Shown here one piece after another: positions 1 to 64,000 of a stretch of DNA of 64,000 nucleotides. How positions within the stretch are numbered: the stretch's first letter is position 1; each line of letters opens with the position of its first letter. The stretch comes from a virus: IMG/VR virus record IMGVR_UViG_3300037852_000055, positions 1-64,000 of that record. The stretch is one strand, 5' to 3'. A program made the translations under genes and the position numbers. The notes under the pieces were generated by a model. It did not search any database. It saw nothing but the letters and a program-made list of their open reading frames with translations, and had not been told where the DNA came from.

Positions 1-1
1 T

Positions 2-1975
2 GGCCCCGATGGGGTTCCTAGGGCTCTTATTAGCACTTCTTCTAGTGGTGTGGCTACCGCCCCCACACTGGCTTTACCAGGGGTAGTGGGAAGAAATGTT
101 AATGCTTCCACTGATACTATTGTTTCTACTGATTGTAATCCAAAGAGGATTCAGTACCTATTTTCAGGTACAGTGGCTGTAACCTTACCTACAGCCACAA
201 CTCTTGGAGACTCTTTTTGTAGTTTTAAACTTTCTATACCCAGCAACAGTAGCACTACATCTATAACTGTTACCCCCACAACGTGGACTATAAATGGTAA
301 TAGTACCCTCGTACTAAGCACAGGAGAAACCGCTAATATTTATGTAGATCCAAGTAGCAGTACAAATTGGCAAGCTGATTGTGTTCCTGTGTGTGGAGCT
401 TTGACTAACAACGCACTTCTAACAGGGGGGAAAGCTATCCAAGCACCAGTTGCAACGGCTACTTTAACTTCTTCTTTGATTTCTTTGCCTGTACCCGGTG
501 TTTTTGTGCCTACAACTATCAGTGCTTCTGATGCTTTAAAGTCAGACTGTACAGCTACCAGTACAAACACAGGAAATATTTTGGATCTTATTGGAAATCC
601 AGCATCAGCTGCTTCAGTATTTTCTGTTGACTGTGTTACTGGAAATGTTACAGGCAGTGGTACAGCTACATTGGCAAAGGTTATTGGCACTGGAGGCGTG
701 TCTGCTACAAGCGGATCAGTTAGTGCTGGGTCAACTACTGTTACTGGGGTTATGTGTCCCAGTGGAGTTACGGGGGCGTGGTGTGCAGCGGAGGGCTCCA
801 CCGCTGGCACTCCAACTGCGGGGGGAGATTACCTCCGAGCTGATTCTACGGCACATGCTTATAAAGCCTCTTTGAATAATGGTGCAGAGTTTTTATCGGC
901 GGTAAATGCTTCTTTGGCCCCTACAGGAACCATTGCGTTATCTTTTGCATCAGCCCCAGCCGGATCTAAATGCGTACAAACTAGCGGTACAGCGGGACTA
1001 GTTACAGAAGCATCCAGTGCCTGTGGCTCCGGTGGTAGCCCTAGTCTTGACCAAGTTACAGGCTCAGCTGCTCAAGCAACGGGAACAGAAACTGCAGCTG
1101 GACATGAATATACTTTTGCAGGAGTGGAAACTGCCAACCTAACTTCTCCGTTTTCTTTCACTGATGCTAACTCTACGAACAATAATACCAATGGCGCGGT
1201 TATCATCGGCACTACTGGGACAAGTACCGGAGCAGTACCTCTGCGAGTTAACGAAGCCACAGCAGCAGGTGATTTGATTGACGCTTACAATGGCGGAACA
1301 GTTACGAATGGAGTTCTCTCAGGGGGAACCAAGGAATTTGGAATCAGCGCAACAGGAGCGTTGAATGCTCTGCTCTCAATCAGCACTACGGCATCTTCCC
1401 CAGCTTGTACAGCTGGAACAGCCGGGTTCTGGTGCGGAGCGGAAGGCACAGCGTTTACAAATGCTTCAAGTACAGCAGGAATTTATCCAGATTCAACTGC
1501 TCATGAGTTTTTAGCTAAAACAAATGGAGCTTCGTCAACTGGGATGATGCTTCGTGCTCAGCCTGGTTCTATACGATCTACGGGGTTAGTTGCCGCAGTT
1601 TCCACAGCAACTTTATGTGCAGCTTCAGCTGGAGCTTGTAATACCCCAGGAACTTATGCAGTAGATATTTCCCTTTACCAAAGTGGCACAGCCTGTACTG
1701 CAAACACCACTGGAGGAGTTACTCCTTCCTTGACGTGGACAGATGGAAACGGTACCTCCCATTCAGCACAAGGCATACCTCTTGATACCAATGTAAGTGC
1801 AACTGCAGTTACTGGAACTATGGTTTGGGGAGCTACTACTTTAGGAGCATGGGGAAGCGGACACATAGTGATTGATACTAATGGTTCTGTTATTCAGTAT
1901 GCTATTGCCTTTGCTCAATGTGGTACTGGAACAGCAACCTATGCGGCAAGCTTAGTGACTACGAGGTTACAATAA
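2..1975 (+). CDS. Tail-fibre/adhesin-like structural protein, 5'-truncated by the window edge
   Basis: Frame is open from position 2. Thr/Ser/Gly/Ala-rich with an internal repeat (WCAAEGS..DSTAHAYKA / WCGAEGT..DSTAHEFLA). Confidence 0.55.
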   Translation, partial: GPDGVPRALISTSSSGVATAPTLALPGVVGRNVNASTDTIVSTDCNPKRIQYLFSGTVAVTLPTATTLGDSFCSFKLSIPSNSSTTSITVTPTTWTINGNSTLVLSTGETANIYVDPSSSTNWQADCVPVCGALTNNALLTGGKAIQAPVATATLTSSLISLPVPGVFVPTTISASDALKSDCTATSTNTGNILDLIGNPASAASVFSVDCVTGNVTGSGTATLAKVIGTGGVSATSGSVSAGSTTVTGVMCPSGVTGAWCAAEGSTAGTPTAGGDYLRADSTAHAYKASLNNGAEFLSAVNASLAPTGTIALSFASAPAGSKCVQTSGTAGLVTEASSACGSGGSPSLDQVTGSAAQATGTETAAGHEYTFAGVETANLTSPFSFTDANSTNNNTNGAVIIGTTGTSTGAVPLRVNEATAAGDLIDAYNGGTVTNGVLSGGTKEFGISATGALNALLSISTTASSPACTAGTAGFWCGAEGTAFTNASSTAGIYPDSTAHEFLAKTNGASSTGMMLRAQPGSIRSTGLVAAVSTATLCAASAGACNTPGTYAVDISLYQSGTACTANTTGGVTPSLTWTDGNGTSHSAQGIPLDTNVSATAVTGTMVWGATTLGAWGSGHIVIDTNGSVIQYAIAFAQCGTGTATYAASLVTTRLQ

Positions 1976-2742
1976 TGAAGCGTATTGCTCCTTACTTATT
2001 TCTTTTATGTGCACTTGTTGTTGCCCCTTATGTGAACGCTGCAACATGGACATTTAGACAGGGAGTTCGTTTAACAACCTGTGCATCTAGTAGTAATACC
2101 TGTACACTAACTATTAGTGGTACAGTTGGAGGCGCTGGTGATGTAGTAGCTATTTTTCTTGCCTGTCAAGGGGCCAACTCTACTTGCGCTATTTCTTCAG
2201 CTACTTTAGGCGCAGCAAATGCTACTCTGGTTGCTTCTAGTGGGTGCCAAACATCAGCCAGTTCTGCTGGTTCAATAGACTGCGCTTATTTTATTGCTCC
2301 CGCCGCTTCCCAAACTTCAATTGTATTTACTAATGCTATTTCTCCAACTAGTGGTTGGTATGTTGGGGCGGTAGAGTGCTCAACCTCAGGAACAGCATCT
2401 TTTGATAAGGCGGGGGCATTAGCCACTACCTCAAATGTTACCAATCCTCTAGGGCCAACGTTAACACTATCTGGCACCAATGACTGCATTGTGCAGTCTA
2501 TTCGCCCACAGGTAGCAGCCTCAGCAATTGGAGGTGGGTACACAGATGCTTACTCCTCTTTTGTGGTTACTCTTAGTGGAGCATATTTACTGAACACAAA
2601 CAGCGGAACTGGGCCAACATGGACAACAGGAAGTGGGCACGCTAGTGCGGACGGCATTGCTTTTAGTGATGGTGGAGGTAGTGTATCCTGCTCAACTTGG
2701 GGAGGCCCACAAATCCAAGGAGGCCCATCAAAGGCCCAGTAA
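1975..2742 (+). CDS. Secreted Ser/Thr/Cys-rich beta-structure protein
   Basis: TAATG overlap with the upstream stop puts the start at 1975; signal peptide MKRIAPYLFLLCALVVAPYVNA. Confidence 0.65.
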   Translation: MKRIAPYLFLLCALVVAPYVNAATWTFRQGVRLTTCASSSNTCTLTISGTVGGAGDVVAIFLACQGANSTCAISSATLGAANATLVASSGCQTSASSAGSIDCAYFIAPAASQTSIVFTNAISPTSGWYVGAVECSTSGTASFDKAGALATTSNVTNPLGPTLTLSGTNDCIVQSIRPQVAASAIGGGYTDAYSSFVVTLSGAYLLNTNSGTGPTWTTGSGHASADGIAFSDGGGSVSCSTWGGPQIQGGPSKAQ

Positions 2743-3129
2743 ATGAAAACTATCTTTACATTGATTTTATGTGTGTTTACTTTAGGGTGTGCTTTGCATC
2801 ATCCTGTTGTTCCACATTTGATGACTAGACCAGATTGTGCTTCAGGACTAGTTGAAGCTCCTGGTATATATAACGGTGAAGTAGTTATGCGGTGTTGGGT
2901 GCCAGAGCCAACTTGTGTGGCCTATAATGCATCAGTAAATTGTTTAGGCATATCTGCCACTGAATGCGCCCTTAAAATGAAACCTTGTATACTACTTCCA
3001 GACACTTTGGCCGTTGGAGAAGAAGATGAAGGCTCAGCAGATGAAGATGAAGCTAAAAAGGACACAGGCAACCTTAAACCACACCCATGGTGGAAGTTTT
3101 GGGTTAAGGAAAAGAATGAAGAAGATTAG
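2743..3129 (+). CDS. Cys-rich putative lipoprotein
   Basis: MKTIFTLILCVFTLG-C lipobox-like N-terminus; acidic tail ending WWKFW. Confidence 0.55.
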   Translation: MKTIFTLILCVFTLGCALHHPVVPHLMTRPDCASGLVEAPGIYNGEVVMRCWVPEPTCVAYNASVNCLGISATECALKMKPCILLPDTLAVGEEDEGSADEDEAKKDTGNLKPHPWWKFWVKEKNEED

Positions 3130-5035
3130 CAGCATTTTAATGACTATGCTTTTGTTTTGTACCTGTGCTATAGCACAAGGCACAATTACGCATATCATTT
3201 CTATAAAGAAGGAAAACCGTAGTTTTGATCATTATTTTGGAGCCTATGTTACACCTATTAGCGGTTCAGGTATTGCTTCTTTTTGTACTGGAGGCACTGC
3301 CCCAGCATATCCAAACCAAGTAAAATGCTATGCTCCCACTGACCCTACTAGTGCTTGCACTACTTATTCTGCTACCTGTGTAATGCCGTATACGTTGGCT
3401 CCTCAGGCTTTGCTTAATGAAAACACTGGAACAGTCTATGCAGATGTTGGGCACACTCGTGGTAATTTAGTAAATTATACCGATGCAGGAGCAATGGATG
3501 CCTTTCCAACCACCGGATGTGCTAGCGACACAGCAGCACAAGCAAATCAGTGTGCTTATGCATATTTTGATAGGACTAAACTTGTGTATTATTATTCTTT
3601 GGCAGATGCCTACGGTTTAGAGGATAATTTTTTTTCTAGCCAAACTCCCACCGCTCCAGCAGCTATGATGTGGTTTGCTGGGCAAGACAATGGTTTAGGT
3701 GATAATCCAATCACCACTACTACAGGAAGTTATACCTGTACAAATGGGCCAAACATTGGGGCAAATGCTCCAAGCTGTGTGGCAGGCAGCGATGCCACGG
3801 ATTGTGGAGCTGGAACCCCTCAGTGTAATGCAACATATAAGACAAACTGGACATGTGATGCAACACATACAGGAACATCGGCACCTTTTACATACACTGG
3901 GGACTTTGCCTCAGTGTCTGGAACGTATACGAGCGGAGTTTCTGGTAAGCTGTACTGTGTAAATCCCATTCTTAACCATGTAGCTACCAACGGTGTAACC
4001 TGTACTTCTAATGCCGGGTGCACAGCTCCTTATGTGCAGTGTATGGGAACAGGTTTTTATGGAGGACAATGTTCTACAGGTGGAGCAGCGTGTGTATGTT
4101 TTAATGGAAATGGATTGGCTAACGGACTAAACGGGTCTAGACCTGCAACTTGTACTGATGTAGCTGATTGTTCTACTAGTCCCAACACTTGCAATACTTC
4201 TACCAGTGTAGGTGCAGCCCTTGGAGCCCCATGTCCTAATCTCACAACCATTGCAGACCAATTGAATGCTGCCAATGTTACGTGGCATTACTACACTAGT
4301 GATCAAGCACGTAATGGTTCTGCTATGTTTCAAACCACTCGTTATGGAAACGCTGGTACATCAAAATCCTTTGCATCTAATAATTTTCCAGATACACAAT
4401 TTGCTATTGACGCAGCAGCAGCAACTGGAGAATGTACCACTGGACATGCTGTATGTACAACAGACGCTAGTTGTGGAGGAAATGGGCCGTGCATTGATAA
4501 CCCAGCTAATGCCCTTCCAACTGTTGTGTTTCTTAGTGGTTCTGGATCTACAAATGAGCACCCTGGTAATGCCGTTAGCACTGGGGTAGCGTGGACACAA
4601 ACACAGTTAAATGCGGTGTTTAATAACCCTTACTTATACAATCATTCTATAATTTTTATGGCCTATGACGATTCTGGTGGGTTCTATGATCATGTCTATC
4701 CACCGATGAGTGACGGTGTGAGTTATGGTATGCGCGTTCCTTTTATGTGTATTGGCCCTTATTGTGTTCATACTATAAACCATTTGCAAATGGGATTTGG
4801 TTCTACATTGAAATGCATTGAGCAATTCACTGGAGCTGCATCCATTGGTAGCCGTGATTCCATAGAAAACGATGCATGTTTTGGCACAGGCACTAAGGCA
4901 AGTCCTGGAACTGGAGCCAATGCAGGTATGGTTAATTTATCGCAATCTCCTATACCAGTGCCTGGAAACACTACAGTAGGGGCCTCACAAATTAATCAAG
5001 GATCGTTGTTGCCTCAAGGATCAGCTATTCAATAG
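3116..5035 (+). CDS. Secreted phosphoesterase (phospholipase C / acid phosphatase AcpA-PlcH family) with Cys-rich inserts
   Basis: Family motifs ENRSFDHYFG, NEHPG, YDDSGGFYDHV.PP, GMRVP; AAGGA RBS before ATG 3116; signal peptide MKKISSILMTMLLFCTCAIA. Confidence 0.85.
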   Translation: MKKISSILMTMLLFCTCAIAQGTITHIISIKKENRSFDHYFGAYVTPISGSGIASFCTGGTAPAYPNQVKCYAPTDPTSACTTYSATCVMPYTLAPQALLNENTGTVYADVGHTRGNLVNYTDAGAMDAFPTTGCASDTAAQANQCAYAYFDRTKLVYYYSLADAYGLEDNFFSSQTPTAPAAMMWFAGQDNGLGDNPITTTTGSYTCTNGPNIGANAPSCVAGSDATDCGAGTPQCNATYKTNWTCDATHTGTSAPFTYTGDFASVSGTYTSGVSGKLYCVNPILNHVATNGVTCTSNAGCTAPYVQCMGTGFYGGQCSTGGAACVCFNGNGLANGLNGSRPATCTDVADCSTSPNTCNTSTSVGAALGAPCPNLTTIADQLNAANVTWHYYTSDQARNGSAMFQTTRYGNAGTSKSFASNNFPDTQFAIDAAAATGECTTGHAVCTTDASCGGNGPCIDNPANALPTVVFLSGSGSTNEHPGNAVSTGVAWTQTQLNAVFNNPYLYNHSIIFMAYDDSGGFYDHVYPPMSDGVSYGMRVPFMCIGPYCVHTINHLQMGFGSTLKCIEQFTGAASIGSRDSIENDACFGTGTKASPGTGANAGMVNLSQSPIPVPGNTTVGASQINQGSLLPQGSAIQ

Positions 5036-5049
5036 AGGACGGACATTAA

Positions 5050-7473
5050 ATGAAAAAATTTCTTACTACACTTTTGTTGTGTGTTTTGTGTTCTCTTCCT
5101 GTTATTGGGCAATCTTATGCAGCTTATCAAGGAAATGCTTTGGTTCCTCTTCCTAGTGCCCCGAATTTTGGGACGTACACTAGAAATGGCTCAGTGTTCT
5201 ATGATACATCCTATGCAACTTCTGCTGGTTATACTGGCCCTCAACCTCCAGTTATTCGTTGTACAGACGCTAATTTAACTAGTTCTGTTAATTACCAAAG
5301 TTACTCTGCTGGGCAAGGAGGAGCTGGCAATGCTCGTGGACTATTTAACTCAAACCACACAGCATTAGTAGTTAACGGTAGTAATGTTATTTTGTTTAAT
5401 GGTAATTCTTGTGGCCCCTCAACAGGAACCCATGCTGGCTCAGGTTTTGCCATTACTACAGACATGAATACGGCTGGAGGAGGATCAAGTGCGTCTTTAG
5501 CTAACTTTGGTACACCAGCATTTGATGCTATTTCCCCCACTCTCCTATACTACACAGGTTTTGTTTTAAGTGCAACCAATGATGTACAAGCCGGAACCGT
5601 TACTATAAACACCAGTAGCGGGGCCTATACTGACAACGGTATCGTAACTGATTTTTCTACAGGTATTCCTGTGGGTTCCAATGCTCCTGCTTGGCAAGCT
5701 AATCATACGTATTCAACAGGGCAATATGTTAGCTATACCTTAACTAGTGGACAGGCTCCTGCTTGGCAATCTACACATACATACTCTCTCGGAGATATTG
5801 TTGTTCCAACAACCGGAAATCCTTCTGGTTGCATGTTTAGGGTGGTGCAAGCAGGGACTAGTAGTAGCACCCAGCCTACTTGGGGAACAGGCAACTGTGG
5901 ATACGAAACGTTGGCAGGTACAGATGGCACAGTAAAGTGGGGAGGAACATCAGCTCAGGGATCTTTTGTTTATCAGCTGATTAGTTCTGGAGGTACGAGT
6001 GGATCTTCTACTCCAGCGTTTGTTCCAATATCCACTGGCCATCCTGATATGCTTACACAGGTTAGCGATAATGGTTTAACTTGGATAAATGTTGGTCCCA
6101 ATGTTGTTGTAATTGGTGGCAGTGTGGGTTGGACTGATTTCGCATGGCAATCTAAAGATGGTACTGAAAATTGCATGGGAATTAGCACCAATAACTACGG
6201 TTGGTTGACCGGGCCACAAGGAGGAAACCTAAGCAATTATCAAGGTGAACAACAAGGCACAGGAATCTACATGGTGTGTTATAAAACCACCACTAATATT
6301 TATGTCCTTTACAATACGGCCACTGGAATAATGAGTACCACTACTTGCTCTGGTGGTACAGGATATTTATGCACTGGAGGCACTTGGAATATGTCTCCTG
6401 TAGGGGCAACTACTGCAATTACAGCGGCATCTTGCGGAGGTGGAGGATTTCTTCATGCTGGAAAATCTTCCTCAGGGGATGACTATGTTACAATGCCGTT
6501 GCAAACTTCAACAAATTGTAGCAGTGCCCCAGGAAACCCTGTGGTATGGAAACCATTCTCTAGTTTTAACTCTACAACTTCAGCTCAAGTTTTAGTTGGA
6601 GGATTGAACCATTATGGGCCAGGCTATAGCCACCTTGTTAATGTTGGTCAAAGTGGAAGCTTTAATGGGGGATTTACTGGTGGGGCTTACTCCCAGATCT
6701 ATGATCTTTCTAACCCCACAGCTATTCCCAATGTAAGTTGGCTAGTTAGTACTTGTGATACTAGGCATTATACTCCAGGTATTGTGTATACTAATCCTCC
6801 CTGTGAGTTTGCTGACGCTTATGACCAGCATACAAGCTGGGCAGCAGCGGCCATTGGGGGTGTAGATGCAGGCCCTGCTTGTGGGTCATTTTTAAACTTG
6901 TTGACTTTAAACCCTAATCCATACGCTCCGTGGCAAGGGGAAGAAATGTGTTTTTCAACTACTCCTAATTGGGTTTACGGTGGCTCTACTACTGGGCAAC
7001 AACAATGGAGATTTACTCATAGTTTCAATTCTGGCACTAATTCTAACTTTTCTGTTCAATTTTCTATAAGCCAAGTTTCTGTGGACGGAGCGTACATGGC
7101 TTGGGGAACAGATGATCTTTGTGGGTTTGGTAATACAGCTGGAACTTCTGCTGCACTGTACCCAACTGGAACAACCTTATGTGGACAAAATTGGCAACCT
7201 AGTTTTTCTTATAGTACAGGTGTACTAATAAATCCTTTTGGAGCCACTACTGGATCAGGCACAAACTTTGGAGTTTATCAGGTTACTACGGGAGGCACAA
7301 GTGCAGGCACAGCTCCGGCATGGTTTGTTTGTAATTCCGGCACGGCTGGTAACACAGTGACCGATGGAAACGGTGTAGTATACACATGCATAGGCTCAGC
7401 CAATGGTAGAGGCGATGTTTTGATCGTTGCTTTGCCACAAAGTTATGCCAGTTGGTTTGGACAATTATTGTAA
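5050..7473 (+). CDS. Secreted protein with three CBM5/12-like (W-Q-x-x-x-x-Y) carbohydrate-binding repeats
   Basis: Signal peptide MKKFLTTLLLCVLCSLPVIG; APAWQANHTYSTGQYV, APAWQSTHTYSLGDIV, NWQPSFSYSTGVLI, each followed by GTS..P and DG.V.W-like motifs. Confidence 0.65.
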   Translation: MKKFLTTLLLCVLCSLPVIGQSYAAYQGNALVPLPSAPNFGTYTRNGSVFYDTSYATSAGYTGPQPPVIRCTDANLTSSVNYQSYSAGQGGAGNARGLFNSNHTALVVNGSNVILFNGNSCGPSTGTHAGSGFAITTDMNTAGGGSSASLANFGTPAFDAISPTLLYYTGFVLSATNDVQAGTVTINTSSGAYTDNGIVTDFSTGIPVGSNAPAWQANHTYSTGQYVSYTLTSGQAPAWQSTHTYSLGDIVVPTTGNPSGCMFRVVQAGTSSSTQPTWGTGNCGYETLAGTDGTVKWGGTSAQGSFVYQLISSGGTSGSSTPAFVPISTGHPDMLTQVSDNGLTWINVGPNVVVIGGSVGWTDFAWQSKDGTENCMGISTNNYGWLTGPQGGNLSNYQGEQQGTGIYMVCYKTTTNIYVLYNTATGIMSTTTCSGGTGYLCTGGTWNMSPVGATTAITAASCGGGGFLHAGKSSSGDDYVTMPLQTSTNCSSAPGNPVVWKPFSSFNSTTSAQVLVGGLNHYGPGYSHLVNVGQSGSFNGGFTGGAYSQIYDLSNPTAIPNVSWLVSTCDTRHYTPGIVYTNPPCEFADAYDQHTSWAAAAIGGVDAGPACGSFLNLLTLNPNPYAPWQGEEMCFSTTPNWVYGGSTTGQQQWRFTHSFNSGTNSNFSVQFSISQVSVDGAYMAWGTDDLCGFGNTAGTSAALYPTGTTLCGQNWQPSFSYSTGVLINPFGATTGSGTNFGVYQVTTGGTSAGTAPAWFVCNSGTAGNTVTDGNGVVYTCIGSANGRGDVLIVALPQSYASWFGQLL

Positions 7474-7488
7474 TTAGGAGAAATAGAA

Positions 7489-7794
7489 ATGATAGTTTCA
7501 CCCATAATTTCAGACTTCAGACACGAGATTGTCATTTCTATTCTCGCGTCTATTTTCTTAGGAGCCGTTGCTATGCCGTTTCGTAAAGTTAAGAGTGCAT
7601 GGCTAGATCTTACTACCAAATTAGAAGCCGTGCACATTGAGCTGTCAGTACAAAGAAACAATTGTCTACAGACACTTCAGAACCAGGGTGATAAACAGAT
7701 TGAACTCCTTGGAAAAGCGGTGGACACCTTAGGGGAAATGCGTTTAGAGGCTAAGGAAACCCAAGGGTTCTTGAAAGGAATATTCCAGAAATAA
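7489..7794 (+). CDS. Holin-like membrane protein (one TM plus coiled coil)
   Basis: AGGAG RBS; single hydrophobic segment then coiled coil; lies at the end of the structural-like module. Confidence 0.4.
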   Translation: MIVSPIISDFRHEIVISILASIFLGAVAMPFRKVKSAWLDLTTKLEAVHIELSVQRNNCLQTLQNQGDKQIELLGKAVDTLGEMRLEAKETQGFLKGIFQK

Positions 7795-7798
7795 GGCA

Positions 7799-7828
7799 TT
7801 GACATTTCGTGTTTTTCCGTGGTATACT
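7799..7828 (+). promoter_or_regulatory. Sigma70-type promoter
   Basis: TTGACA-N18-TATACT with extended -10 TG. Confidence 0.75.
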
Positions 7829-7857
7829 AAATAAGTAGTAGAACTCAGAAAGGAACT

Positions 7858-9132
7858 ATGTCAAAAACAGAACTTTCAGCCTATGAACTTGGGCGATTAA
7901 AAGATGCACTGTTATACGCTCAAGAAACTTCTGATAAGGAAGGGCGTTTGCCTTTTCAGGAAGAGTACAGGGCTAAGCTAGAGTGTGGCAGGGAAGTGGC
8001 AAAGCACCTTCAGCACTACATAGAAGAGACCAACGCAATAAAAATAGCTGAACGCCTTGAAGCAATTCCAGAGAGAGCTGAAGTACGTAATACTACTAAG
8101 TTTGCTATGGGAGAAGAGTTGCAAGGCACTTCCTTTGGTCATGTAGTACGGCAAAACGCTTTGTTACGTGCCCAAGTAGCTCGTATTAAATTTGAACAGG
8201 ATACAGCAAAGGAAGCCCATAGGCAATGGATTGCCGATGAAGTGGAGTCTCTTAAGGATGAGGCTAAGAACGAGATTAAGAGAATACCAAGCAAACCTTC
8301 CCCTGTAAATGAAACGGGACTGATGCTAGAAGTTTCTCTTTTTGATGTGCACTTTGGTAAATTGGCATGGCCCTCTGAAACAGGAAGTGTACCCTATGAC
8401 CTAAAAGTAGCACAAGCAATGTTTATACGTGCTATTGATAAACTCATTGAACGGTCTAGACACTATAAATATGAATTAATACTATTTCCTATTGGAAATG
8501 ATTTGCTTCACGCTAACGATGTAGACAGCAAGACTATTCACGGTACAGTAGTGGATTCTGAGGGGCGTTTTCAGAAGACATATTGGACAGTTCGTAAAAC
8601 CTTGGTAGAAGCCATTGAAAAACTAAAAGAGCTGGGGCCAGTAAAGGTTGTTACTTGTGCTGGTAACCACGATAAAACTGCTGTTTGGACGTTGGCCGAT
8701 TCTTTAGAATGTTGGTTTCATAGCGACCCAGATGTGTCCTTTGACAATTCCCCAATATATCGTAAGTACCAAGAATGGGGCAAAGTAGGGTTGCTGTTTA
8801 CCCATGGAGATTTGGGCCACAGAGAAGATTACCCTTTGTTGTTTGCCACAGAACAGCCTGAACTGTTTGGCAGAACAAAATTTAGGGAAGTTCATACAGG
8901 CCACTTGCACACCACTAAAAGCCAAGAATTCCATGGTGTACGGGTGCGTATACTTGGGGCACTAACTCCGGCAGATGAGTGGCACGCTTCTAATGGGTAT
9001 GTAGGAAACCTTAGAACAGCTGAAGCTTTTGTGTGGTCTAAAGACGAGGGTTTGATTGCTATGTTTACTTACACAGACGAAGCATATCCAACGATTGTAA
9101 CAAAACGGGATGTTGTAAAGGAGAAGAAGTAA
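7858..9132 (+). CDS. Calcineurin-like metallophosphoesterase
   Basis: DVHFG, GNDLLH, GNHD, HGD and GHLH motifs. Confidence 0.85.
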   Translation: MSKTELSAYELGRLKDALLYAQETSDKEGRLPFQEEYRAKLECGREVAKHLQHYIEETNAIKIAERLEAIPERAEVRNTTKFAMGEELQGTSFGHVVRQNALLRAQVARIKFEQDTAKEAHRQWIADEVESLKDEAKNEIKRIPSKPSPVNETGLMLEVSLFDVHFGKLAWPSETGSVPYDLKVAQAMFIRAIDKLIERSRHYKYELILFPIGNDLLHANDVDSKTIHGTVVDSEGRFQKTYWTVRKTLVEAIEKLKELGPVKVVTCAGNHDKTAVWTLADSLECWFHSDPDVSFDNSPIYRKYQEWGKVGLLFTHGDLGHREDYPLLFATEQPELFGRTKFREVHTGHLHTTKSQEFHGVRVRILGALTPADEWHASNGYVGNLRTAEAFVWSKDEGLIAMFTYTDEAYPTIVTKRDVVKEKK

Positions 9133-9134
9133 AA

Positions 9135-9305
9135 ATGCCAGAGACTCAGAACTACGTGGTAAGAACCGAGGGAATGTTTAATAGTTACGGCCTAGGCAAG
9201 GTGATTGCTAAGAATATTACCTTGTTTGAGGCCGGGAAATATAACCTTACGTATGAACAGTTGCAAAAGGAGATTGCTAAGATACCAAAAGGGAGGCTCA
9301 GGTAA
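9135..9305 (+). CDS. Small hypothetical protein (56 aa, not in ORF track)
   Basis: GGAG upstream; ATG 9135 to TAA 9305 fills the gap between flanking genes. Confidence 0.5.
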   Translation: MPETQNYVVRTEGMFNSYGLGKVIAKNITLFEAGKYNLTYEQLQKEIAKIPKGRLR

Positions 9306-9308
9306 CCC

Positions 9309-9995
9309 ATGGCAATAGACTCAGTATTGTATGGGTTTGGGTTTCGTATGCGCTCTGGCAAGGACACGGCAATTGCTGCTATTCTACAAGAAAATGAGCA
9401 TAGGAAAACCTTAGGAGACCCAGAGTACCCGGCCTACGACATGCGTAGGTATGGCTTTGGGGACGCAGTGAAGGCTGAGGTAAATCAAGCTGTAGATTCC
9501 TTTCCTCCACCTAGGGATATACGCTTGCTCTGGGACAAGGATTACTGGTTAGTGAATGAGCGGGGGGATTTTGTACAATTGCCACCATGGGTAAAGTATG
9601 ATCCTAATCCAGACATGACAGACCCATTGTGTCCTTATGGAAAGCAGAGGCTCTTGCTTCAATGGTGGGGAGATTCCTTTAGGCGCAGCATTAACCCTGA
9701 CTACTGGTTGAATAAACTTAAGGTACGATTAGAAAAGGAAAAACCTCAAGTAGCTCTTATTGCTGACCTGCGTTACCCAAATGAATTTGCTTTCATTAAA
9801 ACACTTGGAGAAGTTGTACGGGTAGATCGGCCTTCTCTTCCTCCTATTGATTCCAGCACACACTACTCAGAGCGTGCGTTGGCAGATGTACCGGATGAAG
9901 AATGGTCACGCATTTTAATAAATGATTGCTCCTTGGGAGAATTCAAGGCACGATCTGTAGAGGCATTTGATGTACTACTAACGTTCTTCCCTTAA
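9309..9995 (+). CDS. Deoxynucleoside monophosphate kinase
   Basis: P-loop GFRMRSGKDT, R.LLQWWG, DLRYPNE, HYSE. Confidence 0.85.
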   Translation: MAIDSVLYGFGFRMRSGKDTAIAAILQENEHRKTLGDPEYPAYDMRRYGFGDAVKAEVNQAVDSFPPPRDIRLLWDKDYWLVNERGDFVQLPPWVKYDPNPDMTDPLCPYGKQRLLLQWWGDSFRRSINPDYWLNKLKVRLEKEKPQVALIADLRYPNEFAFIKTLGEVVRVDRPSLPPIDSSTHYSERALADVPDEEWSRILINDCSLGEFKARSVEAFDVLLTFFP

Positions 9996-10009
9996 AAGGA
10001 GCAAGGGCC

Positions 10010-10405
10010 ATGCATAAACTGAGTAGGTTTCTTAGGGTCACATTTTTATGGCTTGTTATTTCTCCAATTTCTCTGGGTTTATTGGGTGTATGTTTAAACC
10101 AGGTTGTGCTTATTACTAACCACGACAAATTCCCAGTGTTAATGAATGAGTTTGCTGTGGAGAAAAACAAAATAGGCCCAGATGGAATGTTAGATGATGT
10201 GCACTGTGTAATGACTCCGTACACGCACCTTAATTTTTTATCTGATGTGTTTGATGATCATGGGGACATATACAGCATTGGGGATTTGTGTATGAACACA
10301 GGTGCATGGCTCACTCCCTACCTTTTTGTTGTATGGTTAACCCTAGTTGTAAAAAAGCTATATGAAAAGGACTCAGAATGGCAACAACCTCGATATTACC
10401 AGTGA
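10010..10405 (+). CDS. DUF5317-like membrane protein
   Basis: N..V...N...FPV, LNFLSD and YSIGD motifs between TM segments. Confidence 0.55.
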   Translation: MHKLSRFLRVTFLWLVISPISLGLLGVCLNQVVLITNHDKFPVLMNEFAVEKNKIGPDGMLDDVHCVMTPYTHLNFLSDVFDDHGDIYSIGDLCMNTGAWLTPYLFVVWLTLVVKKLYEKDSEWQQPRYYQ

Positions 10406-11148
10406 CTCCACGAAGCGAATTTTCTGTATTCGTTCATCGTGTTTTATACGCACACATGTTTGCCCTAACTCTGATCTTGTTTCTGATTGGAGCGGGAGGA
10501 TATTATGGCTTAAAATCATACGACAAGGCCTTAGCACACGCTGAGGCTTTGCAGCAGCAATTTAATGTGGCACAGCAAAACTTCAACACGTCACAAAAAG
10601 CACTTACAGACCTGCTAGCAGCTGATGCTGCAGAGCGTGCTCAGCAAAGTTCTCAACAAGCTGCTTTGGTATTACAGATAGCCCAAAGGAATGCTCAGGC
10701 TCCGGCCCCGGTGGTTACCCAGGCTTTGGCACCAAATGCGGGCGTTTCCGATCTTAATTTAGGCATTAGAGCCGTTTTTACGACCACACCAGACTTTGGT
10801 ACCCCAAAGGACGAGCCGGATGGGAACCTAGGCTTAAATCGCCTAGAAACGCAAGCAGTGATAGCTTCTAAGGTGTCTGGAGACCAAGCTAAGGCTGATT
10901 TACAGGACGAAATTTCTTTGTATACCCTTGAAACAGCTAAGAACTCCAGTCTTTCCAACGACTTATCCCAATGTGTGTCAGATAATACACAGGCTAAAGT
11001 GGCCCTGGCTGAAGCTAAAAAGTCCTTAGCCGCATATGACAAGCTGTCCCACAGGTCTAAATTCCGTAAAATCCTGGGTGGAATTGGAAGAAATGCAGAG
11101 CGTATAGGTATTGCAATTGTTGCGTTTGAGCTTGGTAGGAAACTATGA
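10378..11148 (+). CDS. Membrane-anchored coiled-coil protein (spanin-like)
   Basis: N-terminal TM followed by Ala/Gln-rich coiled coils. Confidence 0.4.
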   Translation: MATTSILPVTPRSEFSVFVHRVLYAHMFALTLILFLIGAGGYYGLKSYDKALAHAEALQQQFNVAQQNFNTSQKALTDLLAADAAERAQQSSQQAALVLQIAQRNAQAPAPVVTQALAPNAGVSDLNLGIRAVFTTTPDFGTPKDEPDGNLGLNRLETQAVIASKVSGDQAKADLQDEISLYTLETAKNSSLSNDLSQCVSDNTQAKVALAEAKKSLAAYDKLSHRSKFRKILGGIGRNAERIGIAIVAFELGRKL

Positions 11149-11300
11149 ACTTAAAAGAATACAAAATTGTAGCCTGCCCTTTTCAAACCTCAGACATGAC
11201 CGAGGAATACACGGAGTACGGTACAGATGAGAAGGATGCATTGGAACAGTTTAGAAAGAAGTATGCTTTATTCTCAGTAAAAAGCGTGGAAGAAACATAA
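11145..11300 (+). CDS. Small hypothetical protein (51 aa, not in ORF track)
   Basis: ATGA overlap with the upstream stop and AGGA RBS. Confidence 0.5.
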   Translation: MNLKEYKIVACPFQTSDMTEEYTEYGTDEKDALEQFRKKYALFSVKSVEET

Positions 11301-11375
11301 GGGTGTGTACTGAGTGGTTTCAGCCCAAGGCTGTGAACCTTGTGGAAAGAAGTTCGATCCTTCACATACCCTCCA
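11300..11375 (+). tRNA. tRNA-His(GTG), atypical
   Basis: Acceptor GGGTGTG/CATACCC, anticodon arm CAAGG-CTGTGAA-CCTTG, TTCGATC T-loop, encoded CCA; A-1 opposite U73; short D loop. Confidence 0.75.
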
Positions 11376-11384
11376 TTAATAAAT

Positions 11385-11434
11385 AAAAATAGCCCAGGTT
11401 TTCCCAAAAGGGATTACCTGGGCTTTTGTTTTTG
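11385..11434. terminator. Bidirectional intrinsic terminator
   Basis: AGCCCAGGT..ACCTGGGCT stem flanked by A- and T-tracts, between convergent genes. Confidence 0.8.
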
Positions 11435-11441
11435 TGTTTTT

Positions 11442-12152
11442 TTAAAAAGTGCCGGAATATTCAATTTTATTAGAATCCAAAAAGACGTATTGGTTCCCTT
11501 TTAATCGTAGGGTTTCAGTAGGAGTAACTCCAGCATTTTGCATTTCATATATGCTTTTATACTTGGTCTCTCCTTCTAACCCATTGTCTGTGTAGAACTC
11601 TAAAGTCCAAGTGTCTCCATTTAGTACAGCATAAAGAGCTACTAAACGAGATAGATGAAGATCCTCTACTTTTGATGGTTTATCAACTTTTCCATTGACT
11701 TGACTTGCTTGTTGTAGAGCATAACGAGAAGTTAGCCCCTTTTCTACAATGACTTTTCCTAGTCCTGCAACTAAATCAGAAGACTCAGGAATGTAACTGT
11801 GGTTAGACAACATTGTTAGCAAGGTTTGTGGTGCTTTAATCCAAGGGTGCTGTACTAGTACGGCGTTGTTTACAGGCTTAGGATCTGCACACATTGTCTT
11901 TTGTTCTGCGGTGGCTGTCTCTGGGTGTTGTTTGGCATCTATGCAGCCATAACCAGGGATGCATCCTCCTATGTTCATACAAGTGGCAGTACGGCCAATC
12001 ACTACAATTTGGCAGGTACAATAATTGCCACCTGAGTCGTAGCAAAAAATTCCTACACAACCAGCACAAACATTTTTATAGGGGGCTTGTGCTTGGGATA
12101 CTCCTAGGCAACAAGCTAGGGCTAATACAAGACTAATAATAAACTTCTTCAT
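11442..12152 (-). CDS. Secreted protein with Cys-rich N-terminal domain
   Basis: Signal peptide MKKFIISLVLALACCLGVSQA; dense Cys cluster in the first 90 aa. Confidence 0.6.
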   Translation of the reverse strand: MKKFIISLVLALACCLGVSQAQAPYKNVCAGCVGIFCYDSGGNYCTCQIVVIGRTATCMNIGGCIPGYGCIDAKQHPETATAEQKTMCADPKPVNNAVLVQHPWIKAPQTLLTMLSNHSYIPESSDLVAGLGKVIVEKGLTSRYALQQASQVNGKVDKPSKVEDLHLSRLVALYAVLNGDTWTLEFYTDNGLEGETKYKSIYEMQNAGVTPTETLRLKGNQYVFLDSNKIEYSGTF

Positions 12153-12190
12153 TTATAAACCTTTTCTCTTACTGATCAGGCAGTAAGCAC

Positions 12191-12463
12191 CTACTCTTCT
12201 GTAATGATTTCTTCTACTTCTTCCACGAGGGATTCAAGGTTCTCTCTGAGATCTTCATAGTACTGCCTGAGTTCCTTCTTGGAATAAAGTTCTGAGCTTG
12301 CCAGAACTAAGCATTGGTGTGGGCCATGGAAAACAATTTCTTCTCCATCGAAAGTTACATTGCTATCCACCACGGCTTCTGCAAAGGTTTCATCATTGTC
12401 TTCCTCAGCAGTGCCTGAGGATTCTTCTCCTTCTAGTTCTTCGTCTATTTCATTATGTAGCAT
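12191..12463 (-). CDS. Acidic hypothetical protein
   Basis: AGGAG RBS; very Glu/Asp-rich. Confidence 0.6.
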   Translation of the reverse strand: MLHNEIDEELEGEESSGTAEEDNDETFAEAVVDSNVTFDGEEIVFHGPHQCLVLASSELYSKKELRQYYEDLRENLESLVEEVEEIITEE

Positions 12464-12612
12464 TGTTTTCTCCTAGGTGTTCTGTTTGGTTTTCCCTTCG
12501 TATAATTCTCTTTACACGACTTTCAATAAGCTGAGCTTGTTCTACAGCTTCATCGTCATTGCATACTCCGTTTGACATAAGTATTGCAATTATTAGGTTT
12601 AGCCTGTCTTCT

Positions 12613-12873
12613 CTATTCATTGGGTATATCCTCTGGATTCTTAGGGAGCAAATTTATGGTTCTGCCGTACTCAGGGTAATCATCGTAGTTGGCCTGCATA
12701 TAAAACTCAAGTAACCTAATGGCTGAGCCAAGTTCTACGATGCGTACTTTATCATCCTCGGTAATATGCCCAGTAGATGCTATGCGTAAACCTTCGCTCC
12801 ACAGTTCGTGCAGCTCCATTAAGTGTTCTATGCGTTTGCCTACATGATCCATGTCTACACCAGTAACTAGCAT
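12613..12873 (-). CDS. Hypothetical protein
   Basis: Packed ORF in the minus-strand operon. Confidence 0.5.
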   Translation of the reverse strand: MLVTGVDMDHVGKRIEHLMELHELWSEGLRIASTGHITEDDKVRIVELGSAIRLLEFYMQANYDDYPEYGRTINLLPKNPEDIPNE

Positions 12874-13157
12874 ACAGGGTTAGACTCCTTAGGAACATCC
12901 TTAGGCAATACAACGGTTTTACCCACAGCATCTAGCATGTTTTGAAGCTCAAGATCATACTCTGGTTTCCACCCACCTCCTCCTTTGGGTGACCAAGGCC
13001 ATGGTTTAGGTTCTCTGTCCCTCCACCTATCTCCTCCTTCATTTTTGTCTCCTCTGTGTTTCCATGCTTTGTACAATTCATAGATGCAATAGATAACCAA
13101 AGTTGCTGGGAATATGTACATAGCGTAGGCCGTTATTGTGAACCATAGGGGCGTCAT
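12867..13157 (-). CDS. Single-TM membrane protein downstream of the endolysin (possible holin/accessory)
   Basis: ATGA coupling to the endolysin stop; N-terminal TM. Confidence 0.45.
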   Translation of the reverse strand: MTPLWFTITAYAMYIFPATLVIYCIYELYKAWKHRGDKNEGGDRWRDREPKPWPWSPKGGGGWKPEYDLELQNMLDAVGKTVVLPKDVPKESNPVC

Positions 13158-13615
13158 TGGTTTGCCCTGTTTTCCCATCCTTCAAGAAATTTGGATTCCT
13201 CAGGATTAGCAGCTACAATGTCTTTGTAATGCTGCACAAGATTAGTCCTGTATAACGGTAGGAAATTCTCCGCTGTAAAGCTGTTGATTGCTGTTTCAGT
13301 TACAGGACCATACACGCCATCCTGCTTAGAAAAGCCCACTGTCTTTTGGGCAATTTTTATAGCGGCATGCATCATATTCACATAGGAATCGAAAATCTTA
13401 TTAGCAATGGCTTGGTCTGTTATTCCTCCGAATTTCCAAAAATCTCTCAAGTAAATTGCCTTGGCATCTTCAATGGTTAGGTTCTTAACATCAACGTCGG
13501 GATAAGTACGTTTGCTTATGCCATACTTAGTTTCTCCACCGGGGTCTGCTGGATCGTCCACCAGACCCCCTTCATTTTTCAGTGTAATCTCAACTGCTGG
13601 TTCAAAGTTTGCCAT
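13154..13615 (-). CDS. Glycoside hydrolase family 108 lysozyme (endolysin)
   Basis: EGG..DDPADPGGETKYGI, Y..DFW, DG.YGP.T, FLEGW.NR. Confidence 0.9.
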   Translation of the reverse strand: MANFEPAVEITLKNEGGLVDDPADPGGETKYGISKRTYPDVDVKNLTIEDAKAIYLRDFWKFGGITDQAIANKIFDSYVNMMHAAIKIAQKTVGFSKQDGVYGPVTETAINSFTAENFLPLYRTNLVQHYKDIVAANPEESKFLEGWENRANQ

Positions 13616-14634
13616 TAAGTCCCCACAGTTTCCCAGTACATAACCTCTGTACCTGCTACTAGGTTTCTATTGGTACTAGTGCTTTGAATGAACACATCAA
13701 AATTGCCGTGGTCACCCGGTGCCAAATGGATGATGCCTTGTTTAGGCAGACCAAGGAGATCCCTAGCATTTGCCCCGGCATATACATCACCAGAGAATTT
13801 GTCCCGAATGGCAATAAGCTTATTGCTTTGTACTGCTTTCTCTACTTTAGATAATTGGTAGAAAGCACTGCCTAGACGCATAGTGTGTCTAAGTTTTCGT
13901 TCAATAAAAGGCTTGATAACTTCCCCACCTGTACGCACAGGAAAGAATAAAACTTCCGAAGAAATATTCTTAAGCTTGTCTTTTACTTGTTTGGTGGTTA
14001 CACCTTTTAAATCAGCGTAGAAACTGTCAGTGGCAGTCATGCCGCGTGTACGACCACCATAGTAAGCATTCATAGCAGATAAAGTTTGTACAGTAGCTTG
14101 TTTAATTCCTTTCTCTGTTTGTTCCCATTCCTGAATATTGCCTAAGGGAATTCCTAGGTTACGCAAAGTATGCCCATAGTTTACTGGAACACGGAATACA
14201 AAAGTCCAACGATCAGTTGCTTGGAGCTTGCTAATTTTTTCTCCTAAAACATTTCCTTTGGTTTTAGAAGAGTTTTCTGCACCATCTGTAATGGCCATTA
14301 CTAGGAAACTTACATTAGGGTCTTTTGAGTCCGGTGCAGTTTCCAATATAGAAATTAACTCAGCTACACTATCAAACAGTGGAGTAGAAATTCCGTCTGT
14401 AACATAAGTTTCTAAAGGCTTAAGCCTTGACACCCCTGAGTTAACCACAGTGCGTTCCACTGTTCCTTTACAGCCTCGTCCACACTCTACCACACTTACT
14501 ACTGTGTCAATGTCTTGCTTTTCAGCCGCATCTTTAATAGCGGAGATGTTCTGGTTATAGTCGTTCATTGCATGTCTCGCCAAACTCGACATAGAACCAC
14601 TGTGATCTCGGCTAATGCCTATGTATTGTTTCAT
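13615..14634 (-). CDS. von Willebrand factor A domain protein
   Basis: MIDAS-type DHSGSM, TPL.D, ITDG.EN. Confidence 0.85.
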   Translation of the reverse strand: MKQYIGISRDHSGSMSSLARHAMNDYNQNISAIKDAAEKQDIDTVVSVVECGRGCKGTVERTVVNSGVSRLKPLETYVTDGISTPLFDSVAELISILETAPDSKDPNVSFLVMAITDGAENSSKTKGNVLGEKISKLQATDRWTFVFRVPVNYGHTLRNLGIPLGNIQEWEQTEKGIKQATVQTLSAMNAYYGGRTRGMTATDSFYADLKGVTTKQVKDKLKNISSEVLFFPVRTGGEVIKPFIERKLRHTMRLGSAFYQLSKVEKAVQSNKLIAIRDKFSGDVYAGANARDLLGLPKQGIIHLAPGDHGNFDVFIQSTSTNRNLVAGTEVMYWETVGT

Positions 14635-14920
14635 TTTTCTCCTATTTCATGTGATGAATTATGTAGTACAATCCATAGGCTTGAAGCAGAGCAGACACCA
14701 CTTGTACAATGTCTGATACCACAGCAGCTATGGTAAATATGGTTTCCTTTTTGTTGTGGCTAAGGGTCATCCTATGGCACCCCTTAGGGTTAGTACTGCA
14801 ATAACTACACAAAGTACTCCAGGGATCATTGCCAACAGTGGGCTATCAGCGTTGATCAAAGCCACGGTTAGCGCAAACAATAAGGTTGCCAAAGCATACC
14901 TTTTAAGTACTTGCTTAGGA

Positions 14921-15328
14921 CTAAACATTGGCCTCCTTTGGTTTACCCACGGTTACTTTGCAGGGTTTCTTGCACAAGTTACAGCGCCAATGCCCTAAAC
15001 CCTTGGGTTCACTTTTCATTTTACCAGACTCAGGATCTTTAGCAACTTGCTTTTCCCCTGCCTTGGGTTTAGTAGCTGGAGCACCACAGCAAACACTAGT
15101 GTATTCCCTACTTGGCTTTTGCTGAACTATTGGCCTTGGGGCTGGTTTGTTTTGCTTTGCCCATCTTCGGCGTTTTTCGTTGCGTGTCTCCTTCTTTTGA
15201 CCGGAGGTATTCTTGGTATTTTGCTTTGGTTTCTGCTGTGAAACTTGCATAGTATTCGTCTTCTTCTCCGATGTTGTTCCTGAAGTCAATACCAAGTTCG
15301 TAGAGCTTTGGTTCTGTTGAACTGTCAT
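14921..15328 (-). CDS. Basic protein with Zn-ribbon-like Cys pairs
   Basis: SVCCGA and WRCNLCKKPC; AAGGAG upstream. Confidence 0.55.
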   Translation of the reverse strand: MTVQQNQSSTNLVLTSGTTSEKKTNTMQVSQQKPKQNTKNTSGQKKETRNEKRRRWAKQNKPAPRPIVQQKPSREYTSVCCGAPATKPKAGEKQVAKDPESGKMKSEPKGLGHWRCNLCKKPCKVTVGKPKEANV

Positions 15329-15355
15329 AGAACACCTTAGTTCTCCTTTGTTAAT

Positions 15356-15958
15356 TTATTGGCCAAACATTGCTGGGGACAACTTATTCATTTCCTCTGT
15401 AAACTGCTGTAGGTAAAAAGTGTTCTGCCCAGTTAATTCATAGAACCTGAATAGGAATATACGCTCAGCTTCTTTGGTGCTCCATGGTTCTATTTTATCA
15501 GGATATGGCTCTACACCTACGATGCTATCCCCCTTAGGCATTAAATCCCTGTATTCCGTTGCCAGAAGCCTTGTGTCTATTAATTTCACTTCCTTAGGCT
15601 CTTCCAAGGGTAAACCAAAGTGTTTCATAATTGCTGCTTGGCTTATTTTCTCATGCTTCCTATACTCAGCCATATTAGCAATGTGTTTCAAAGGCCGGGA
15701 AACATCTGCACAAAGACTTTCGCTAGCATCATGGAGTAGACCCCAAAGTTGATTCTCAGGAGAACACACATAGGAAACCCTAACTGAATGCTCTGCGACA
15801 GAGTACATATTAGCAAGGACATGCCCAGTAAATCTACAGAGCCGTGCCAGAGAATGTGCAATGAATTCAATATGCACATCCTCAGGCCTAGGATCAGAGT
15901 GGTACCAACGGGTTCCCAAGGAAGTAGTAATGTACGGTAGATGTTCTCGGTCATTCAT
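15356..15958 (-). CDS. HD-domain 5'-deoxynucleotidase (YfbR/YfdR-like)
   Basis: IAHSL...CRFTGH, YSVAEHS, LLHDASE, DVSRPLK. Confidence 0.85.
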   Translation of the reverse strand: MNDREHLPYITTSLGTRWYHSDPRPEDVHIEFIAHSLARLCRFTGHVLANMYSVAEHSVRVSYVCSPENQLWGLLHDASESLCADVSRPLKHIANMAEYRKHEKISQAAIMKHFGLPLEEPKEVKLIDTRLLATEYRDLMPKGDSIVGVEPYPDKIEPWSTKEAERIFLFRFYELTGQNTFYLQQFTEEMNKLSPAMFGQ

Positions 15959-15970
15959 AGTTTTACCTTT

Positions 15971-16321
15971 TTACCAAGTAATTTTCAGAGCGTAAGGTGT
16001 GTATTCTTCAACTTTAAAACCTTTGTCTCTGTAGTGCTTTATTAGGGTCTGGTGGATTATATAATCTGACTCTCCTAACCATATAATAGGGTCACCGCCA
16101 GGGTTAATGTCAGACGGTTCATAAATACTATGGTAGCCCCCTAGAGCTGCTTTTTTAATGTAACCATCAATTCTTCTAGTTAGCTCAGGCCCACGTTTTT
16201 TCCATAAAGTGGCTTCAGCTTTGTCTTCTTTCTTTTTCCTTGCATCATTCCACTGGTTATTTTCCTTGGTAGTTTTTTCTAGCCAATTTTTAGCATGTCC
16301 TCGGGCTTCTAAGGCATTCAT
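15971..16321 (-). CDS. Hypothetical protein
   Basis: ATGA-coupled to recA. Confidence 0.55.
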
Positions 16322-18384
16322 AGTTTCTCCATTGGTAATGCAGGAGTAGAACCTACGGGTTCCTCTGCAAGTGTCTTTACATATTCCTTTATTTTCTTTT
16401 GCAGCTTAGTGATAACCTCTGGACTGTTCCTAAGTGTTTCCTTAAGGTTGTCCAAACCATTTGCAATGCGTTCTCCATCCATCCAGTACCAAGAACCCTT
16501 GGATTCAAACAGGCCATGTTTCGCTGCATATGCAATGGTATCTGCTACCTTATCAAAGCCTGGTTGACGGCCAGCTCCGGGGTACAAAAGGTCAAGCTCA
16601 GCAGTTCTAAAGGGTATACCACCCTTATTCTTTTCAATACGCATGATAAGCTTGTGCCCAACAATGTTTTCTTTAGTGCCTTCCCAAATGGCTTCTCCTC
16701 GGCGTACTTTAATACGACTTGACGCTGCAAATTTCAGGGCACGTCCCCCGGTGGTGGTTTCAGGATTGCCATACATTACCCCAATCTTTTCCCTCACCTG
16801 GTTCAAAAAAACTAAACTGACCATGTTCTTAGAGCACTTACCTACAAGTATACGCATGGCTTGTGCCATCATACGGGCCTGTAGGCCCATATGTGAATTG
16901 TGACAAACAATGTTACCCAAAGCACATACAAAGGTTCCAGCTTTAGTGCTTATGTCATATAAATACTCTGGCCCCTTTACTTCATAAAATGCTCTTATTT
17001 CTGCTGGGTGGTTTTGCAAGCGTTTGGGGGCTTCACTAAGGGTTAGTTGCCACTCCCTCTCTTTAGTTACTACTACATTAGTTTGTATTCCTAAGGAACT
17101 ATTTAGGTATTGTATTCCAGCAATGGCTGGCCACGAAGTGTTAAAGTATTTTCTAGGACCATCGCTAGAATGATTACCGTCCCCTTCCCAAAACCCTGTA
17201 AGAAAAGACTTCTTAACAGTTTCTGTGCCGTTAAGAATAAACAGTGGCACGCATTTTTTTAAAGATAGTTCAGAAATACAAGACTGCATTAGAAAACCTA
17301 AACTAGTGTCAGTGGGGCAGTCCATAGCGTACAGGGCTTTTCTATTGCCTTTAGCCTTATTAACCATGCGTACTGTCCCTTTTATGGAAAAATTATTAAG
17401 TACAAGTGTTTTGCATTTTTCCATTCTGTATTTATCAGTACCACAAACTGAAAACCTATTGCAACCACTAGTTCTTGGGGTAGACCCCTCTGCTACATAC
17501 ATACCTAGAAGCCAGGCAATATCTTCGTTAACTACCGAGCATGTTCCAGATGTAGGAGGCGTTTGTATATCTAGCCTATCAAAAACAGACAGTTCTGCTG
17601 GAGATACTTCCTTTCCATTTATAAATAATGAATGATCTTTTGTTGTCCCTATGTATCCTGTAGAAGTACGAGTGTATACTATGGGTTTATTTTTTACATT
17701 TTTCTTTTTTTGCACACCTAGTAAAGGAACCCATCCCTTGTGGGATAAGACTTCTAACATTGATGTTTTTGTATACCATCCTGTAGCATTTCCTTTGTGG
17801 AATAGGTCACCTATTTGTACTATATTTACGGCTGTGCTTCCTTTTCTTCTGATGTAGACAGGGGTTTCGTAAACCACGCTATCTCCAATGTCCCCTGCCA
17901 ACTCTGCTTCTGGTACTAGGGCAGCTACTGAGTCTACCACGATAAGGCTAACCGCCCCTGTCTCCACCAGCCCATCCACGGCTTGTAAAGCTTGTTCCCC
18001 AGACATTGGTTGTGTAAAAACCAACCTGTCTAGGTTTACCCCTAGGGCTTTTGCATAGTTAGGGTCTAGGGCGTGCTCGGCATCTACATAGGCTGCTAGG
18101 CCCCCTAGCCTTTGCTCCTCAGCTACAATGTGCAGAGCCGTGGTGGTTTTCCCGGCAGACTCTCCACCAAACAGCTCCACAATGCGCCCCCTAGGGATTC
18201 CTCCGAATTGTAAAGCCTCGTAATCAAATGATGGAAGTCCTGTGGGTATACAAGGGATAAGCATAAGTTTTTTACTGTTCAGAAATACCAAGGAGTTTTC
18301 TGTTTTATGTTCCTTGTCCAATTTTTCTGACAAAGCTTTTACAGAGGCCATCTTTTGTTTTTCAGTTAATTCTTCTGTCGGCAT
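16318..18384 (-). CDS. recA: RecA recombinase containing an intein
   Basis: [61 protein letters not shown]. Confidence 0.95.
16897..17880 (-). mobile_element. 328-aa intein with LAGLIDADG homing endonuclease in recA
   Basis: Interrupts GDIGD|SHMG; starts Ser (SVVYETPV), block [14 protein letters not shown] and [10 protein letters not shown], ends CHN followed by Ser. Confidence 0.92.
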
Positions 18385-18765
18385 TTATTCCTCAGTTTCC
18401 CAGTGTGGATCTGTATCAATTTTGTATTTTCCAAAAGTTAACACACCATCAACACTAGAGCACTTAGTAGGTTTTTCAAATCTTACTCTTAACATGCCTT
18501 TTGGTGTTTCTTTTGTAGATAAACTAATAGGTACTACCCCTATCATTCCAGCATCCACTGGGTATTTATTATTAAACTGATCATAATACTCACCATCCCC
18601 AAAGGCTGTACTAAATGCTATTGCTATCTTTCTGCCTACTTTGTAAGGTTTTTTAAAATGGTCTGATGAGTTTAAAATTTTCATCCAAGCTTTTTGGGTT
18701 CCTTGCAAAGCATAACAAGGATCTCCAAGGTAATATGTTCCTGCTGGTACTGTGTAGTTTTCCAT
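18385..18765 (-). CDS. Conserved phage hypothetical protein
   Basis: YYLGDPCY, TAFGDG.Y.D, VDAG.IG motifs. Confidence 0.6.
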   Translation of the reverse strand: MENYTVPAGTYYLGDPCYALQGTQKAWMKILNSSDHFKKPYKVGRKIAIAFSTAFGDGEYYDQFNNKYPVDAGMIGVVPISLSTKETPKGMLRVRFEKPTKCSSVDGVLTFGKYKIDTDPHWETEE

Positions 18766-19253
18766 TAAATTATCTCCTGTGGTATATCCTTAGGTTCTTC
18801 CTTAGGCATTAATGACATAGCAAGAAATCCATGGAATTGCCGTACAAACTTTTTTCCATACCGCGCAACCAATGCCTTGACTCCCTGCTCAGTAAGAACC
18901 TTATGCACGTCCTCAAGGTTTACAGCGGTCATGAAATAGGCTACCCAGCAATCTACACAGTTTATACTTGGGGGTTTCGTAGCAGAAAACTTAGCCGCAT
19001 GACCACAAGCCTTTACCACCCCATGTACCTGAGTTAGGTATTGGCGTCTAAGTTGGCCTATTTGTTTCCGTGTAAGCTTGGGTTGTTCCTTAGGAGGTTC
19101 CGTAGAAACAGTTTCTACTGGCAAATTTCTTTGCATAGCACAAACACAGCTTGCAGACAATGCTGAATCTTCCTTGAAACCATGGCAAGCAGTGTTGTCC
19201 TTTTCTTTATCAGTTAAACTGCTCTGGTTCGGTTCCAAGCTGTTCTCTGTCAT
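18765..19253 (-). CDS. Hypothetical protein
   Basis: GGGAGG upstream; Cys/His motifs. Confidence 0.5.
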   Translation of the reverse strand: MTENSLEPNQSSLTDKEKDNTACHGFKEDSALSASCVCAMQRNLPVETVSTEPPKEQPKLTRKQIGQLRRQYLTQVHGVVKACGHAAKFSATKPPSINCVDCWVAYFMTAVNLEDVHKVLTEQGVKALVARYGKKFVRQFHGFLAMSLMPKEEPKDIPQEII

Positions 19254-19617
19254 GCATTGCCTCCCGCATTTGTTGATTTTTAATCCTAAAGTACAAAGAG
19301 CGATATGCTCCGGTAATCCCTAGGCCATTTGCATCGAATATAACCCCTAACGCTTCCTTCACATGTGCAGGAATAAGCTCAGGTTGCTCTTGGTATGATA
19401 GGCGTAGAAACATAGCATAATCCAAAGGGTCTAAAATTTCTTTGGCTCTTATCTCAACGTCCCATAAAAAATCCAAAGGTTCACACTGAACTTCCCCGCT
19501 CGTATTTATTTTAGCACGGCGTACCCTTAGTGCTCCTCTGCCACTAAGCAGAGTAGAGTACAGTGCTTCCACCTCAGAGAATACTTCTTCTGGGTTAGCC
19601 TTCCACTTGCAAGGCAT
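19210..19617 (-). CDS. Hypothetical protein
   Basis: Packed ORF in operon. Confidence 0.5.
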   Translation of the reverse strand: MPCKWKANPEEVFSEVEALYSTLLSGRGALRVRRAKINTSGEVQCEPLDFLWDVEIRAKEILDPLDYAMFLRLSYQEQPELIPAHVKEALGVIFDANGLGITGAYRSLYFRIKNQQMREAMHDREQLGTEPEQFN

Positions 19618-19620
19618 TCT

Positions 19621-20136
19621 TTATAATTGTCCCTTTCTAATCCTACGTCCATATTCGGCCAAGAGTAAAGCCTCGGCGCGTCCGTCATCTTTCTTGCGTG
19701 ATAGTTGCTCAGCAATGCTTGGGAATAACGCTATGGCTTTAAACCTGCTGGCATCTTTGTCTTGTCCCATGTCTACTAGAATTTCCTTTTTCCAACGCTG
19801 AGGACTTACTAGTTCCATTGGTAGTTTATATGCAGCAATAATACCTTGCCACATACCAAAACCTTTTCCAAAGGAGAAAGAACTAGCCACCCCTTGTTTT
19901 GGCATAGAATGAACATTTTCTAGCACTACTAGTACACTGTCTCCTACTTGTGTGACGTAAGGTTCCAGTAGCAATGCCATGGCTGCTGTGCTATACTCAC
20001 GCTTTTCTTTTGCACCAGACACAGTTAGGGTGGGAGTATCAAACATTTTTATGTGGTCTAATGTTGAAGCTGTGCCTACGCAGTTTAATACCCCCACAGC
20101 TCCATTTAATCCAGGGTCAATCCCTATGTAAATCAT
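19621..20136 (-). CDS. RuvC-like Holliday junction resolvase
   Basis: IGIDPG, E.VHSMPKQGV.S.F.FG, PQRWKK, DGRAEALL. Confidence 0.9.
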   Translation of the reverse strand: MIYIGIDPGLNGAVGVLNCVGTASTLDHIKMFDTPTLTVSGAKEKREYSTAAMALLLEPYVTQVGDSVLVVLENVHSMPKQGVASSFSFGKGFGMWQGIIAAYKLPMELVSPQRWKKEILVDMGQDKDASRFKAIALFPSIAEQLSRKKDDGRAEALLLAEYGRRIRKGQL

Positions 20137-21317
20137 TGTGTCTCCTTGGCTAAAAACTTGTTCGACTTGAGCTTAAGCTGCTTACGTCCTAAGCCGCGTA
20201 CACTTTGTTCTAGCATTGCGCTCACCACAATGCCTTCCCGTAGGTGCGAAGCACCCGGCACGGTAGTGTTTCCTTCCACCAAGGCTTTAACCTTAGCATC
20301 TTCATAGGGGCCTTGGTAAAGCACAGGAACAAAGTTGTCCGCCCCTACTTCTGCTAAAGTAACTTCCTTGGGTACCCAGGTCTTACCATCAGGGCATAAG
20401 AAGTCAAACACAAAGACCTTAGGCACAGTGTAAGCTGTAGGGTTTACATTGGTTCCATAGGAATATCCTTTTTGTGTGGGACAAACCTCGGCATACATTG
20501 TGGACTTAGGATGCTTTCGGCAAACCTCTTCAATCCATGGGTTATCCTTAAGAGCCCTACGCCAAATACATGTGGATTTCTCAGACTTCCACAGCTTGTG
20601 TGAGCCTACCCATATCTTTTCCCCATCGAACATGTACCGTGCATTGCTGCCATGGATCTTCTCTGTAACAAGCACAGGCTCACCCTCGGTAAATACCTTT
20701 GGGTAATTCTTAAGGTTCTGCACATTATATACTGGAGGAGCGTCCTTAGGAGGCTTAACAAAATCCCCACCTGTGGGGCCATTAAGATCAAACCCAAGTT
20801 TATACAGCAGCCAATAAAAGAAACCCTTGAGAGACCGTGGAGGCCACTGCTTATACTGCTTAGACTTTGTATTGATATTCCCTACTGGTTCCGGTTCCTC
20901 GTAATGGGTAATGCCAAGAAGTTCCGAAACATCGTCACCTTCCTTAACAAATGCTAAGGGTTGAAATAGAGGAACCTGAGGATCTGATAAGTCGTGCAGG
21001 CGAAAATCAGAAATGGGCATGAGTAACCCCTCACTCCACTCGCCCCTAAAACGTCGCACTGAAATACGCCGATACTTTTCCGGTACAATTCCTTCAGGAA
21101 ATTCTTTATCTGCCCAAAGAAAGTCGAAGGCTTTTAAATTTTGAGGAACAACTGCATCAGGCTGTAGATAAGCGTACAAAGCCCCCAGCTTAAACTCAGC
21201 AGTCTTTACCACTACTTGGTATCCCCCAACATCTACAAGGGATAATGCATCGGCATTGTTATGCTTACGCAGTTCATTAATTCTTATTACGTTTACAGCG
21301 TGGTTATTGTCTGTCAA
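20133..21317 (-). CDS. RNA ligase, DRB0094 family
   Basis: N-terminal H.NAD.L OB-like domain; EKIHGSN (motif I), FVFD, EGIVV, LK.KS. Confidence 0.88.
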   Translation of the reverse strand: MTDNNHAVNVIRINELRKHNNADALSLVDVGGYQVVVKTAEFKLGALYAYLQPDAVVPQNLKAFDFLWADKEFPEGIVPEKYRRISVRRFRGEWSEGLLMPISDFRLHDLSDPQVPLFQPLAFVKEGDDVSELLGITHYEEPEPVGNINTKSKQYKQWPPRSLKGFFYWLLYKLGFDLNGPTGGDFVKPPKDAPPVYNVQNLKNYPKVFTEGEPVLVTEKIHGSNARYMFDGEKIWVGSHKLWKSEKSTCIWRRALKDNPWIEEVCRKHPKSTMYAEVCPTQKGYSYGTNVNPTAYTVPKVFVFDFLCPDGKTWVPKEVTLAEVGADNFVPVLYQGPYEDAKVKALVEGNTTVPGASHLREGIVVSAMLEQSVRGLGRKQLKLKSNKFLAKETQ

Positions 21318-21784
21318 AATTTTCCCTCCGCTACTTGGAATACCCTTAGGCCTCTTTTACGATACATTTGTACAACCTGTTCTCTATCTTCAAACGCTCC
21401 TCCTATGGCTTGGCCGGGGAAGCGTGCAATGATTTGGTCTAGGAGTTCTTCTTTAACAACGTAATCCTCTCGGTGATCTCCGGCAGTACGCATAAATACT
21501 CCGTGGTTGTTTACTCGGTATTTCTGTAACCACCTCACAGTGTCTGCTGCGTGATCATTAGGTCTTCCAGTGGATATTGCTATGGTGTGTCCTTGATTAT
21601 ACAAAGCACGTTCTACAGTAATCACCTCTAGGACTGGTTTATCATCCACAGCAGCGGCAAAGAAGCCTTTCCAATCCTTAGTAAAATCCGTGGTTGGAAC
21701 ATACTTAGTTGCCGTGGCATCTATAAAGTGTAACCTATGGGTTATATCAGCTAAGGTTCCATCCACGTCAAAAATGAAGATCAA
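21314..21784 (-). CDS. HAD-family polynucleotide 3'-phosphatase (PNKP phosphatase domain)
   Basis: FDVDGTLAD, TGR, MR..GD.R.D..VK, EDR..VV.M.R..GL..QVA.G.F. Confidence 0.88.
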   Translation of the reverse strand: MIFIFDVDGTLADITHRLHFIDATATKYVPTTDFTKDWKGFFAAAVDDKPVLEVITVERALYNQGHTIAISTGRPNDHAADTVRWLQKYRVNNHGVFMRTAGDHREDYVVKEELLDQIIARFPGQAIGGAFEDREQVVQMYRKRGLRVFQVAEGKF

Positions 21785-22065
21785 ATTTCCTCCAAAATAG
21801 CTTTGATTTGCTCAAGTTTTGTTTTTGGGGCCGGGGCATCTAGCACAGCTTTAATCCTAGCAATAGCCTCTTCTTCTGTGAATTTCTCAAATGCCCTGTA
21901 TTCAAAAGCTCCTCCCATAGCTTTTTTTTGTTTACGGGCTTCTTCTTCTGCCTCTGCATGGTTTGTAAACTCAAAGGTACTTAAGTTTTGTGGGACTATT
22001 TTTGAATAATTTGTAGAACGCTGCCACTGGTTAGAGGCATCTCTGTATTGAATAATGTAACTCAT
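21781..22065 (-). CDS. Hypothetical protein (paralog of 32827..33021)
   Basis: SNQWQRS.N..F...EA....YR pattern shared with the other gene. Confidence 0.55.
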   Translation of the reverse strand: MSYIIQYRDASNQWQRSTNYSKIVPQNLSTFEFTNHAEAEEEARKQKKAMGGAFEYRAFEKFTEEEAIARIKAVLDAPAPKTKLEQIKAILEEI

Positions 22066-24110
22066 ATTTTCTCCATTGGTACTTCTATGGTTTTCTGTGG
22101 TTGTTCCTGAGGAATTAAATTGTTAAAATTTTGTTGCAATGCAATGTGCTTGTCTTTTACAAAACTCTTTACTTGGCTCCTAGCACCGTCAAAATACATC
22201 CAACATTTTCCCCCGCTAGAATACCTAGAAAGCGGCACGGTGACACGCATAAGTGGATCGAATACCTCGGTAGACCCTTCGGACTCCTCGGCCTCATCCT
22301 CATATTGGCTCAAGGTTTTAGTGCCAAGCACTTTTCTCCAGAGCAACACCTGTCCATCACAATCCTTTTCAATTTGAGAAGACCCATCTACATCCCTAGA
22401 TTCAATCACTGCCCCTTTCTCAAGTTGCTTGGGCTGTACAATGCGTATCATTTTAATACCATAGTCTTTAGCAATTCTACTAAGTCCTTTGCTAATTTGT
22501 GACAATAAAACTGTACGATGCCCTTGTCTGCCACCAATAATAGTATCGCATAAAAGTTGAATGTTGTCGAACATAATCCACTTAATGCTATATCTACGAA
22601 TGCAGTCTCGCATTAATTTGAAAATGTCTTCTTGATCCTTTACTTGCTGTGGGTATGCGAAATATAGGTCAGCAGTACGAGTGCGCTGTATTTCCTTAGC
22701 TTTAACGATGGCTAATTTAAATTCTTCTAGTTTGGTTTTAGCCTCTGGTGAACCGGGAGTACACAGAGTGTCTTCAAACCCGGTTACTAAGCTTACCCAC
22801 TTTCTGGCTAAGCGTTTTTGTGTCATTTCCAAACACACTATAAGACCATCTTCCCCATAGGCAGCTACCATATGGTCTATAAGGTTCAACCCTAAACTGG
22901 TTTTTCCTACCTTAGCTCCAGCCACAATGTCTAGTACATCTCCATTCTCAAAGCCAATTAGTTCATTAAATTTATTCCATTGTGTAATATATGAAGGCGC
23001 AAGCTCTAGTTTACCATTAAGCTCATCCTCCAAGTCATCCAAAGCAGAAAGAGAGGAAGCTACTCCCGTTACATCAAAAAGAACAGCAGTTCGTTTAAGC
23101 TCTTCAAAAGCTTCTATAGTGCCTCCTCCTTTCATAAACCATTCTATAACGTCTTTTCCTTCTCTTTTGTGTTCACATGGTTTAGTCTCTTTAGCTGTTC
23201 TAATAAGACCATCATCGTCACACAGTTTGCACTCATCTACAGGAACAACAATTTCAAAACGGGGAATAACTATCCTTAAACACTTGTCGTAGCCTATCTT
23301 TGATGCTATTTCTTGTGCCGCTTTGTTACCAACCTTATCCTTATCATAAAGAATGTATTTTTTAAGGCTGTCCCCTAGTTTGTCTATAGTATCTATCCAT
23401 GTAGTTTTCTTTACACCAGCCCCAGGAACCCCTACTACACAGTTTATACCCTTAGACATAAGAAACACTGAGTTTGCTTCCCCTTCTACAAACACAACCT
23501 CTTTCAAGGCGTCAGTTAAAATTTCCCCATTGTAAAGAGGAGCGTCCCAACCTGTGGGGCTAGCAAAAGCTTTGGGTGATGGCGGCAGACTACGAAACTT
23601 AGCAAATACACAATTACCATTGACAAGATAAGGGTACACTAGGGCTTTTACTTCTCCGCACTCCCTAAAGTATTGTTTTTCTTTAAGGCCTATTTTTTGT
23701 TGTGCTATAACTTCCTTAGTAAATCCACGCACATTCAAAAGGTAGTCTAAAGTTTCTGCATCCCCTAGCAAAGCCAAGTGGCATTCTTCTACGTTTGGCA
23801 ATAAGTCTACATCGCTTCCTGCCCATTCTTTTTTTGATTCCACCCCTTTAACGCTGTCCCCACAGTGCTCTTTTAAAGTCCTTAAATTACCTGTCTGTTG
23901 GCAAGCTCCGTGGTGGCAAAAATAAACTCCATCCCTAGAATCTTCCTTAGGGTCAGATACTGCCATGTAAAATTTGAAATCCCCTTTATGACAGTAAGGG
24001 CAAATTTCCACTGATATTTGTCCCCCATTGGGAGGGTTAAAATTCCAGCCTTTTGATAGTACATAGTGCATGGCCGCACTTTTTTCTAAACCTATGGGAA
24101 CTGTGTTCAA
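22062..24110 (-). CDS. Primase-helicase (T7 gp4/Twinkle-like)
   Basis: Zn finger CPYC..CHHGAC, TOPRIM EGE..YDKD..G, Walker A AGAKVGKT, DNIQL, DGSSQIEKDCD. Confidence 0.92.
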   Translation of the reverse strand: MNTVPIGLEKSAAMHYVLSKGWNFNPPNGGQISVEICPYCHKGDFKFYMAVSDPKEDSRDGVYFCHHGACQQTGNLRTLKEHCGDSVKGVESKKEWAGSDVDLLPNVEECHLALLGDAETLDYLLNVRGFTKEVIAQQKIGLKEKQYFRECGEVKALVYPYLVNGNCVFAKFRSLPPSPKAFASPTGWDAPLYNGEILTDALKEVVFVEGEANSVFLMSKGINCVVGVPGAGVKKTTWIDTIDKLGDSLKKYILYDKDKVGNKAAQEIASKIGYDKCLRIVIPRFEIVVPVDECKLCDDDGLIRTAKETKPCEHKREGKDVIEWFMKGGGTIEAFEELKRTAVLFDVTGVASSLSALDDLEDELNGKLELAPSYITQWNKFNELIGFENGDVLDIVAGAKVGKTSLGLNLIDHMVAAYGEDGLIVCLEMTQKRLARKWVSLVTGFEDTLCTPGSPEAKTKLEEFKLAIVKAKEIQRTRTADLYFAYPQQVKDQEDIFKLMRDCIRRYSIKWIMFDNIQLLCDTIIGGRQGHRTVLLSQISKGLSRIAKDYGIKMIRIVQPKQLEKGAVIESRDVDGSSQIEKDCDGQVLLWRKVLGTKTLSQYEDEAEESEGSTEVFDPLMRVTVPLSRYSSGGKCWMYFDGARSQVKSFVKDKHIALQQNFNNLIPQEQPQKTIEVPMEKI

Positions 24111-24127
24111 ATTTATAGCCCTTTCTT

Positions 24128-24613
24128 TTACAAAATGTATGGCAAAGCTTTTACTGCTTTATTCCTAGCTTTATTCGCTTTTTCTTTTGTAGAAAACGTT
24201 CCTAATTGTTTGTTTCCTAGCTTTGCTATCCAAACGTTTCTGTCTTTACGAAAGAAAACCCCTAGGCCCCTTTGGTTGCGAAAAATTTGATCTTGTGCGT
24301 GTCCCTTTTTTGATCTCCATTCTAACTTGTGCGCCCTATTGTCTTTCTTTTTCCCTTTGTGATTAACTTCTGGCAGGTTTAGTGGGTTTGGTAGGAAAGC
24401 TTTTGCTACAAGTCTATGTACTTTTCTAGTGTAAGCTTTGCTTTTACTCTCTTTGTGCAGTATAACATAATAATAGCCAAGTTTATCACACCCCGGCCTA
24501 AACATGTGGCCTATTTTAGTTGGGCCTTTCCCTGGCAATCGTCTTCTTACTCTCCCTTGGTCACTAACTTCGTAAGCCTCAAAGTCTTCTACTGTTTTCC
24601 ATTGTTCTTTCAA
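24128..24613 (-). CDS. NUMOD4-HNH homing endonuclease with AP2-like tail
   Basis: EQWK.V..YEVSDQGRV, VHRLVA.AF.PNP.NLPEVNH..DNR...LEW, LGTF.T.E.A. Confidence 0.85.
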   Translation of the reverse strand: MKEQWKTVEDFEAYEVSDQGRVRRRLPGKGPTKIGHMFRPGCDKLGYYYVILHKESKSKAYTRKVHRLVAKAFLPNPLNLPEVNHKGKKKDNRAHKLEWRSKKGHAQDQIFRNQRGLGVFFRKDRNVWIAKLGNKQLGTFSTKEKANKARNKAVKALPYIL

Positions 24614-24810
24614 TTGGTTCTCTCTTTAGCAGTCGGGCCATGATTTTATCCCGTAAATCTGCCGAAGGCTCAATGTTTAGCAGTTCTTGTAGCTCCTCAG
24701 GCGATGCCAGAGGGCCTGTACCAGTCAGTTCAAGCATATTTTGGCCTCTACTTATTTAGATGCTTTTGGGGTGAAGAAGGATTCAAAAACTTGTAAACCC
24801 TTTGTTTTCT

Positions 24811-25149
24811 TCATTGTATACCCCTTGTCTCCTGTCGTTCAAACATTTTTTGCCCTAGATATGTTGGAGTGTATTTCTTGAATTTCCTATTGGGAAACTG
24901 GGTAGCAAGCTTTTCAAAGATAGGGTCAGCAATTGCTGAGTCCTCTTGCAACAAGCCTAAGGCTACAAGGGCATCTACTTGGTCTACCCTATACTTCCAT
25001 TCTTTGTAAATCTCAGGCTTATCCAGGGCCTCGTCCGGTTGAATTTGTACGAGAGCCTTACTAGCAGCGGCTGCGGTTGCAGCGTCGTACTGTATTGGGC
25101 TTAGCTGTGGAATCATAGTTATTTCCAATTCCTTCCTGTGGGCCAACAT
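24811..25149 (-). CDS. Hypothetical protein (start uncertain)
   Basis: Packed ORF. Confidence 0.45.
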   Translation of the reverse strand: MLAHRKELEITMIPQLSPIQYDAATAAAASKALVQIQPDEALDKPEIYKEWKYRVDQVDALVALGLLQEDSAIADPIFEKLATQFPNRKFKKYTPTYLGQKMFERQETRGIQ

Positions 25150-25388
25150 GAGGGGTGATATTGTTCACTTACTATAGCTCCTTTGTACACCCCAGCAGTG
25201 CATACTATTTCTTGTCCTGATTCTTTGTCATGCCACACATAAAAAGCTGCTGGAAATTGTCCTGAATGATCTTCATTATAGATGTTTTCAAACCTTGGCC
25301 TAGGAATTGTTTGTTCTTTTCCCCAAACAAAAGCCCCCAATAACAACCAAACAAAAGCCCCAACCAACATTGCTGTAAACTTTTTCAT
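25119..25388 (-). CDS. Small exported protein, tandem paralog 1
   Basis: MKKF signal peptide; HDKESGQEIVC..C.PTGR.W. Confidence 0.6.
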   Translation of the reverse strand: MKKFTAMLVGAFVWLLLGAFVWGKEQTIPRPRFENIYNEDHSGQFPAAFYVWHDKESGQEIVCTAGVYKGAIVSEQYHPSCWPTGRNWK

Positions 25389-25604
25389 TTACCACGTCCT
25401 CCCTGTGAGGTAACAAGCAGTCGCATTGAGATCACCAAAAACACAAATTACTTCTTGCTTAGTTTGGGTATCATGGTAATAGTCAAAGAGTACATGTCCG
25501 TTCTTATCTGCTACCCGTTCAGAGCCTAGGAACACCATTCTCTGTGTATTTTGCCCCAAAGCAAAGGCCCCTAGGATTACCAATGCAATAGCAATTTTTT
25601 TCAT
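25389..25604 (-). CDS. Small exported protein, tandem paralog 2
   Basis: MKKI signal peptide; HDTQTKQEVIC..C.LTGR.W. Confidence 0.6.
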   Translation of the reverse strand: MKKIAIALVILGAFALGQNTQRMVFLGSERVADKNGHVLFDYYHDTQTKQEVICVFGDLNATACYLTGRTW

Positions 25605-27388
25605 TTCTTACTCCTTTGGTTTTTCAATAGGTCTATAGCTAAACTTGCTTCCCCCGCCGTTATCACAGGTAATTTACAGACACCACATTGGGTACCCACT
25701 GGTTTGTTCCCTGGACATATGCACTTGAGAATTGGTTTTCCCTTGCTTAGTGTCCGTAGGTACTTGCGTACAGCCTCCGTGGATGGCCCGTTCTTCCGTT
25801 CACTCTCCCTTGTGAGCAGTTTCAAACGCTCAGGTCTACACCTACGCACTACATCATCGGCAGTTTCAAAAGCTTCCTTGAGCGTAGCAAAAGTGCCAAG
25901 TTTACGAGTGTCCTTGGTAGTAGAAATGGACAGTTCCCATTCGTCCAGTTCGTTTTGTTCCAGATGCAGTTTCTCATGTAAATACTGGGAGTACTGCCCT
26001 TTGATTGCTTGGCGCTCTGGGATTGACAAAATGTATGACCCATCGGCCCCAGAGATCCACCCCAGTTTACTAAACTTTTGTACTTCCTCGGTATAAGGCT
26101 CAGCAAACAAGTCAATGGATTCTATGTAGGCCTTGATCTTAGAAAGGTCAGTTAGGTTTGATAAGTTTACAGTTGGGTATTTTTCCTGTAAGTCGCTAAG
26201 CTCTTTTTCAGCAGCTAACACGGAGCCCCCATGCAAATTCATGGCAGGGTTCATGCCAAACAAAGAAGGCAGTGTTATTAAACTGCAACGCTTGTATGAA
26301 TCACAAACATCTATGACAAGGCAGTTTTCTTTGCCTGGGTGAAGTCTTGTACCTCGACCTATCTTTTGGGTGTACCTAGAGCTGCTGCGGTCTGGCGTAG
26401 CTAATACTATACAGGAAACTTTAGTAGAATCAAAGCCCTCAATTAAAAGGGACGCATTGCATAGTGCTTCTAGTTTTCCCTCTTCAAACCAAATAAGTTT
26501 AGAAGCTCTTTGCACATCTACCCCGTAGATAGGTGCTGCACACACCCCATTGCGAAGAAACTCTTCTGCCAAGGCTTTAGCGTGGTCAATCCCAGCGGTA
26601 AATGCAATGGTTGGCCGTCCCACCGCGTTATCTTTCCAAGCTTTTACAACCAAAGAATTACGCTCAGGGGTATTCACAGCAGTGGACAGTTCATCACTCT
26701 TGAATTCCCCAGCTACTACTTTGACTTCATCAAGGCTAGTCTTAGTATCTACCCTAATGCCTTTAAGAGGGACAAGGAAACCATCAGCTATGGCCTTCCG
26801 CAACGGATAACTGTACACAATCTTCTTGAAAATGCTCTTAAGAGAAACCGTGTCTTCATCGTCCAGCAGTACCATGTCCTTGGCTTGGCCCCTAGCTTTA
26901 CTTCTGCTCTTAGGGGTGGCGCTAAGGCCTACCAGAAGCTTTTTACTTTCTGGCAGAAACACGCCTGAATCATTGAGAATACGTAAGTAAGTGTCTCCTT
27001 GGCGATGGCATTCATCTAGAACAATGATTGAAATGTCATTCCAAAAGTTATCCAAACGTTTAGACCCAGAACGGCCTACAGAAGCGTTGCAGGCTACAAT
27101 TACATCACAATCAGGATCAGCATGGTGCTCAGCTTTTTCTAATCCCACTTTAAGCTGCGGGTTCCATGTTTTTATCTTGTCCATCGCTTGGTTAAGCAGT
27201 TCTTCTGTATGAGCAATGAAAAGCATTTTTCCATTGGGCACCGTGCCTTTTAGATATGTAGGCAGATTAGCTGCTAACAAGGTTTTACCTGCGCCTGTAC
27301 ACCAGAATACCAGTTGCTGTCGTATTCCTTCTTTGTAGGCTTCAGCTATCGCTGCTAAAGTTTCTTTCTGGTAGTAGCGTAGCTCCAT
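25601..27388 (-). CDS. Superfamily 2 (DExH) helicase
   Basis: LRYYQ, TGAGKT, DECH, SATP, EGFD, QKIGRGTR. Confidence 0.92.
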   Translation of the reverse strand: MELRYYQKETLAAIAEAYKEGIRQQLVFWCTGAGKTLLAANLPTYLKGTVPNGKMLFIAHTEELLNQAMDKIKTWNPQLKVGLEKAEHHADPDCDVIVACNASVGRSGSKRLDNFWNDISIIVLDECHRQGDTYLRILNDSGVFLPESKKLLVGLSATPKSRSKARGQAKDMVLLDDEDTVSLKSIFKKIVYSYPLRKAIADGFLVPLKGIRVDTKTSLDEVKVVAGEFKSDELSTAVNTPERNSLVVKAWKDNAVGRPTIAFTAGIDHAKALAEEFLRNGVCAAPIYGVDVQRASKLIWFEEGKLEALCNASLLIEGFDSTKVSCIVLATPDRSSSRYTQKIGRGTRLHPGKENCLVIDVCDSYKRCSLITLPSLFGMNPAMNLHGGSVLAAEKELSDLQEKYPTVNLSNLTDLSKIKAYIESIDLFAEPYTEEVQKFSKLGWISGADGSYILSIPERQAIKGQYSQYLHEKLHLEQNELDEWELSISTTKDTRKLGTFATLKEAFETADDVVRRCRPERLKLLTRESERKNGPSTEAVRKYLRTLSKGKPILKCICPGNKPVGTQCGVCKLPVITAGEASLAIDLLKNQRSKK

Positions 27389-27402
27389 GGTTCTCCTTTG
27401 GG

Positions 27403-28964
27403 TTATCCTAAGTATACTACAATTTCATCCTCCAGCTTCATAAGCTGGTCGTAATCCTTGGCATATAGGTCTGGGCCATAATCCTCAGGGTCATAATATT
27501 TCTTATCCACAGCTTCTAGCAAGGTACGTAATTGCTTTGCCAATTTGCCGATACGATTGGAAATTGCTTTGTCTATTCTCATGTTAATCCTTCCATTGTC
27601 TGTATACCCTTTTGTGATGCTTGGTCTCCATTGTAACATCCCTGAGCAATTCAATGTAAGCCGAAGGCACCTGATCAATGTCTAGCCTTACAATTCTATT
27701 GGGAAACTCAAGCACCCCCTTGTGGGTAAGTATTTGTAATTCCATGTTAGGAAAATAGTCATCGTCAATTCCCCATACATGGATTCTCCATCGGGTTTCT
27801 TCTTTACCCCTTAAGTTTGTATGTACTTCGCCTTTTATAGCTAGTACTTTTCCTATGCGTATGCCAGCGCATCGGCCCAGGGCGTGTCCATAAGCAATGT
27901 AGTCCCCTACGTTAATGTCTTGGCCTATTTTATCCTTAGGAATCATTCGCCTGTCCCTAAGAGCTTCTGAGGCTCTGGCTTTTTCATAAACAACAAAATA
28001 GGGTTTAGTTCATTCAATGACACGCTGAGCAAATGCAAAGCTTCTCTCTTAGGGTCAGAGCCAAAAGCTGCTTGCCAGGCAATACGCTGTGTGATTGACA
28101 TAGGGATGCTTAGGTGAATTAGAGCGTGTGTGTTTCCCCCTTTGGACTCTGACACTTCAAACTGCTGAGGTATGTACCCAAGTGTTTGCTCAAGGATTCC
28201 CAGCGTATCATAAAACTGCCCTGGGAGTGCACCATCAAAAACCCAGTTATCGTAATCTAGCATTAAAGTTTTATCATCAGCCAAAACTACTTGCCATTTA
28301 TTAGAGAAACCTTTGTCGTCTAGGTACTTTTGTGCAGCCTGAGCATGGTCATTGTTTAATACGTTTGTTACATCACTACCCCTTGGGTTGTTGCTTGTTC
28401 TCTGGGGATTTATACCAAACACTTCATCCTGACATACTTGGCATAGCCCACTGATACCAAATTCTTTCTTCGATAGTTCATCTCTAAATGTACCCACAGG
28501 CTTACTACAACTAGGGCACAACCCTTGGTCAATTCTTTCTAATTTCTTGGTATATCCCACGGCTTCCATAATTGCTCGATTCATTACTCGCTCCTTTGTT
28601 TAACCACTGGACAAACCATTTTGAAGTCAAAGTTCTCAAGACGTGCTAAGGAATACACAGGATTACCTTCAGAATCTAGAGGCACAATAATCTTGGTATT
28701 ATCACTGGGCTTAAAGTCTTTTATACACTGCTTAGCTGGCCACTCCATAGAGATTATTTTTTTCACACACTTAAACCCCCCTCTAGGATCAGACACTTTA
28801 CTCTCATCTTCATTGCAGTGGGTGTCTGGGAAGTATATGGTTGTGCATTGTGGCTCCTGAGCATATGAGGTGGCGTTTATAACTATAAACAATAGAATTA
28901 ACAAAATTGTCAATGTAAAAATAGCCACCACTACTGTGTGTTTAGTGTCATTATGTGAAAGCAC
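27403..28964 (-). other. Four hypothetical CDS (27403-27678, 27584-27946, 27943-28584, 28584-28964)
   Basis: Overlapping start/stop codons; 27943-28584 has CPSC..GLCQVCQD Zn finger; 28584-28964 has an N-terminal TM and Cys residues. Confidence 0.5.
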
Positions 28965-29533
28965 TTTGACTCCTGTTCTACTATCACCCGCCCCATGGCT
29001 TGGTAATAAATTAATCTCATTTCTAGATACTTAGTCTGCGCTCTGGTTAACCCTGCACGCCCTAGGTCTATTGTACAACCTGCTTCATGGGAGCTAGCTA
29101 ATTCCCCCTCGGCTGGTGCTGCATTCCTATTGTATCTCCTTAGCTTCTTTTGTACAACCACTGGCCTAATTGCGCTGGTCAATACCAAGGGTTTCCCAAA
29201 TTGTTCATAGAATTCCCCAGAGAGCTGCCCCAGGAAGGAGTTAACCTGAGGCAGCACATAGCGCCGATTCACTGGTAAACTATGCGCTATAACCATCGCG
29301 CCACTCGTGACTGGAGCCACTAGGTTACCAGCTTGTACTAAATTTTTAAGTTCCTTCTCGTCTCGTACTCGTGCCAAGTGTTGCTGGTCTATGGTTTCGT
29401 TCTGTAGGTACAGGGCTTGTCTTGTTGGACACAAGAGGGGCGAACAGTTCTTGTATCTGTGGTGTGGCTTCGCCTGTGCAAAGGAAGTGCATAAAATCAA
29501 GAATAGGATTATCCTTAGGTTTTTCATTAGCAT
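28931..29533 (-). CDS. DUF5715-like exported peptidase M15-type protein
   Basis: Signal peptide; LTSA.R, SSH..G..IDL, E..CFHI zinc-ligand pattern. Confidence 0.65.
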   Translation of the reverse strand: MLMKNLRIILFLILCTSFAQAKPHHRYKNCSPLLCPTRQALYLQNETIDQQHLARVRDEKELKNLVQAGNLVAPVTSGAMVIAHSLPVNRRYVLPQVNSFLGQLSGEFYEQFGKPLVLTSAIRPVVVQKKLRRYNRNAAPAEGELASSHEAGCTIDLGRAGLTRAQTKYLEMRLIYYQAMGRVIVEQESKCFHIMTLNTQ

Positions 29534-30029
29534 CCTTTGGTGGGTAAATATTTAAAGCCGAGTTCCACCCCTTGGTAAATTGATCTTTGTTCTCCTTCTT
29601 TAACCTCTCGTATTCCTCTTTGTGTGCATGGCAAAAGTTAAAGGTAATAGGAAAGTCTCTGCCACACACATAACATACCAATGGCCTATGCGGTTCATCT
29701 GCCGTGCGTCCTACAATGGGTTCACCTCGCTTAGGTACAGATTGTTTAGCTTGAAAGTCTCTAGCAATGTTTAGCATCCTAAGGGCTCCCCAACGTTCGC
29801 TATTCAAAAACGCTGAGTGTGAAGTTTGTCCATACAAAGACTCAACCTGTGCTCGTGTATTAATGGTCTCATAGGTTTCTATTAACTTTTCCACAAGCTT
29901 ATCTACTGCGGTTTCCACCAACTTGCCCTCCTTATGGTTACTTCTCCGGTTACTGCATTTACTTCTATGGTTAACCCATGTTCTCCGTTGCGTATTGCTG
30001 TGTGAACGCCTGAGTGACAAGCACTGCAA
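29346..30029 (-). CDS. Hypothetical protein (true start probably near 29920)
   Basis: AAGGAGG upstream of TTGGTG; CYVC..C.H motif. Confidence 0.4.
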   Translation of the reverse strand: MQCLSLRRSHSNTQRRTWVNHRSKCSNRRSNHKEGKLVETAVDKLVEKLIETYETINTRAQVESLYGQTSHSAFLNSERWGALRMLNIARDFQAKQSVPKRGEPIVGRTADEPHRPLVCYVCGRDFPITFNFCHAHKEEYERLKKENKDQFTKGWNSALNIYPPKDANEKPKDNPILDFMHFLCTGEATPQIQELFAPLVSNKTSPVPTERNHRPATLGTSTRREGT

Positions 30030-30196
30030 AGTGTGAGCAAATTCCAGGCCAAATCAGGCCCACCTTGGCTTCTAAACCAAACATGATGAACGTGTAAAAC
30101 ACTTCTAAACCCACAGTTACGACACATATACCCATCGCGCCTTAGGACTTCTTGGCATAGCCTATCATATTCCTCAGGAGGTAGGCGAAGGCTCAC
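29903..30196 (-). CDS. HNH endonuclease
   Basis: VL.RD.Y.C..CG..LHVHH...RSQGG.D...NL.TLC..CH. Confidence 0.9.
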   Translation of the reverse strand: MSLRLPPEEYDRLCQEVLRRDGYMCRNCGFRSVLHVHHVWFRSQGGPDLAWNLLTLCSACHSGVHTAIRNGEHGLTIEVNAVTGEVTIRRASWWKPQ

Positions 30197-30781
30197 TGTT
30201 TAATCCTTTGAAATAATCTGCGGAACGTTCTACAACAGTGTAACTGGCTTTCCCCGGTGTGCCCTTCCAATCCCCTGTTTGCGTGGGTTTCTGCTTTAGT
30301 GCCTGCCATTGTCTAGCTTGTACCACAGGTTTAAGCACTGGCGTACCCTGCTCAAAAATCTCAGGGTTTACATTTAGGAATTTCTTTTCTTTTGCATCGC
30401 TCTGGGCCTTGTGCTTAAATGCCCTACGGGTTTTGTACTCTGGTGTCAATTATAATCCTCCTTTGGAGCAGGGTACTGGTTAATTGGTTTAGGAAAATTT
30501 GGAAGCATGGAAATACCATACTCACAAATAGGAAGTTCCTTGTAAATATCCACAGCTTTTGCAACAGCTTCTTCTTCTGTGCTAAATACAAAAGCGTTTT
30601 CAAAATACTCACGAACGTATTCTTCCCATTTCACATTTTCAATGGCTTGAGCATCGGTTACTCTGTACTCCTTGGTTCCATCTTCCTTAGGAAAAGTTGA
30701 GATATACACACCGTTATCTGCTGACATTTGCATTCTCCTTTGGTGCCTGAATTTTGATTTCCACTGGTTCCTCCTCAGCAA
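30174..30781 (-). other. Two hypothetical CDS (30174-30449, 30446-~30727)
   Basis: Coupled ORFs with GGAG RBSs. Confidence 0.5.
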
Positions 30782-31697
30782 CTTCCACTGGCGGAAAATT
30801 AGTTGGGTCGCTTAGCGCCTCCATACACATTGCTTCTATGCAGGCTCCGTCATGGAAGTCAACCGCCATACCTTCAGCATCTCTACCGTTGCTCCCAAGC
30901 TTTCTCCGCATGATTTCCATAGCAGGCACTATAACATTCTTCCATGCAGATTCGTTGGTGTAGTAGGAGCGCACAATGCGTTTGTCAGGGCCTACCATGC
31001 CCTTAAGCCGTGCCACTTCTAGCTTAACCTTTTCTACAGTTAATTCATCGGCCTCCGTAATTAGGCGAACAATGTGTTCTGCTAAGGGTTCGTTCTTCTT
31101 AGTGTCACGGTTATAATAGGAACCCTCAGGGTTTAGTGTTGAAATTTCCCTAAACTTACTATAGTTCCAGTGCTGTTCTACCTGGGAACGTACAAGGCCA
31201 ACAGTGCGATACACTCGCACAATCTTAGCAAGAATCTGTGCCTTCCTGAGCTTTAGTTTAAGCTCTTTGCCAGCATATTCTTCTAAGTTTTTGTAGCCCC
31301 ATTGTGCTGGGTACCCATTTTCTTGAGCCTCGAATAAAAGCTCGGCAGCATCAAGAAGTGACCCAGATATTCCTGTAGACAATCTAAGCAAGGTTTTCCT
31401 AACAACCGCTGGGCGCTCCAAAGGTTTGTCCATTTCTTCTACCAAGTTTATTCTCCCTTCTTGCTTTCCTTCCCTGCGTCTCGTTGTGCTTGGTTCATTC
31501 CTTCCTTCCTTCGCGGCAAAAAGCCGCTGACCCCTTAATGCAAAAGCCGCAATCCCATTGTCAGCCTTTCTTTTCCGCTGGCGGCGGTGGAAGTTCTCCT
31601 TGATCGTTACCTGTGAATGCCGCATCGAGAATAATCGTTGCTTGGCGACACCATTGATTGTTCGGGTCGGACGCCGTAAGCCGCCGCGCCTTATCAA
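30714..31697 (-). CDS. Hypothetical DNA-binding-like protein (true start probably near 31440)
   Basis: GY.NLEEY...EL.L..RKA pattern; GGGAG RBS near 31455. Confidence 0.5.
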   Translation of the reverse strand: MIRRGGLRRPTRTINGVAKQRLFSMRHSQVTIKENFHRRQRKRKADNGIAAFALRGQRLFAAKEGRNEPSTTRRREGKQEGRINLVEEMDKPLERPAVVRKTLLRLSTGISGSLLDAAELLFEAQENGYPAQWGYKNLEEYAGKELKLKLRKAQILAKIVRVYRTVGLVRSQVEQHWNYSKFREISTLNPEGSYYNRDTKKNEPLAEHIVRLITEADELTVEKVKLEVARLKGMVGPDKRIVRSYYTNESAWKNVIVPAMEIMRRKLGSNGRDAEGMAVDFHDGACIEAMCMEALSDPTNFPPVEVAEEEPVEIKIQAPKENANVSR

Positions 31698-32454
31698 TCG
31701 CAGAGCGTAATTCCTCTATGGGCGCTTGGCCCCGGCTGTCAGGTTGGTCAGGTTTAGACTTAGAGAGAATTGTGTTCATCTGTGAAATGCGCTTATCTTG
31801 GCTGTCAGGTTGGTTATTCATATAATTTCTCCTTAGAAAAACCTTGGGCCACGCCCATTGTAACCCTCCGCATCAACCTTAGGTATAACCAATTCTTCAA
31901 TGCGTAGTGACCTACGAATACGACCAAAATAGTCTGCAATGGTATGCGTAGCTTCACTTGGCCCAGATTGATCCATGAGATAGTGATAGGCTTTCCCTAG
32001 GATACGCAGGGCGTCTAGCTTATTGTAGTGCATTATTTCTCCTTTGTAGTGGCAGAAGCAGTGCCTCGGGCTAACCCTGTGATAAAGTTAAGGGCCAACG
32101 CTTGCCAAAACCCAATCTTTGCTGTGCCAAACAGCACAGTTAAAATCCCAGGTGTAAACAAATAATTGACCACCCATTTAGTAGGGTAAGCAGTAAGCAC
32201 AGAAAGCAAAGCTACTAACCCAATGAATACAACAATTGCTCCCACAGCTTTCAAAAGTGTTTCCATTATTTCTCCTTTGGCTTAAACTGGTCTAATAGCA
32301 CTGTGTTCACAATGCACAAAGCATCGTGGTAATCCCGGCCAATACGCTCTGTTGTCCATTTAGAAAATATGTATCGCCTAACATCTTTTAGAAGTCTTTT
32401 TCCAAGGAATTCTATAGTATCTTGTTCCATTGAATTTTCCTTTGTATCGGTCAT
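31561..32454 (-). other. Four small hypothetical CDS (31561-31821, 31833-32033, 32033-32266 membrane protein, 32266-32454)
   Basis: AAGGAG RBSs and TAATG couplings. Confidence 0.5.
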
Positions 32455-32826
32455 GGGGCTGTTGCCAGCCCCACTCCTTCGCTTTGTCTAGGCAGTTGCC
32501 AAGTCATAGCCCTGATCCCCAATGGGAAACAGGAAGTTAGCTACTCGGCTGATTAGGCCTTTGCTGTAGTTGGCTTTTATTGGTTTACGTGTCCGTTGTA
32601 TTCGCGTGGCCACGTCATTCGCGGCTAGTCCAGTACCCTTTCAACATTGCAATCGAAACTATTTCACGCCCAATAAAGAAGCATAACATAGCTTGTGCAC
32701 ACACCTAGTGACTGGGTTATCGAGGGGATGCAGTTGGGTTTATGCTTCTTTTGGTGGACGTGGCGGTTTCGCAACCGCGTCTTGCAACGGAAAACATACC
32801 TTCATACTAGCGTATTCGTGGGCACC
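32455..32826 (-). ncRNA. ssrA: Circularly permuted (two-piece) tmRNA
   Basis: Minus strand: acceptor piece ..GAC-GCGGT-TGCGAA-ACCGC-CACGTCC-ACCA (3' end 32752); 80-nt intervening segment closed by a 12-bp stem; coding piece starting GGGCGTG-AAATAGTTTCGA (32671). Acceptor stem has G3.U70 and A73. Tag frame 32574-32488 reads ANYSKGLISRVANFLFPIGDQGYDLATA*. Confidence 0.9.
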
Positions 32827-33021
32827 TTACTTTTGCCTAACTCTGTACTGAATCCCTTCGCTTGCTCCGGTTTTCAATGCTTCCTGTGCAGCTTCCTTGG
32901 TTTCAAAGAAACCGGAAATGCTTGAGTTTCCTGAGCGTGTCCACTTGTTACTGCCATCGCTCATCTTGCGTTCCACGATGAATCTCTTAGTGTGCTTACC
33001 CTCTGGTGTACGCGATACCAT
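32827..33021 (-). CDS. Hypothetical protein (paralog of 21781..22065)
   Basis: AAGGAG RBS before ATG 33021; the longer ORF call runs through a structured RNA. Confidence 0.6.
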   Translation of the reverse strand: MVSRTPEGKHTKRFIVERKMSDGSNKWTRSGNSSISGFFETKEAAQEALKTGASEGIQYRVRQK

Positions 33022-33058
33022 AATCTTTGTTTCTCCTTTGTGTTTGAAATGTTGAAGC

Positions 33059-33199
33059 CTCAGGGCTTCCGAAGTGCCGTAGTAACCAGCAGGTTTCCAG
33101 TACAAGATCACTAGGACTAACGGCGTGTTGTTCCTAGTTTGTGAAAACATATACCGTGCAATCCCTTTATCCAGTGTGCGGCACTACGGTAACCCTGAG
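33059..33199 (-). ncRNA. Long-stem-enclosed structured RNA / RNase III-like site
   Basis: 21-nt arms CTCAGGGTTACCGTAGTGCCG / CGGCACTTCGGAAGCCCTGAG; internal ACTAGGA/TCCTAGT hairpin. Confidence 0.55.
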
Positions 33200-33261
33200 T
33201 GTTACCGGGGAGCTTTAGGCTCCTCCACCACCACAAGTGTACGCCTGTGGACGTTCTAAGT

Positions 33262-33879
33262 CTACTCTTTGCCGTTTGTCTTAATGAAGTGCCGTATGCG
33301 CTTCACTGTAACAACTACACGTTCTTCTGGTGTCTTAGCTTTGTTATAGGCTTTGACAAATTCAACAGGCCAGTGGTCTTCTTTGTAGCTAGTAGTGAAA
33401 GGCAGGAACAGTAAATCAGCTTGTGCCCCACTTATCCCAAGCATTTCCTCAGCCAATTCACTGGGGTCCACGTCATAGTCCAGTGAACAAAACTCAAGGC
33501 TTCCACTGTTTACCGACATTTCCTTAGCATTATTAACTAAGGATTGCTTAAGCTTAGGGTCGCCCAGCAAACAAACCCAGCCTGCGATACATCCCACAGT
33601 GCCACAAGAATTGAAATCCTTCTTAGCAGCCTTTGGAGTATATAGAATATTGCCTTCGGAGTCCTTAGCTTCCTTGCTATATACTCTACCCCAGTCTTTC
33701 ATATCCAACTTGCGAGGGTCTTTTTTTATAACCTTAATTACTTCCTCAAGTTTCTTAATGGCTTTTTTTAACAATGGAGGGTACAATTCATCGTCATCAG
33801 TTTGTAGCTCTTGTTTACGCTCCTCAAACTCCTCCTCAATTTCCTTAAGTCTTTCCTGTGCATTCACTGAAAGTCCCAT
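33262..33879 (-). CDS. Conserved phage hypothetical protein
   Basis: DM..W, CGTVGCIAGW, A...LG...A..LF pattern; AAGGAG RBS. Confidence 0.65.
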   Translation of the reverse strand: MGLSVNAQERLKEIEEEFEERKQELQTDDDELYPPLLKKAIKKLEEVIKVIKKDPRKLDMKDWGRVYSKEAKDSEGNILYTPKAAKKDFNSCGTVGCIAGWVCLLGDPKLKQSLVNNAKEMSVNSGSLEFCSLDYDVDPSELAEEMLGISGAQADLLFLPFTTSYKEDHWPVEFVKAYNKAKTPEERVVVTVKRIRHFIKTNGKE

Positions 33880-33890
33880 GGGCTTCTCCT

Positions 33891-34823
33891 TTAGATTTGA
33901 ATTTGTGAATTCTTTGTCTCTACTTCGTTTGTTGCTGGGGTTTCTACTAATTCTCCTTCCATGATTTCTTGCTCGGCCTCAACTTGGGTCTGCACTCGAC
34001 CTGCAGCCTTGTGTTCCCTAAAATCCTTGACCATATCCCCGAATTCATTCTGGGCTTCCAAGGGCATAACCCCGAAATCCTTGAACCCCACTTGGTATTG
34101 CCCACCCTTCTCTGGTTGGTGGCTATACATGGTAAAGGAAATCTTCCAGATAATGTCACTGACTGACTCAGGCAATGGCTGTTGATTCTCAGGGTTAGCC
34201 CGATTGTCTGCCTTGGTTTTTTCAATGATATTCTGAAACAGCCTGGCCACATTCTGCATAGCAGATTCAAAGGCTGATACGCTGGTGCCCCGTACATTAA
34301 AGTAGTAGGGAACCTTGGTTAAACGATTGGCAATGAATAGGTGCCAGTACTTCTTACAAGGCGGCACCAAGGCTTGCAGAGTATCCCCTGTGGCACCATT
34401 CTTCTTGGCTTCTCTCCACTTGGCCCACCCAGAATCTCCAAAGGGACATACTTCGCAGTACATGGCCTTAGGGTCTTTAGCGGCAGCATGTGGTTGAAAA
34501 TTATCCAAGGAAAAGCATAGCTTTGCATCTTGACTAAACTCCCCCTTAGTGTACAAAGCACGCTGTTCAATTGGCTCAATAAGTATCACGGCTTTAAGTT
34601 CTTTGCCTAGGTGTTCATTGGTTGAAGTTACTCGAAATTGTCCGGGGATAGCGCCTTCCTGTTGCGTGCTTTTGGAAACAAGTTCCAGCACTGAAGGTTT
34701 GAGCTTGAACAGCCGTTGCAAAGCATTCTGCTGAGCTTTAATCCTTGCTTCTTCATTTTTTGCCCCCTGCAATACCGGAGGTAGCGTAACGGGTACAGTT
34801 TCTAATGCTTGGGTTTCACTCAA
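33891..34823 (-). CDS. Putative ssDNA-binding/annealing protein
   Basis: C.S.D...P, C..CP, C..Y pattern; acidic C-terminal tail; near a PD-(D/E)XK nuclease. Confidence 0.5.
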   Translation of the reverse strand: MSETQALETVPVTLPPVLQGAKNEEARIKAQQNALQRLFKLKPSVLELVSKSTQQEGAIPGQFRVTSTNEHLGKELKAVILIEPIEQRALYTKGEFSQDAKLCFSLDNFQPHAAAKDPKAMYCEVCPFGDSGWAKWREAKKNGATGDTLQALVPPCKKYWHLFIANRLTKVPYYFNVRGTSVSAFESAMQNVARLFQNIIEKTKADNRANPENQQPLPESVSDIIWKISFTMYSHQPEKGGQYQVGFKDFGVMPLEAQNEFGDMVKDFREHKAAGRVQTQVEAEQEIMEGELVETPATNEVETKNSQIQI

Positions 34824-34833
34824 TTTTTTCTCC

Positions 34834-35094
34834 TTAGTATTTGTTTAGTTCTGAAGTAGTGTTGTATGCGATTTGTCCATGTCCATCAGTAGAGAAGTCC
34901 TCCTTGCTTACAAGACTACGTTCCATGTGTACTTTTTCATTTTCATATGGATTTATTTTGAAGGACATTAGTGTAACAGGGGTGCTTCCATTTACCGAAA
35001 CTTTAACATCAACAGTGCTACTATTTTCTACTAGAGAAAATTCGTAGGTCTTCTCCTTTACCTTAGGTGTTCTATCGGCAATACTTAATTTCAT
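34834..35094 (-). CDS. Hypothetical protein (paralog of 36323..36547)
   Basis: MK...A, SFK, (F/Y).TD..G.I shared. Confidence 0.55.
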   Translation of the reverse strand: MKLSIADRTPKVKEKTYEFSLVENSSTVDVKVSVNGSTPVTLMSFKINPYENEKVHMERSLVSKEDFSTDGHGQIAYNTTSELNKY

Positions 35095-36326
35095 TGATTC
35101 TCCTTTGTAATGTCTACTGCTGCAACCACTGGTAATGCTTTTTTCTCTGCCTTGGCTTTTTCCCTAGCTGCCTTGGCTTCTTCCTGAGTTTTCTTCTTTT
35201 CAATTTCCTTGAGTCGCTTAGCTTCGGCCTTGGCAATGGCCTTGGCAAGCTTCTCTTGCTCACGAGCAAGTGCCTTAGCTGTTTCTTTTTGTTCCTTCCT
35301 AATAACCCTGATCCCGTTCCTCTGCTTCTTCATACGTTCTTCTACGGAATTTACTAAGCGAGACAAGCTCAGGCACGCTAAGAATCCTGCAAAGTCATCT
35401 GCAAAATCATCTGGGCTTAAAAACCATGGTTCAAATTTACCTGCCTCATCTTCATTTTTTCCAAGGCGTAAAATCCAGCGGTCTACAATGGTTATACCAA
35501 GCTCCTCCTGCTTAGCCCTTTGGTAACTTGCCGTTTGATACAGATAGTTGATCTGAAGATGATTAGAACTTTTCCAGTCAATTAAGCTGAGATGATCTTT
35601 GAATTCTCTTTGGCAACAGGCTTTATCTTGGCACGAGTCACAGATGGCTAGTCCGTCCATTGTCCCGGCGTAATTGTGCTCAATACTATATACTTTGGTT
35701 TCCGTTTCAATCCAGCGTACATTGTGAGCATCCATCCATACCTTAGCAGAACCCGCAGCAGTTGCCGCACGTTCATCCTGAGGCAAGTTAATGAGTACTC
35801 TTACTATCTTATCAGGATCAGTCTGGATGGCGTAGGTAATGGAATCTTCTAAGCACTTGTGCGCTAGGTGCCCAATGTCCCCGGCCTCATCCAGCTTGTC
35901 CTTGTGTGCAGATTTACTTTCTAAGGCAATGACTGTAAACTCATCGAAGGTAATAGGTTTAATCCTGAGTATACCCTCGACTAATTCCGTAGGTATTAAC
36001 CGTAGGAGTTTTGCTATGGCTACCTTAGCAGCCCATGGGACTAGTTGCTCAGAGGCGTTGATAATCTTTGTAGTGTTGGTTACCCCATCTACTTCTTTAA
36101 GGTTCCCCAACACAGAGTCAACTAAAAAATAAACGTGGTCTTTGTTTAGCTTGAGGTGGACAGTCCCATTGTATAACCATACGTCATCGTTGGTCATTCC
36201 AGTGAATCGGTTAATGAACGTGTCCAGTCCCTTTGCCTTTGGGGAAGACTGTTCTATTAGCTCGGCAGAATCCTGAGGCGTACCCAAAGGATTGCCAAAC
36301 TTTGCCATTAATGTGCTAAAGGTCAT
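35091..36326 (-). CDS. PD-(D/E)XK (Cas4/RecB-like) exonuclease
   Basis: GVT...I, G...H..LE, E..VY, YAGTMD, IDWKSS, Q..SY. Confidence 0.85.
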   Translation of the reverse strand: MTFSTLMAKFGNPLGTPQDSAELIEQSSPKAKGLDTFINRFTGMTNDDVWLYNGTVHLKLNKDHVYFLVDSVLGNLKEVDGVTNTTKIINASEQLVPWAAKVAIAKLLRLIPTELVEGILRIKPITFDEFTVIALESKSAHKDKLDEAGDIGHLAHKCLEDSITYAIQTDPDKIVRVLINLPQDERAATAAGSAKVWMDAHNVRWIETETKVYSIEHNYAGTMDGLAICDSCQDKACCQREFKDHLSLIDWKSSNHLQINYLYQTASYQRAKQEELGITIVDRWILRLGKNEDEAGKFEPWFLSPDDFADDFAGFLACLSLSRLVNSVEERMKKQRNGIRVIRKEQKETAKALAREQEKLAKAIAKAEAKRLKEIEKKKTQEEAKAAREKAKAEKKALPVVAAVDITKENQ

Positions 36327-36547
36327 TCAGGTGTTTCTTCAATTTTACCTTTCTTATCAGTGGCATAGTTTTCATCTTCAACTCCAGAGTGTTTTACTAG
36401 GTATAGCTTATTCTCTACAACCTTGAAGCTTACTATATCCCAATCTTGGTCTGCATCAGAGACAGTAATACAATCATTCAAAGTGTTTTTCTTAAGATTA
36501 AGACGAACTAAAGTCTCTGGTTTCTCTGTTGCTACTGTAACTTTCAT
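36323..36547 (-). CDS. Hypothetical protein (paralog of 34834..35094)
   Basis: GGAGG RBS and ATGA coupling at 36547. Confidence 0.55.
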   Translation of the reverse strand: MKVTVATEKPETLVRLNLKKNTLNDCITVSDADQDWDIVSFKVVENKLYLVKHSGVEDENYATDKKGKIEETPE

Positions 36548-36987
36548 TGGGCCTCCTGTGTGTAAAGCAATGCAAATTCTTCGGTTCCTACAACGTGATC
36601 TGGCCTCCACTCAATTACATCTTCCCCTTGGTATTTCCTAGCAACTGGAATGGAAACCTTGGTAGTACCCTTAGGTGATTCATAGGCATAAAACCTATCA
36701 TACCCTACGGCTTCTGCTGAGGTTTCCCGGCGCACGATGCCATCGGTGCATACCAGTTCCCCAGGCAACACCTCGGCTGTATTACCTTGTGCTGATACCT
36801 TGTTTGCCTCAATGGTTCTGCCTATCTCCACTAACAGATCAACGTCTACAGCACGTTCATCTAGCGCAACAATGGGTGTTCCACAGAACGTGCCTAGAAC
36901 ATCCTCTGCAAATAAACCATCGTGAGAGTAAGTTGGGCCAACGTTTTTACTATGGGTATACAAGTTGTCTAGCTTAAGTGTACTCAT
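36544..36987 (-). CDS. Hypothetical protein
   Basis: Packed ORF. Confidence 0.5.
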   Translation of the reverse strand: MSTLKLDNLYTHSKNVGPTYSHDGLFAEDVLGTFCGTPIVALDERAVDVDLLVEIGRTIEANKVSAQGNTAEVLPGELVCTDGIVRRETSAEAVGYDRFYAYESPKGTTKVSIPVARKYQGEDVIEWRPDHVVGTEEFALLYTQEAQ

Positions 36988-37151
36988 TGTTTATGCCTTG
37001 GCTCCAAAGTGAAGTTCTACAAATTCACGCACTGTCTTTGCAATGGCAATATCCAAGTCTCCCCCAAATATCTCTAGGAAGTTCTTGGCCTGCTCGGTAG
37101 ACAATGTGCGGTCACTGACATTCTTAATTACAAGTCGCAGTTTCTCTGGGT

Positions 37152-38429
37152 TCATTTCTTCTTTTTCTCCTTTGTGATTGCTTCGGCCCTACGCTTGGTT
37201 TCTTCCCTAGACTTAAACTCTGCAAGTTGCTTTGTAACAGTCATGGTAGGAAGGAATAGGCTGCTCAGGAAATCATTATACCATGAGCCTCTCTTAAGTG
37301 TTGCAGACCTGAGGCGTTCCCTATCTTCAGGTGTAAGCTTCTTCCTTGATAGCGCCTTGGCTTCCTCAGTCCATGCCGGGTCATTTCCAAGCTTAAACAA
37401 CAGGGTTTCCACTTCTCTACGGATGGGGGCGTACTCATTCTGTGTCCTTAGTTCTTTCTCCTTTTTCTTGGCGGCTTCTACCTTTTCATTCAGTACGCTT
37501 ATGCGTATGCTGTCTACAACCTTCTTTTCCTCTAGGGCAGCGGCATTTTCTTCACGTTCCTTTTGTAAACGTTTGACTTCTGCTTTGTCTTTTTCTCGGC
37601 GTGCTTCAGCTTCTTTCTTGATAGAAGCTTCGTACTCATCCTTGGCTTTCTTCTCTCGTTCCTTACGCTCTTTTTCCAACCTCAGAGATTCTTTTATAGC
37701 TTCTTGTTCGGCCTTGCGAATTTCCTCCTTAGTTTTGTCTACGCGGTCAACGTTGCGCTTTATTTCACTGGTGATCTTGAGCAATTCACTGGTAGTGATA
37801 GGTACCTTTTCCCCGGTACGATCCTTGGTTACCAATAGGTTCTCATTGAAATGCCCTGTCTCTTGCAGATGCAAAGCATTAAGAGCAGCTACAACGCTGT
37901 CATCAGGCTTCACAGTGCCGTCCCCACGATCCTTTGTTCTTCCTAGGAATGTGGCTATGTTTTTAGCCGTGTAAGGTAGCTTGGGAAACGTTTTCCCAGG
38001 CTCCTTGCCGGGGACATAACTAGGGGCGTACCTGATGTGTGCTGCCGGAGTAAACTGCTCAATCTCAAACTTTATAATGCCCTTGGCAACACATTGCACA
38101 ACTGCCTTGACAGACTCAATTAAAGACTGAGGAGTAGACCCATAGGTTTCCCGGTTCTCCGAGTCCATTACCTGAATCATCTGAGCATCAGTAAGGGTTT
38201 TTATTATGAAGTCTGCTTCGGTTATACCTGAGCGTTTTGCACTTTCAAGCCTGTGATGGCCATAGGCAAGCTCATATTTTCCCTGAGCATTTTTTCTCAC
38301 CATAACGTTGCTCCAAAAACCTGTTAAGTTTATGGAAGCCATTAATTCCGCTATGCGTTCTTCAATTAAGGGATTGGCCTTCAAATCTCTAAATGGATTA
38401 TTTAGGATTTCTTTCAGCTTTAAGATCAT
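37152..38429 (-). CDS. ParB/Srx N-terminal domain protein with long charged coiled coil
   Basis: NPFRD, L..SI...G, YEL..GHHRL.A, EN motif. Confidence 0.85.
   Translation of the reverse strand: MILKLKEILNNPFRDLKANPLIEERIAELMASINLTGFWSNVMVRKNAQGKYELAYGHHRLESAKRSGITEADFIIKTLTDAQMIQVMDSENRETYGSTPQSLIESVKAVVQCVAKGIIKFEIEQFTPAAHIRYAPSYVPGKEPGKTFPKLPYTAKNIATFLGRTKDRGDGTVKPDDSVVAALNALHLQETGHFNENLLVTKDRTGEKVPITTSELLKITSEIKRNVDRVDKTKEEIRKAEQEAIKESLRLEKERKEREKKAKDEYEASIKKEAEARREKDKAEVKRLQKEREENAAALEEKKVVDSIRISVLNEKVEAAKKKEKELRTQNEYAPIRREVETLLFKLGNDPAWTEEAKALSRKKLTPEDRERLRSATLKRGSWYNDFLSSLFLPTMTVTKQLAEFKSREETKRRAEAITKEKKKK
37978..38002. repeat. 25-bp palindrome, copy 1 (inside ParB-domain gene)
   Basis: AGCTTGGGAAACGTTTTCCCAGGCT; 24/25 identical to 59921-59945. 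Confidence 0.8.
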
Positions 38430-38725
38430 TGTCTCCCTTCTATTTCCTTGGCAATTTTCCCTTGGAGCTTCTTGGTATTACGCTTCTGTTGTTCCTGCGC
38501 CTGATACTGTAGGAATGCATAAGGCTTGTCTCCAAATTTGCTGGGAAGATTGCTGGGTGTCTGACAGGCCTCTACTACTTGTACACCCCCAAGTTTTACC
38601 CCTACTTTAGTAGCAGGTATTTTGTACTCCACTCCACCATCAGGATAAATTGTCATTATGGTGGGCAATTCTACCCCGTACACTTTGACCAAACGCTTAA
38701 GAGGTTTGGTTAACAGTGCTGCCAT
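38426..38725 (-). CDS. Hypothetical protein
   Basis: AAGGAGG RBS; first gene after the promoter at 38842-38871. Confidence 0.65.
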   Translation of the reverse strand: MAALLTKPLKRLVKVYGVELPTIMTIYPDGGVEYKIPATKVGVKLGGVQVVEACQTPSNLPSKFGDKPYAFLQYQAQEQQKRNTKKLQGKIAKEIEGRQ

Positions 38726-38841
38726 GGATTCCTCCTTTGTGAGAGAACAAAGCCATAGGGTCTGGAGGTGTCTAAGCTATCTCTCATTTGCCTAAAACCC
38801 CTATGGCTTCCCTGCTGCGAGTTTCCTCCAGCATCTTAAAT

Positions 38842-38871
38842 AGTATACCACAAAACCACTGGTTATTGCAA
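38842..38871 (-). promoter_or_regulatory. Sigma70-type promoter
   Basis: TTGCAA-N18-TATACT with the same GTGGTATACT extended -10 as at 7799 and 51038. Confidence 0.7.
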
Positions 38872-39255
38872 GGCCATTTCCTCAGGCTTACCTCCAGCAT
38901 TGTAGAAGCGTACCCTTCGTACCCCAGCTACCCTGCATAGTTCTAAGCAATTGGCACAGGGCTTGGAACACCCAAGTGTACCATCAGCACGCCTACGAGC
39001 CACGTATAGGGTCAAGTTTCTATCACCCTCATAGTAGCGCCTTCTGACAAGGGCCTGGGCCTCAGCATGGGTGCTACGCACGAAGTCTTTTCCGTTGTCA
39101 GATGCCGGGTGTGACCGTGCATATATATTGGCACCTATGGAAAGAAGCCTAGGGCCGCTGTAGAGCGCAGAGCCTAACCGTAGGGCTTTCCTAGGGGCAT
39201 CCGATAGTTCCGTAGCAGCCAGAGCAGTTTCGTAACCGCGCTCTTGTTGATTCAT
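38863..39255 (-). CDS. Cytidine/dCMP deaminase-family protein
   Basis: THAE ... SKPCANC zinc motif. Confidence 0.85.
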   Translation of the reverse strand: MNQQERGYETALAATELSDAPRKALRLGSALYSGPRLLSIGANIYARSHPASDNGKDFVRSTHAEAQALVRRRYYEGDRNLTLYVARRRADGTLGCSKPCANCLELCRVAGVRRVRFYNAGGKPEEMALQ

Positions 39256-39394
39256 TTCTCTTGCAGAGCCTTAAGTTGCTGTACGACTTTGCCATAGTAC
39301 ACAATAGCTTTGTTTTCATTAACAGTGAAGTTTTCGCGGCCTTCCCTATTACGTCGTTTAAGTTGCTTGGAAACACTTCGCACGTACTGAGCAA

Positions 39395-40278
39395 TCACTT
39401 TTTCAAACATAGTCCCATCCTTTGTAATTCCTTTGTGAATTCCTTGGCCCCGGCCTCGGCCTTAAGCCGTTGCCAGAACGGAAGATTTAACCAGCCGCGC
39501 ACTCCTTGGGGAACCTCAGCATCAAAGCAAAGGTTTTTGTACTCCACCCAACAATGCCCTACACCTTTGATGTTATGCCCTGCAATTTTTGAGCCTTCTA
39601 CAAAGTCAAACACAATGGTCGCCCATTCAAAACACTGGCCATCGTTTATGTCCTGCTCCGGCATTCCTTTGAACAATAAGGTAGCGTGTAGACAAGCCTC
39701 GGTACACAAAAGCCTGTCCCGTTTCAATGCTAGGCGTGCCTTGAACTTCTTGTCCACCCTCTTAGTCAAAATTGCCCTCCATAGGGTTATCCTCGGTTTC
39801 TTCTTCGTAATCATCAAATGGATCGTCCCAAGGATAGTCATGGTCTTCTTCATACCATGGGGAAGCATAGTCCCAATCGTCATCTATGAAGTTCATTGTT
39901 CTACCTTTCTGGGAAGCATAATCTTTCCCCATTGCCCTGTAGACTCATTGTACTGTTGCTGTGGTCTACCCTGGCATTTCCTTTGTTTCCACTCGGCAGC
40001 GGCCCGGTAGTTTTTCCGTGAATTATTTTTGGTTTTCTTAAGGATTCCTTCTGGTCTAGCCATTAAATTTTCTCCTCCCAATACCTTGTATGCTGTGCTG
40101 CCCACTCTGCATCTTTCTTGGGATACCCATCGCGCACAAGCGTAGCAGCCACGCTCAGGCCCTCCGGTAGGAATTGCTTGGGGAACCCATAGCGCCACCC
40201 ACTAGGAGGGTCATAGATCGTCACAGTGTTTGGCTTGGCAATAACCTCGTGTACTTCGGTCATGCTCAGCACTTTCAT
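39395..40278 (-). other. Small hypothetical CDS (39395-39883, 39893-~40063, 40063-40278)
   Basis: Packed ORFs; 40063-40278 has DPPSGWRYGFPK; 39395-39883 has GQC..WA..GHCWV...FDAE. Confidence 0.5.
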
Positions 40279-40928
40279 CCTGTCACCAACTGTACACGGC
40301 CTTGGTTGTCTGCGCCGAATTCACGTTGGGCAAATTCAATGGCTTCTTTGTGGGTATGAAACACAGCAACATTTTGGAATGCACCCTCTGGATCACCAAT
40401 AGCTTCTGATGTGGGAATGTCTACATAATAAGTTCTCTGTTCTTTTTCCATTTTAAGCCTCCATTTGGCCCACGTATCTGCTACGTTGTCGCTGTTTGTG
40501 CCTTCAAATAGATGAGAAAAACGCACACAAAGCCTGTTATCACATTTATGCAAAGCTTGTGGGTTAGGCCATTTTCCTGTGGCTAAAAACCAAGCAACTC
40601 TGTGGGCCAGCTTAGTTACACGACGAGGTTCAATGCCAACACTTCCATATCCGCTTCCAGTTTTTGCTCCTGTCCAAAACCAACACCTTGTATCGGCAAT
40701 ATCCGGGTGCATTTTTGTAGACCTTTTGCTTGGCAAAGGGCCGCGTTTGTTCACTTTAGCCCAAAAACGCTCGTTTAATGGTTTTCTTTTTAGGCGGCTG
40801 TTATGCCCAGAAATAAACCTAATAGGTTGTCCTTTTACCCAGCCCATCCTTGAGCGTGTTCTAACAGCTATGGGGGCTGGTTTTCCACAGCCACATTCAC
40901 ATAGTTTTACTTTCCTTGTTCTAGCCAA
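40275..40928 (-). CDS. HNH homing endonuclease fused in frame to a small downstream gene
   Basis: LCECGCG, RFWAKV, CWFWTG, AHRVAW, LHKCDNRLCV..SHL..GT..DN; internal GGAGG-ATG (MEKEQ) at 40452. Confidence 0.8.
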   Translation of the reverse strand: MARTRKVKLCECGCGKPAPIAVRTRSRMGWVKGQPIRFISGHNSRLKRKPLNERFWAKVNKRGPLPSKRSTKMHPDIADTRCWFWTGAKTGSGYGSVGIEPRRVTKLAHRVAWFLATGKWPNPQALHKCDNRLCVRFSHLFEGTNSDNVADTWAKWRLKMEKEQRTYYVDIPTSEAIGDPEGAFQNVAVFHTHKEAIEFAQREFGADNQGRVQLVTG

Positions 40929-41806
40929 TATGTGTACTGTCCTCTGCTTTCTTTGTTCATTCTGTTTATAAGCTGTAAACTTTCATACTCTGGCATTCCT
41001 ATGCTCATGAATGGTATTCCCATGCGTGTAAAGTGCTCTCGTTCAAAGAATAGCTCCAAAGGTTTATCCCCGACTACAGTGAAGTACGTTTGGTATCGCA
41101 TCTACGCTCCTTTCGATTGGGTCGTTTCTTAGACACGGCAACCATGGCGTATACATGGGTATTAGAATGGCCCACCTTGGTTTCTCCCATGCGTGTCCTG
41201 AACCCTACCCTTCGGAGAGACACGGTTAACCCAAGGATAGTCGCTAGCCCGGCTTCGGTATGTGGGAAGATGTAGTGCTCGACCATTTTATCCTCCAGTA
41301 TATTTCAAGAAGTTTAACAGCGTGCTCACAAGCTCATGCACAGGAGTACTCAAGGATAATTGATCTACCTTTTCAATGAGCACCTGTAGTTCTGTTTTTT
41401 CGTATGCAAGGTATACAATTTCCTGCTGAGGTTCTGCCATGGTTCTCCTTTTCTCTCTGGGCAACAAAGGCTTTACCCGATGCAATTACCCTATGGATAA
41501 ATGCAAGGTTTAGTTTAATGGGTTTAGTAGGCTTCAATTTTGAACCCATACTTTTTCATATCATCTGGGTAAGTAGCAGCAAAAAATTGCTGTGCAGGAA
41601 GGGACAATTGACTCCACGTAGTATCTGGGTCTGCTTCGATATTGTCAAAGTCAATTATATCAGCTTGCCCTGTGTTCAATAGGTCTACCTGAGCATTGCC
41701 AACGTATTGCACTGTGCCACCATCTACAACTACAAAGAATGGCCCAAGGTTTGCCAAGGTTTCCTTAGTAGCATCACGCTCAAGTTTGTCGTTACGTCTT
41801 GTCATT
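40907..41806 (-). other. Small hypothetical early CDS (40907-41101, 41074-41286, 41288-~41440, 41524-~41806)
   Basis: GGAG RBSs and tight packing. Confidence 0.5.
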
Positions 41807-41879
41807 TGCTTCCCCTTTCCTAATGGTGATAAATTCCACGCTTTGTAGCCCCAAGACAACATAGAACCCAAGGTTTTCA

Positions 41880-42839
41880 TCACACCCCCAGCGTAGCAAT
41901 GTACGCATGAATTCTTGACACAACCATTGAACCTTCCCCGGCACTTGCAGCGATACGCTTGACCGACCCTGAGCGTATGTCTCCTGCGGCAAATACCCCT
42001 AGGCATGAAGTCTGGTAATCACTGGTGTTTATAAACCCTAGGGAATCCAGTTCACATGCCCCCTGTAACCAAGCAGTCCTAGGAATAGCCCCAATAAATA
42101 CAAAGAGTCCATCTGTTTTCACTGTAGTTGCCTTGTCTTCCGAAGGCAAAGCATGGCTGTTGATTGTGATTGACTGCAAAACTTCACCGTTACCTGTAGC
42201 AGAGGTAACCTCTGAGTCAAGCAACACGGTGATGTTCTTGGTCTGCTCAATGCGTGCCAGTAGATAAGCACTCAGGTTAGTTCCCAAGGAAGTCGAGCGT
42301 ACAACTAAGCTTACTCGCTCAGCAAACTTAGCTAACCACAAAGCAGCTTGCCCTGCGCTATTAGCCCCACCCACTACAGTTACTTTCTTGTCCTTGAATT
42401 CATAAGCAGAGTCCATATTTAACCCATAGAACACACCCTTGTGAATGTATTCTTCAACACCTGGGGCTTCCAGTTTACGCCACTGCAATCCCTGAGCCAA
42501 CAACACAGCTTTGCCAATGATCTTTGAGTCGTTGCTCAATGACACAGTGCGGTAGTGACCGTCTATAGTCAATCCTGTGGCATTAACCCCGGTAATAAAC
42601 TTGGCACCAAAACGTTTGGCTTGGGTATATGCTCTGGACATTAATTGCGGCCCCGTAAGTCCATTGGGAAACCCAAGGTAGTTTTCGATGCGCGATGAAT
42701 GCTTTGCTTGTCCTCCTACTTTGTCTTCTGCTTCGATTACTACAGTAGATATACCCTCGCTTGCAGAGTTCATTGCTGCGGAAAGCCCTGCTGGGCCTGC
42801 GCCAACAATTACCAGATCAGCAAATTGCATAGGTGTCAT
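41880..42839 (-). CDS. Thioredoxin-reductase-like FAD/NAD(P) oxidoreductase lacking CxxC
   Basis: IVGAGPAG, GGQA..SSRIENYLGFP, VVGGANSAGQAA, GVFAAGDIR; GVFYGLNMD where TrxB has CATC. Confidence 0.88.
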   Translation of the reverse strand: MTPMQFADLVIVGAGPAGLSAAMNSASEGISTVVIEAEDKVGGQAKHSSRIENYLGFPNGLTGPQLMSRAYTQAKRFGAKFITGVNATGLTIDGHYRTVSLSNDSKIIGKAVLLAQGLQWRKLEAPGVEEYIHKGVFYGLNMDSAYEFKDKKVTVVGGANSAGQAALWLAKFAERVSLVVRSTSLGTNLSAYLLARIEQTKNITVLLDSEVTSATGNGEVLQSITINSHALPSEDKATTVKTDGLFVFIGAIPRTAWLQGACELDSLGFINTSDYQTSCLGVFAAGDIRSGSVKRIAASAGEGSMVVSRIHAYIATLGV

Positions 42840-43300
42840 AGGGTAGCTGGTTCAATTGCTTTGATGTACTTAGGCTCCACGGTACAGCGGCACACATAGC
42901 CATTGTAGTCACTGTTATCCCCTTCAAAGGCGCTGGCTAATGCAAGTGGTATATCAAAAGCTATTACTACAGGTTCTTCTTTGCACTTACAGGAGTCACC
43001 AAACTTAATAAACTCACTGCCATAAGTAGGGTGAACTAGTTTATCTCCCTTGCTGGCCATTTCATATTCTGCCCTAAACACAGCATACCCCGTAGCTGCC
43101 AGTTTATCCTTGGTAACATATACAAAAGGCTCTTGTTCAGATGGGTAATCTTTCCATCGCCGCCGTTCATTCTCAATTCCAAAGAACATGCTAAGCATAT
43201 CATGGGCACTCATATCATAGACGTATTCACGGTGAGGCACTAGGCCTTCACGTTGAATTGCCTCGGCTCTACGCTTTGTAGTTCCATGGTAATAAAGCAC
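42836..43300 (-). CDS. ADP-ribosyltransferase-fold (H-Y clade, Tpt1/PARP-like) protein
   Basis: YYHGT..A..I..EGL, VYVT...A..YA, V.PKYI; AAGGAG before GTG 43300. Confidence 0.6.
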   Translation of the reverse strand: MLYYHGTTKRRAEAIQREGLVPHREYVYDMSAHDMLSMFFGIENERRRWKDYPSEQEPFVYVTKDKLAATGYAVFRAEYEMASKGDKLVHPTYGSEFIKFGDSCKCKEEPVVIAFDIPLALASAFEGDNSDYNGYVCRCTVEPKYIKAIEPATL

Positions 43301-43405
43301 TGGTTTCTCCTTTAGTGAATGTAAATCAAACCCACTGCGAACACTGTGAACCACAGGGCAACCACAAGGGCTGCAAGGAAAGTTTTGAATTGGTTATACA
43401 TGGGC

Positions 43406-43777
43406 CTAATACCTCACTCTGGTATCGGTAAATGCCGTGGTCAAAGCTTGGGCAGCATGACGTTTAATGCTGTTCATACATTTTGACAATGCTGGCCCTA
43501 CTTCCATGTGGCACGCACTGAAATCTACAGGTACAGCCATTGTAACCTCGGGCTTGTGCGTTAAAGCTTCAAAACTGTCCTGTGGGTTACTCATGTAGTT
43601 TGCATACCACTCTGGCCAGTTTTCGTCTTTGCCATGAGCCTGTTCGTATACGTGGTGAGCATCAGCGGCCTTACGCATGGCTTGTGCCAATTCATCAACA
43701 GATTCAAATACAACATGCTTATGCCCTGCATGTGCCGAAGGTACGTTGCTTGTAAATTTAGTCAACCAAGTAAACAT
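43406..43777 (-). CDS. Protein with a helical domain like the C-terminus of some glyoxalase-family proteins
   Basis: F.S..ELA.A.R.AA.AH..YE...G.D.NWP.WYA.YM. Confidence 0.55.
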   Translation of the reverse strand: MFTWLTKFTSNVPSAHAGHKHVVFESVDELAQAMRKAADAHHVYEQAHGKDENWPEWYANYMSNPQDSFEALTHKPEVTMAVPVDFSACHMEVGPALSKCMNSIKRHAAQALTTAFTDTRVRY

Positions 43778-43782
43778 AGTTA

Positions 43783-43914
43783 AATGCCCTCCGTCACCTA
43801 GGCATCATAAGGGCTGTGCCTTGTATTGCCATCGTCTGCACGCACTGAGTCAGGGAGAAAACCTAGTTACGCCTAGTGCAGCGGCAACTTGATACCTAGA
43901 TGACGCAGAGCATT
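43783..43914 (-). ncRNA. Long-stem-enclosed RNA / RNase III-like site sequestering an RBS
   Basis: AATGCTCTGCGTCATCTAGGTATCA pairs with TGATGCCTAGGTGACGGAGGGCATT using G.U on the minus strand; the 3' arm holds GGAGGG. Confidence 0.6.
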
Positions 43915-43930
43915 CGCTCTGCGCTAATAG

Positions 43931-45400
43931 TTATTTGTTTCTTAAAATATCAAAAGCTTCTGCTATGCCATGTTTAGCAAAATCATCAGGTAACCCCGCT
44001 GCACGCATAATTTCTTTAGCAAGGTCTACAAACTTATCGTGCCAGAAGTTTGCAGAGTTAACTTGATCATCCACAAGTTTAATCAATTCTTTTCGACTCT
44101 CAAGGAAATACATATCCCCATACTTGAGTCTTCCTTTTTCAGCGGCGAAGTCAAACAGTTGGAAGGCATATTGTTTCTCTGTGAACTTGGTATCAAACAT
44201 AGACTCCTCCTTTAATACTTGCATGGTACAGGCCGTTGCCTGTTGTTCTGTTGCTCCACCAGCTTAAGCACTGGTTCTACATAGTCGCGTGCTACGTCTA
44301 TCTGAGGGTCAAGGTAGGTATCTCGGTAGGTTTTCGAGTCATTGTACGTGAGCACAGCTTTCTTGGTAACACGCACAGGTTTACGCTCAGACCAACGACA
44401 CTCTGCACCTAAGCCTTGTATATCTACAAAACCCCAAGGGGATTTAACAATTACATGCCCCGGTGTTTCTTGTTCATCCAACTCATCCTCAGTGAACAAA
44501 CCATATATCGGCCACTTGGTTTTCTCGTTCATTGCCAAGGCGAAACTGTGGCACTGTCCTCTGGTAAAAACCTTCTCTACTTCTTTGCTAAGAATACCCT
44601 TGGGAATTTGAGTTTCATAGTCTGTTCCAAATACCAAGTAAGTGACATTGCAGTATTCCATGGCTTACTCCTCTGGTGTATTCACGGTTACCTTACCGCG
44701 TTTGCTTGGGGGCAGACACTCGATTAAGTCCCCAAGGGTTAGGTCTTTGATCTTGAGCCTAGGCAATAGGTCACGAAGATCGTAAGGCGTCTGTTGCATC
44801 ACGGCATTGTCTGGGGATGCCCACAGTAGAAACTTGCCATCGTAGGTATACACAGTGCCTATCAGGTCTTGCAAGTGCTCAAGAATTGTCTTAGGCATAA
44901 TGCCCTGTTGCATCCGAGAGTGTATCCACGTTTTCTACCCTTGGGGCTAAGTACATGATCTGCTCAGGCGTAAGTTCCCCAGAGCACGCCTTGAGGTACG
45001 TTGCTTCGTTCATCCATTCCCGGTGGGAATTGTCATAGGACAAACCCTCGGATACCTCTAGTTCAGTGATAAGTGATTCGGCATCGTACACCCCAGAGCC
45101 GCACTCAGAAAAATCAACTCCGGCTCTCACTTAGCACCGCCTTTGGGTAATGCTTTGTACATTTCCTCGGTGAACATAACTTCCCCACGTTTACGCTTGG
45201 GCACAGTCTTGAGTGTTTCCCGGCGCTGCTTGTTGCTCAGTGGTTTCTTCATTGGATTCTCCTTTAATTTCCATCGCTTTGTGTTGTTTGTGTCTTGGGC
45301 AATAACTACCGTCACCTGTTTTCCATAGACAACGGTTTACAGGGCAGAGCTTCCATGGATGATTCAGCTTGTCCTCGGCCACTTTGCTAGCGGTACTCAT
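43931..45400 (-). other. Small hypothetical early CDS (43931-44224, 44212-44661, 44665-44913, 44891-45130, 45127-45315, 45191-45400)
   Basis: Packed ORFs; 44212-44661 has FTRGQCHSFA..H...DI.G pattern. Confidence 0.5.
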
Positions 45401-45409
45401 TTGTCTACT

Positions 45410-45922
45410 CTACTTTCCTACTTTGACTGCATGGGCAATATGCAAACCATACTCCTTGATTTGATCCTCAGTGTATCCAGCAGCTTTGCCAATGGCTTTG
45501 TACTTCTTTTTCCACTCTGCAAACGTACGCACTTGGCAACCAATTGCCAGTTGACCATAAGCACAGTTTGTAATGCTGTGCTTAGTGCCCTGAATATACA
45601 GAGGTGATGTTGCCCAAGCATCGCCAAACACCTGAGCATTGCCATACACCCAAGCATTGCCATACACCCAAGCATTGCCATACACCCGAGCATAGCCATA
45701 CACCTGAGCATAGCCATACACCTGAGCATAGCCATACACCTGAGCATTGCCATACACCCAAGCATCGCCAAACACCTGAGCATTGCCATACACCTGAGCA
45801 TTGCCATACACCCGAGCATTTTCCCCAATAAAAGCTGTTTCCTCCACAGTGGCGGTATTAGCTACCCACCCGCCACCATTCTTATGCTGATGTTGTTCCT
45901 TTGGTTTTAGAAAAGTAATCAC
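45410..45922 (-). CDS. Hexapeptide-repeat (G-N/D/Y-A-x-V-Y/F) beta-helix protein
   Basis: GGAGG before GTG 45922; NGGGWVA, about 11 repeats, IGCQ...EW. Confidence 0.8.
   Translation of the reverse strand: MITFLKPKEQHQHKNGGGWVANTATVEETAFIGENARVYGNAQVYGNAQVFGDAWVYGNAQVYGYAQVYGYAQVYGYARVYGNAWVYGNAWVYGNAQVFGDAWATSPLYIQGTKHSITNCAYGQLAIGCQVRTFAEWKKKYKAIGKAAGYTEDQIKEYGLHIAHAVKVGK
45612..45820. repeat. Coding 18-bp tandem repeat
   Basis: Units such as GCATTGCCATACACCTGA; encode the hexapeptide repeats. Confidence 0.9.
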
Positions 45923-45942
45923 TTTGTAACCTCCCAAATTTT

Positions 45943-46034
45943 CTCAGGGTACTCGCACTGCACTTAAGCCAACCATCTACGCCGGGGCTGATGCGTTGTT
46001 GTATCCTCCACTTAAATGCAGTACACGTCCTGAG
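45943..46034 (-). ncRNA. Long-stem-enclosed RNA / RNase III-like site
   Basis: CTCAGG..GTACTGCATTTAAGT / GCTTAAGTGCAGTGC..CCTGAG with G.U pairs on the minus strand. Confidence 0.55.
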
Positions 46035-46101
46035 GCGTTGTTCCCTCATACTACAGGCATTGGTTATTTGTTCTCTGTAGCAGTTGTACCCGTTCCTCAG
46101 G

Positions 46102-46299
46102 CTAATTCACCTTGGCAATCAGGCCATCCTTCATTGTTACACTGGCAAACCACTTGCGCTGATAAGGGGAAGGCCCAACAACAGCAAAGGTGCCATTGTC
46201 TTTGTACTCAGGGCCAAAAAATCTTGTCTCAACATAGCGCAGTGCTTTACCAACAGATTCCTTCAAGGCTTTCTTAGTCGGATAGCTAGCTCCCATCAT
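46102..46299 (-). CDS. Conserved small phage protein
   Basis: YPTKKALKESVG..L.Y.ET..FG.EY..G; GGAGGG RBS before ATG 46299. Confidence 0.7.
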   Translation of the reverse strand: MMGASYPTKKALKESVGKALRYVETRFFGPEYKDNGTFAVVGPSPYQRKWFASVTMKDGLIAKVN

Positions 46300-46300
46300 T

Positions 46301-47370
46301 GTGATACCCTCCGTACACTCTGTAGCCAATCCACGAATGTCACGCGGCCACGTCTAGGAATTGTGCGTTTATCTACAGAGTGTACGCAAGGTATCACCCT
46401 TGCGTTACCAGTGCCATTGCGGAGTAATAGGATTAAGGTTTGCAGTTGTGCTCCCAGACACTACTCTGGTTTAGCTCCTAGCGTGGTAGTGTGTATACAT
46501 GCTAGGCTTATTTGGCTGCGTACAAACGGGACGTTATCCCGTTCCTACTACTCAGTAATGGCACTGGTATTCCTTAGCACTATGCTGAGTCTTACAGGAG
46601 TCGAACCTGTATCACGCACTCGCCCTGCTATGGGTACTTCTAGAGTGCTGCTAGTCCCCTATGATCTAGCCAAAGTTTAAGACTCAGCATAGTGCTAAGG
46701 GTAGTCACCAGCACCTTAGTACTTAGCAGATACTTGGAAGGCTACACCGTACATTTTTAAGCACCTTCCGGTGCCGTGGTAGTGATACATCGAAGGTCTG
46801 CTAAGAATTAAAGTGCTGGTGGTAGTCACCTTGCATTGGCATCTTATTGTACATGCTGGTAGGTTTCTCAGATGGGTCACTCGCGTCTATACTCCTAGGC
46901 ATTTTTCGGTTCATCCTGGGCACACAATGGACGGTTCACTCTGTCGTTCTCTTTGTCAGCTTGTACAAGACTTTGGACTGAGCCAATGCTTGTGGTGTCC
47001 TGCTTTATCCCCTGTCACTCTCTCGCGCAGTGGGAAGGTATATCAATCGTATACCTGTGATGTACGTTGCACAATACAGTCGCTTGGAGTGTGCCGTGTT
47101 TGCGGCCTAGCTGGTACTCAGGCGATTACACAGCCTTGTCCCATGCTCCATGCCCGGTTTGTGCCCGGTTCATCCTCTGCCGTATCTTGATACCAGAGTG
47201 ACAATCACGCCCTGTCACCACGATGTAGCCTTTGCGTTCTGGCCTCAACGGTTTAATTGTTGGAATGCGTACCGTCCGGTAATGGCGCTCTGTACGCTAT
47301 CAGTTCGGCTATCCGTGGAACCGTCCGCTAAGGGCGCTCTGTCCACTATCGGCTTACCCGCCGAACGTGA
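46301..47370 (-). ncRNA. Array of long-stem-enclosed RNA modules
   Basis: Inverted-repeat units 46301-46397, 46406-46569, 46572-46700, 46706-46821, 46833-46989, 47013-47203; tandem motif 47267-47350; promoter directly upstream. Confidence 0.7.
46572..46700 (-). ncRNA. tRNA-like RNA inside a perfect 23-bp stem
   Basis: T-arm ACAGG-TTCGACT-CCTGT, GCTAG/CTAGC D-like arm, GCACTC/GAGTGC arm with 21-nt loop, no CCA. Confidence 0.65.
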
Positions 47371-47374
47371 AGCT

Positions 47375-47403
47375 AGACTAGTGGAATAGCAAACCATTGT
47401 CAA
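47375..47403 (-). promoter_or_regulatory. Sigma70-type promoter for the RNA array
   Basis: TTGACA-N17-TAGTCT, just downstream of an intrinsic terminator. Confidence 0.7.
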
Positions 47404-47451
47404 CCACAAAATGTAGTGGTCTAATCTTTGGGCATATACAATGGGTTGTGT
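47404..47451. promoter_or_regulatory. Tandem NrdR-box-like operators
   Basis: Minus strand CCACTACATTTTGTGG (47404-47419) and ACACAACCCATTGTAT (47436-47451), 32 bp apart, abutting the -35. Confidence 0.55.
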
Positions 47452-47464
47452 CTTTGTTGAAACC

Positions 47465-47495
47465 AATGAAAAACCCCGGCACGGATGCCGGGGCT
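47465..47495 (-). terminator. Intrinsic terminator
   Basis: CCCCGGCA-TCCG-TGCCGGGG followed by TTTTTCATT on the minus strand. Confidence 0.85.
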
Positions 47496-47512
47496 GATCC
47501 AAAGTGCAGTCC

Positions 47513-47683
47513 CTAGTCCCTGAGCAATTCCCATACCCTACGGTCACCTTCAGAGTATGGGACAATGTATTTCACGCAACCCGGTGTCACTTCTCCACGC
47601 TCCACTGGAATGTGTGTGTGTGTACGCTTGAGTTTCGCTGTGTATGGTTCCTTACCTTCTGTTGTGTGTACGATCTCTAGCAT
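47513..47683 (-). CDS. Small hypothetical protein (56 aa, not in ORF track)
   Basis: GGAGGAAACC-ATG; MLEIVHTTEGKEPY...WELLRD*; ends just before the terminator. Confidence 0.65.
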   Translation of the reverse strand: MLEIVHTTEGKEPYTAKLKRTHTHIPVERGEVTPGCVKYIVPYSEGDRRVWELLRD

Positions 47684-47706
47684 GGTTTCCTCCCGGCGTT
47701 ATGCGC

Positions 47707-49175
47707 CTATTGTAATACCGCGTATACCCTTGAGTAACGCGGTGCTGGTGTCTTGGCTGTGCTAGGCACTTCCACAGGTGTCCCCGGCAGTTCCCTAGCT
47801 TTGGCTACGGTTTCGGCAATGTCCTGGTCTATGACTTCCAAGACGTGTGCCGTGGTTCGCGCTATGCGTACACCCTGGGAGTGAACGTCATAGGTGTCAA
47901 GGCCTATGCGGGTGATGGTTGTCATTAGAGTAAGTCCAAGTGGTCACTGCCGCACCGATTGCAAAGCCATCCGGCTTCGCCATCAGCCTCGTCAAAAGCC
48001 ACTAGTTCAAAAGCAGGGTTCAGGTCATTGTTGAGTGTGCCGTTGCCACAGTCCTTGCATACGCCTTGCAGTGGCAGGGGTTCATTCTCATCTATTAACG
48101 CATAGACTGTGGCTGCATACGCATCATCATCTACAATGTGTCCTACAGCTTCGCTCCATTCTGCCTCAGTGATTCTCTCACCTTGAGGGTTCCTGTAAAT
48201 ACCGTCCTCTGACATTGGTATACGCTCCGTTTTCCGGCCACCTAAGGCCTGTAGTCTAGTTAACTCGCACAGCACACTCCCAAGGTATGCTGTACACGTG
48301 CTCATTCACAAACTCATAGCCCATGATGAACTTGAACTCCCCAAACCCAACCAAGTCAACCTCGAACCCATTGGGTGTTTCTCTGACGTTCTTGGCTTCC
48401 GGCCAGTACAACCATGAGTCGTTGCCAGTGCGTGCATTCTTCATGGCAATGGCATTGCTACGCACGATAACAACAGGCCGAATATCACCCACAGCAATTC
48501 CCGGCTTGATTACTGACTGCCCAAGGTTGCCATTGACAATCAAGGGTTTCAGCCAGTCATGGCGCACCAGTTTCAACAGTGTGCCCTTAACCACTTTGCG
48601 TTTGATCGAAGCTAGACTCACAGGCCACCTCCTATGGCTTTGAAAAATGTTTCTGGTTTGAACCTCGGGTTATCCCGTTCCAGTTCCCTTGCCAGCAACC
48701 TAGCAAGGCCTTTGATTGTTTCGGTACGCTCAACTTGCCAACCTTCGGATACAGCAAGTTCACGCCCAAGGAACCGCGCCAAGAATTCGTAATGCCGTTT
48801 CTGAAACTTTGCTGCCATTGTTCTACGCTCCTTGTTTCTGGCACAGTACATGCCAAGGTGTCATACTGTCTAATTTTTGCATGAGGATGCCGCCATGCAC
48901 TTCCCAATAAACCAAGGCATCCTCATAGGTAGGGAACACTCTGCGGTTAACTTCATACTTTGGGTAGGTTGTCATTAGGCTGCCCATCCTATGTCACAAA
49001 GAACAAACCATTTTCCGGTAGCCAAGCATAACCCTAAGGTTTTCCCTTTGACCGACTTGGCTTTGATAATGCGATACCACTCCCCATCAGGGTCAATGCC
49101 TAGGACTTGAGGCCCATGGCCATTTTCATTTTCCCTAATGTCTCGGTTAATCTCACGTGGAGTCATCATAGACAA
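47707..49175 (-). other. Small early CDS (47707-47925, 47925-~48215, 48256-48621, 48618-48851, 48975-49175)
   Basis: GGAG(G) RBSs and coupling; first genes after the divergence region. Confidence 0.55.
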
Positions 49176-49189
49176 AACCCTCCAGTCTC

Positions 49190-49265
49190 ATTTTAGCAAA
49201 CGCCTAGGCAATTGCAACAACATAATGTAGCGGTGCCAGACTCAGGTAACCACAATTAGTAGTGT
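49190..49265 (-). promoter_or_regulatory. Early promoter with tandem NrdR-box-like operators
   Basis: TTGCAA-N16-TAAAAT with extended TG; CCGCTACATTATGTTG (49218-49233) and ACACTACTAATTGTGG (49250-49265), 32 bp apart. Confidence 0.55.
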
Positions 49266-49269
49266 ATAT

Positions 49270-50400
49270 TTGTACCACCAATAGTAAAGGCCTAACCCGA
49301 AGGCTAGGCCCTTGTGATTCGCTCGATATGTACAGGCTACTAACCCTGCATAACCTAGCCCTCCTCTGGCTGTGTCCAGTTCCTCAAAAAGGTTGAAAAG
49401 ACTCAAGCACCTTAGCATACCGCAAGGAACAAGTCAAGTGTACATTTATACGCTTGTCTCCCGGCTTACAAAGGTCTGAATACTCTATAAGGACAGAGGA
49501 GTACACGATCATCGTTCCTAGGCCTTCCCTGTGCCAGCAAACACTATCCTAGGCGTAAGACCTAATACCAGTATCTATGCTTCTTTTCCAGTGTAGTGCA
49601 CCTAGCTTGGAACCATGGGTGTTGTAGTCAAGTATAACACCATAACACACCTAAAGAATCATACACTTACAAACGCATGTAAAGTATGCTTGACAATGCT
49701 AGGCTATTGACCCATGGGTTTCCCTAAGCATTGTCCTTTGGATTCAATCACTTAGCTTTACCCAAGGGTTCACTGTGTATATACAGTTGCCCTGTCTCCT
49801 ATTGCAAACCCTTGCGTATCCACGGCATAAACCCCATGGGAAACCCTCAGGCAAACCCCCGGCATTCTCCCCTGTCCCTCTCCTCTAGCTCAGTACACAG
49901 GTGGCTCGGTTCCTAGGCGTACATATTTATGCGTTAACCCCAACCTGGTGCCCTTCCTCAGGTTTGGCCCTAAACTTGCTCAGGCTTTCCCTTCGCTGTT
50001 TCTTCGCCCCGCTTCGCCTTTTGTTCCCTAGCTGGATTGCGTTCCTAGCCCCGTACAGCCCCGAACGTACACTTGTACGCCCTTGACCCCACCCACCTAA
50101 TATCTGACGATCCTAGGGGAAATACAAGAATCCATATTTAGCGAAGACAAGGCGAACCCAGGCCCAGTTATCCACAGGTACTCAGTGGTTACCCTTTGGG
50201 CTGTGCCTATGCACATCCTAGGTAGTAACAGAGTAGTAACATTGGGAACACCCAATGGGTTAGAGCTTAGGTAGTAACCAATGGGTACTGCTTTGGGTTA
50301 CCAGTGTTGACCCCAGAGGTACCCCTTGCAAGGCACTCCACCACACGTCGCGGGGGTGGTCACGTTTGGTTTTTTCCCTATGCGTGTGGGCCCCTATGAT
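49270..50400. other. Non-coding divergence region (possible origin or genome terminus)
   Basis: No credible ORF; transcription diverges; many CCTAGG/CCCATGGG palindromes; GTAGTAAC three times at 50222-50278. Confidence 0.45.
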
Positions 50401-50405
50401 TTCCC

Positions 50406-50434
50406 TTGTATTCTTAGGCCTCTTATGGTATAAT
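50406..50434 (+). promoter_or_regulatory. Sigma70-type promoter
   Basis: TTGTAT-N17-TATAAT with extended TG. Confidence 0.6.
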
Positions 50435-50453
50435 GTTTTTCATAGGGGAAAAT

Positions 50454-50957
50454 ATGCCTAGAAAAGAACGCTATGCACTTGTTAAGAAACACATGGCCGA
50501 AGACCCTGTGTTTGAAAAAGAATATAAAGCTATGAAAAAAGCTGAAGGTAAACGCCTGAGAGATGCTAAGCTAACACCTGAGGAACTAGAGCTTCGGAAG
50601 TTCCGTAGGGAGCATCCTAAGGAATATGAAAAGCAGAGAATCAAGAAGAAACGAGCAGAGGACCCTGAGTACAACACCAAGTATCTTAATCGTGTACACG
50701 CGAAGAGAAAAAGAATGAAGCACAAGAAGTGGGGTTGGACACCTGAAGCTTTAGAACTTGCTAGGAACACTCAAAATGAAAGATGTGCAGTATGTAACGA
50801 AATAGCTGAGCTTGTTCCCGACCACGAACACAGTGTTCCACCTAAGCCAAGGCAACTACTTTGTAAACTGTGCAACACTGGCCTAGGAATGTTTAGGGAT
50901 GATCCCAAGCTCTTGGAACTAGCGGCATCTTATCTTAGAAAATGGGGTAAATCATAA
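50454..50957 (+). CDS. Endonuclease VII-family protein
   Basis: Q..RCAVC, PDHEH, RQLLC..CNTGLG.F.DD..LL..A..YL. Confidence 0.88.
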   Translation: MPRKERYALVKKHMAEDPVFEKEYKAMKKAEGKRLRDAKLTPEELELRKFRREHPKEYEKQRIKKKRAEDPEYNTKYLNRVHAKRKRMKHKKWGWTPEALELARNTQNERCAVCNEIAELVPDHEHSVPPKPRQLLCKLCNTGLGMFRDDPKLLELAASYLRKWGKS

Positions 50958-51037
50958 GGACACCCATAGCCCCCACCCTATGCATCTCTCTTGTTTTCAT
51001 AGGCTATAACCTATGCAAGCACTTTAGGCAGGAGGCC

Positions 51038-51067
51038 TTGACTTCTTTGTGGGTAAGGTGGTATACT
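51038..51067 (+). promoter_or_regulatory. Sigma70-type promoter
   Basis: TTGACT-N18-TATACT with GTGGTATACT extended -10. Confidence 0.75.
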
Positions 51068-51112
51068 GTTCTTAGATGGGACGGAATTTTAAACGTACAC
51101 AAAGGAGAAACA

Positions 51113-51674
51113 ATGAAACAAGTAGCCATCCTAGAGGGTGGAGATTGGGCAGATGCAGGGGTACACCATTTTGCATTGTCAGACGATGCAAATCTAAAGG
51201 AACTTCACAAGGAATATAAAGATTTGTGCAAAACAACATGGAGAACCCAAGGCAAATTCATAACTTTCCCAACATGGCTTGAGGAAGAGAAGGGAGCCCA
51301 AGAATCTTCAGTGGAAGAGTTCTGGGATGAATAATGGAAGAGAAAACTGAAAGCATGGTGCTGGCAACGGAACCGTGCCCAGACTGTGGTAGCAGTAAGC
51401 ACAAGAGCTGCGATAGGTTTAGACCTCCGGTATGTGGAGAAGATTTTTGTGATGCTTGTGGAGACTGCTTGTATTGCTATGCAGAGGATACGTGTGCAGT
51501 AACAGGAGACCACCATTGATTAAACCTGAGGATATTTACGAAGTTCTCAAAGAGCAACTACATTCTCCTTGGGGATACATAGGACTGGAAGGAAACTTTA
51601 AGGCAGTAGCCGTGGATGGCACAGTAGATTGCCAAGAAATTGCTAAGTTTTTAAATGAAAGGAATAAGAATTGA
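51113..51674 (+). other. Three small hypothetical CDS (51113-51334, 51334-51519 Cys-rich, ~51516-51674)
   Basis: AAGGAG RBS and coupled starts. Confidence 0.55.
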
Positions 51675-52174
51675 AAACCATTGTGCTTGCAACACTAATG
51701 CTCTTGGTATCCCTAGGAATTTCACAAGGGCAGAACGCTGAACTACCCGATGCACCTTCAGCTGTAATGGAAGCTGCATGGGCTCAGAACACCCCTAGCA
51801 CACGCCCAGCATTGTCTTATGAAAAACCTACGGTTAAACCTAGGGGTAAGAAGAAGCTATTAGCTCTGGCCGGAGTTGTGGCTTTTTCCTTAGCGACTGA
51901 AGTATATGACATACGAGAGACAGAGAAAGGGCTCAAGGCTGGAGTGGCGCAGGAAGGGTATACATTTTTAGTCGGTAGTCACCCCTCGGCACATGCACTG
52001 TATACCCGAGACACGATAACCCTGGGGTTACTCACTATACCCTCATTGTTGGGGTATTTTTATAGAAAGCCAGTGCTTTACTACAGCATGCTATCTATAC
52101 CTGCGGCTCAAGGCATTGATCACATTCAAGGGGGAAACCAATGGAAGGATTTATTGCAGGAGGTGGGTAAGTAA
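51671..52174 (+). CDS. Exported membrane protein
   Basis: Signal peptide followed by LPDAPS motif and TM segments. Confidence 0.6.
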   Translation: MKTIVLATLMLLVSLGISQGQNAELPDAPSAVMEAAWAQNTPSTRPALSYEKPTVKPRGKKKLLALAGVVAFSLATEVYDIRETEKGLKAGVAQEGYTFLVGSHPSAHALYTRDTITLGLLTIPSLLGYFYRKPVLYYSMLSIPAAQGIDHIQGGNQWKDLLQEVGK

Positions 52175-52178
52175 GCCG

Positions 52179-52586
52179 ATGCATACCTTATTGTTAATCT
52201 TAGAGATCTTCTTTGGGTCTATAGCCGGGCTTATCGGTTTGGGGTTCATCGTGAGTGCGCTGAAATCAAACGTACATCAGATCGTAACCTGGAATCCTGC
52301 TGTGGATATACCCTACGCTATGAACCAGGCAGCGCACGAAGGTTGGCCCCACAGGGCTCTAGTAGCATTTGATATTTTTGTAAACGTAGTGCTATGTAAG
52401 GGACAGCAGGACGAAACCATTTCTACCCACAGCTGGCGTGCTGCACAAGAAGGCAAAACTTGGGGAAAAGTAATGTGCTGGTGGCTGAATTTGTTTCAGG
52501 ACAACCATGGCCCACAGGCGGCTTCTGGGGATTTACTCAGGGCTACTGAACGGGTAGAAGTACTTAAGAAAGCTCTGGGACTATGA
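52179..52586 (+). CDS. Membrane protein
   Basis: AGGAGG RBS; D..VNV..G..DETIS, WL...Q..H pattern. Confidence 0.6.
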   Translation: MHTLLLILEIFFGSIAGLIGLGFIVSALKSNVHQIVTWNPAVDIPYAMNQAAHEGWPHRALVAFDIFVNVVLCKGQQDETISTHSWRAAQEGKTWGKVMCWWLNLFQDNHGPQAASGDLLRATERVEVLKKALGL

Positions 52587-52739
52587 ATCAGCATGATGAA
52601 GTACGACTAAAACGCGCAAAGGAATGGATAAACCAGCAGGAATACGAAGGGAAAAACCTAGAAGAAAACCTTGTAGATACCTTAGTAAAATACGAGCATT
52701 ACTTAATGGAATGTGAAGCAAAGCGTATGAGTGAAAAAT

Positions 52740-52788
52740 AAAAAAGCCCTAGGAAACCTTTAATAGGAATCCTAGGGCTTTTCTTTTG
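52740..52788. terminator. Bidirectional intrinsic terminator
   Basis: AAAAGCCCTAGGA..TCCTAGGGCTTTT between convergent genes. Confidence 0.8.
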
Positions 52789-52816
52789 TTTATTTGGGAA
52801 CTATATACATAACTCC

Positions 52817-53377
52817 CTAAGTACCTACTTTCGGCCCAGTTGTGCCGTCCATCTCGTACCAGACAAATTCCCCATCTTCGCCAATCGGAAAGTGGCCCCC
52901 GCATGTAGTGCAGAATGTGCCGGAGTAAAATGCCGGATCGCGGGCATACGTTTCCGAGATAGACCGACTCATGGTTGTGATCTTCCCGCACTTCAGGTGC
53001 CTATAAGCATCACGGTATGGCCGAACGAAACCCTTGCTTCTTTCTTCAGGACTCAACACCACGTAGCCTTCCTGCTGCCCATCGGCCCGCAGCGTCGTGT
53101 GGCTGCGATCTTCTGGGACAGGTGAGCCATCCGTAAGGATTTGAACGCTGCGATCTACCGGGATTTTCGCGGCTTCCTGTCGTCGCTTTTCGATGATCTC
53201 TTCCTCCGCGCTATGTGCTTTCTGCTGGAGGAGAAAGGCTAGAGCGCGGGCCTGCTCAGGCGAAAATATGATGTGCCCGACACCGTTCTCATCCGGCTGC
53301 AAATCGGGATGATTGACCACCACTTCCCCTGCCCCGTTTGTGCCGACTTCTAGAGTGTTCTTTGCGATCTCCGTCAT
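52817..53377 (-). CDS. GC-rich hypothetical Zn-binding protein flanked by inverted repeats
   Basis: YVVLS.EER.KGFVRP.R..Y.H..CG..T.M..I.ETYAR.P.FY..TFC..C; 22-bp inverted repeats at 52796-52817 and 53400-53421. Confidence 0.7.
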   Translation of the reverse strand: MTEIAKNTLEVGTNGAGEVVVNHPDLQPDENGVGHIIFSPEQARALAFLLQQKAHSAEEEIIEKRRQEAAKIPVDRSVQILTDGSPVPEDRSHTTLRADGQQEGYVVLSPEERSKGFVRPYRDAYRHLKCGKITTMSRSISETYARDPAFYSGTFCTTCGGHFPIGEDGEFVWYEMDGTTGPKVGT

Positions 53378-53586
53378 CGCTCTCCTTTCCAGTTTTCAAG
53401 GGAGTTAACTATATAATTCCCGTTTATTTAATTCTCACAACATTGGGAGAAACATAGGTTCCTCCAGAGCAACATACTAACGTACAACAGGGTTCACACA
53501 AGGGAGTAAGCTTAGCCACACTACAAGGGGTAGCTCCTCTGGCACCACACCATGCACACTTAGTTGTTGCTATCTTAAGCTCACGC

Positions 53587-54054
53587 CTAAGCCACAGATA
53601 CAGTACCCTGAGCTTTTGTTTCATTCCAGTTTGACCCCCTTGGTACTTCATTGTCATCTAGCACTTTGTTACACAACCTATCCACGAATTCATTACCAGC
53701 ATTCCCAGAGTGGCCCTTCACATGTTTAAGCACATGGCAACCTCTTACCAATAACCCATACGCCTTGCTCATGAGCGGACGTATTTCTGTGTTTATTACG
53801 TTCCACCTTTGGTTGACTTGCTCAACCACTAACTTTGAATCGCAATGAATAAGCACATTCCTCCAGTTGTGCTTCTCTAGGTATTCGAGCAGATAGATCA
53901 GAGCCCAATATTCAGCAAAATTATTGGTATGCACTTCTTTCCCTAAGAAATACCCTTGGGACACTGCACCTCCCGGCAGTTCCACAAGCCAACTTGCCGA
54001 GCATATGCCAGGGTTTCCTACCCGGCACGCACCGTCACAGTACGCTTGTATCAT
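53587..54054 (-). CDS. rnhA: Ribonuclease HI
   Basis: DGAC..GNPG, TNN.AEY, DSKLVV.Q, KGHSGN.GNE..D.L. Confidence 0.92.
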   Translation of the reverse strand: MIQAYCDGACRVGNPGICSASWLVELPGGAVSQGYFLGKEVHTNNFAEYWALIYLLEYLEKHNWRNVLIHCDSKLVVEQVNQRWNVINTEIRPLMSKAYGLLVRGCHVLKHVKGHSGNAGNEFVDRLCNKVLDDNEVPRGSNWNETKAQGTVSVA

Positions 54055-54210
54055 AAGTCAGCTCCTCTTGCTGCTAAGCTGTCTAACCATTGGGTATACA
54101 ACTTCTTTGCCTCGTACTCAGACTCAGGAATAACATAGGTTTCCCCAAGTTCTTTATTGATTCTTTCTAGGTTGTTTTGCACTGAGTCTCTCCAGTACTT
54201 AGGATAAACG

Positions 54211-54465
54211 TTAGTTGTAATGGGAATACCCTACACCTTCCTGTTGTCCCCAAGCTTCATCCACAAGTTTAAAACCTGCCGTAAAAGCTTTTCTCAAAAG
54301 GGTTTCAAAGTCTTCGGTTTGGCTTATGTTTTCTTCATTGTTTTTAAACCACTCATCATAAGCGTCATCAATAAGACTCTCTGTATAACCATTGTCTTCT
54401 TTGTTTAGCATATCTGTTGCGGTGTTTACAAGTCTCTGTAAATTCTGCAAATACTCTACACCCAT
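54211..54465 (-). CDS. Hypothetical protein
   Basis: Adjacent to the MazG-like gene; GAGG RBS. Confidence 0.55.
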   Translation of the reverse strand: MGVEYLQNLQRLVNTATDMLNKEDNGYTESLIDDAYDEWFKNNEENISQTEDFETLLRKAFTAGFKLVDEAWGQQEGVGYSHYN

Positions 54466-54930
54466 CTAAAACCTCTTTCCATTGGCTTTGCTACGTTCTT
54501 CAAAGGTATGATCCTTGCGTTGTGCATTGTATCTGCGCTTCTCTATAAAGGCTCCTCCTAGGTCTAACCCGTGCTCTGCCGCATAATCAAACGTGCGTAT
54601 CAGTAGGTCTGCCAATTCTACCTCTACCATTTTACGGTGGGGCAGATGGGTATCCATAAGATCCTTCCGTTCACCCTCCATGGCTTCTGCAATTTCAGAA
54701 ACCATGAGCATCAATAGTTCTCCCTTGTTTCTCTTAATGGGTTCCTTAGTGTGTGGATCATGCCACCACTTGTCATTGTCCTTTCGGCAAATGTTGGCAA
54801 GCGTATTGATCATGGACTTAGCCAACTGTTCAGAAGTGCCTACTCCATTGGTGCCTTGCATATACTCAAACGTTGGCGATGCTTCCACTTCGTATTCTCC
54901 CATGTAGTTTCCTTTGTTTTTATAATTCAC
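54466..54930 (-). CDS. MazG-like NTP pyrophosphohydrolase
   Basis: L.VSEIAEA.EG.RK, EVELAD..IR..D, K..YN..R. Confidence 0.85.
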   Translation of the reverse strand: MNYKNKGNYMGEYEVEASPTFEYMQGTNGVGTSEQLAKSMINTLANICRKDNDKWWHDPHTKEPIKRNKGELLMLMVSEIAEAMEGERKDLMDTHLPHRKMVEVELADLLIRTFDYAAEHGLDLGGAFIEKRRYNAQRKDHTFEERSKANGKRF

Positions 54931-56806
54931 ATTTATCTCCTACACATGCGTAGGTTTTTGCTCCGGTTGTGTGGTCTTCCTGTTCATACTTGCTCAGCTG
55001 TGCATAATCAATTTTGGGGAACTCTGCATCCAATTTCTTAAACGTGGGTTCATCAATTTCTTGATAAGGAGCTAATTGGTATATCCCAGCATCTTTGGGA
55101 AGAAACGAGACACCACATAAACTATCAAAGTGCTTATAGCACCATGCTCCAGTGGTTAACCACTCATCTTGATCTACATATATAGTTATGGATGGATTAT
55201 GTTCAGTCCAAAACTCCTTTACTACTAACCAATGTTCTAACTGCTGTATTGCATTTATATCGTGCCTAGTTTTCCCACCCTCCGGCGCAGAAATAGGAAA
55301 ATCTAAAACAAACGTGTTGGCTGTGTTTGGTTCTTGTCCAACCTCAGGAGAATAGGGAACCCCTTGGTCTTTCAGTAGCTGGAACAAAGGGTCTGTAGCA
55401 CTGATTCTGTAGCGTCTAATGTAATACTTAGCATATCTCGCATGAATACCGCTGGCTGAATTCACAAGTTGGCTAACCGTACCTGAAGGCTTAATGCATG
55501 TAATGGCGGCAGACATGTTTATCTTAAGTCTATCCGACCACTTCTCAGCTTCTCTAAGGGCTACTCCTTTTAAATCCCCAAGCCACTTCTTCATTGTGTC
55601 ATTTACATTGTTTAAAACCTTGTGATCCATCATTCCTGTTAAACTAACACCTAAAAGGCGTTCTTCTTCACAGTTCTTTTTCCACTCTGGACGTAGATAA
55701 GGAAATTTTGTGAATGTAGCCTGCCAAGACCCAAGCATAACTGCTGTGCGTACTTTTCTACGCAAAGTTTCAAGTGTGTCATCGGGACGTACAACTACTT
55801 CACTAAGATTACAGAACTCTTGATCACGCAGAATAATCTCTCCACAAGGATTGGTACCAATGCAATCCCATGGTTTCCTACGGCTAGAGGCCAGCATTTG
55901 CTTAGCAGCGCCTTCTTTGTTAAAAATACCCCGTTCACCTGAACCTGACTCCATCAGGTTTAACCATTCCTTCATAAAGGTTATTTCATCAGGCTTTCCT
56001 AGGTATATAGCACTGTTGTTACTCATACTTCTATGAGGTGCACTGTCCCAGAACTTACCACTTTTGGATGTGGCAATTTTTTGATCGTCTAAATCACTCA
56101 GACTAATTAGGCTAGATCTTCGTACCCCCCCTACCACAACAATTTCTGCTATCTTGCAGATCAAATCGTGACAATCAATGGGTCTAAGTTTTTGGCCTTG
56201 GCGAGACTTAAAAAGTTTCGTAGCAAACTCGATGAGGTTTTGCAGAGGCTCTGGGCCTGAAGCACGACCTCCCATGGTTAACAATCGGTTACCTCTGGGT
56301 CTAACTTTAGTATAGTCTACGTTTACGTTGCCACCAGAGTATAGTACTGTTAAAACAGTGTTTAGAGCTTTGGCCCACCCTTCTTTTGAGTCTTCAACTA
56401 CAACATTTTCTACAGTATTCTTATTCAGGAACACCGTAGGTAATTGCTCCGTATAGCTGTGTTCCACACTGAAGCCCACTCCAGTTCCACACATTAAAAT
56501 GTACAGAATTTCACTGAACACCTTGAGGTTATTCACTGCCACAAACGAACAGTTATACATTGTAATGTTGTTCTGCTTAGCAGCAGGGCCAGCAGCCCAG
56601 GCAACTCGCATAGAAGGCATAACTTCCTGAGCAAGCCACGCCTTCTTTGCAAAGTTTTTATGAACAGGAACAATGGCTTCACCTAGTTCATCACAAAAAA
56701 ATCCGAGCCATCTATCCCCGGTTTCCTCATAGGTTTCCCTACGTTTTTCTTCTTCTAACCACCTAGAGTATGTCCGGGTGAATGTGAACAATTGACTCTG
56801 ATTCAA
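54920..56806 (-). CDS. nrdJ: Class II (adenosylcobalamin-dependent) ribonucleotide reductase
   Basis: RTYSR, NCSF, GTGVGF, VVVGGVRRS, TNPCGEI, KPSGTVSQL, C-terminal ACVGDKCEL; no beta subunit in window. Confidence 0.92.
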   Translation of the reverse strand: MNQSQLFTFTRTYSRWLEEEKRRETYEETGDRWLGFFCDELGEAIVPVHKNFAKKAWLAQEVMPSMRVAWAAGPAAKQNNITMYNCSFVAVNNLKVFSEILYILMCGTGVGFSVEHSYTEQLPTVFLNKNTVENVVVEDSKEGWAKALNTVLTVLYSGGNVNVDYTKVRPRGNRLLTMGGRASGPEPLQNLIEFATKLFKSRQGQKLRPIDCHDLICKIAEIVVVGGVRRSSLISLSDLDDQKIATSKSGKFWDSAPHRSMSNNSAIYLGKPDEITFMKEWLNLMESGSGERGIFNKEGAAKQMLASSRRKPWDCIGTNPCGEIILRDQEFCNLSEVVVRPDDTLETLRRKVRTAVMLGSWQATFTKFPYLRPEWKKNCEEERLLGVSLTGMMDHKVLNNVNDTMKKWLGDLKGVALREAEKWSDRLKINMSAAITCIKPSGTVSQLVNSASGIHARYAKYYIRRYRISATDPLFQLLKDQGVPYSPEVGQEPNTANTFVLDFPISAPEGGKTRHDINAIQQLEHWLVVKEFWTEHNPSITIYVDQDEWLTTGAWCYKHFDSLCGVSFLPKDAGIYQLAPYQEIDEPTFKKLDAEFPKIDYAQLSKYEQEDHTTGAKTYACVGDKCEL

Positions 56807-57169
56807 TCTCTTTCTCTCTTTCTTTCTCTACGTAAAACGTATGCTTTGAAACACAACGGTACAAAACTAAGTCTGGTCTAATTTGCAAAACTCCTTTTTC
56901 TAGCGGCACAGGAAATGCCTGGGCAGGGCAGAACGGGCAGTTTAGATAACTCATTAGCATCCCTCGAATGCAAAGTCCCACTCTAACCAAAGGTAATCAA
57001 GGGCACGGTTTTCCAAATCTGTGCCTTTATACCCAACGATTCTAGGACGAATAACAAAACCTTTACCAACTTCATAGTTATTCTCAATTGTTTTTAAAGC
57101 AACTGAATCATCTTCAAATTCCTCTTGCAAATATGTTGGTGCTTGCGGCATAGTTACCCCTTTAACCAC
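56763..57169 (-). other. Two small hypothetical CDS (56763-56990, 56954-57169)
   Basis: Fill the gap between pol and nrdJ. Confidence 0.5.
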
Positions 57170-59634
57170 CTATTAGAAATATGATAGTCCGACTCCATAA
57201 CTACTATATCACCCATAACTTCAGCAGCAGCCCTTTTAAAAGCATCTGCTATTAATTCTGCTACTTGTTTAGCATAACGTAAGGGACAATGGGCTAAGAT
57301 TTCATCATGAATCATTGCTTGAATTCTAGCACCGTATTGGGGCAAAGTGTGCCAAAGATAAGGCCTACCTTGCGTGTCGTGCCCCGCCCCCATAGCCCTC
57401 TTAATTATCGAAGCATTACTGCCTTGGATGCAATGGTTCTTCCCTCGTCTTCCAATGCTTCCCATCAAAGCCCTGTAGCCTTGCTTAATCTCGGATTCCG
57501 TAGGATTCCTATGGGTAAGCTTGTACTCCTCTTCAGCATTTGGTTCTCTTAAATTTTTAACTTTGAAATCAAAGATGTTTTTCTTTTGTACTTCCTCTTC
57601 AACCTCAAGCCTTTCAGTGTTTTCTTCTTCAAACCATTCCCTAGCCATCTGCCAAGTAGGTATGGGGAAAGAGCGACGGCGACCAAACATATCTCGTGCT
57701 TCTTTTTCTCTCTTAGCCCGTTCACCGGATTCTCTTAAGTAGTTCCATACATCTGGGAACTTTTCTTCGTGCAACTTCATTAACTCCTTGGCAGCATCAA
57801 TGGTTACTCCAATTTGATCAGCCAAGGCATCCGGCCCTCCTCCATAGCACAACAAGAAATTTACAGCTTTGGTATTATCCCTTAACTTCTTGTGGCCTTT
57901 GCATTTGCACTTTGCGTACTTTTGCTCTCCTTTTTCATTCAGAGCATAATACTCGCAGCCTTCTTCTCTAAGTTGTGGCCACTTCTCTGGGTACAAAATT
58001 TCTGTAGAGACAGAGTGTACGTCCCATCCTTTGTTAAATGCGTTGATCCATGTCTGAGCATTAGCAAGCACTGCAATGATTCGCAATTCAGCCCCAGACA
58101 TATCAATAGTTACAATGCAGTTCTCTTCTCCAGTTACAGGGTCTGGTGGATCTGCAATAAAACAAGAACGAACCTCATCATCTTGTGGAAGGTTTTGCCC
58201 ATTGGGTTTCTCCGAAGATGTACGCCCAGTTTCTGCCATCAACTGGTTGAAGATGCAGTGCAGCCTACCGTCCCCTGGGTGTCTCCAGCCTTCTGCCTTG
58301 GATGCTTTGGTTACCCATCGTTGTGTCCATTGTACGCCATAGGTTCCTGTATCTTTCTTGCCTTTTCGGAACTTACGTAATGTTTGGATCAGCGGACGAT
58401 CATTGAAGCGCAGAAGTGTGTCATCTGTTACATCTTGAATCCCACGCATACCCGGCAGCTTGCGAAGGGCCGCTAACATTTGCGGCTGAGAGTCATAGTT
58501 TAAATAAGCATCCCCTTCACATTTCTCAAGGTTGTTCAGGTACTTAGTTTTTTCTTTGCTTAATTCAGAAAAATTTTTACGGGCCTGCGCCTTAGCTTCT
58601 TTTCGTTTCTTCTCTTCTTCCTTCAGGAGCGCAGAAATTTCCGTTTTTTTAAGCTTGTCTTTTTCTTGGCGTTTTAACGCGGCAAGCTCTAGCTCCTTTG
58701 AAGATGCAGTTTCAAACCCATTGCGCCATAAGTTTTCTAACTCGGCAAGTTTCTTTTCATCAATCTGCTCAGTCTTTAGACCAACAATAGGAATAAATGC
58801 TTCGTCTAAAATCTTCAGTTCATCTTTACGCCTAGCCAAAACGTTTTCAATACGCTTAAGCCACCGTGCATCATCAAGGTTTTGCCCAATCAAATGCATG
58901 TCCTTGAATGTTCCAATAGCATCATTCTCAATTTGTGCTGTGGTTAACAACTGGTCTACTGTCATCAAATTGATTTGTGCTTGGCGTATAGCTAAAGGCA
59001 TACGCACGTCAAATGCTGCGTATAAAACTTGTTCTTCAGTTAAAGAAGATTTGAGATCAAAGCTGGTCTGCTTGGTTTTATCAATGATTATACCAAAATA
59101 TCTAGCAGCAATAGCTGACATGCTAAACTCTGCCATCTTTTTCAGTGGGATGGTTCCGGCACGTATAACTCGTTCTGCCATATCTGTGCTATACAGGTGC
59201 CAGATGCGATATCCAAAGTTCCAATGGAAAACCGAGTATTCAAACTCAAGGCTCTGCCCAACTTTTAAAAAGTTGTTTGTGCAAAGTATGGGCTCAAGAA
59301 TCTCAAAGATTTTCTTATAAGTATCTCCACAGTTTTTACCATAGTGCCCTTGGGTAGCAATAAGATTTTCTTCAGAACCTGCAAAGGGTAGCAGGTCAAT
59401 CACGAACTGTCTGTCTCTGTCCCCTACCTGAATGGTTCTCACGTAGCGATAAAAAAAGTCGGACACCACGTTAGTTTCGGTGTCAATGCATAGCATCTTA
59501 TCTGTTGTACCTTTGTACGCCAACCATTCCGCCAAAGACTGCAGGCCGGAGTCATCGGTGACAAGCGTGACATTCATCTTAGGATTCAAATCAGCCAGAA
59601 CCAAGGGTTTCAACTGCTTTTCAATTTCTGCCAC
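57154..59634 (-). CDS. polA: Family A DNA polymerase with 3'-5' exonuclease
   Basis: DTET, YAAFD, TGRTSS..PN.QN.P, DMSGAELR, KAVNF...YG, IQG, IHDE. Confidence 0.95.
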   Translation of the reverse strand: MAEIEKQLKPLVLADLNPKMNVTLVTDDSGLQSLAEWLAYKGTTDKMLCIDTETNVVSDFFYRYVRTIQVGDRDRQFVIDLLPFAGSEENLIATQGHYGKNCGDTYKKIFEILEPILCTNNFLKVGQSLEFEYSVFHWNFGYRIWHLYSTDMAERVIRAGTIPLKKMAEFSMSAIAARYFGIIIDKTKQTSFDLKSSLTEEQVLYAAFDVRMPLAIRQAQINLMTVDQLLTTAQIENDAIGTFKDMHLIGQNLDDARWLKRIENVLARRKDELKILDEAFIPIVGLKTEQIDEKKLAELENLWRNGFETASSKELELAALKRQEKDKLKKTEISALLKEEEKKRKEAKAQARKNFSELSKEKTKYLNNLEKCEGDAYLNYDSQPQMLAALRKLPGMRGIQDVTDDTLLRFNDRPLIQTLRKFRKGKKDTGTYGVQWTQRWVTKASKAEGWRHPGDGRLHCIFNQLMAETGRTSSEKPNGQNLPQDDEVRSCFIADPPDPVTGEENCIVTIDMSGAELRIIAVLANAQTWINAFNKGWDVHSVSTEILYPEKWPQLREEGCEYYALNEKGEQKYAKCKCKGHKKLRDNTKAVNFLLCYGGGPDALADQIGVTIDAAKELMKLHEEKFPDVWNYLRESGERAKREKEARDMFGRRRSFPIPTWQMAREWFEEENTERLEVEEEVQKKNIFDFKVKNLREPNAEEEYKLTHRNPTESEIKQGYRALMGSIGRRGKNHCIQGSNASIIKRAMGAGHDTQGRPYLWHTLPQYGARIQAMIHDEILAHCPLRYAKQVAELIADAFKRAAAEVMGDIVVMESDYHISNRWLKG

Positions 59635-59660
59635 CTAGACTCCTTTCCTATTGATTTTAT

Positions 59661-59879
59661 TTAAATAAGGCCTAAATTAAACTCTGAGCGTAAATTTACC
59701 AGTGCTTGTTTTTCTTTTTGCTTACTAATTAAGGTTTTCTCTAGTGAATCTATCTCCTCCACCAGCTCATTGATACGATAATTTATATCAGATGTTGCAC
59801 CTACAGATCTTCCATGTTCTGTTAAGCTGACATAAAAAGGTCTCCACTCTGTCTCCCACTCTTTAACTGTATACTTCAC
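59661..59879 (-). CDS. Small coiled-coil protein
   Basis: AAGGAG RBS before GTG. Confidence 0.6.
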   Translation of the reverse strand: MKYTVKEWETEWRPFYVSLTEHGRSVGATSDINYRINELVEEIDSLEKTLISKQKEKQALVNLRSEFNLGLI

Positions 59880-59920
59880 TGTTTCTCCTTTGGATTAAGT
59901 GTATCACACCTATGTACCAG

Positions 59921-59945
59921 AGCTTGGGAAACGTTTTCCCAAGCT
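59921..59945. promoter_or_regulatory. 25-bp palindrome, copy 2 (operator-like, upstream of pol/nrdJ operon)
   Basis: AGCTTGGGAAA-CGT-TTTCCCAAGCT, 17 bp upstream of a TGnTACACT -10 (59898-59906, minus). Confidence 0.65.
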
Positions 59946-60009
59946 AAGGCAACCGGGGCTGAATTTGCCCCGCCTTACCTTTGGGTATATTTGTACGTTT
60001 GAATTCTGG

Positions 60010-60240
60010 TCAGCCAATTTTGCCGGAGGCCCATGATCTCTGCTTATACACAGAGCGGTCTAAGGATCGGGCCACCTTTTGGAGCTTAAGCACCTCGGCT
60101 TTGCAGTACCTAAGGGTTTCCTGATCATTGGCCCCAGGGTCAGCAACAATCTTGTACTCAATTTCTTTGACTTTTTGGAGCCATAGAGCCAGTTGCCTAT
60201 GAACTTCTTGGCGTTCTTTGCTTAACTTCTTTCTTTTCAT
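60010..60240 (-). CDS. Hypothetical protein
   Basis: GAGG upstream; first gene of the leftward unit. Confidence 0.5.
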   Translation of the reverse strand: MKRKKLSKERQEVHRQLALWLQKVKEIEYKIVADPGANDQETLRYCKAEVLKLQKVARSLDRSVYKQRSWASGKIG

Positions 60241-60619
60241 AAGCTTAAGTACCTCTATGTATACTATGTATATGCCGGGAGGGGTTCATAAATTTATTTT
60301 ATCACAGTACTGCCAAGATTTAGCGGGCATCAAAGCTGTGTTTTTCCTTTGTTTTGTTATACTTAGTTTATACATAGTTCCATATAGGAAGTAGGAACAT
60401 CGGTGTTTTCATAGGTTTATAGGACTTTTGTGGTTGGCGTACCAAGTATTTTCTATGGTTTTCCATATGGTATGAAAATAACACTTGACAGGGTTAAAAT
60501 TATACTTAACTCCTTTGTTTTCAGTATTATGTGTCATTATTATACTCCGTAAGTGTATGAAAATAAAGGAAGCATGTACTAAAGATAAAAGAGTATAATT
60601 AGTTTAGAGATTGAATAAT

Positions 60620-60690
60620 ACCTAAGCCTTGATCAGCTTAGGTTAGAAGAAGGGGTAGCTATCCCTACCCCTTCTTCGACTTTGGATAGA
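60620..60690 (+). promoter_or_regulatory. Hairpin plus H-type pseudoknot leader, copy 1
   Basis: 13-bp stem GAAGAAGGGGTAG/CTACCCCTTCTTC; loop CTATCC pairs with GGATAG (60684-60689). Confidence 0.65.
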
Positions 60691-60702
60691 AAGAAAATAC
60701 AA

Positions 60703-61188
60703 ATGAGAACTAAGTCTAACGCAAAAGATTACTATATTTATTTGATGAGCTGTGGCCAGTATAACTGGCAAAAGATTGGAATATCTACTAGACCACAGGG
60801 TAGAGAGAAAGACATTACTGTACCTTTCAAGTTGGAACTAAGTGCCACACACGTTATAGCAAACAATTTATCAGACGCAGTAAGAGTTGAGTCAGAAGTA
60901 CATAAATTGTTGCACTACTTAAGAATAAAGCAAGAATGGTTTCATTCTGTGACGGTGGAAGTGTTTGAAGAAGCACTGAAAGAAGTCACTGACAACCCCA
61001 ACAGAAGATACATAGGGGTTACTCATTCTAAACAAGGTAGTTATGTAGCTAAAATACGTGTTCAAGGAGAGGTTAGGCACGTAGGGAGCTTTAGTACTGC
61101 TAAGAGAGCAGCAGAGGCCTATGATAGAGCTTCAAAACTGTGGTATGGTAACAGTAGACCATTGAATTTCTCAATAGAAAATTCTTAA
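60703..61188 (+). CDS. GIY-YIG (T5orf172-like) endonuclease with AP2 domain
   Basis: YIYL..KIGIS..P..R, E..VH, EWF; YIGV, Y.AKI, GSF.TA..AA.AYD.A....G...LNF. Confidence 0.85.
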   Translation: MRTKSNAKDYYIYLMSCGQYNWQKIGISTRPQGREKDITVPFKLELSATHVIANNLSDAVRVESEVHKLLHYLRIKQEWFHSVTVEVFEEALKEVTDNPNRRYIGVTHSKQGSYVAKIRVQGEVRHVGSFSTAKRAAEAYDRASKLWYGNSRPLNFSIENS

Positions 61189-61223
61189 CCTCTCCTCCCC
61201 TCGTGCATGCAATGTGCACTTTC

Positions 61224-61620
61224 TATACGCGCTTCGCGCCTCCGGTTAACTCCTTTACCCGGTGGGGCGAAACCTAAGCGTATACCTGTACAGAATCTGC
61301 AGTGTGATCAGCGATTGCTATGACACTTATCCCCGCAAGGGTGCTACGTAACTGTCCAATGACAAGGTGTAGGTGCGAACGAGAATGGACGGACTGCAGA
61401 TAAAGTTTAAAAAGTTTTGTATCAAGAGATCTTCAGCAGCGAAATTAAAAGTTGTAAGTCTGATTTGGATTGAGATGCAAATGACCGCCCGTTGGGGCGA
61501 GGCCTATGCGCGGCGGCGCTTAGTGGTCTTGCCCAAAAAGAACCGAGATAGAGAGCAAGATTACCCCTTAGCCTAGCCAGTGAGTGTAAAGGGAAATTTC
61601 TACTTTCTGGTTCCACTGGC
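61224..61620 (+). ncRNA. Cluster of candidate structured RNAs upstream of tRNA-Asn
   Basis: Closing stems TATACGC/GCGTATA, ATCTGCAGT/ACTGCAGAT, GTGGTCTTGC/GCAAGATTAC, GCCAGTG/CACTGGC; GCAA tetraloop. Confidence 0.5.
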
Positions 61621-61628
61621 AAATTTAT

Positions 61629-61703
61629 TGGCCTGTAGCATAACGGCAGTGCTTTTCACTGTTAATGAAACGGGTGTAGGTTCGAGTCCTACCGGGCCAG
61701 CCA
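61629..61703 (+). tRNA. tRNA-Asn(GTT)
   Basis: TGGCCTG/CGGGCCA acceptor, TTTCA-CTGTTAA-TGAAA anticodon arm, GTAGG-TTCGAGT-CCTAC, G-CCA end. Confidence 0.92.
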
Positions 61704-61788
61704 TTCCTTGTGAAAGGCAAATATGAACTCAGAGAAATGCAAAGAAGAACTTTTAGAAAATTTACTGAATACCCTAAGGAGAATACAC

Positions 61789-61977
61789 ATGAGCGTAACG
61801 CAACTTGATGCGGACATTCAAACATTGACAACCAACGTACAGGCCTTGATTACGCAGAGCGCGAACTCAGTGCCTCAATCCGAAGTGGATGCAGCCGATG
61901 CCCAAGTGGTTGCTCTGAACACAACTGTAGTTGCTGCGCTGGCACCTCCTGCAGCTCCAGCAGCGGCCAAGGCCTAA
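61789..61977 (+). CDS. Small Ala-rich coiled-coil protein
   Basis: AAGGAG RBS before ATG 61789. Confidence 0.65.
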   Translation: MSVTQLDADIQTLTTNVQALITQSANSVPQSEVDAADAQVVALNTTVVAALAPPAAPAAAKA

Positions 61978-62300
61978 GTTTAAAAAGATTAGGAACCGCA
62001 TAGTCCTTTGACTCTTTAGAGCCAGGGAGAGGTTCCTAAAGAAGGAGTAAAGTTTCCTCCATGGCCAATCTGAAACTAACCCATTGGGAACCCTACGCCT
62101 TTGTGCAAAGAACCAGTGGCAGTCCGTCCTGTACTTGTACCACAGGCTCCGGCGCGGGGTAAGAAGGGAAACCGCTTTGTGCACATAGCGCAGCCTCCTG
62201 TCGCGCATTCTCAGTAGCGCATAAAATGAGAACCAAAGTTAGTAAGCCGCGTCCGTGCATGGACGTGCAGACAACAGGACACTTTTATTTGTAAAACCAA

Positions 62301-62330
62301 AGCTCTGCCAGAAATGGTAGGGCTATTTTT
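62301..62330 (+). terminator. Intrinsic terminator
   Basis: AGCTCTGCCA-GAAA-TGGTAGGGCT-ATTTTT. Confidence 0.75.
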
Positions 62331-62404
62331 ATGCGTTGAAGACTCAGGTGAACATACTTTGTCCAGATGATCCGCGCAAGCGGTGCGGACTTAGGAAAAT
62401 CACT

Positions 62405-62713
62405 ATGAAATACGTATCACAAGCCTTGCTCGAAGCTACGTATAAAAAATACAACAAGAAATACTTTGGAAATTCTTTACCCAAAGATATTGACCTTCGT
62501 TTTGGTCATACCCAGGGAGATCTTGGGTATCAATTGGGTGAAGAAATTGTGTTGAACAAAAGCAAAGCGTATCGTAGGGATTCCATTTGGAAAGGTACGT
62601 TACTACACGAACTTGTCCACTTAAAAGTGGCAGAGAGCAACGATCACGGCCCGAAGTTCCAAAAAGAAATGCTAAGACTTGCAAAGGCAGGAGCCTTCAA
62701 AGGAATTTGGTAG
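62405..62713 (+). CDS. SprT-like zinc metalloprotease domain protein
   Basis: YN..YF...LP, TLLHELVH, HGPKF. Confidence 0.8.
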   Translation: MKYVSQALLEATYKKYNKKYFGNSLPKDIDLRFGHTQGDLGYQLGEEIVLNKSKAYRRDSIWKGTLLHELVHLKVAESNDHGPKFQKEMLRLAKAGAFKGIW

Positions 62714-62742
62714 GTTAAATTAAAAAGACTCAGGAGAATACA

Positions 62743-63075
62743 ATGGCAGAAACAGTAGAAGCAGCGGCAGAACAACTAGGAACAGCAGTGGAGGGTTCAA
62801 CGGTAGCGCCTGTGGAGAAGGCAGCAGTGGCTGCAAAAGTGGAAGTGACAACGGAAGAGAACCTATTTCTACGCACAACCGAGGCCGCGTTCTTACGCGC
62901 ACAAGTACGCATTAGAGATGCACAGAAGGGCCTAGAAAACCTTGTAAAAGAAGCGGAAGCCCATAGCAAGACCTATAGTGAAAAAGTGGAGGCATTGTTT
63001 AAGAAGTATAGTGTGACTCCTGCAGAATTTTTATGGGATAACTTAGAGAATTCTTTTAAATCTATAAAGAAGTAA
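62743..63075 (+). CDS. Hypothetical coiled-coil protein
   Basis: AGGAG RBS. Confidence 0.7.
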   Translation: MAETVEAAAEQLGTAVEGSTVAPVEKAAVAAKVEVTTEENLFLRTTEAAFLRAQVRIRDAQKGLENLVKEAEAHSKTYSEKVEALFKKYSVTPAEFLWDNLENSFKSIKK

Positions 63076-63090
63076 AATTTAGACACACAT

Positions 63091-63160
63091 ATCGGAACTT
63101 ATAATCCCGATTAGAGTTGGGCAGTGCTCGTTACACTGCCCTTCTCGACCTTAACGAGAG
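63091..63160 (+). promoter_or_regulatory. Hairpin plus H-type pseudoknot leader, copy 2
   Basis: GGGCAGTG/CACTGCCC stem; loop CTCGTTA pairs with TAACGAG (63152-63158) adjoining the GAGGA RBS. Confidence 0.65.
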
Positions 63161-63169
63161 GAAAACACA

Positions 63170-63394
63170 ATGGGAAGAAAAGTAGTTAATTTTGTTGGGC
63201 AAGTTGTTGGTAGCCTTACTATTTTAAAAAGAGTTGAAAACGGTAATAGAGGAGAAGCCAGATGGCTACTAGAAAAAGCAGCAGCTTATCTTAGAGAATT
63301 TGGGTATAAAGATGCAAGACTCAGTGCCAGTGAATATATCCCAGGAACAAAAACCACAGGAAGTGCCTCAGGAAGTTCCAAAGGAATCTACTGA
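63170..63394 (+). pseudogene. Internally deleted homing endonuclease remnant
   Basis: N-terminal G...G.LTILKR....RWL joined directly to an EndoVII-type C-terminus LLEKAAAYLR. Confidence 0.6.
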
Positions 63395-63881
63395 GGAGAA
63401 ACCTAAGGGGCCTTTGGAGTTAGTCGTACGTAATACAAACGGAACTTTTAGCACGCGACTGAAAGACCCAAAGACTGGGCACTTCATGAAGAAGGATCGC
63501 CCACTTCCTAGTGCCAAGGAATTGGTCAGAGCAGGAAGGCAACTTCTTACAAGCGCAGAGGCTGGGCCGGATGGCAAGCTTATCAAAGGCAGTAAGACTC
63601 GGCATAGAAAGATATTTGACAACCTTGTGCGAATAGCTACATTGGAAACCGACGACCCCAAAGCACTCATGTCAATTATAAAGGCGGCAGAATTGCTGTA
63701 CCTAAGGTTCTATGGGAAACCAGCAGTGTCAGACGACGAGCTAGACGCGCTTCGTGTGCACGGTGTGAAAGTGGTAATCGTGCAAGCACCTGAGCTTCAA
63801 AACAAAGAAGTTGTTCAAGAAAAACCAAAGGAAATGCTTAAACCGTCATTCATTGAGGCTGAGGTGATTAGTACCAACTAG
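63312..63881 (+). CDS. Putative terminase small subunit
   Basis: Helical protein directly upstream of a TerL-like start; D.KTG.F.K motif. Positional inference. Confidence 0.45.
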   Translation: MQDSVPVNISQEQKPQEVPQEVPKESTEEKPKGPLELVVRNTNGTFSTRLKDPKTGHFMKKDRPLPSAKELVRAGRQLLTSAEAGPDGKLIKGSKTRHRKIFDNLVRIATLETDDPKALMSIIKAAELLYLRFYGKPAVSDDELDALRVHGVKVVIVQAPELQNKEVVQEKPKEMLKPSFIEAEVISTN

Positions 63882-63893
63882 GGGTAAAGAATA

Positions 63894-64000
63894 ATGCCAC
63901 GGAAACAAGCTCAGGAAGTTGAAGAACGTCCAAAGTATATAGATGAAAATGGCGTTCTTAACTTTGATAGTTTATTTAAGTTTCAACCCAAACAAACAGA
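63894..64000 (+). CDS. Putative terminase large subunit, N-terminus (truncated by window edge)
   Basis: MPRKQ...FKFQPKQ resembles the TerL adenine-binding P-x-Q motif; only 35 codons visible. Confidence 0.4.
   Translation, partial: MPRKQAQEVEERPKYIDENGVLNFDSLFKFQPKQT

Follow-up and report, generated by a model that had tools for sequence, protein, structure and literature searches.

Introduction

The two-piece tmRNA of Alphaproteobacteria was reported in Caulobacter by Keiler et al. in 2000, as cited in a later study of phages (PMC9004378). In phages, the census of Hudson et al. in 2014 contained one-piece tmRNAs only (PMC4131195). An earlier note on the DNA analysed here, made from the sequence alone, also took phage tmRNAs to be one-piece; that premise does not hold, because a survey of 18,146 phage genomes counted 133 unique tmRNAs and 53 two-piece forms among them, mostly marine or aquatic (Buchholz et al. 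2022, PMC9004378). The same study described a two-piece tmRNA in the OM43 phage Melnitz and listed permuted forms in phages of Caulobacter, Synechococcus, Stenotrophomonas and Streptomyces (PMC9004378 Table S1). A phage-borne two-piece tmRNA is an already published category, and the gene reported here is a further example of it.

The hosts Stenotrophomonas and Streptomyces have one-piece tmRNA. The phages Streptomyces BRock and Stenotrophomonas Mendera, Moby and YB07 (PMC9004378 Table S1) resemble our case in that a two-piece phage form stands against a one-piece host form; however, the host phylum differs, and the likeness is one of gene form only. The closest parallels are Melnitz, the Pelagibacter myophages, the Caulobacter CcrSC-type phages and Synechococcus S-CBWM1, which also carry a permuted ssrA gene in a lytic-type genome without smpB (PMC9004378). 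As in the Melnitz-type phages, our gene lies in the early or replication gene region, and the predicted result of processing is two RNAs held together by base pairing (PMC9004378). Unlike them, it belongs to a group of soil phages that are relatives of Acidobacteriota phages, and its tags are much longer; in a further difference, no glutamine riboswitch was found. The tmRNAs of the Bxz1-group mycobacteriophages and the RNA of DS6A, which comprises the tRNA-like domain only, are likewise phage-borne, of ssrA type and dependent on host SmpB (PMC4131195); however, the Bxz1-group genes have the standard order and the DS6A RNA is truncated to the tRNA-like domain. We found no literature linking tmRNA with phages of Acidobacteriota.

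Here, we analysed a window of 64 kb, the first part of a virus record in IMG/VR (100,044 bp, approximately 90% complete). We conclude that the minus-strand locus at 32455–32826 is very likely a genuine, and probably functional, permuted ssrA gene of a tailed soil phage of approximately 100 kb, belonging to a group whose cultured members infect Acidobacteriota.

Detection of the locus

The Rfam model for permuted tmRNA, RF04321, matched positions 32553–32811 of the minus strand over its full length (model positions 1–213) with 64.2 bits against a gathering score of 47. The E value for the whole 64-kb window was 4.4e-10, and the locus is therefore far beyond chance. The standard one-piece model, RF00023, had no match in the window. 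ARAGORN at default settings reported only a tRNA-His and a tRNA-Asn and missed the tmRNA; with -ps90, it called a low-scoring "Permuted" tmRNA with identical domains and the same tag frame, ANYSKGLISRVANFLFPIGDQGYDLATA. The earlier note had suggested both programs as checks on its claim of a circularly permuted phage tmRNA, and that claim was borne out at its coordinates by our reading of the sequence and by the Rfam model. On the minus strand, the T arm, the acceptor 3' strand and CCA come first, followed by a spacer and then by the acceptor 5' strand, the D-loop analogue and the mRNA-like part.

The locus is exactly the gap between two co-oriented minus-strand open reading frames (ORFs). The upstream ORF (32827–33150; 107 aa) has no Pfam or PHROG match and is not an RF-1 or SmpB protein. 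The first ATG of the downstream ORF (32266–32454) abuts the terminal hairpin of the tmRNA; this ORF probably starts at its second ATG, at 32430, with AAGGA ahead of it as a ribosome-binding site. A flanking protein of 310 aa has no relatives in IMG/VR. We scanned for promoter-like and terminator-like sites and found none in or beside the tmRNA gene; therefore, the tmRNA is probably cut out of a long minus-strand transcript.

Anatomy of the two pieces

The acceptor piece begins, in the model, with the 5' strand of the outer inter-piece helix P2b (GCTAGT, 32806–32811). Its true 5' end should lie at most 15 nt upstream of 32811, because the stop codon of the upstream ORF occupies 32827–32829. The 5' strand of the inner inter-piece helix P2a (CGTTGCAA, 32782–32789) follows, and a linker GAC (32781–32779) leads to the T arm (32763–32778), which has a 5-bp stem, GCGGT/ACCGC, and the loop TGCGAA. 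In place of 7 nt the loop has 6, as the earlier note had described, and six-nt loops also occur in the relatives G002, G048, G015/G018 and G050. The acceptor 3' strand CACGTCC (32762–32756) is followed by A73 and an encoded CCA (32755–32752), and 32752 is the predicted 3' end of this piece.

The intervening segment (32672–32751) has 80 nt and no credible ORF. Its perfect closing stem, noted earlier, is present and measures 12 bp (32751–32740 with 32686–32675); it begins directly after CCA (0 nt) and stops 3 nt short of G1. The spacer of the window copy folds with a z score of −3.3, with none of 200 shuffles being as stable; in the comparison of stem geometry between copies, the z score of the window was −4.5.

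The coding piece starts with the acceptor 5' strand GGGCGTG (32665–32671), and RNase P is predicted to cleave at its G1 (32671). GGGCGTG and CACGTCC form seven pairs including G3:U70, and together with A73 and CCA they give the complete acceptor end, including the alanine identity elements, that had been read from the minus strand. According to our reading and RF04321, a D-loop analogue without a D stem follows (AAATAGTTTCGA, 32653–32664). The 3' strand of P2a (TTGCAATG, 32645–32652) pairs with 32789–32782 over 8 bp, and that of P2b (ACTAGC, 32624–32629) pairs with 32811–32806 over 6 bp, so that both inter-piece helices of the earlier note are present. The inter-piece duplex has a dG of −35.2 kcal/mol and a z score of −3.4. 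One Rfam-modelled helix of the window copy (UAUG/GGUA) has a G-G mismatch.

By manual reading, for which no program was used, pseudoknot 1 (PK1) occupies 32587–32623. Stem 1 is CGCG/CGCG (32623–32620 with 32606–32603), and in stem 2 the loop bases ACGTG (32615–32611) pair with CACGT (32591–32587). PK1 ends 12 nt ahead of the resume codon GCC (32574–32572), which opens a tag frame of 28 codons (ANYSKGLISRVANFLFPIGDQGYDLATA) that ends at TAG (32490–32488; whole frame 32488–32574). The bases around the resume codon, AAUAAAA-GCC-AAC, align with the Rfam consensus. A hairpin with 9 of 10 bp lies inside tag codons 14–22, and the tag has the C-terminus DLATA, ending with ATA rather than the canonical AA. 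A GC-rich terminal hairpin without a U tract (GGGGCTG-GCAA-CAGCCCC, 32455–32472) is likely the 3' end or a protective stem of the coding piece.

Distribution in the phage group

Besides the tmRNA gene, the window encodes a RecA with a LAGLIDADG insertion, a DnaB-like helicase, a family-A DNA polymerase (PolA), a class II ribonucleotide reductase, a ParB-like protein and a thioredoxin-reductase-like protein. By PolA, the nearest cultured phages are the Tunturiibacter phages Tunturi 3 (41% identity) and Tunturi 4 (40% identity), over 99% of the protein; both are Arctic-soil phages of Acidobacteriota (PMC11924767). RF04321 matched both Tunturi genomes, at 43532–43941 of PP885687 with 79.2 bits and at 88172–88396 of PP885686 with 63.3 bits. 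A tmRNA gene is annotated in neither GenBank record; the Tunturi paper does not mention tmRNA and relied on tRNAscan-SE alone (PMC11924767).

A polymerase-profile search gave 73 related IMG/VR loci, and we searched 40 records with RF04321. The model passed its threshold in 22 of the 40, including 13 of the 14 records that were at least 90% complete; the RF04321-negative related genomes were fragments, with few exceptions. When all searches were combined, the gene was present in 16 of 17 near-complete (at least 90%) related IMG/VR genomes. The default settings of ARAGORN detected 13 of 29 copies of the phage family, most copies scoring below the default score. The trait is present in a large group of soil phages of roughly 90–110 kb, including two cultured phages of Acidobacteriota.

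For the window copy itself, a blastn search of the locus against 50,697 phage records gave no match, exact and degenerate patterns of its tRNA-like domain found nothing in IMG/VR, and no close relative was found in IMG/VR or in the JGI metagenomes. One JGI metagenome pattern match, L028, was considered as a close relative and was rejected when its alignment showed that it is unrelated. Among 185,579 species genomes, none matched a resume-region pattern built from the G001/G002 subgroup.

Conservation and covariation

The earlier note looked to homologous phage loci for conservation of G3:U70 and of the tag frame. G3:U70, A73 and the encoded CCA (ACCA) are kept in 28 of the 28 copies with placeable anchors, and the homologous loci keep an open tag frame. 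We aligned 17 copies using MAFFT and derived the structure using RNAalifold, which alone recovered the acceptor, T, P2a and P2b helices, with compensatory change in 20 of 26 pairs. Pairing was found in 93.9% of cells in the 17 copies, compared with 34–43% when partners were slid by 1–3 columns. The covariation score was 0.743 against at most 0.122, and 0 of 500 shuffles reached 0.743.

The changes are spread over the helices. The acceptor stem was 100% paired in the 17 copies, with U:G invariant in all 17 and compensatory changes at pairs 4:69, 5:68 and 6:67. All five pairs of the T stem covary. P2b (columns 17–21 with 207–211) was 96.5% paired, with compensatory changes in four of five pairs, and P2a (columns 40–48 with 181–188) showed compensatory changes in seven of eight. 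The inter-piece duplex, starting at the junction of the tRNA-like domain, is formed in every copy. By manual reading, PK1 also varies in a compensatory manner: stem 1 is CGCG/CGCG in the window, CGTG/CACG in G003 and CGAG/CTCG in G018, and stem 2 of another subgroup is GCCTT/GAGGC in G002 versus GCCCT/GGGGC in G013. The spacer stem is conserved in geometry, not in sequence; in 11 of 14 distinct copies with spacers of at least 57 nt, it has 10–15 bp, begins 0–1 nt after CCA and ends 3–5 nt before G1. The motif after the outer helix, GUAUGAAG or GUAGAAGG, is common to the family copies and suggests that these phage tmRNAs form one family. The tmRNA structure is under selection in this phage group.

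The dinucleotide two bases before UCGA in the D-loop follows the type of T loop. It is GG in all copies with a UUC-starting T loop and AG in all copies with UGC, UAGC or GGC T loops, the window included. This covariation is consistent with the expected G18–psi55 elbow contact of tRNAs and argues that the elbow forms.

These data bear on whether the window copy is a decaying relic, that is, a once-functional permuted tmRNA that the phage no longer uses. Its rejection by ARAGORN at default settings, the short T loop, the non-canonical ATA end of the tag and the G-G mismatch in one helix would all fit such decay, and there are no near relatives in IMG/VR or the JGI metagenomes in which selection on this copy could be seen. 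However, all seven acceptor pairs and all five T-stem pairs are intact, as are the inter-piece helices of 8 bp and 6 bp, the two stems of PK1 and the open frame of 28 codons; six-nt T loops recur in several covarying relatives, the AG D-loop of the window fits its non-UUC T loop as in other such copies, and the LATA terminus recurs in G043. Given also that the gene is retained in 16 of 17 near-complete relatives, we regard decay as improbable and a working tmRNA gene as the better account of the locus.

Tags and the missing smpB

We defined the tag frame as starting with a G-initial codon after an A-rich stretch, 72–98 nt into the coding piece. In 21 distinct copies, the open frames span 12–37 codons (median 27). 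The resume codon is GCN or GUC, and after the first residue, A or V, comes N, T, K, E or D. Tag ends are mostly hydrophobic and Ala-rich (AVAA, MLAA, LLAA, LVAA, SVAA, SLAA, PVLA, LVLA, LVMA and YASA); one subgroup has tags ending with AAAGR or AAAGV, and the tag of G043, which shares the LATA end of the window, otherwise differs. Aligning the 21 tags revealed no convincing internal conserved motif; what they share is A-N/T/K at the N-terminus and a hydrophobic-Ala end at the C-terminus. Long tags of 12–37 aa are the rule in this phage group.

The window lacks smpB, as the earlier note had stated, and SmpB (PF01668) is likewise absent from the whole 100-kb record and from 23 related phage genomes. 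We also searched the window for an ArfB-like or SmpB neighbour and found none. Bacterial hosts have SmpB, and a phage without smpB must use that of its host for its tmRNA.

The dependence on host SmpB leads to a second alternative, in which the tRNA-like domain soaks up host SmpB or competes with the host tmRNA and the tag is irrelevant. The phages of this group, which have no smpB, must share that of the host; the tags are very diverse; and an inhibitor precedent exists in the RNA of mycobacteriophage DS6A (PMC4131195). However, copies throughout the family retain PK1, an A-rich context of the resume codon, a G at the start of that codon and an open frame whose end is hydrophobic and Ala-rich. 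A pure decoy needs neither PK1 nor the tag features, and this disfavours it to the point that we consider it highly improbable; a tmRNA that tags proteins agrees with what is conserved.

Predicted host and host tmRNA

The kinship of PolA to that of Tunturi 3 and Tunturi 4, together with two contigs of a Terracidiphilus (Acidobacteriaceae) metagenome-assembled genome (MAG), makes a host among Acidobacteriota likely for the window phage. In that MAG, a binned contig of 2.3 kb carries a polymerase 58% identical to that of the phage family, and a contig of 2.7 kb carries a permuted tmRNA adjoining five tRNA genes.

We searched bacterial genomes for their own tmRNA. The standard model RF00023 matched with 114–195 bits in 57 of 61 sampled Acidobacteriaceae genomes, or in 55 of 59 without G052 and G071, which are flagged as unpublished. 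ARAGORN found 14 Acidobacteriota genes to be one-piece, with lengths of 342–369 nt and tags of 8–10 aa (e.g., ANQELAYAA and ANNNLALAA). In the tmRNA database, 2144 Acidobacteriota genomes account for 1589 standard, 0 alpha-permuted, 5 beta-permuted and 0 cyano-permuted forms (PMC11915505, Supplementary Table 2). The phage gene is two-piece, whereas the tmRNA of the sampled Acidobacteriaceae is one-piece, and the phage tags are roughly three-fold longer (median of 27 aa versus 8–10 aa in the sampled Acidobacteriota).

RF04321 passed its threshold in 6 of 151 sampled Acidobacteriota genomes, and the gene on the 2.7-kb Terracidiphilus contig was the only convincing permuted one. A standard tmRNA gene called by ARAGORN overlaps four of the five remaining matches; none was called in the fifth locus, L147. 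Such a gene was also present in all four weaker-match loci that we examined, which refers to presence in the locus and not to overlap. RF04321 cross-matches the 5' ends of ordinary tmRNA genes with up to 58 bits, above its own threshold.

It is extremely unlikely that the window locus is a host tmRNA fragment from an integration site (attP or a remnant of imprecise excision) or a tRNA-like match that arose by chance. Integration commonly targets tmRNA genes, fragments of which occur in prophages (PMC9004378), and the cross-matches of RF04321 would suit a fragment. However, the window locus has both halves, arranged in permuted order, and CCA closes the first; a host fragment cannot give this layout, because the genes of the sampled Acidobacteriaceae and other Acidobacteriota are one-piece, and a chance match is ruled out by the covariation.

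Relation to bacterial permuted tmRNAs

Among the lineage-specific models, the alphaproteobacterial RF01849 fitted the window best, with 30.2 bits against a gathering score of 50, and it covered model positions 82–179, the tRNA-like domain only. The betaproteobacterial RF01850 and the cyanobacterial RF01851 were not listed for the window and score below the alpha model in clan competition, which hides the scores of runner-up models. The threshold of RF01849 was passed by L145 (80.1 bits), L110 (60 bits), L125 (59.9 bits) and L121 (57.9 bits), and L145 aligned to the full alpha model including the flanks. Most other copies fitted the beta model best, at sub-threshold scores of 25–75 bits versus a threshold of 84 (best 74.9).

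The phage gene is similar to alphaproteobacterial tmRNA (RF01849) in its gene order, its encoded CCA, the joining of its pieces by P2, the retention of PK1 and the loss of the later pseudoknots. However, the T loop of the window copy reads UGCGAA where the alpha type has GGCNGUA, and its tag has 28 aa. It is similar to betaproteobacterial tmRNA (RF01850) in that many members of the phage family align over the full length of the model, none of them over threshold. The earlier note had raised an independent permutation; judged by these model scores, the phage family may have arisen by alphaproteobacterial capture or by a separate permutation.

Proposed maturation and function

Drawing on established tRNA and tmRNA biology, we propose the following course. 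The gene would be transcribed within the long minus-strand transcript of the replication genes. In the precursor, the 12-bp spacer stem would stack under the acceptor stem, giving a structure like a pre-tRNA whose leader and trailer are paired. Cleavage by host RNase P would then occur 5' of G1 (32671), and host 3' trimming would halt at CCA (32752). With the spacer released, an acceptor piece of at least 60 nt would remain paired to a coding piece of approximately 217 nt, the two being held together by the acceptor stem and the P2 helices.

The mature RNA would be charged by host AlaRS via G3:U70 and delivered by host SmpB and EF-Tu to ribosomes stalled on broken mRNA. Translation would resume at GCC, and the 28-residue tag ending with LATA would be added. 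Least certain of all is what the phage gains; most likely, ribosomes would stay available during the breakdown of host and phage mRNAs. Rescued proteins may also meet a different fate because of the long, phage-specific tag.

A further idea, which we consider possible but rather unlikely, is that the long phage tags redirect rescued proteins to a protease or adaptor other than that of the host tag, within a phage-propagated lineage of permuted tmRNA that derives from a separate permutation or an old capture. If this were true, the phage would take over the outcome of ribosome rescue and not its capacity alone.

Soil and peat form a second ecological setting for two-piece phage tmRNA, beside the marine cases. 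Tunturi 3 and Tunturi 4 are cultured, as are their hosts, and this would allow a genetic test of what a phage tmRNA does. For annotation, the practical lesson is that the default settings of ARAGORN miss most copies and that RF04321 can over-call the 5' ends of ordinary tmRNA genes. A search of the window phage for an RF-1-domain or ArfB-like protein found none. Tunturi 3 and Tunturi 4 both encode a small RF-1-domain protein, possibly ArfB-like, and in Tunturi 4 its gene lies immediately upstream of the tmRNA; the presence of these proteins in both phages suggests that ribosome rescue matters to phages of this group.

Permuted tmRNA genes in cultured phages

Both of the window phage's nearest cultured relatives, Tunturi 3 and Tunturi 4, carry a permuted tmRNA gene on the minus strand. 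In Tunturi 4, the gene lies at PP885687.1 43532-43941 (locus L004 1501-1910), scores 79.2 bits, and has a predicted tag of 33 aa ending in RYAVAA; that of Tunturi 3, at PP885686.1 88172-88396 (L005 1501-1725), scores 63.3 bits and has a predicted tag of 29 aa ending in ATMLAA. Neither gene is annotated in the GenBank records of the two phages, nor is either mentioned in the paper that describes them.

Ordinary one-piece tmRNA genes also gave matches to RF04321, the Rfam permuted-tmRNA model, at their 5' ends, with scores of up to 58 bits versus a gathering score of 47. Among the Acidobacteriota genomes, four such cross-matches (L146, L148, L149 and L150) exceeded the threshold, and four weaker hits (L151-L154) lie in loci that also contain a standard gene. 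RF04321 thus passes its own threshold on one-piece genes, so that a permuted call made from this model alone can be a false positive.

Two short contigs of the Terracidiphilus MAG G050, C496 (L145) and CAZVYV010000568.1 (L032), look like fragments of a phage from the window's phage group. C496 contains an alpha-type permuted tmRNA with five adjoining tRNA genes, and the other contig contains a polymerase fragment with 58% identity to the family. Their presence in this MAG is explained by a link to the host or else by a binning artefact.

Tag ends and other genes in related phages

In one subgroup of the phage tmRNAs (relatives G001, G002, G003, G013, G015 and G018; loci L024, L022, L023, L114, L124 and L122), the tags end in AAAGR, AAACGR or AAAGV rather than in hydrophobic-Ala-Ala, and such ends would not look like the classical ClpX degron. 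Approximately 125 nt downstream of the tmRNA of G002, a tRNA model match extends over 166 nt (L022 1893-2058); the match probably marks a tRNA gene into which approximately 95 nt, perhaps an intron, have been inserted.

Open frames of 115-135 aa for small proteins with an RF-1 domain, which may be ArfB-like factors for ribosome rescue, were found in Tunturi 4 (gp53; PP885687.1 43946-44293, L026 2447-2794), directly upstream of the tmRNA, in Tunturi 3 (PP885686.1 82616-82783) and, as a weak match, in G039 (52714-52887). No RF-1-domain protein was found in the window's phage.

Other genes in the window

A LAGLIDADG-type insertion splits the minus-strand RecA gene (16318-18384). Its product has RecA domains at residues 20-171 and 617-669 and a LAGLIDADG_3 domain at residues 391-445, an arrangement consistent with an intein. 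The minus-strand gene downstream of the tmRNA has alternative starts (32428-32454). The ATG chosen by the ORF finder (32454) abuts the terminal hairpin of the tmRNA. Translation more likely begins at an in-frame ATG at 32430, which has AAGGA ahead of it.

Follow-up and report, generated by a model that had tools for sequence, protein, structure and literature searches.

Bacteriophages T7 and T3 carry hairpins in their early mRNA (R0.3, R0.5, R1, R1.1 and R1.3) that are cut by RNase III; they separate and stabilise the individual messages, and can activate translation. The bacterial enzyme needs about two helical turns of double-stranded RNA. In T7, each gene junction has a single site, an irregular hairpin of about 50-60 nt that is interrupted by an internal loop. 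Long hairpins and tRNA-like folds also occur together in two other groups of non-coding RNA. YrlA, a bacterial Y RNA, joins a long stem to a tRNA-like module whose order is permuted with respect to that stem. The TMERs of murine gammaherpesvirus 68, a eukaryotic virus, are tandem non-coding units made by polymerase III; each has a tRNA-like head, and their tRNA-like folds and long hairpins are cut by the host RNA-processing enzymes tRNase Z and Dicer. The TMERs are reviewed in PMC4378190. Correia elements of Neisseria, about 100-160 bp long, have terminal inverted repeats of about 26 bp around a core, and their transcripts form hairpins that are bound or cleaved by RNase III, changing the expression of the adjacent gene (PMC2649163). 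MITE-like elements have been described in phage genomes as well, with phages assigned to Acidobacteriae as their most frequent carriers (PMC11602168). Template switching, finally, can both create and maintain perfect hairpins (PMC8794818).

We analysed a window of 64 kb, the first part of a 100,044-bp IMG/VR virus record that is about 90% complete. Its source is a tailed phage (G000) whose genes include two for tRNAs and one for a permuted tmRNA. At 46301-46821 the window contains four adjacent inverted repeats, with arms of 23-27 nt that are 88-100% complementary; each encloses a cargo of 47-110 nt. Gaps of 8, 2 and 5 nt separate these four strong units, and 11 nt lie between them and a fifth, irregular unit. 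The minus strand, on which all features are described here, is the coding strand of the genes flanking the array on both sides. The original prediction had described the region as a promoter-driven, head-to-tail series of stem-enclosed RNA modules; its spacing of 2-11 nt between the last five units is exactly what we count.

Features of the array and its surroundings (positions in the window)
Feature	Position	Strand	Description
Intrinsic terminator ending the upstream transcription unit	47465-47495	minus	10-bp G+C-rich stem, 4-nt loop, T-run
Candidate sigma-70-type promoter	47375-47403	minus	TTGACA-N17-TAGTCT; read from the sequence, putative function
Paralogous leader hairpins	47271-47350	minus	R1 47320-47350, R2 47271-47301; 31-nt direct repeat, 87% identical
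Weakly structured leader part	46990-47270	minus	includes 47013-47203, with only an 8-bp closing helix
Unit 1	46833-46989	minus	irregular stem of 8 bp and 12 bp with an internal loop between them; used in the minimum-energy fold
Unit 2	46706-46821	minus	25-nt arms, 88%: 22 Watson-Crick, 1 G.U; 66-nt cargo; ACTAC on either side
Unit 3	46572-46700	minus	perfect 23-bp stem, 100%; putative tRNA-like cloverleaf inside (46586-46685)
Unit 4	46406-46569	minus	27-nt arms, 89%: 24 Watson-Crick, 1 G.U; 110-nt cargo
Alternative 8-bp hairpin	46384-46405	minus	linker ACGCAAGG base-paired with CCUUGCGU (5' arm of unit 5)
Unit 5	46301-46397	minus	25-nt arms, 92%: 23 Watson-Crick, 1 G.U; 47-nt cargo
Conserved 65-aa phage gene, first after the array	46102-46299	minus	phrog_37117, PHROG match E = 2.9e-16

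In its general plan the locus may be likened to the early regions of T7 and T3, with long helices between what would be an early promoter and early genes; cleavage of the array is a prediction. Whereas T7 has one site per gene junction, the array strings four to five helices together head to tail, without intervening genes and with 47-110 nt enclosed in each, and shares no sequence similarity with the T7 sites. Correia elements differ in another way: they occur as a family in many copies, their termini are conserved and a TA target is duplicated, whereas the units of the array are single-copy, mutually different, and flanked by a duplication at one only. With the TMERs the array has in common that it is a tandem, non-coding viral series with a probable tRNA-like fold beside long hairpins, but such a fold occurs in only one of its five units.

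We tentatively favour a reading in which the array is a cis-acting RNA leader of RNase III-type stems and additionally controls translation of the following gene. The region would then be a long 5' leader, running on the minus strand from the promoter at 47375-47403 into the 65-aa gene and made of three parts: two paralogous hairpins, a weakly structured stretch and five head-to-tail modules. Its working part would be the near-perfect helices of 23-27 bp that close four of the modules; host RNase III would cut them, dividing the leader into pieces. Cutting or remodelling of the last module could uncover a ribosome-binding site located in its 3' arm, and a competing 8-bp hairpin just upstream might provide a second route to opening unit 5. 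Most cargoes would probably be passengers, and the array would probably have grown by local duplication together with template switches that make inverted repeats in a single step. One stem would be enough for such a leader; four or five exceed what this reading accounts for. It is also a point against this reading that the phage encodes no RNase III itself.

The boundaries of the presumed transcript are set by signals upstream of the array. A terminator scan recovered the predicted terminator at 47472-47495, whose plus strand is without a T-run, and detected no terminator between the promoter and the 65-aa gene. The promoter had been proposed from its hexamers and spacer, and these are present: a perfect -35 element, TTGACA (47403-47398), and TAGTCT (47380-47375) at a distance of 17 nt. 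The -10 element matches the consensus at just three of six positions and the promoter scan therefore made no call. Some support comes from the nearest usable relative (G004), a 108-kb record with about 60 genes in common with our phage, at 40-60% amino-acid identity and in conserved order: it has TTGACC-N17-TAGTAT upstream of the same 65-aa gene. That the array is transcribed we infer from the neighbouring promoter and terminator together with the strand.

The approximately 1.1 kb in question had been described as free of any credible ORF, and this holds. The longest ORFs across the region on the minus strand encode 54 and 40 aa, and none of the six ORFs checked on both strands matched Pfam. 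Its G+C content of 0.50 is the maximum of the neighbourhood (0.42-0.48 in the surroundings).

Chance can be excluded as the source of the four strong stems. When the interval 46291-47380 was subjected to 1000 dinucleotide shuffles, only eight of the products had an arm of at least 18 nt, the longest being 20 nt. Repeats of this class number ten in the 100-kb genome, four of which lie in the array; a comparison set of 780 kb from other phage loci contains 23, or about one per 34 kb. Folding of both strands, a check named beforehand, gave z-scores from -6.6 to -8.2 for the four units on either strand. By comparison, the upstream 554-nt half of the leader reaches z = -2.5. The cargoes folded without their closing stems (z = 0.08, -0.10, -1.78 and 0.74) do no better than shuffled sequences, so the long closing stems alone are exceptional.

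Six units had originally been proposed. Four are robust and a fifth, unit 1, folds with its irregular stem; the sixth, 47013-47203, is not supported, its 8-bp closing helix being absent from the minimum-energy fold. The stem of unit 3 is indeed perfect over 23 bp. That of unit 4 does have 27-nt arms, with three non-Watson-Crick positions (one of them G.U) in place of the two mismatches first counted. Altogether, the 100 arm positions of the four strong units comprise 92 Watson-Crick pairs, three G.U pairs on the minus strand, two A.C and three other mismatches. All four stems, at 23-27 bp, are long enough for RNase III.

Units 2-4 fold equally well or better on the plus strand, so that the acting strand is unreadable from the array's own wobble pairs. 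Unit 5 gains 5.6 kcal/mol on the minus strand (-47.2 vs -41.6 kcal/mol). The minus strand is favoured because of this greater stability and because the tRNA-model match of unit 3, described below, occurs only there.

At the promoter-proximal end, the hairpins R1 and R2 are spaced 49 nt apart. Their loop is conserved, while their stems differ and yet remain complementary: GUGGA/UCCAC in one and GCGUA(C)/(G)UACGC in the other, with two compensated pairs. Neither fold energy is exceptional (z = -0.35 and -0.91). Among six genomes, the loop motif GCC..TA[GC]CGG.C.GT occurs beyond R1 and R2 only once, in the leader of G004, and a search of IMG/VR with this motif revealed no homologue of the array.

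The promoter-distal end of the array adjoins the 65-aa gene. The Shine-Dalgarno sequence GGAGGG (46312-46307) of this gene is embedded in the 3' arm of unit 5, at a distance of 7 nt from the ATG at 46299. In the intact stem it pairs with CCUUGC of the 5' arm. Directly upstream of unit 5, the linker ACGCAAGG (46405-46398) is a perfect complement of CCUUGCGU, and the resulting hairpin has a predicted energy of -15.5 kcal/mol (z = -3.0). Its formation would free the 3' arm with the Shine-Dalgarno sequence. Unit 5 and the linker have the layout of a three-part translational switch and may operate as one. Provided that the stems are indeed cleaved and that the terminal one controls translation, the locus would represent an unusually elaborate phage use of host RNase III in timing an early gene.

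The gene under this putative control belongs to a family (phrog_37117) that is confined to viruses, and its protein matches no family of known function. As for its neighbours, the upstream 126-aa gene has zero relatives in IMG/VR; the 175-aa gene downstream is very widespread and hence uninformative. Loci with the 65-aa gene were compared, 22 of them viral and 80 from metagenomes: in all of them nucleotide similarity ends at about 46312, at the ribosome-binding site, and no array is found. Most of these loci have no long hairpin upstream, and their promoter stands immediately before the gene. This is also the case in L112, whose 65-aa homologue is the closest (86% identity) and which lacks the array. 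As most relatives use an adjacent promoter free of hairpins, the leader is dispensable for the 65-aa gene; as none of the compared loci has the array, the array is lineage-specific.

Other searches agree. In GenBank phages, a distant-mode search gave no match to the array and only the downstream gene was found, in two Tunturiibacter phages; these phages, the only ones in GenBank that match the locus, infect an acidobacterium. Five whole related virus records contain no homologue of the array, and the phage's own 100-kb genome contains no second copy of any unit. A scan of IMG/VR for exact arms of units 3, 4 and 5 returned none, a design that diverged or very close records could escape; a similar scan of 185,579 species genomes for units 3 and 4 returned no copy, diverged copies likewise escaping it. 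The array is thus far an orphan locus in one uncultured phage, a well-defined candidate as opposed to an established new system.

The locus of G004 offers the closest comparison. The same place is occupied there by a promoter, 400 nt of leader, an ORF of 112 aa and, just before the 65-aa gene, one long hairpin with 24-nt arms that are 75% complementary. The 112-aa ORF was considered as an HNH-type endonuclease, an assignment that was dropped because Pfam gives it no support. Homology of the two leaders was also considered: their local alignment is no better than that of shuffles, and only the short loop motif is common to both.

Unit 3 differs from the others in its content. The Rfam tRNA model (RF00005), searched against 46560-46712 alone, gives 27.1 bits (E = 0.00048) on the minus strand only, where the curated threshold is 29 bits; in Rfam searches of 1.9 kb or of the whole window, the unit is not listed as a tRNA. 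ARAGORN called only tRNA-His and tRNA-Asn in the window. The score stems from the acceptor stem and the T arm. The T arm, ACAGG-TTCGACT-CCTGT, is canonical, with a 5-bp stem and a 7-nt loop of the form TTCRANY; next to it, AAGACTC and GAGTCTT pair in a 7-bp acceptor stem; by our own estimate, fewer than about 1e-3 T arms of this quality are expected by chance in the region. There is also a GG-containing D-type loop. The D and anticodon regions are otherwise aberrant, with a 21-nt loop in place of 7 nt at the anticodon position, and CCA is missing. We consider that unit 3 probably has a tRNA-derived or tRNA-mimicking fold, as judged from the model match. A possible origin as a copy of a related phage's tRNA yielded only generic T-arm matches.

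With its long terminal helix, T arm and D-type arm, unit 3 resembles the plan of YrlA, but its parts follow the order of an ordinary tRNA. Ro60/TROVE has no match in the 100-kb record, with positive controls, and no Y-RNA family matches the array at E values up to 10 in Rfam. The latter result comes from four local Rfam searches with lax filters, which also covered self-cleaving ribozymes: no twister, hammerhead, pistol, hatchet or HDV-like ribozyme appeared at E up to 10, although strongly expanded variants could escape. At both gathering and lax thresholds, the only Rfam matches besides tRNA are chance microRNA-like ones to plain hairpins.

The tRNA-like unit speaks for the function first proposed for the array, a small-RNA operon whose precursor is cut at the stems so that the cargoes become stable trans-acting RNAs (decoys, mimics or antisense RNAs). 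Unit 3 could then serve as a decoy for host enzymes or defences directed at tRNA, or mimic their substrate; its T arm, D-type loop, acceptor-like stem and score of 27.1 bits are in favour of this reading. A cargo motif common to units 2 and 4, the concentration of ACTACCAC in the array and a G+C content above that of the surroundings, as often in RNA genes, point in the same direction. However, the cargoes fold no better than shuffles, none falls into an Rfam family beyond the sub-threshold tRNA match, and none is retained by any relative searched. The array has no complementary target of notable length in the phage genome either, and the 100-kb record encodes none of the partner proteins sought (RNase III, RtcB, Ro60/TROVE and reverse transcriptase). 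The operon requires functional cargoes, which are supported only by the tRNA-like unit and one shared motif, and we regard it as rather improbable. The sequestered Shine-Dalgarno sequence and the existence of single modules between genes favour the cis-acting leader over a free-standing small-RNA operon. Should the cargoes be stable RNAs all the same, a tRNA mimic and several other RNAs would join the phage non-coding RNAs with possible counter-defence roles.

More specifically, the stems might be 'punch-out' marks for RNase III, releasing stable trans-acting RNAs, one of which would mimic a tRNA and have its acceptor stem sealed. This we hold to be improbable; if true, it would define a new class of phage RNA operon, organised by structure instead of repeated sequence, with tRNA-directed host enzymes or RNA-sensing defences as its targets. 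Two known types of RNA system were also examined and set aside. For a type III toxin-antitoxin system (ToxI-like), the units lack near-identical repeats, and the 65-aa protein has no match to a toxin or any other family of known function. For a retron msr-msd, no RVT_1 match was found in the whole record, with positive controls.

The array had been seen as organised by structure rather than by sequence. This is right in that the stems differ, and incomplete in that short sequence traces are shared between units. GGTGACTACC adjoins the start of two units, as first noticed (46821-46830 and 46700-46709). Units 2 and 3 share the 5' junction GGTGACTACC...AGCACT at 16 of 19 positions (p = 0.005), and the three differing stem positions are all compensated on the opposite arm. 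The cargoes of units 2 and 4 have a 16-nt motif in common, ATGTATCACTACCACG (46790-46775) and ATGTATACACACTACCACG (46500-46482), of the form ATGTAT(ACA)CACTACCACG (p < 0.005); in unit 4 it sits in a hairpin loop. AGGATGAACCG is common to the two upstream units. ACTACCAC occurs three times in the array and only five times in the 100-kb genome, always on the minus strand. Growth by local duplication fits these shared traces. GGTGACTACC was considered as a clade-wide motif and dismissed: the window has five near-matches where 2.9 would be expected, and the loci yielded a single independent match. If the leader reading is true, the locus would be a natural example of hairpin modules that are born and multiplied within a leader.

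The complementarity of the arms could have been kept either by selection or by DNA-level templated repair. The second possibility leads to an explanation without any RNA function, in which the units are DNA-level palindromes in a dispensable spacer: by-products of template switching or MITE-like remnants, whose complementarity is due to youth or to arm-to-arm templated repair. The nearly pure Watson-Crick stems, without a strand signature, and the plus-strand folding of units 2-4 are equally expected of such palindromes. The random-like cargoes and the lineage-specific occurrence of the array, absent from the locus with the closest relative of the 65-aa gene, also agree with it. So does the known ability of template switching to make and keep perfect hairpins (PMC8794818).

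The MITE-like variant has points of its own. A MITE consists of terminal inverted repeats, at least 10-15 bp long, on either side of a short non-coding core, a form shared by the units with their arms of 23-27 nt and total lengths of 97-164 bp. Such elements are known in phages, and the GenBank phages matching the locus have an acidobacterial host. Each MITE is flanked by a target-site duplication; here, a perfect 5-bp duplication (ACTAC/ACTAC) encloses unit 2, and unit 3 is bracketed by ACTAC/AATAC. MITEs are also present in multiple copies; here every unit is single-copy in the phage and the exact-arm scans, which diverged copies would escape, came back empty. Flanking duplications are absent at units 4 and 5 and at 12 similar modules of the clade, and no common terminal sequence defines a family.

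Against DNA palindromes in general, four independent events 2-8 nt apart, following a promoter and with the last one covering a Shine-Dalgarno sequence, would be an unlikely accident. In addition, a related module elsewhere in the genome is conserved with compensatory changes. We judge palindromes devoid of RNA function to be unlikely, while giving them serious weight.

Long perfect inverted repeats can also extrude as cruciforms, and the array might in principle act as DNA, through single-stranded hairpins or cruciforms serving replication, recombination or packaging (priming, or a stop or pause of DNA entry). An origin-like, repeat-rich region with inverted repeats of its own (48908-50432) lies 2.5 kb away. 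However, the array is not A+T-rich, having the highest G+C content of its neighbourhood, and contains no iterons. It is placed within a same-strand transcription unit, between a promoter and a ribosome-binding site, and the syntenic G004 has no counterpart. A role of this kind seems very improbable.

Lone long-stem modules occur outside the array. In our phage, two lie between genes (33059-33199 and 73698-73785) and a third, 50013-50156, lies inside the non-coding region 48908-50432. Modules 33059-33199 and 50013-50156 are more stable by 8-16 kcal/mol on the gene strand. For module 73698-73785, a homologue is recognisable in G004 (439-527), in whose stem two pairs have changed in a compensatory way (T-A to G-C and C-G to G-C). 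A further phage, G006 (101 kb), shares only structural and replication genes with ours. It has a tRNA-Asn at the position that module 73698-73785 occupies in the other two phages. A direct swap was considered; synteny shows instead that the downstream gene cassette moved.

Over 16 modules, the non-Watson-Crick positions on the gene strand comprise 16 G.U and seven A.C; this excess is weak (one-sided binomial p of about 0.05) and has the direction expected for RNA; in the array itself, three G.U stand against two A.C. Taken with the compensatory pairs, the stability on the gene strand and the modules of relatives, it suggests that this phage group likely uses long-stem modules at the RNA level, without proving as much for the array's own units. 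In one related locus (L007), modules with 18-23-nt arms enclosing 59-98 nt are found at 3377-3481 and 3842-3975, just before the 65-aa gene and the gene preceding it, and G004 has a module directly ahead of its permuted tmRNA.

A long-stem module, in which long, near-complementary arms enclose a cargo, lies between two genes beyond the window, in the whole 100,044-bp record of this phage (G000). It is conserved in the nearest usable relative, G004 (a 108-kb virus record), which is about 50% diverged from G000; the stem of the module shows two compensatory changes. A short hairpin directly before the downstream gene is conserved as well and carries a compensated pair, CAGACT/AGTCTG vs CCGACT/AGTCGG. 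In the 101-kb relative G006, a tRNA-Asn precedes this gene instead of the module.

G000 and G004 also each have a long-stem module just upstream of the tmRNA region, with arms of 21-25 nt and a cargo of 65-99 nt; the two modules share no sequence similarity with each other. The gene-strand stem of the G004 module contains four G.U and no A.C pairs. The permuted, two-piece tmRNA is itself present in G004, where the segment between the pieces is closed by an inverted repeat with 22-nt arms (G004 44075-44160). The number of tRNA genes varies widely among four of these related phages (ARAGORN, whole records): two in G000, the lowest of the four, five each in G004 and G006, and ten in the further related record G001.

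Features and their coordinates.
Feature	Location	Strand	Remark
Region without an ORF of at least 70 aa, 1.5 kb	window 48908-50432		divergence point of early genes
Two tandem leader hairpins	window 47271-47350	-	immediately 3' of promoter
Motif present in both unit 2 and unit 4	window 46716-46880 and 46473-46500	-	
Long-stem module upstream of tmRNA region	window 33059-33199	-	
Long-stem module upstream of tmRNA region	G004 43900-44014		
Permuted (two-piece) tmRNA gene	window 32553-32811	-	Rfam tmRNA_permuted, 64.2 bits (threshold 47)
Intercistronic long-stem module	G000 73698-73785, beyond window	+	conserved in G004
Intercistronic long-stem module, counterpart	G004 439-527	-	

Within the hairpin array, the motif common to units 2 and 4 begins with ATG, its copies differ by an in-frame 3-nt indel (MYHYH... 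vs MYTHYH...), and the unit 2 copy falls inside a 54-aa ORF. The motif is probably non-coding, because it has neither a Shine-Dalgarno sequence nor a Pfam match.

The stems of the tandem leader hairpins covary and their 20-nt loop is conserved; the motif of this loop is found once more in G004, in the leader of the 65-aa gene that follows the array (locus L010, position 3265). From where they lie, these hairpins may serve in antitermination or a similar process, or as a site for protein binding.

The ORF-poor region is possibly a replication origin. It is dense in short repeats (CCCATGGGT, CCTAGG and two copies of GTTACTACC) and contains inverted repeats at 50013-50156 and 50178-50288. G004 has a similar repeat-rich region ahead of the corresponding operon (L010 1560-2300).
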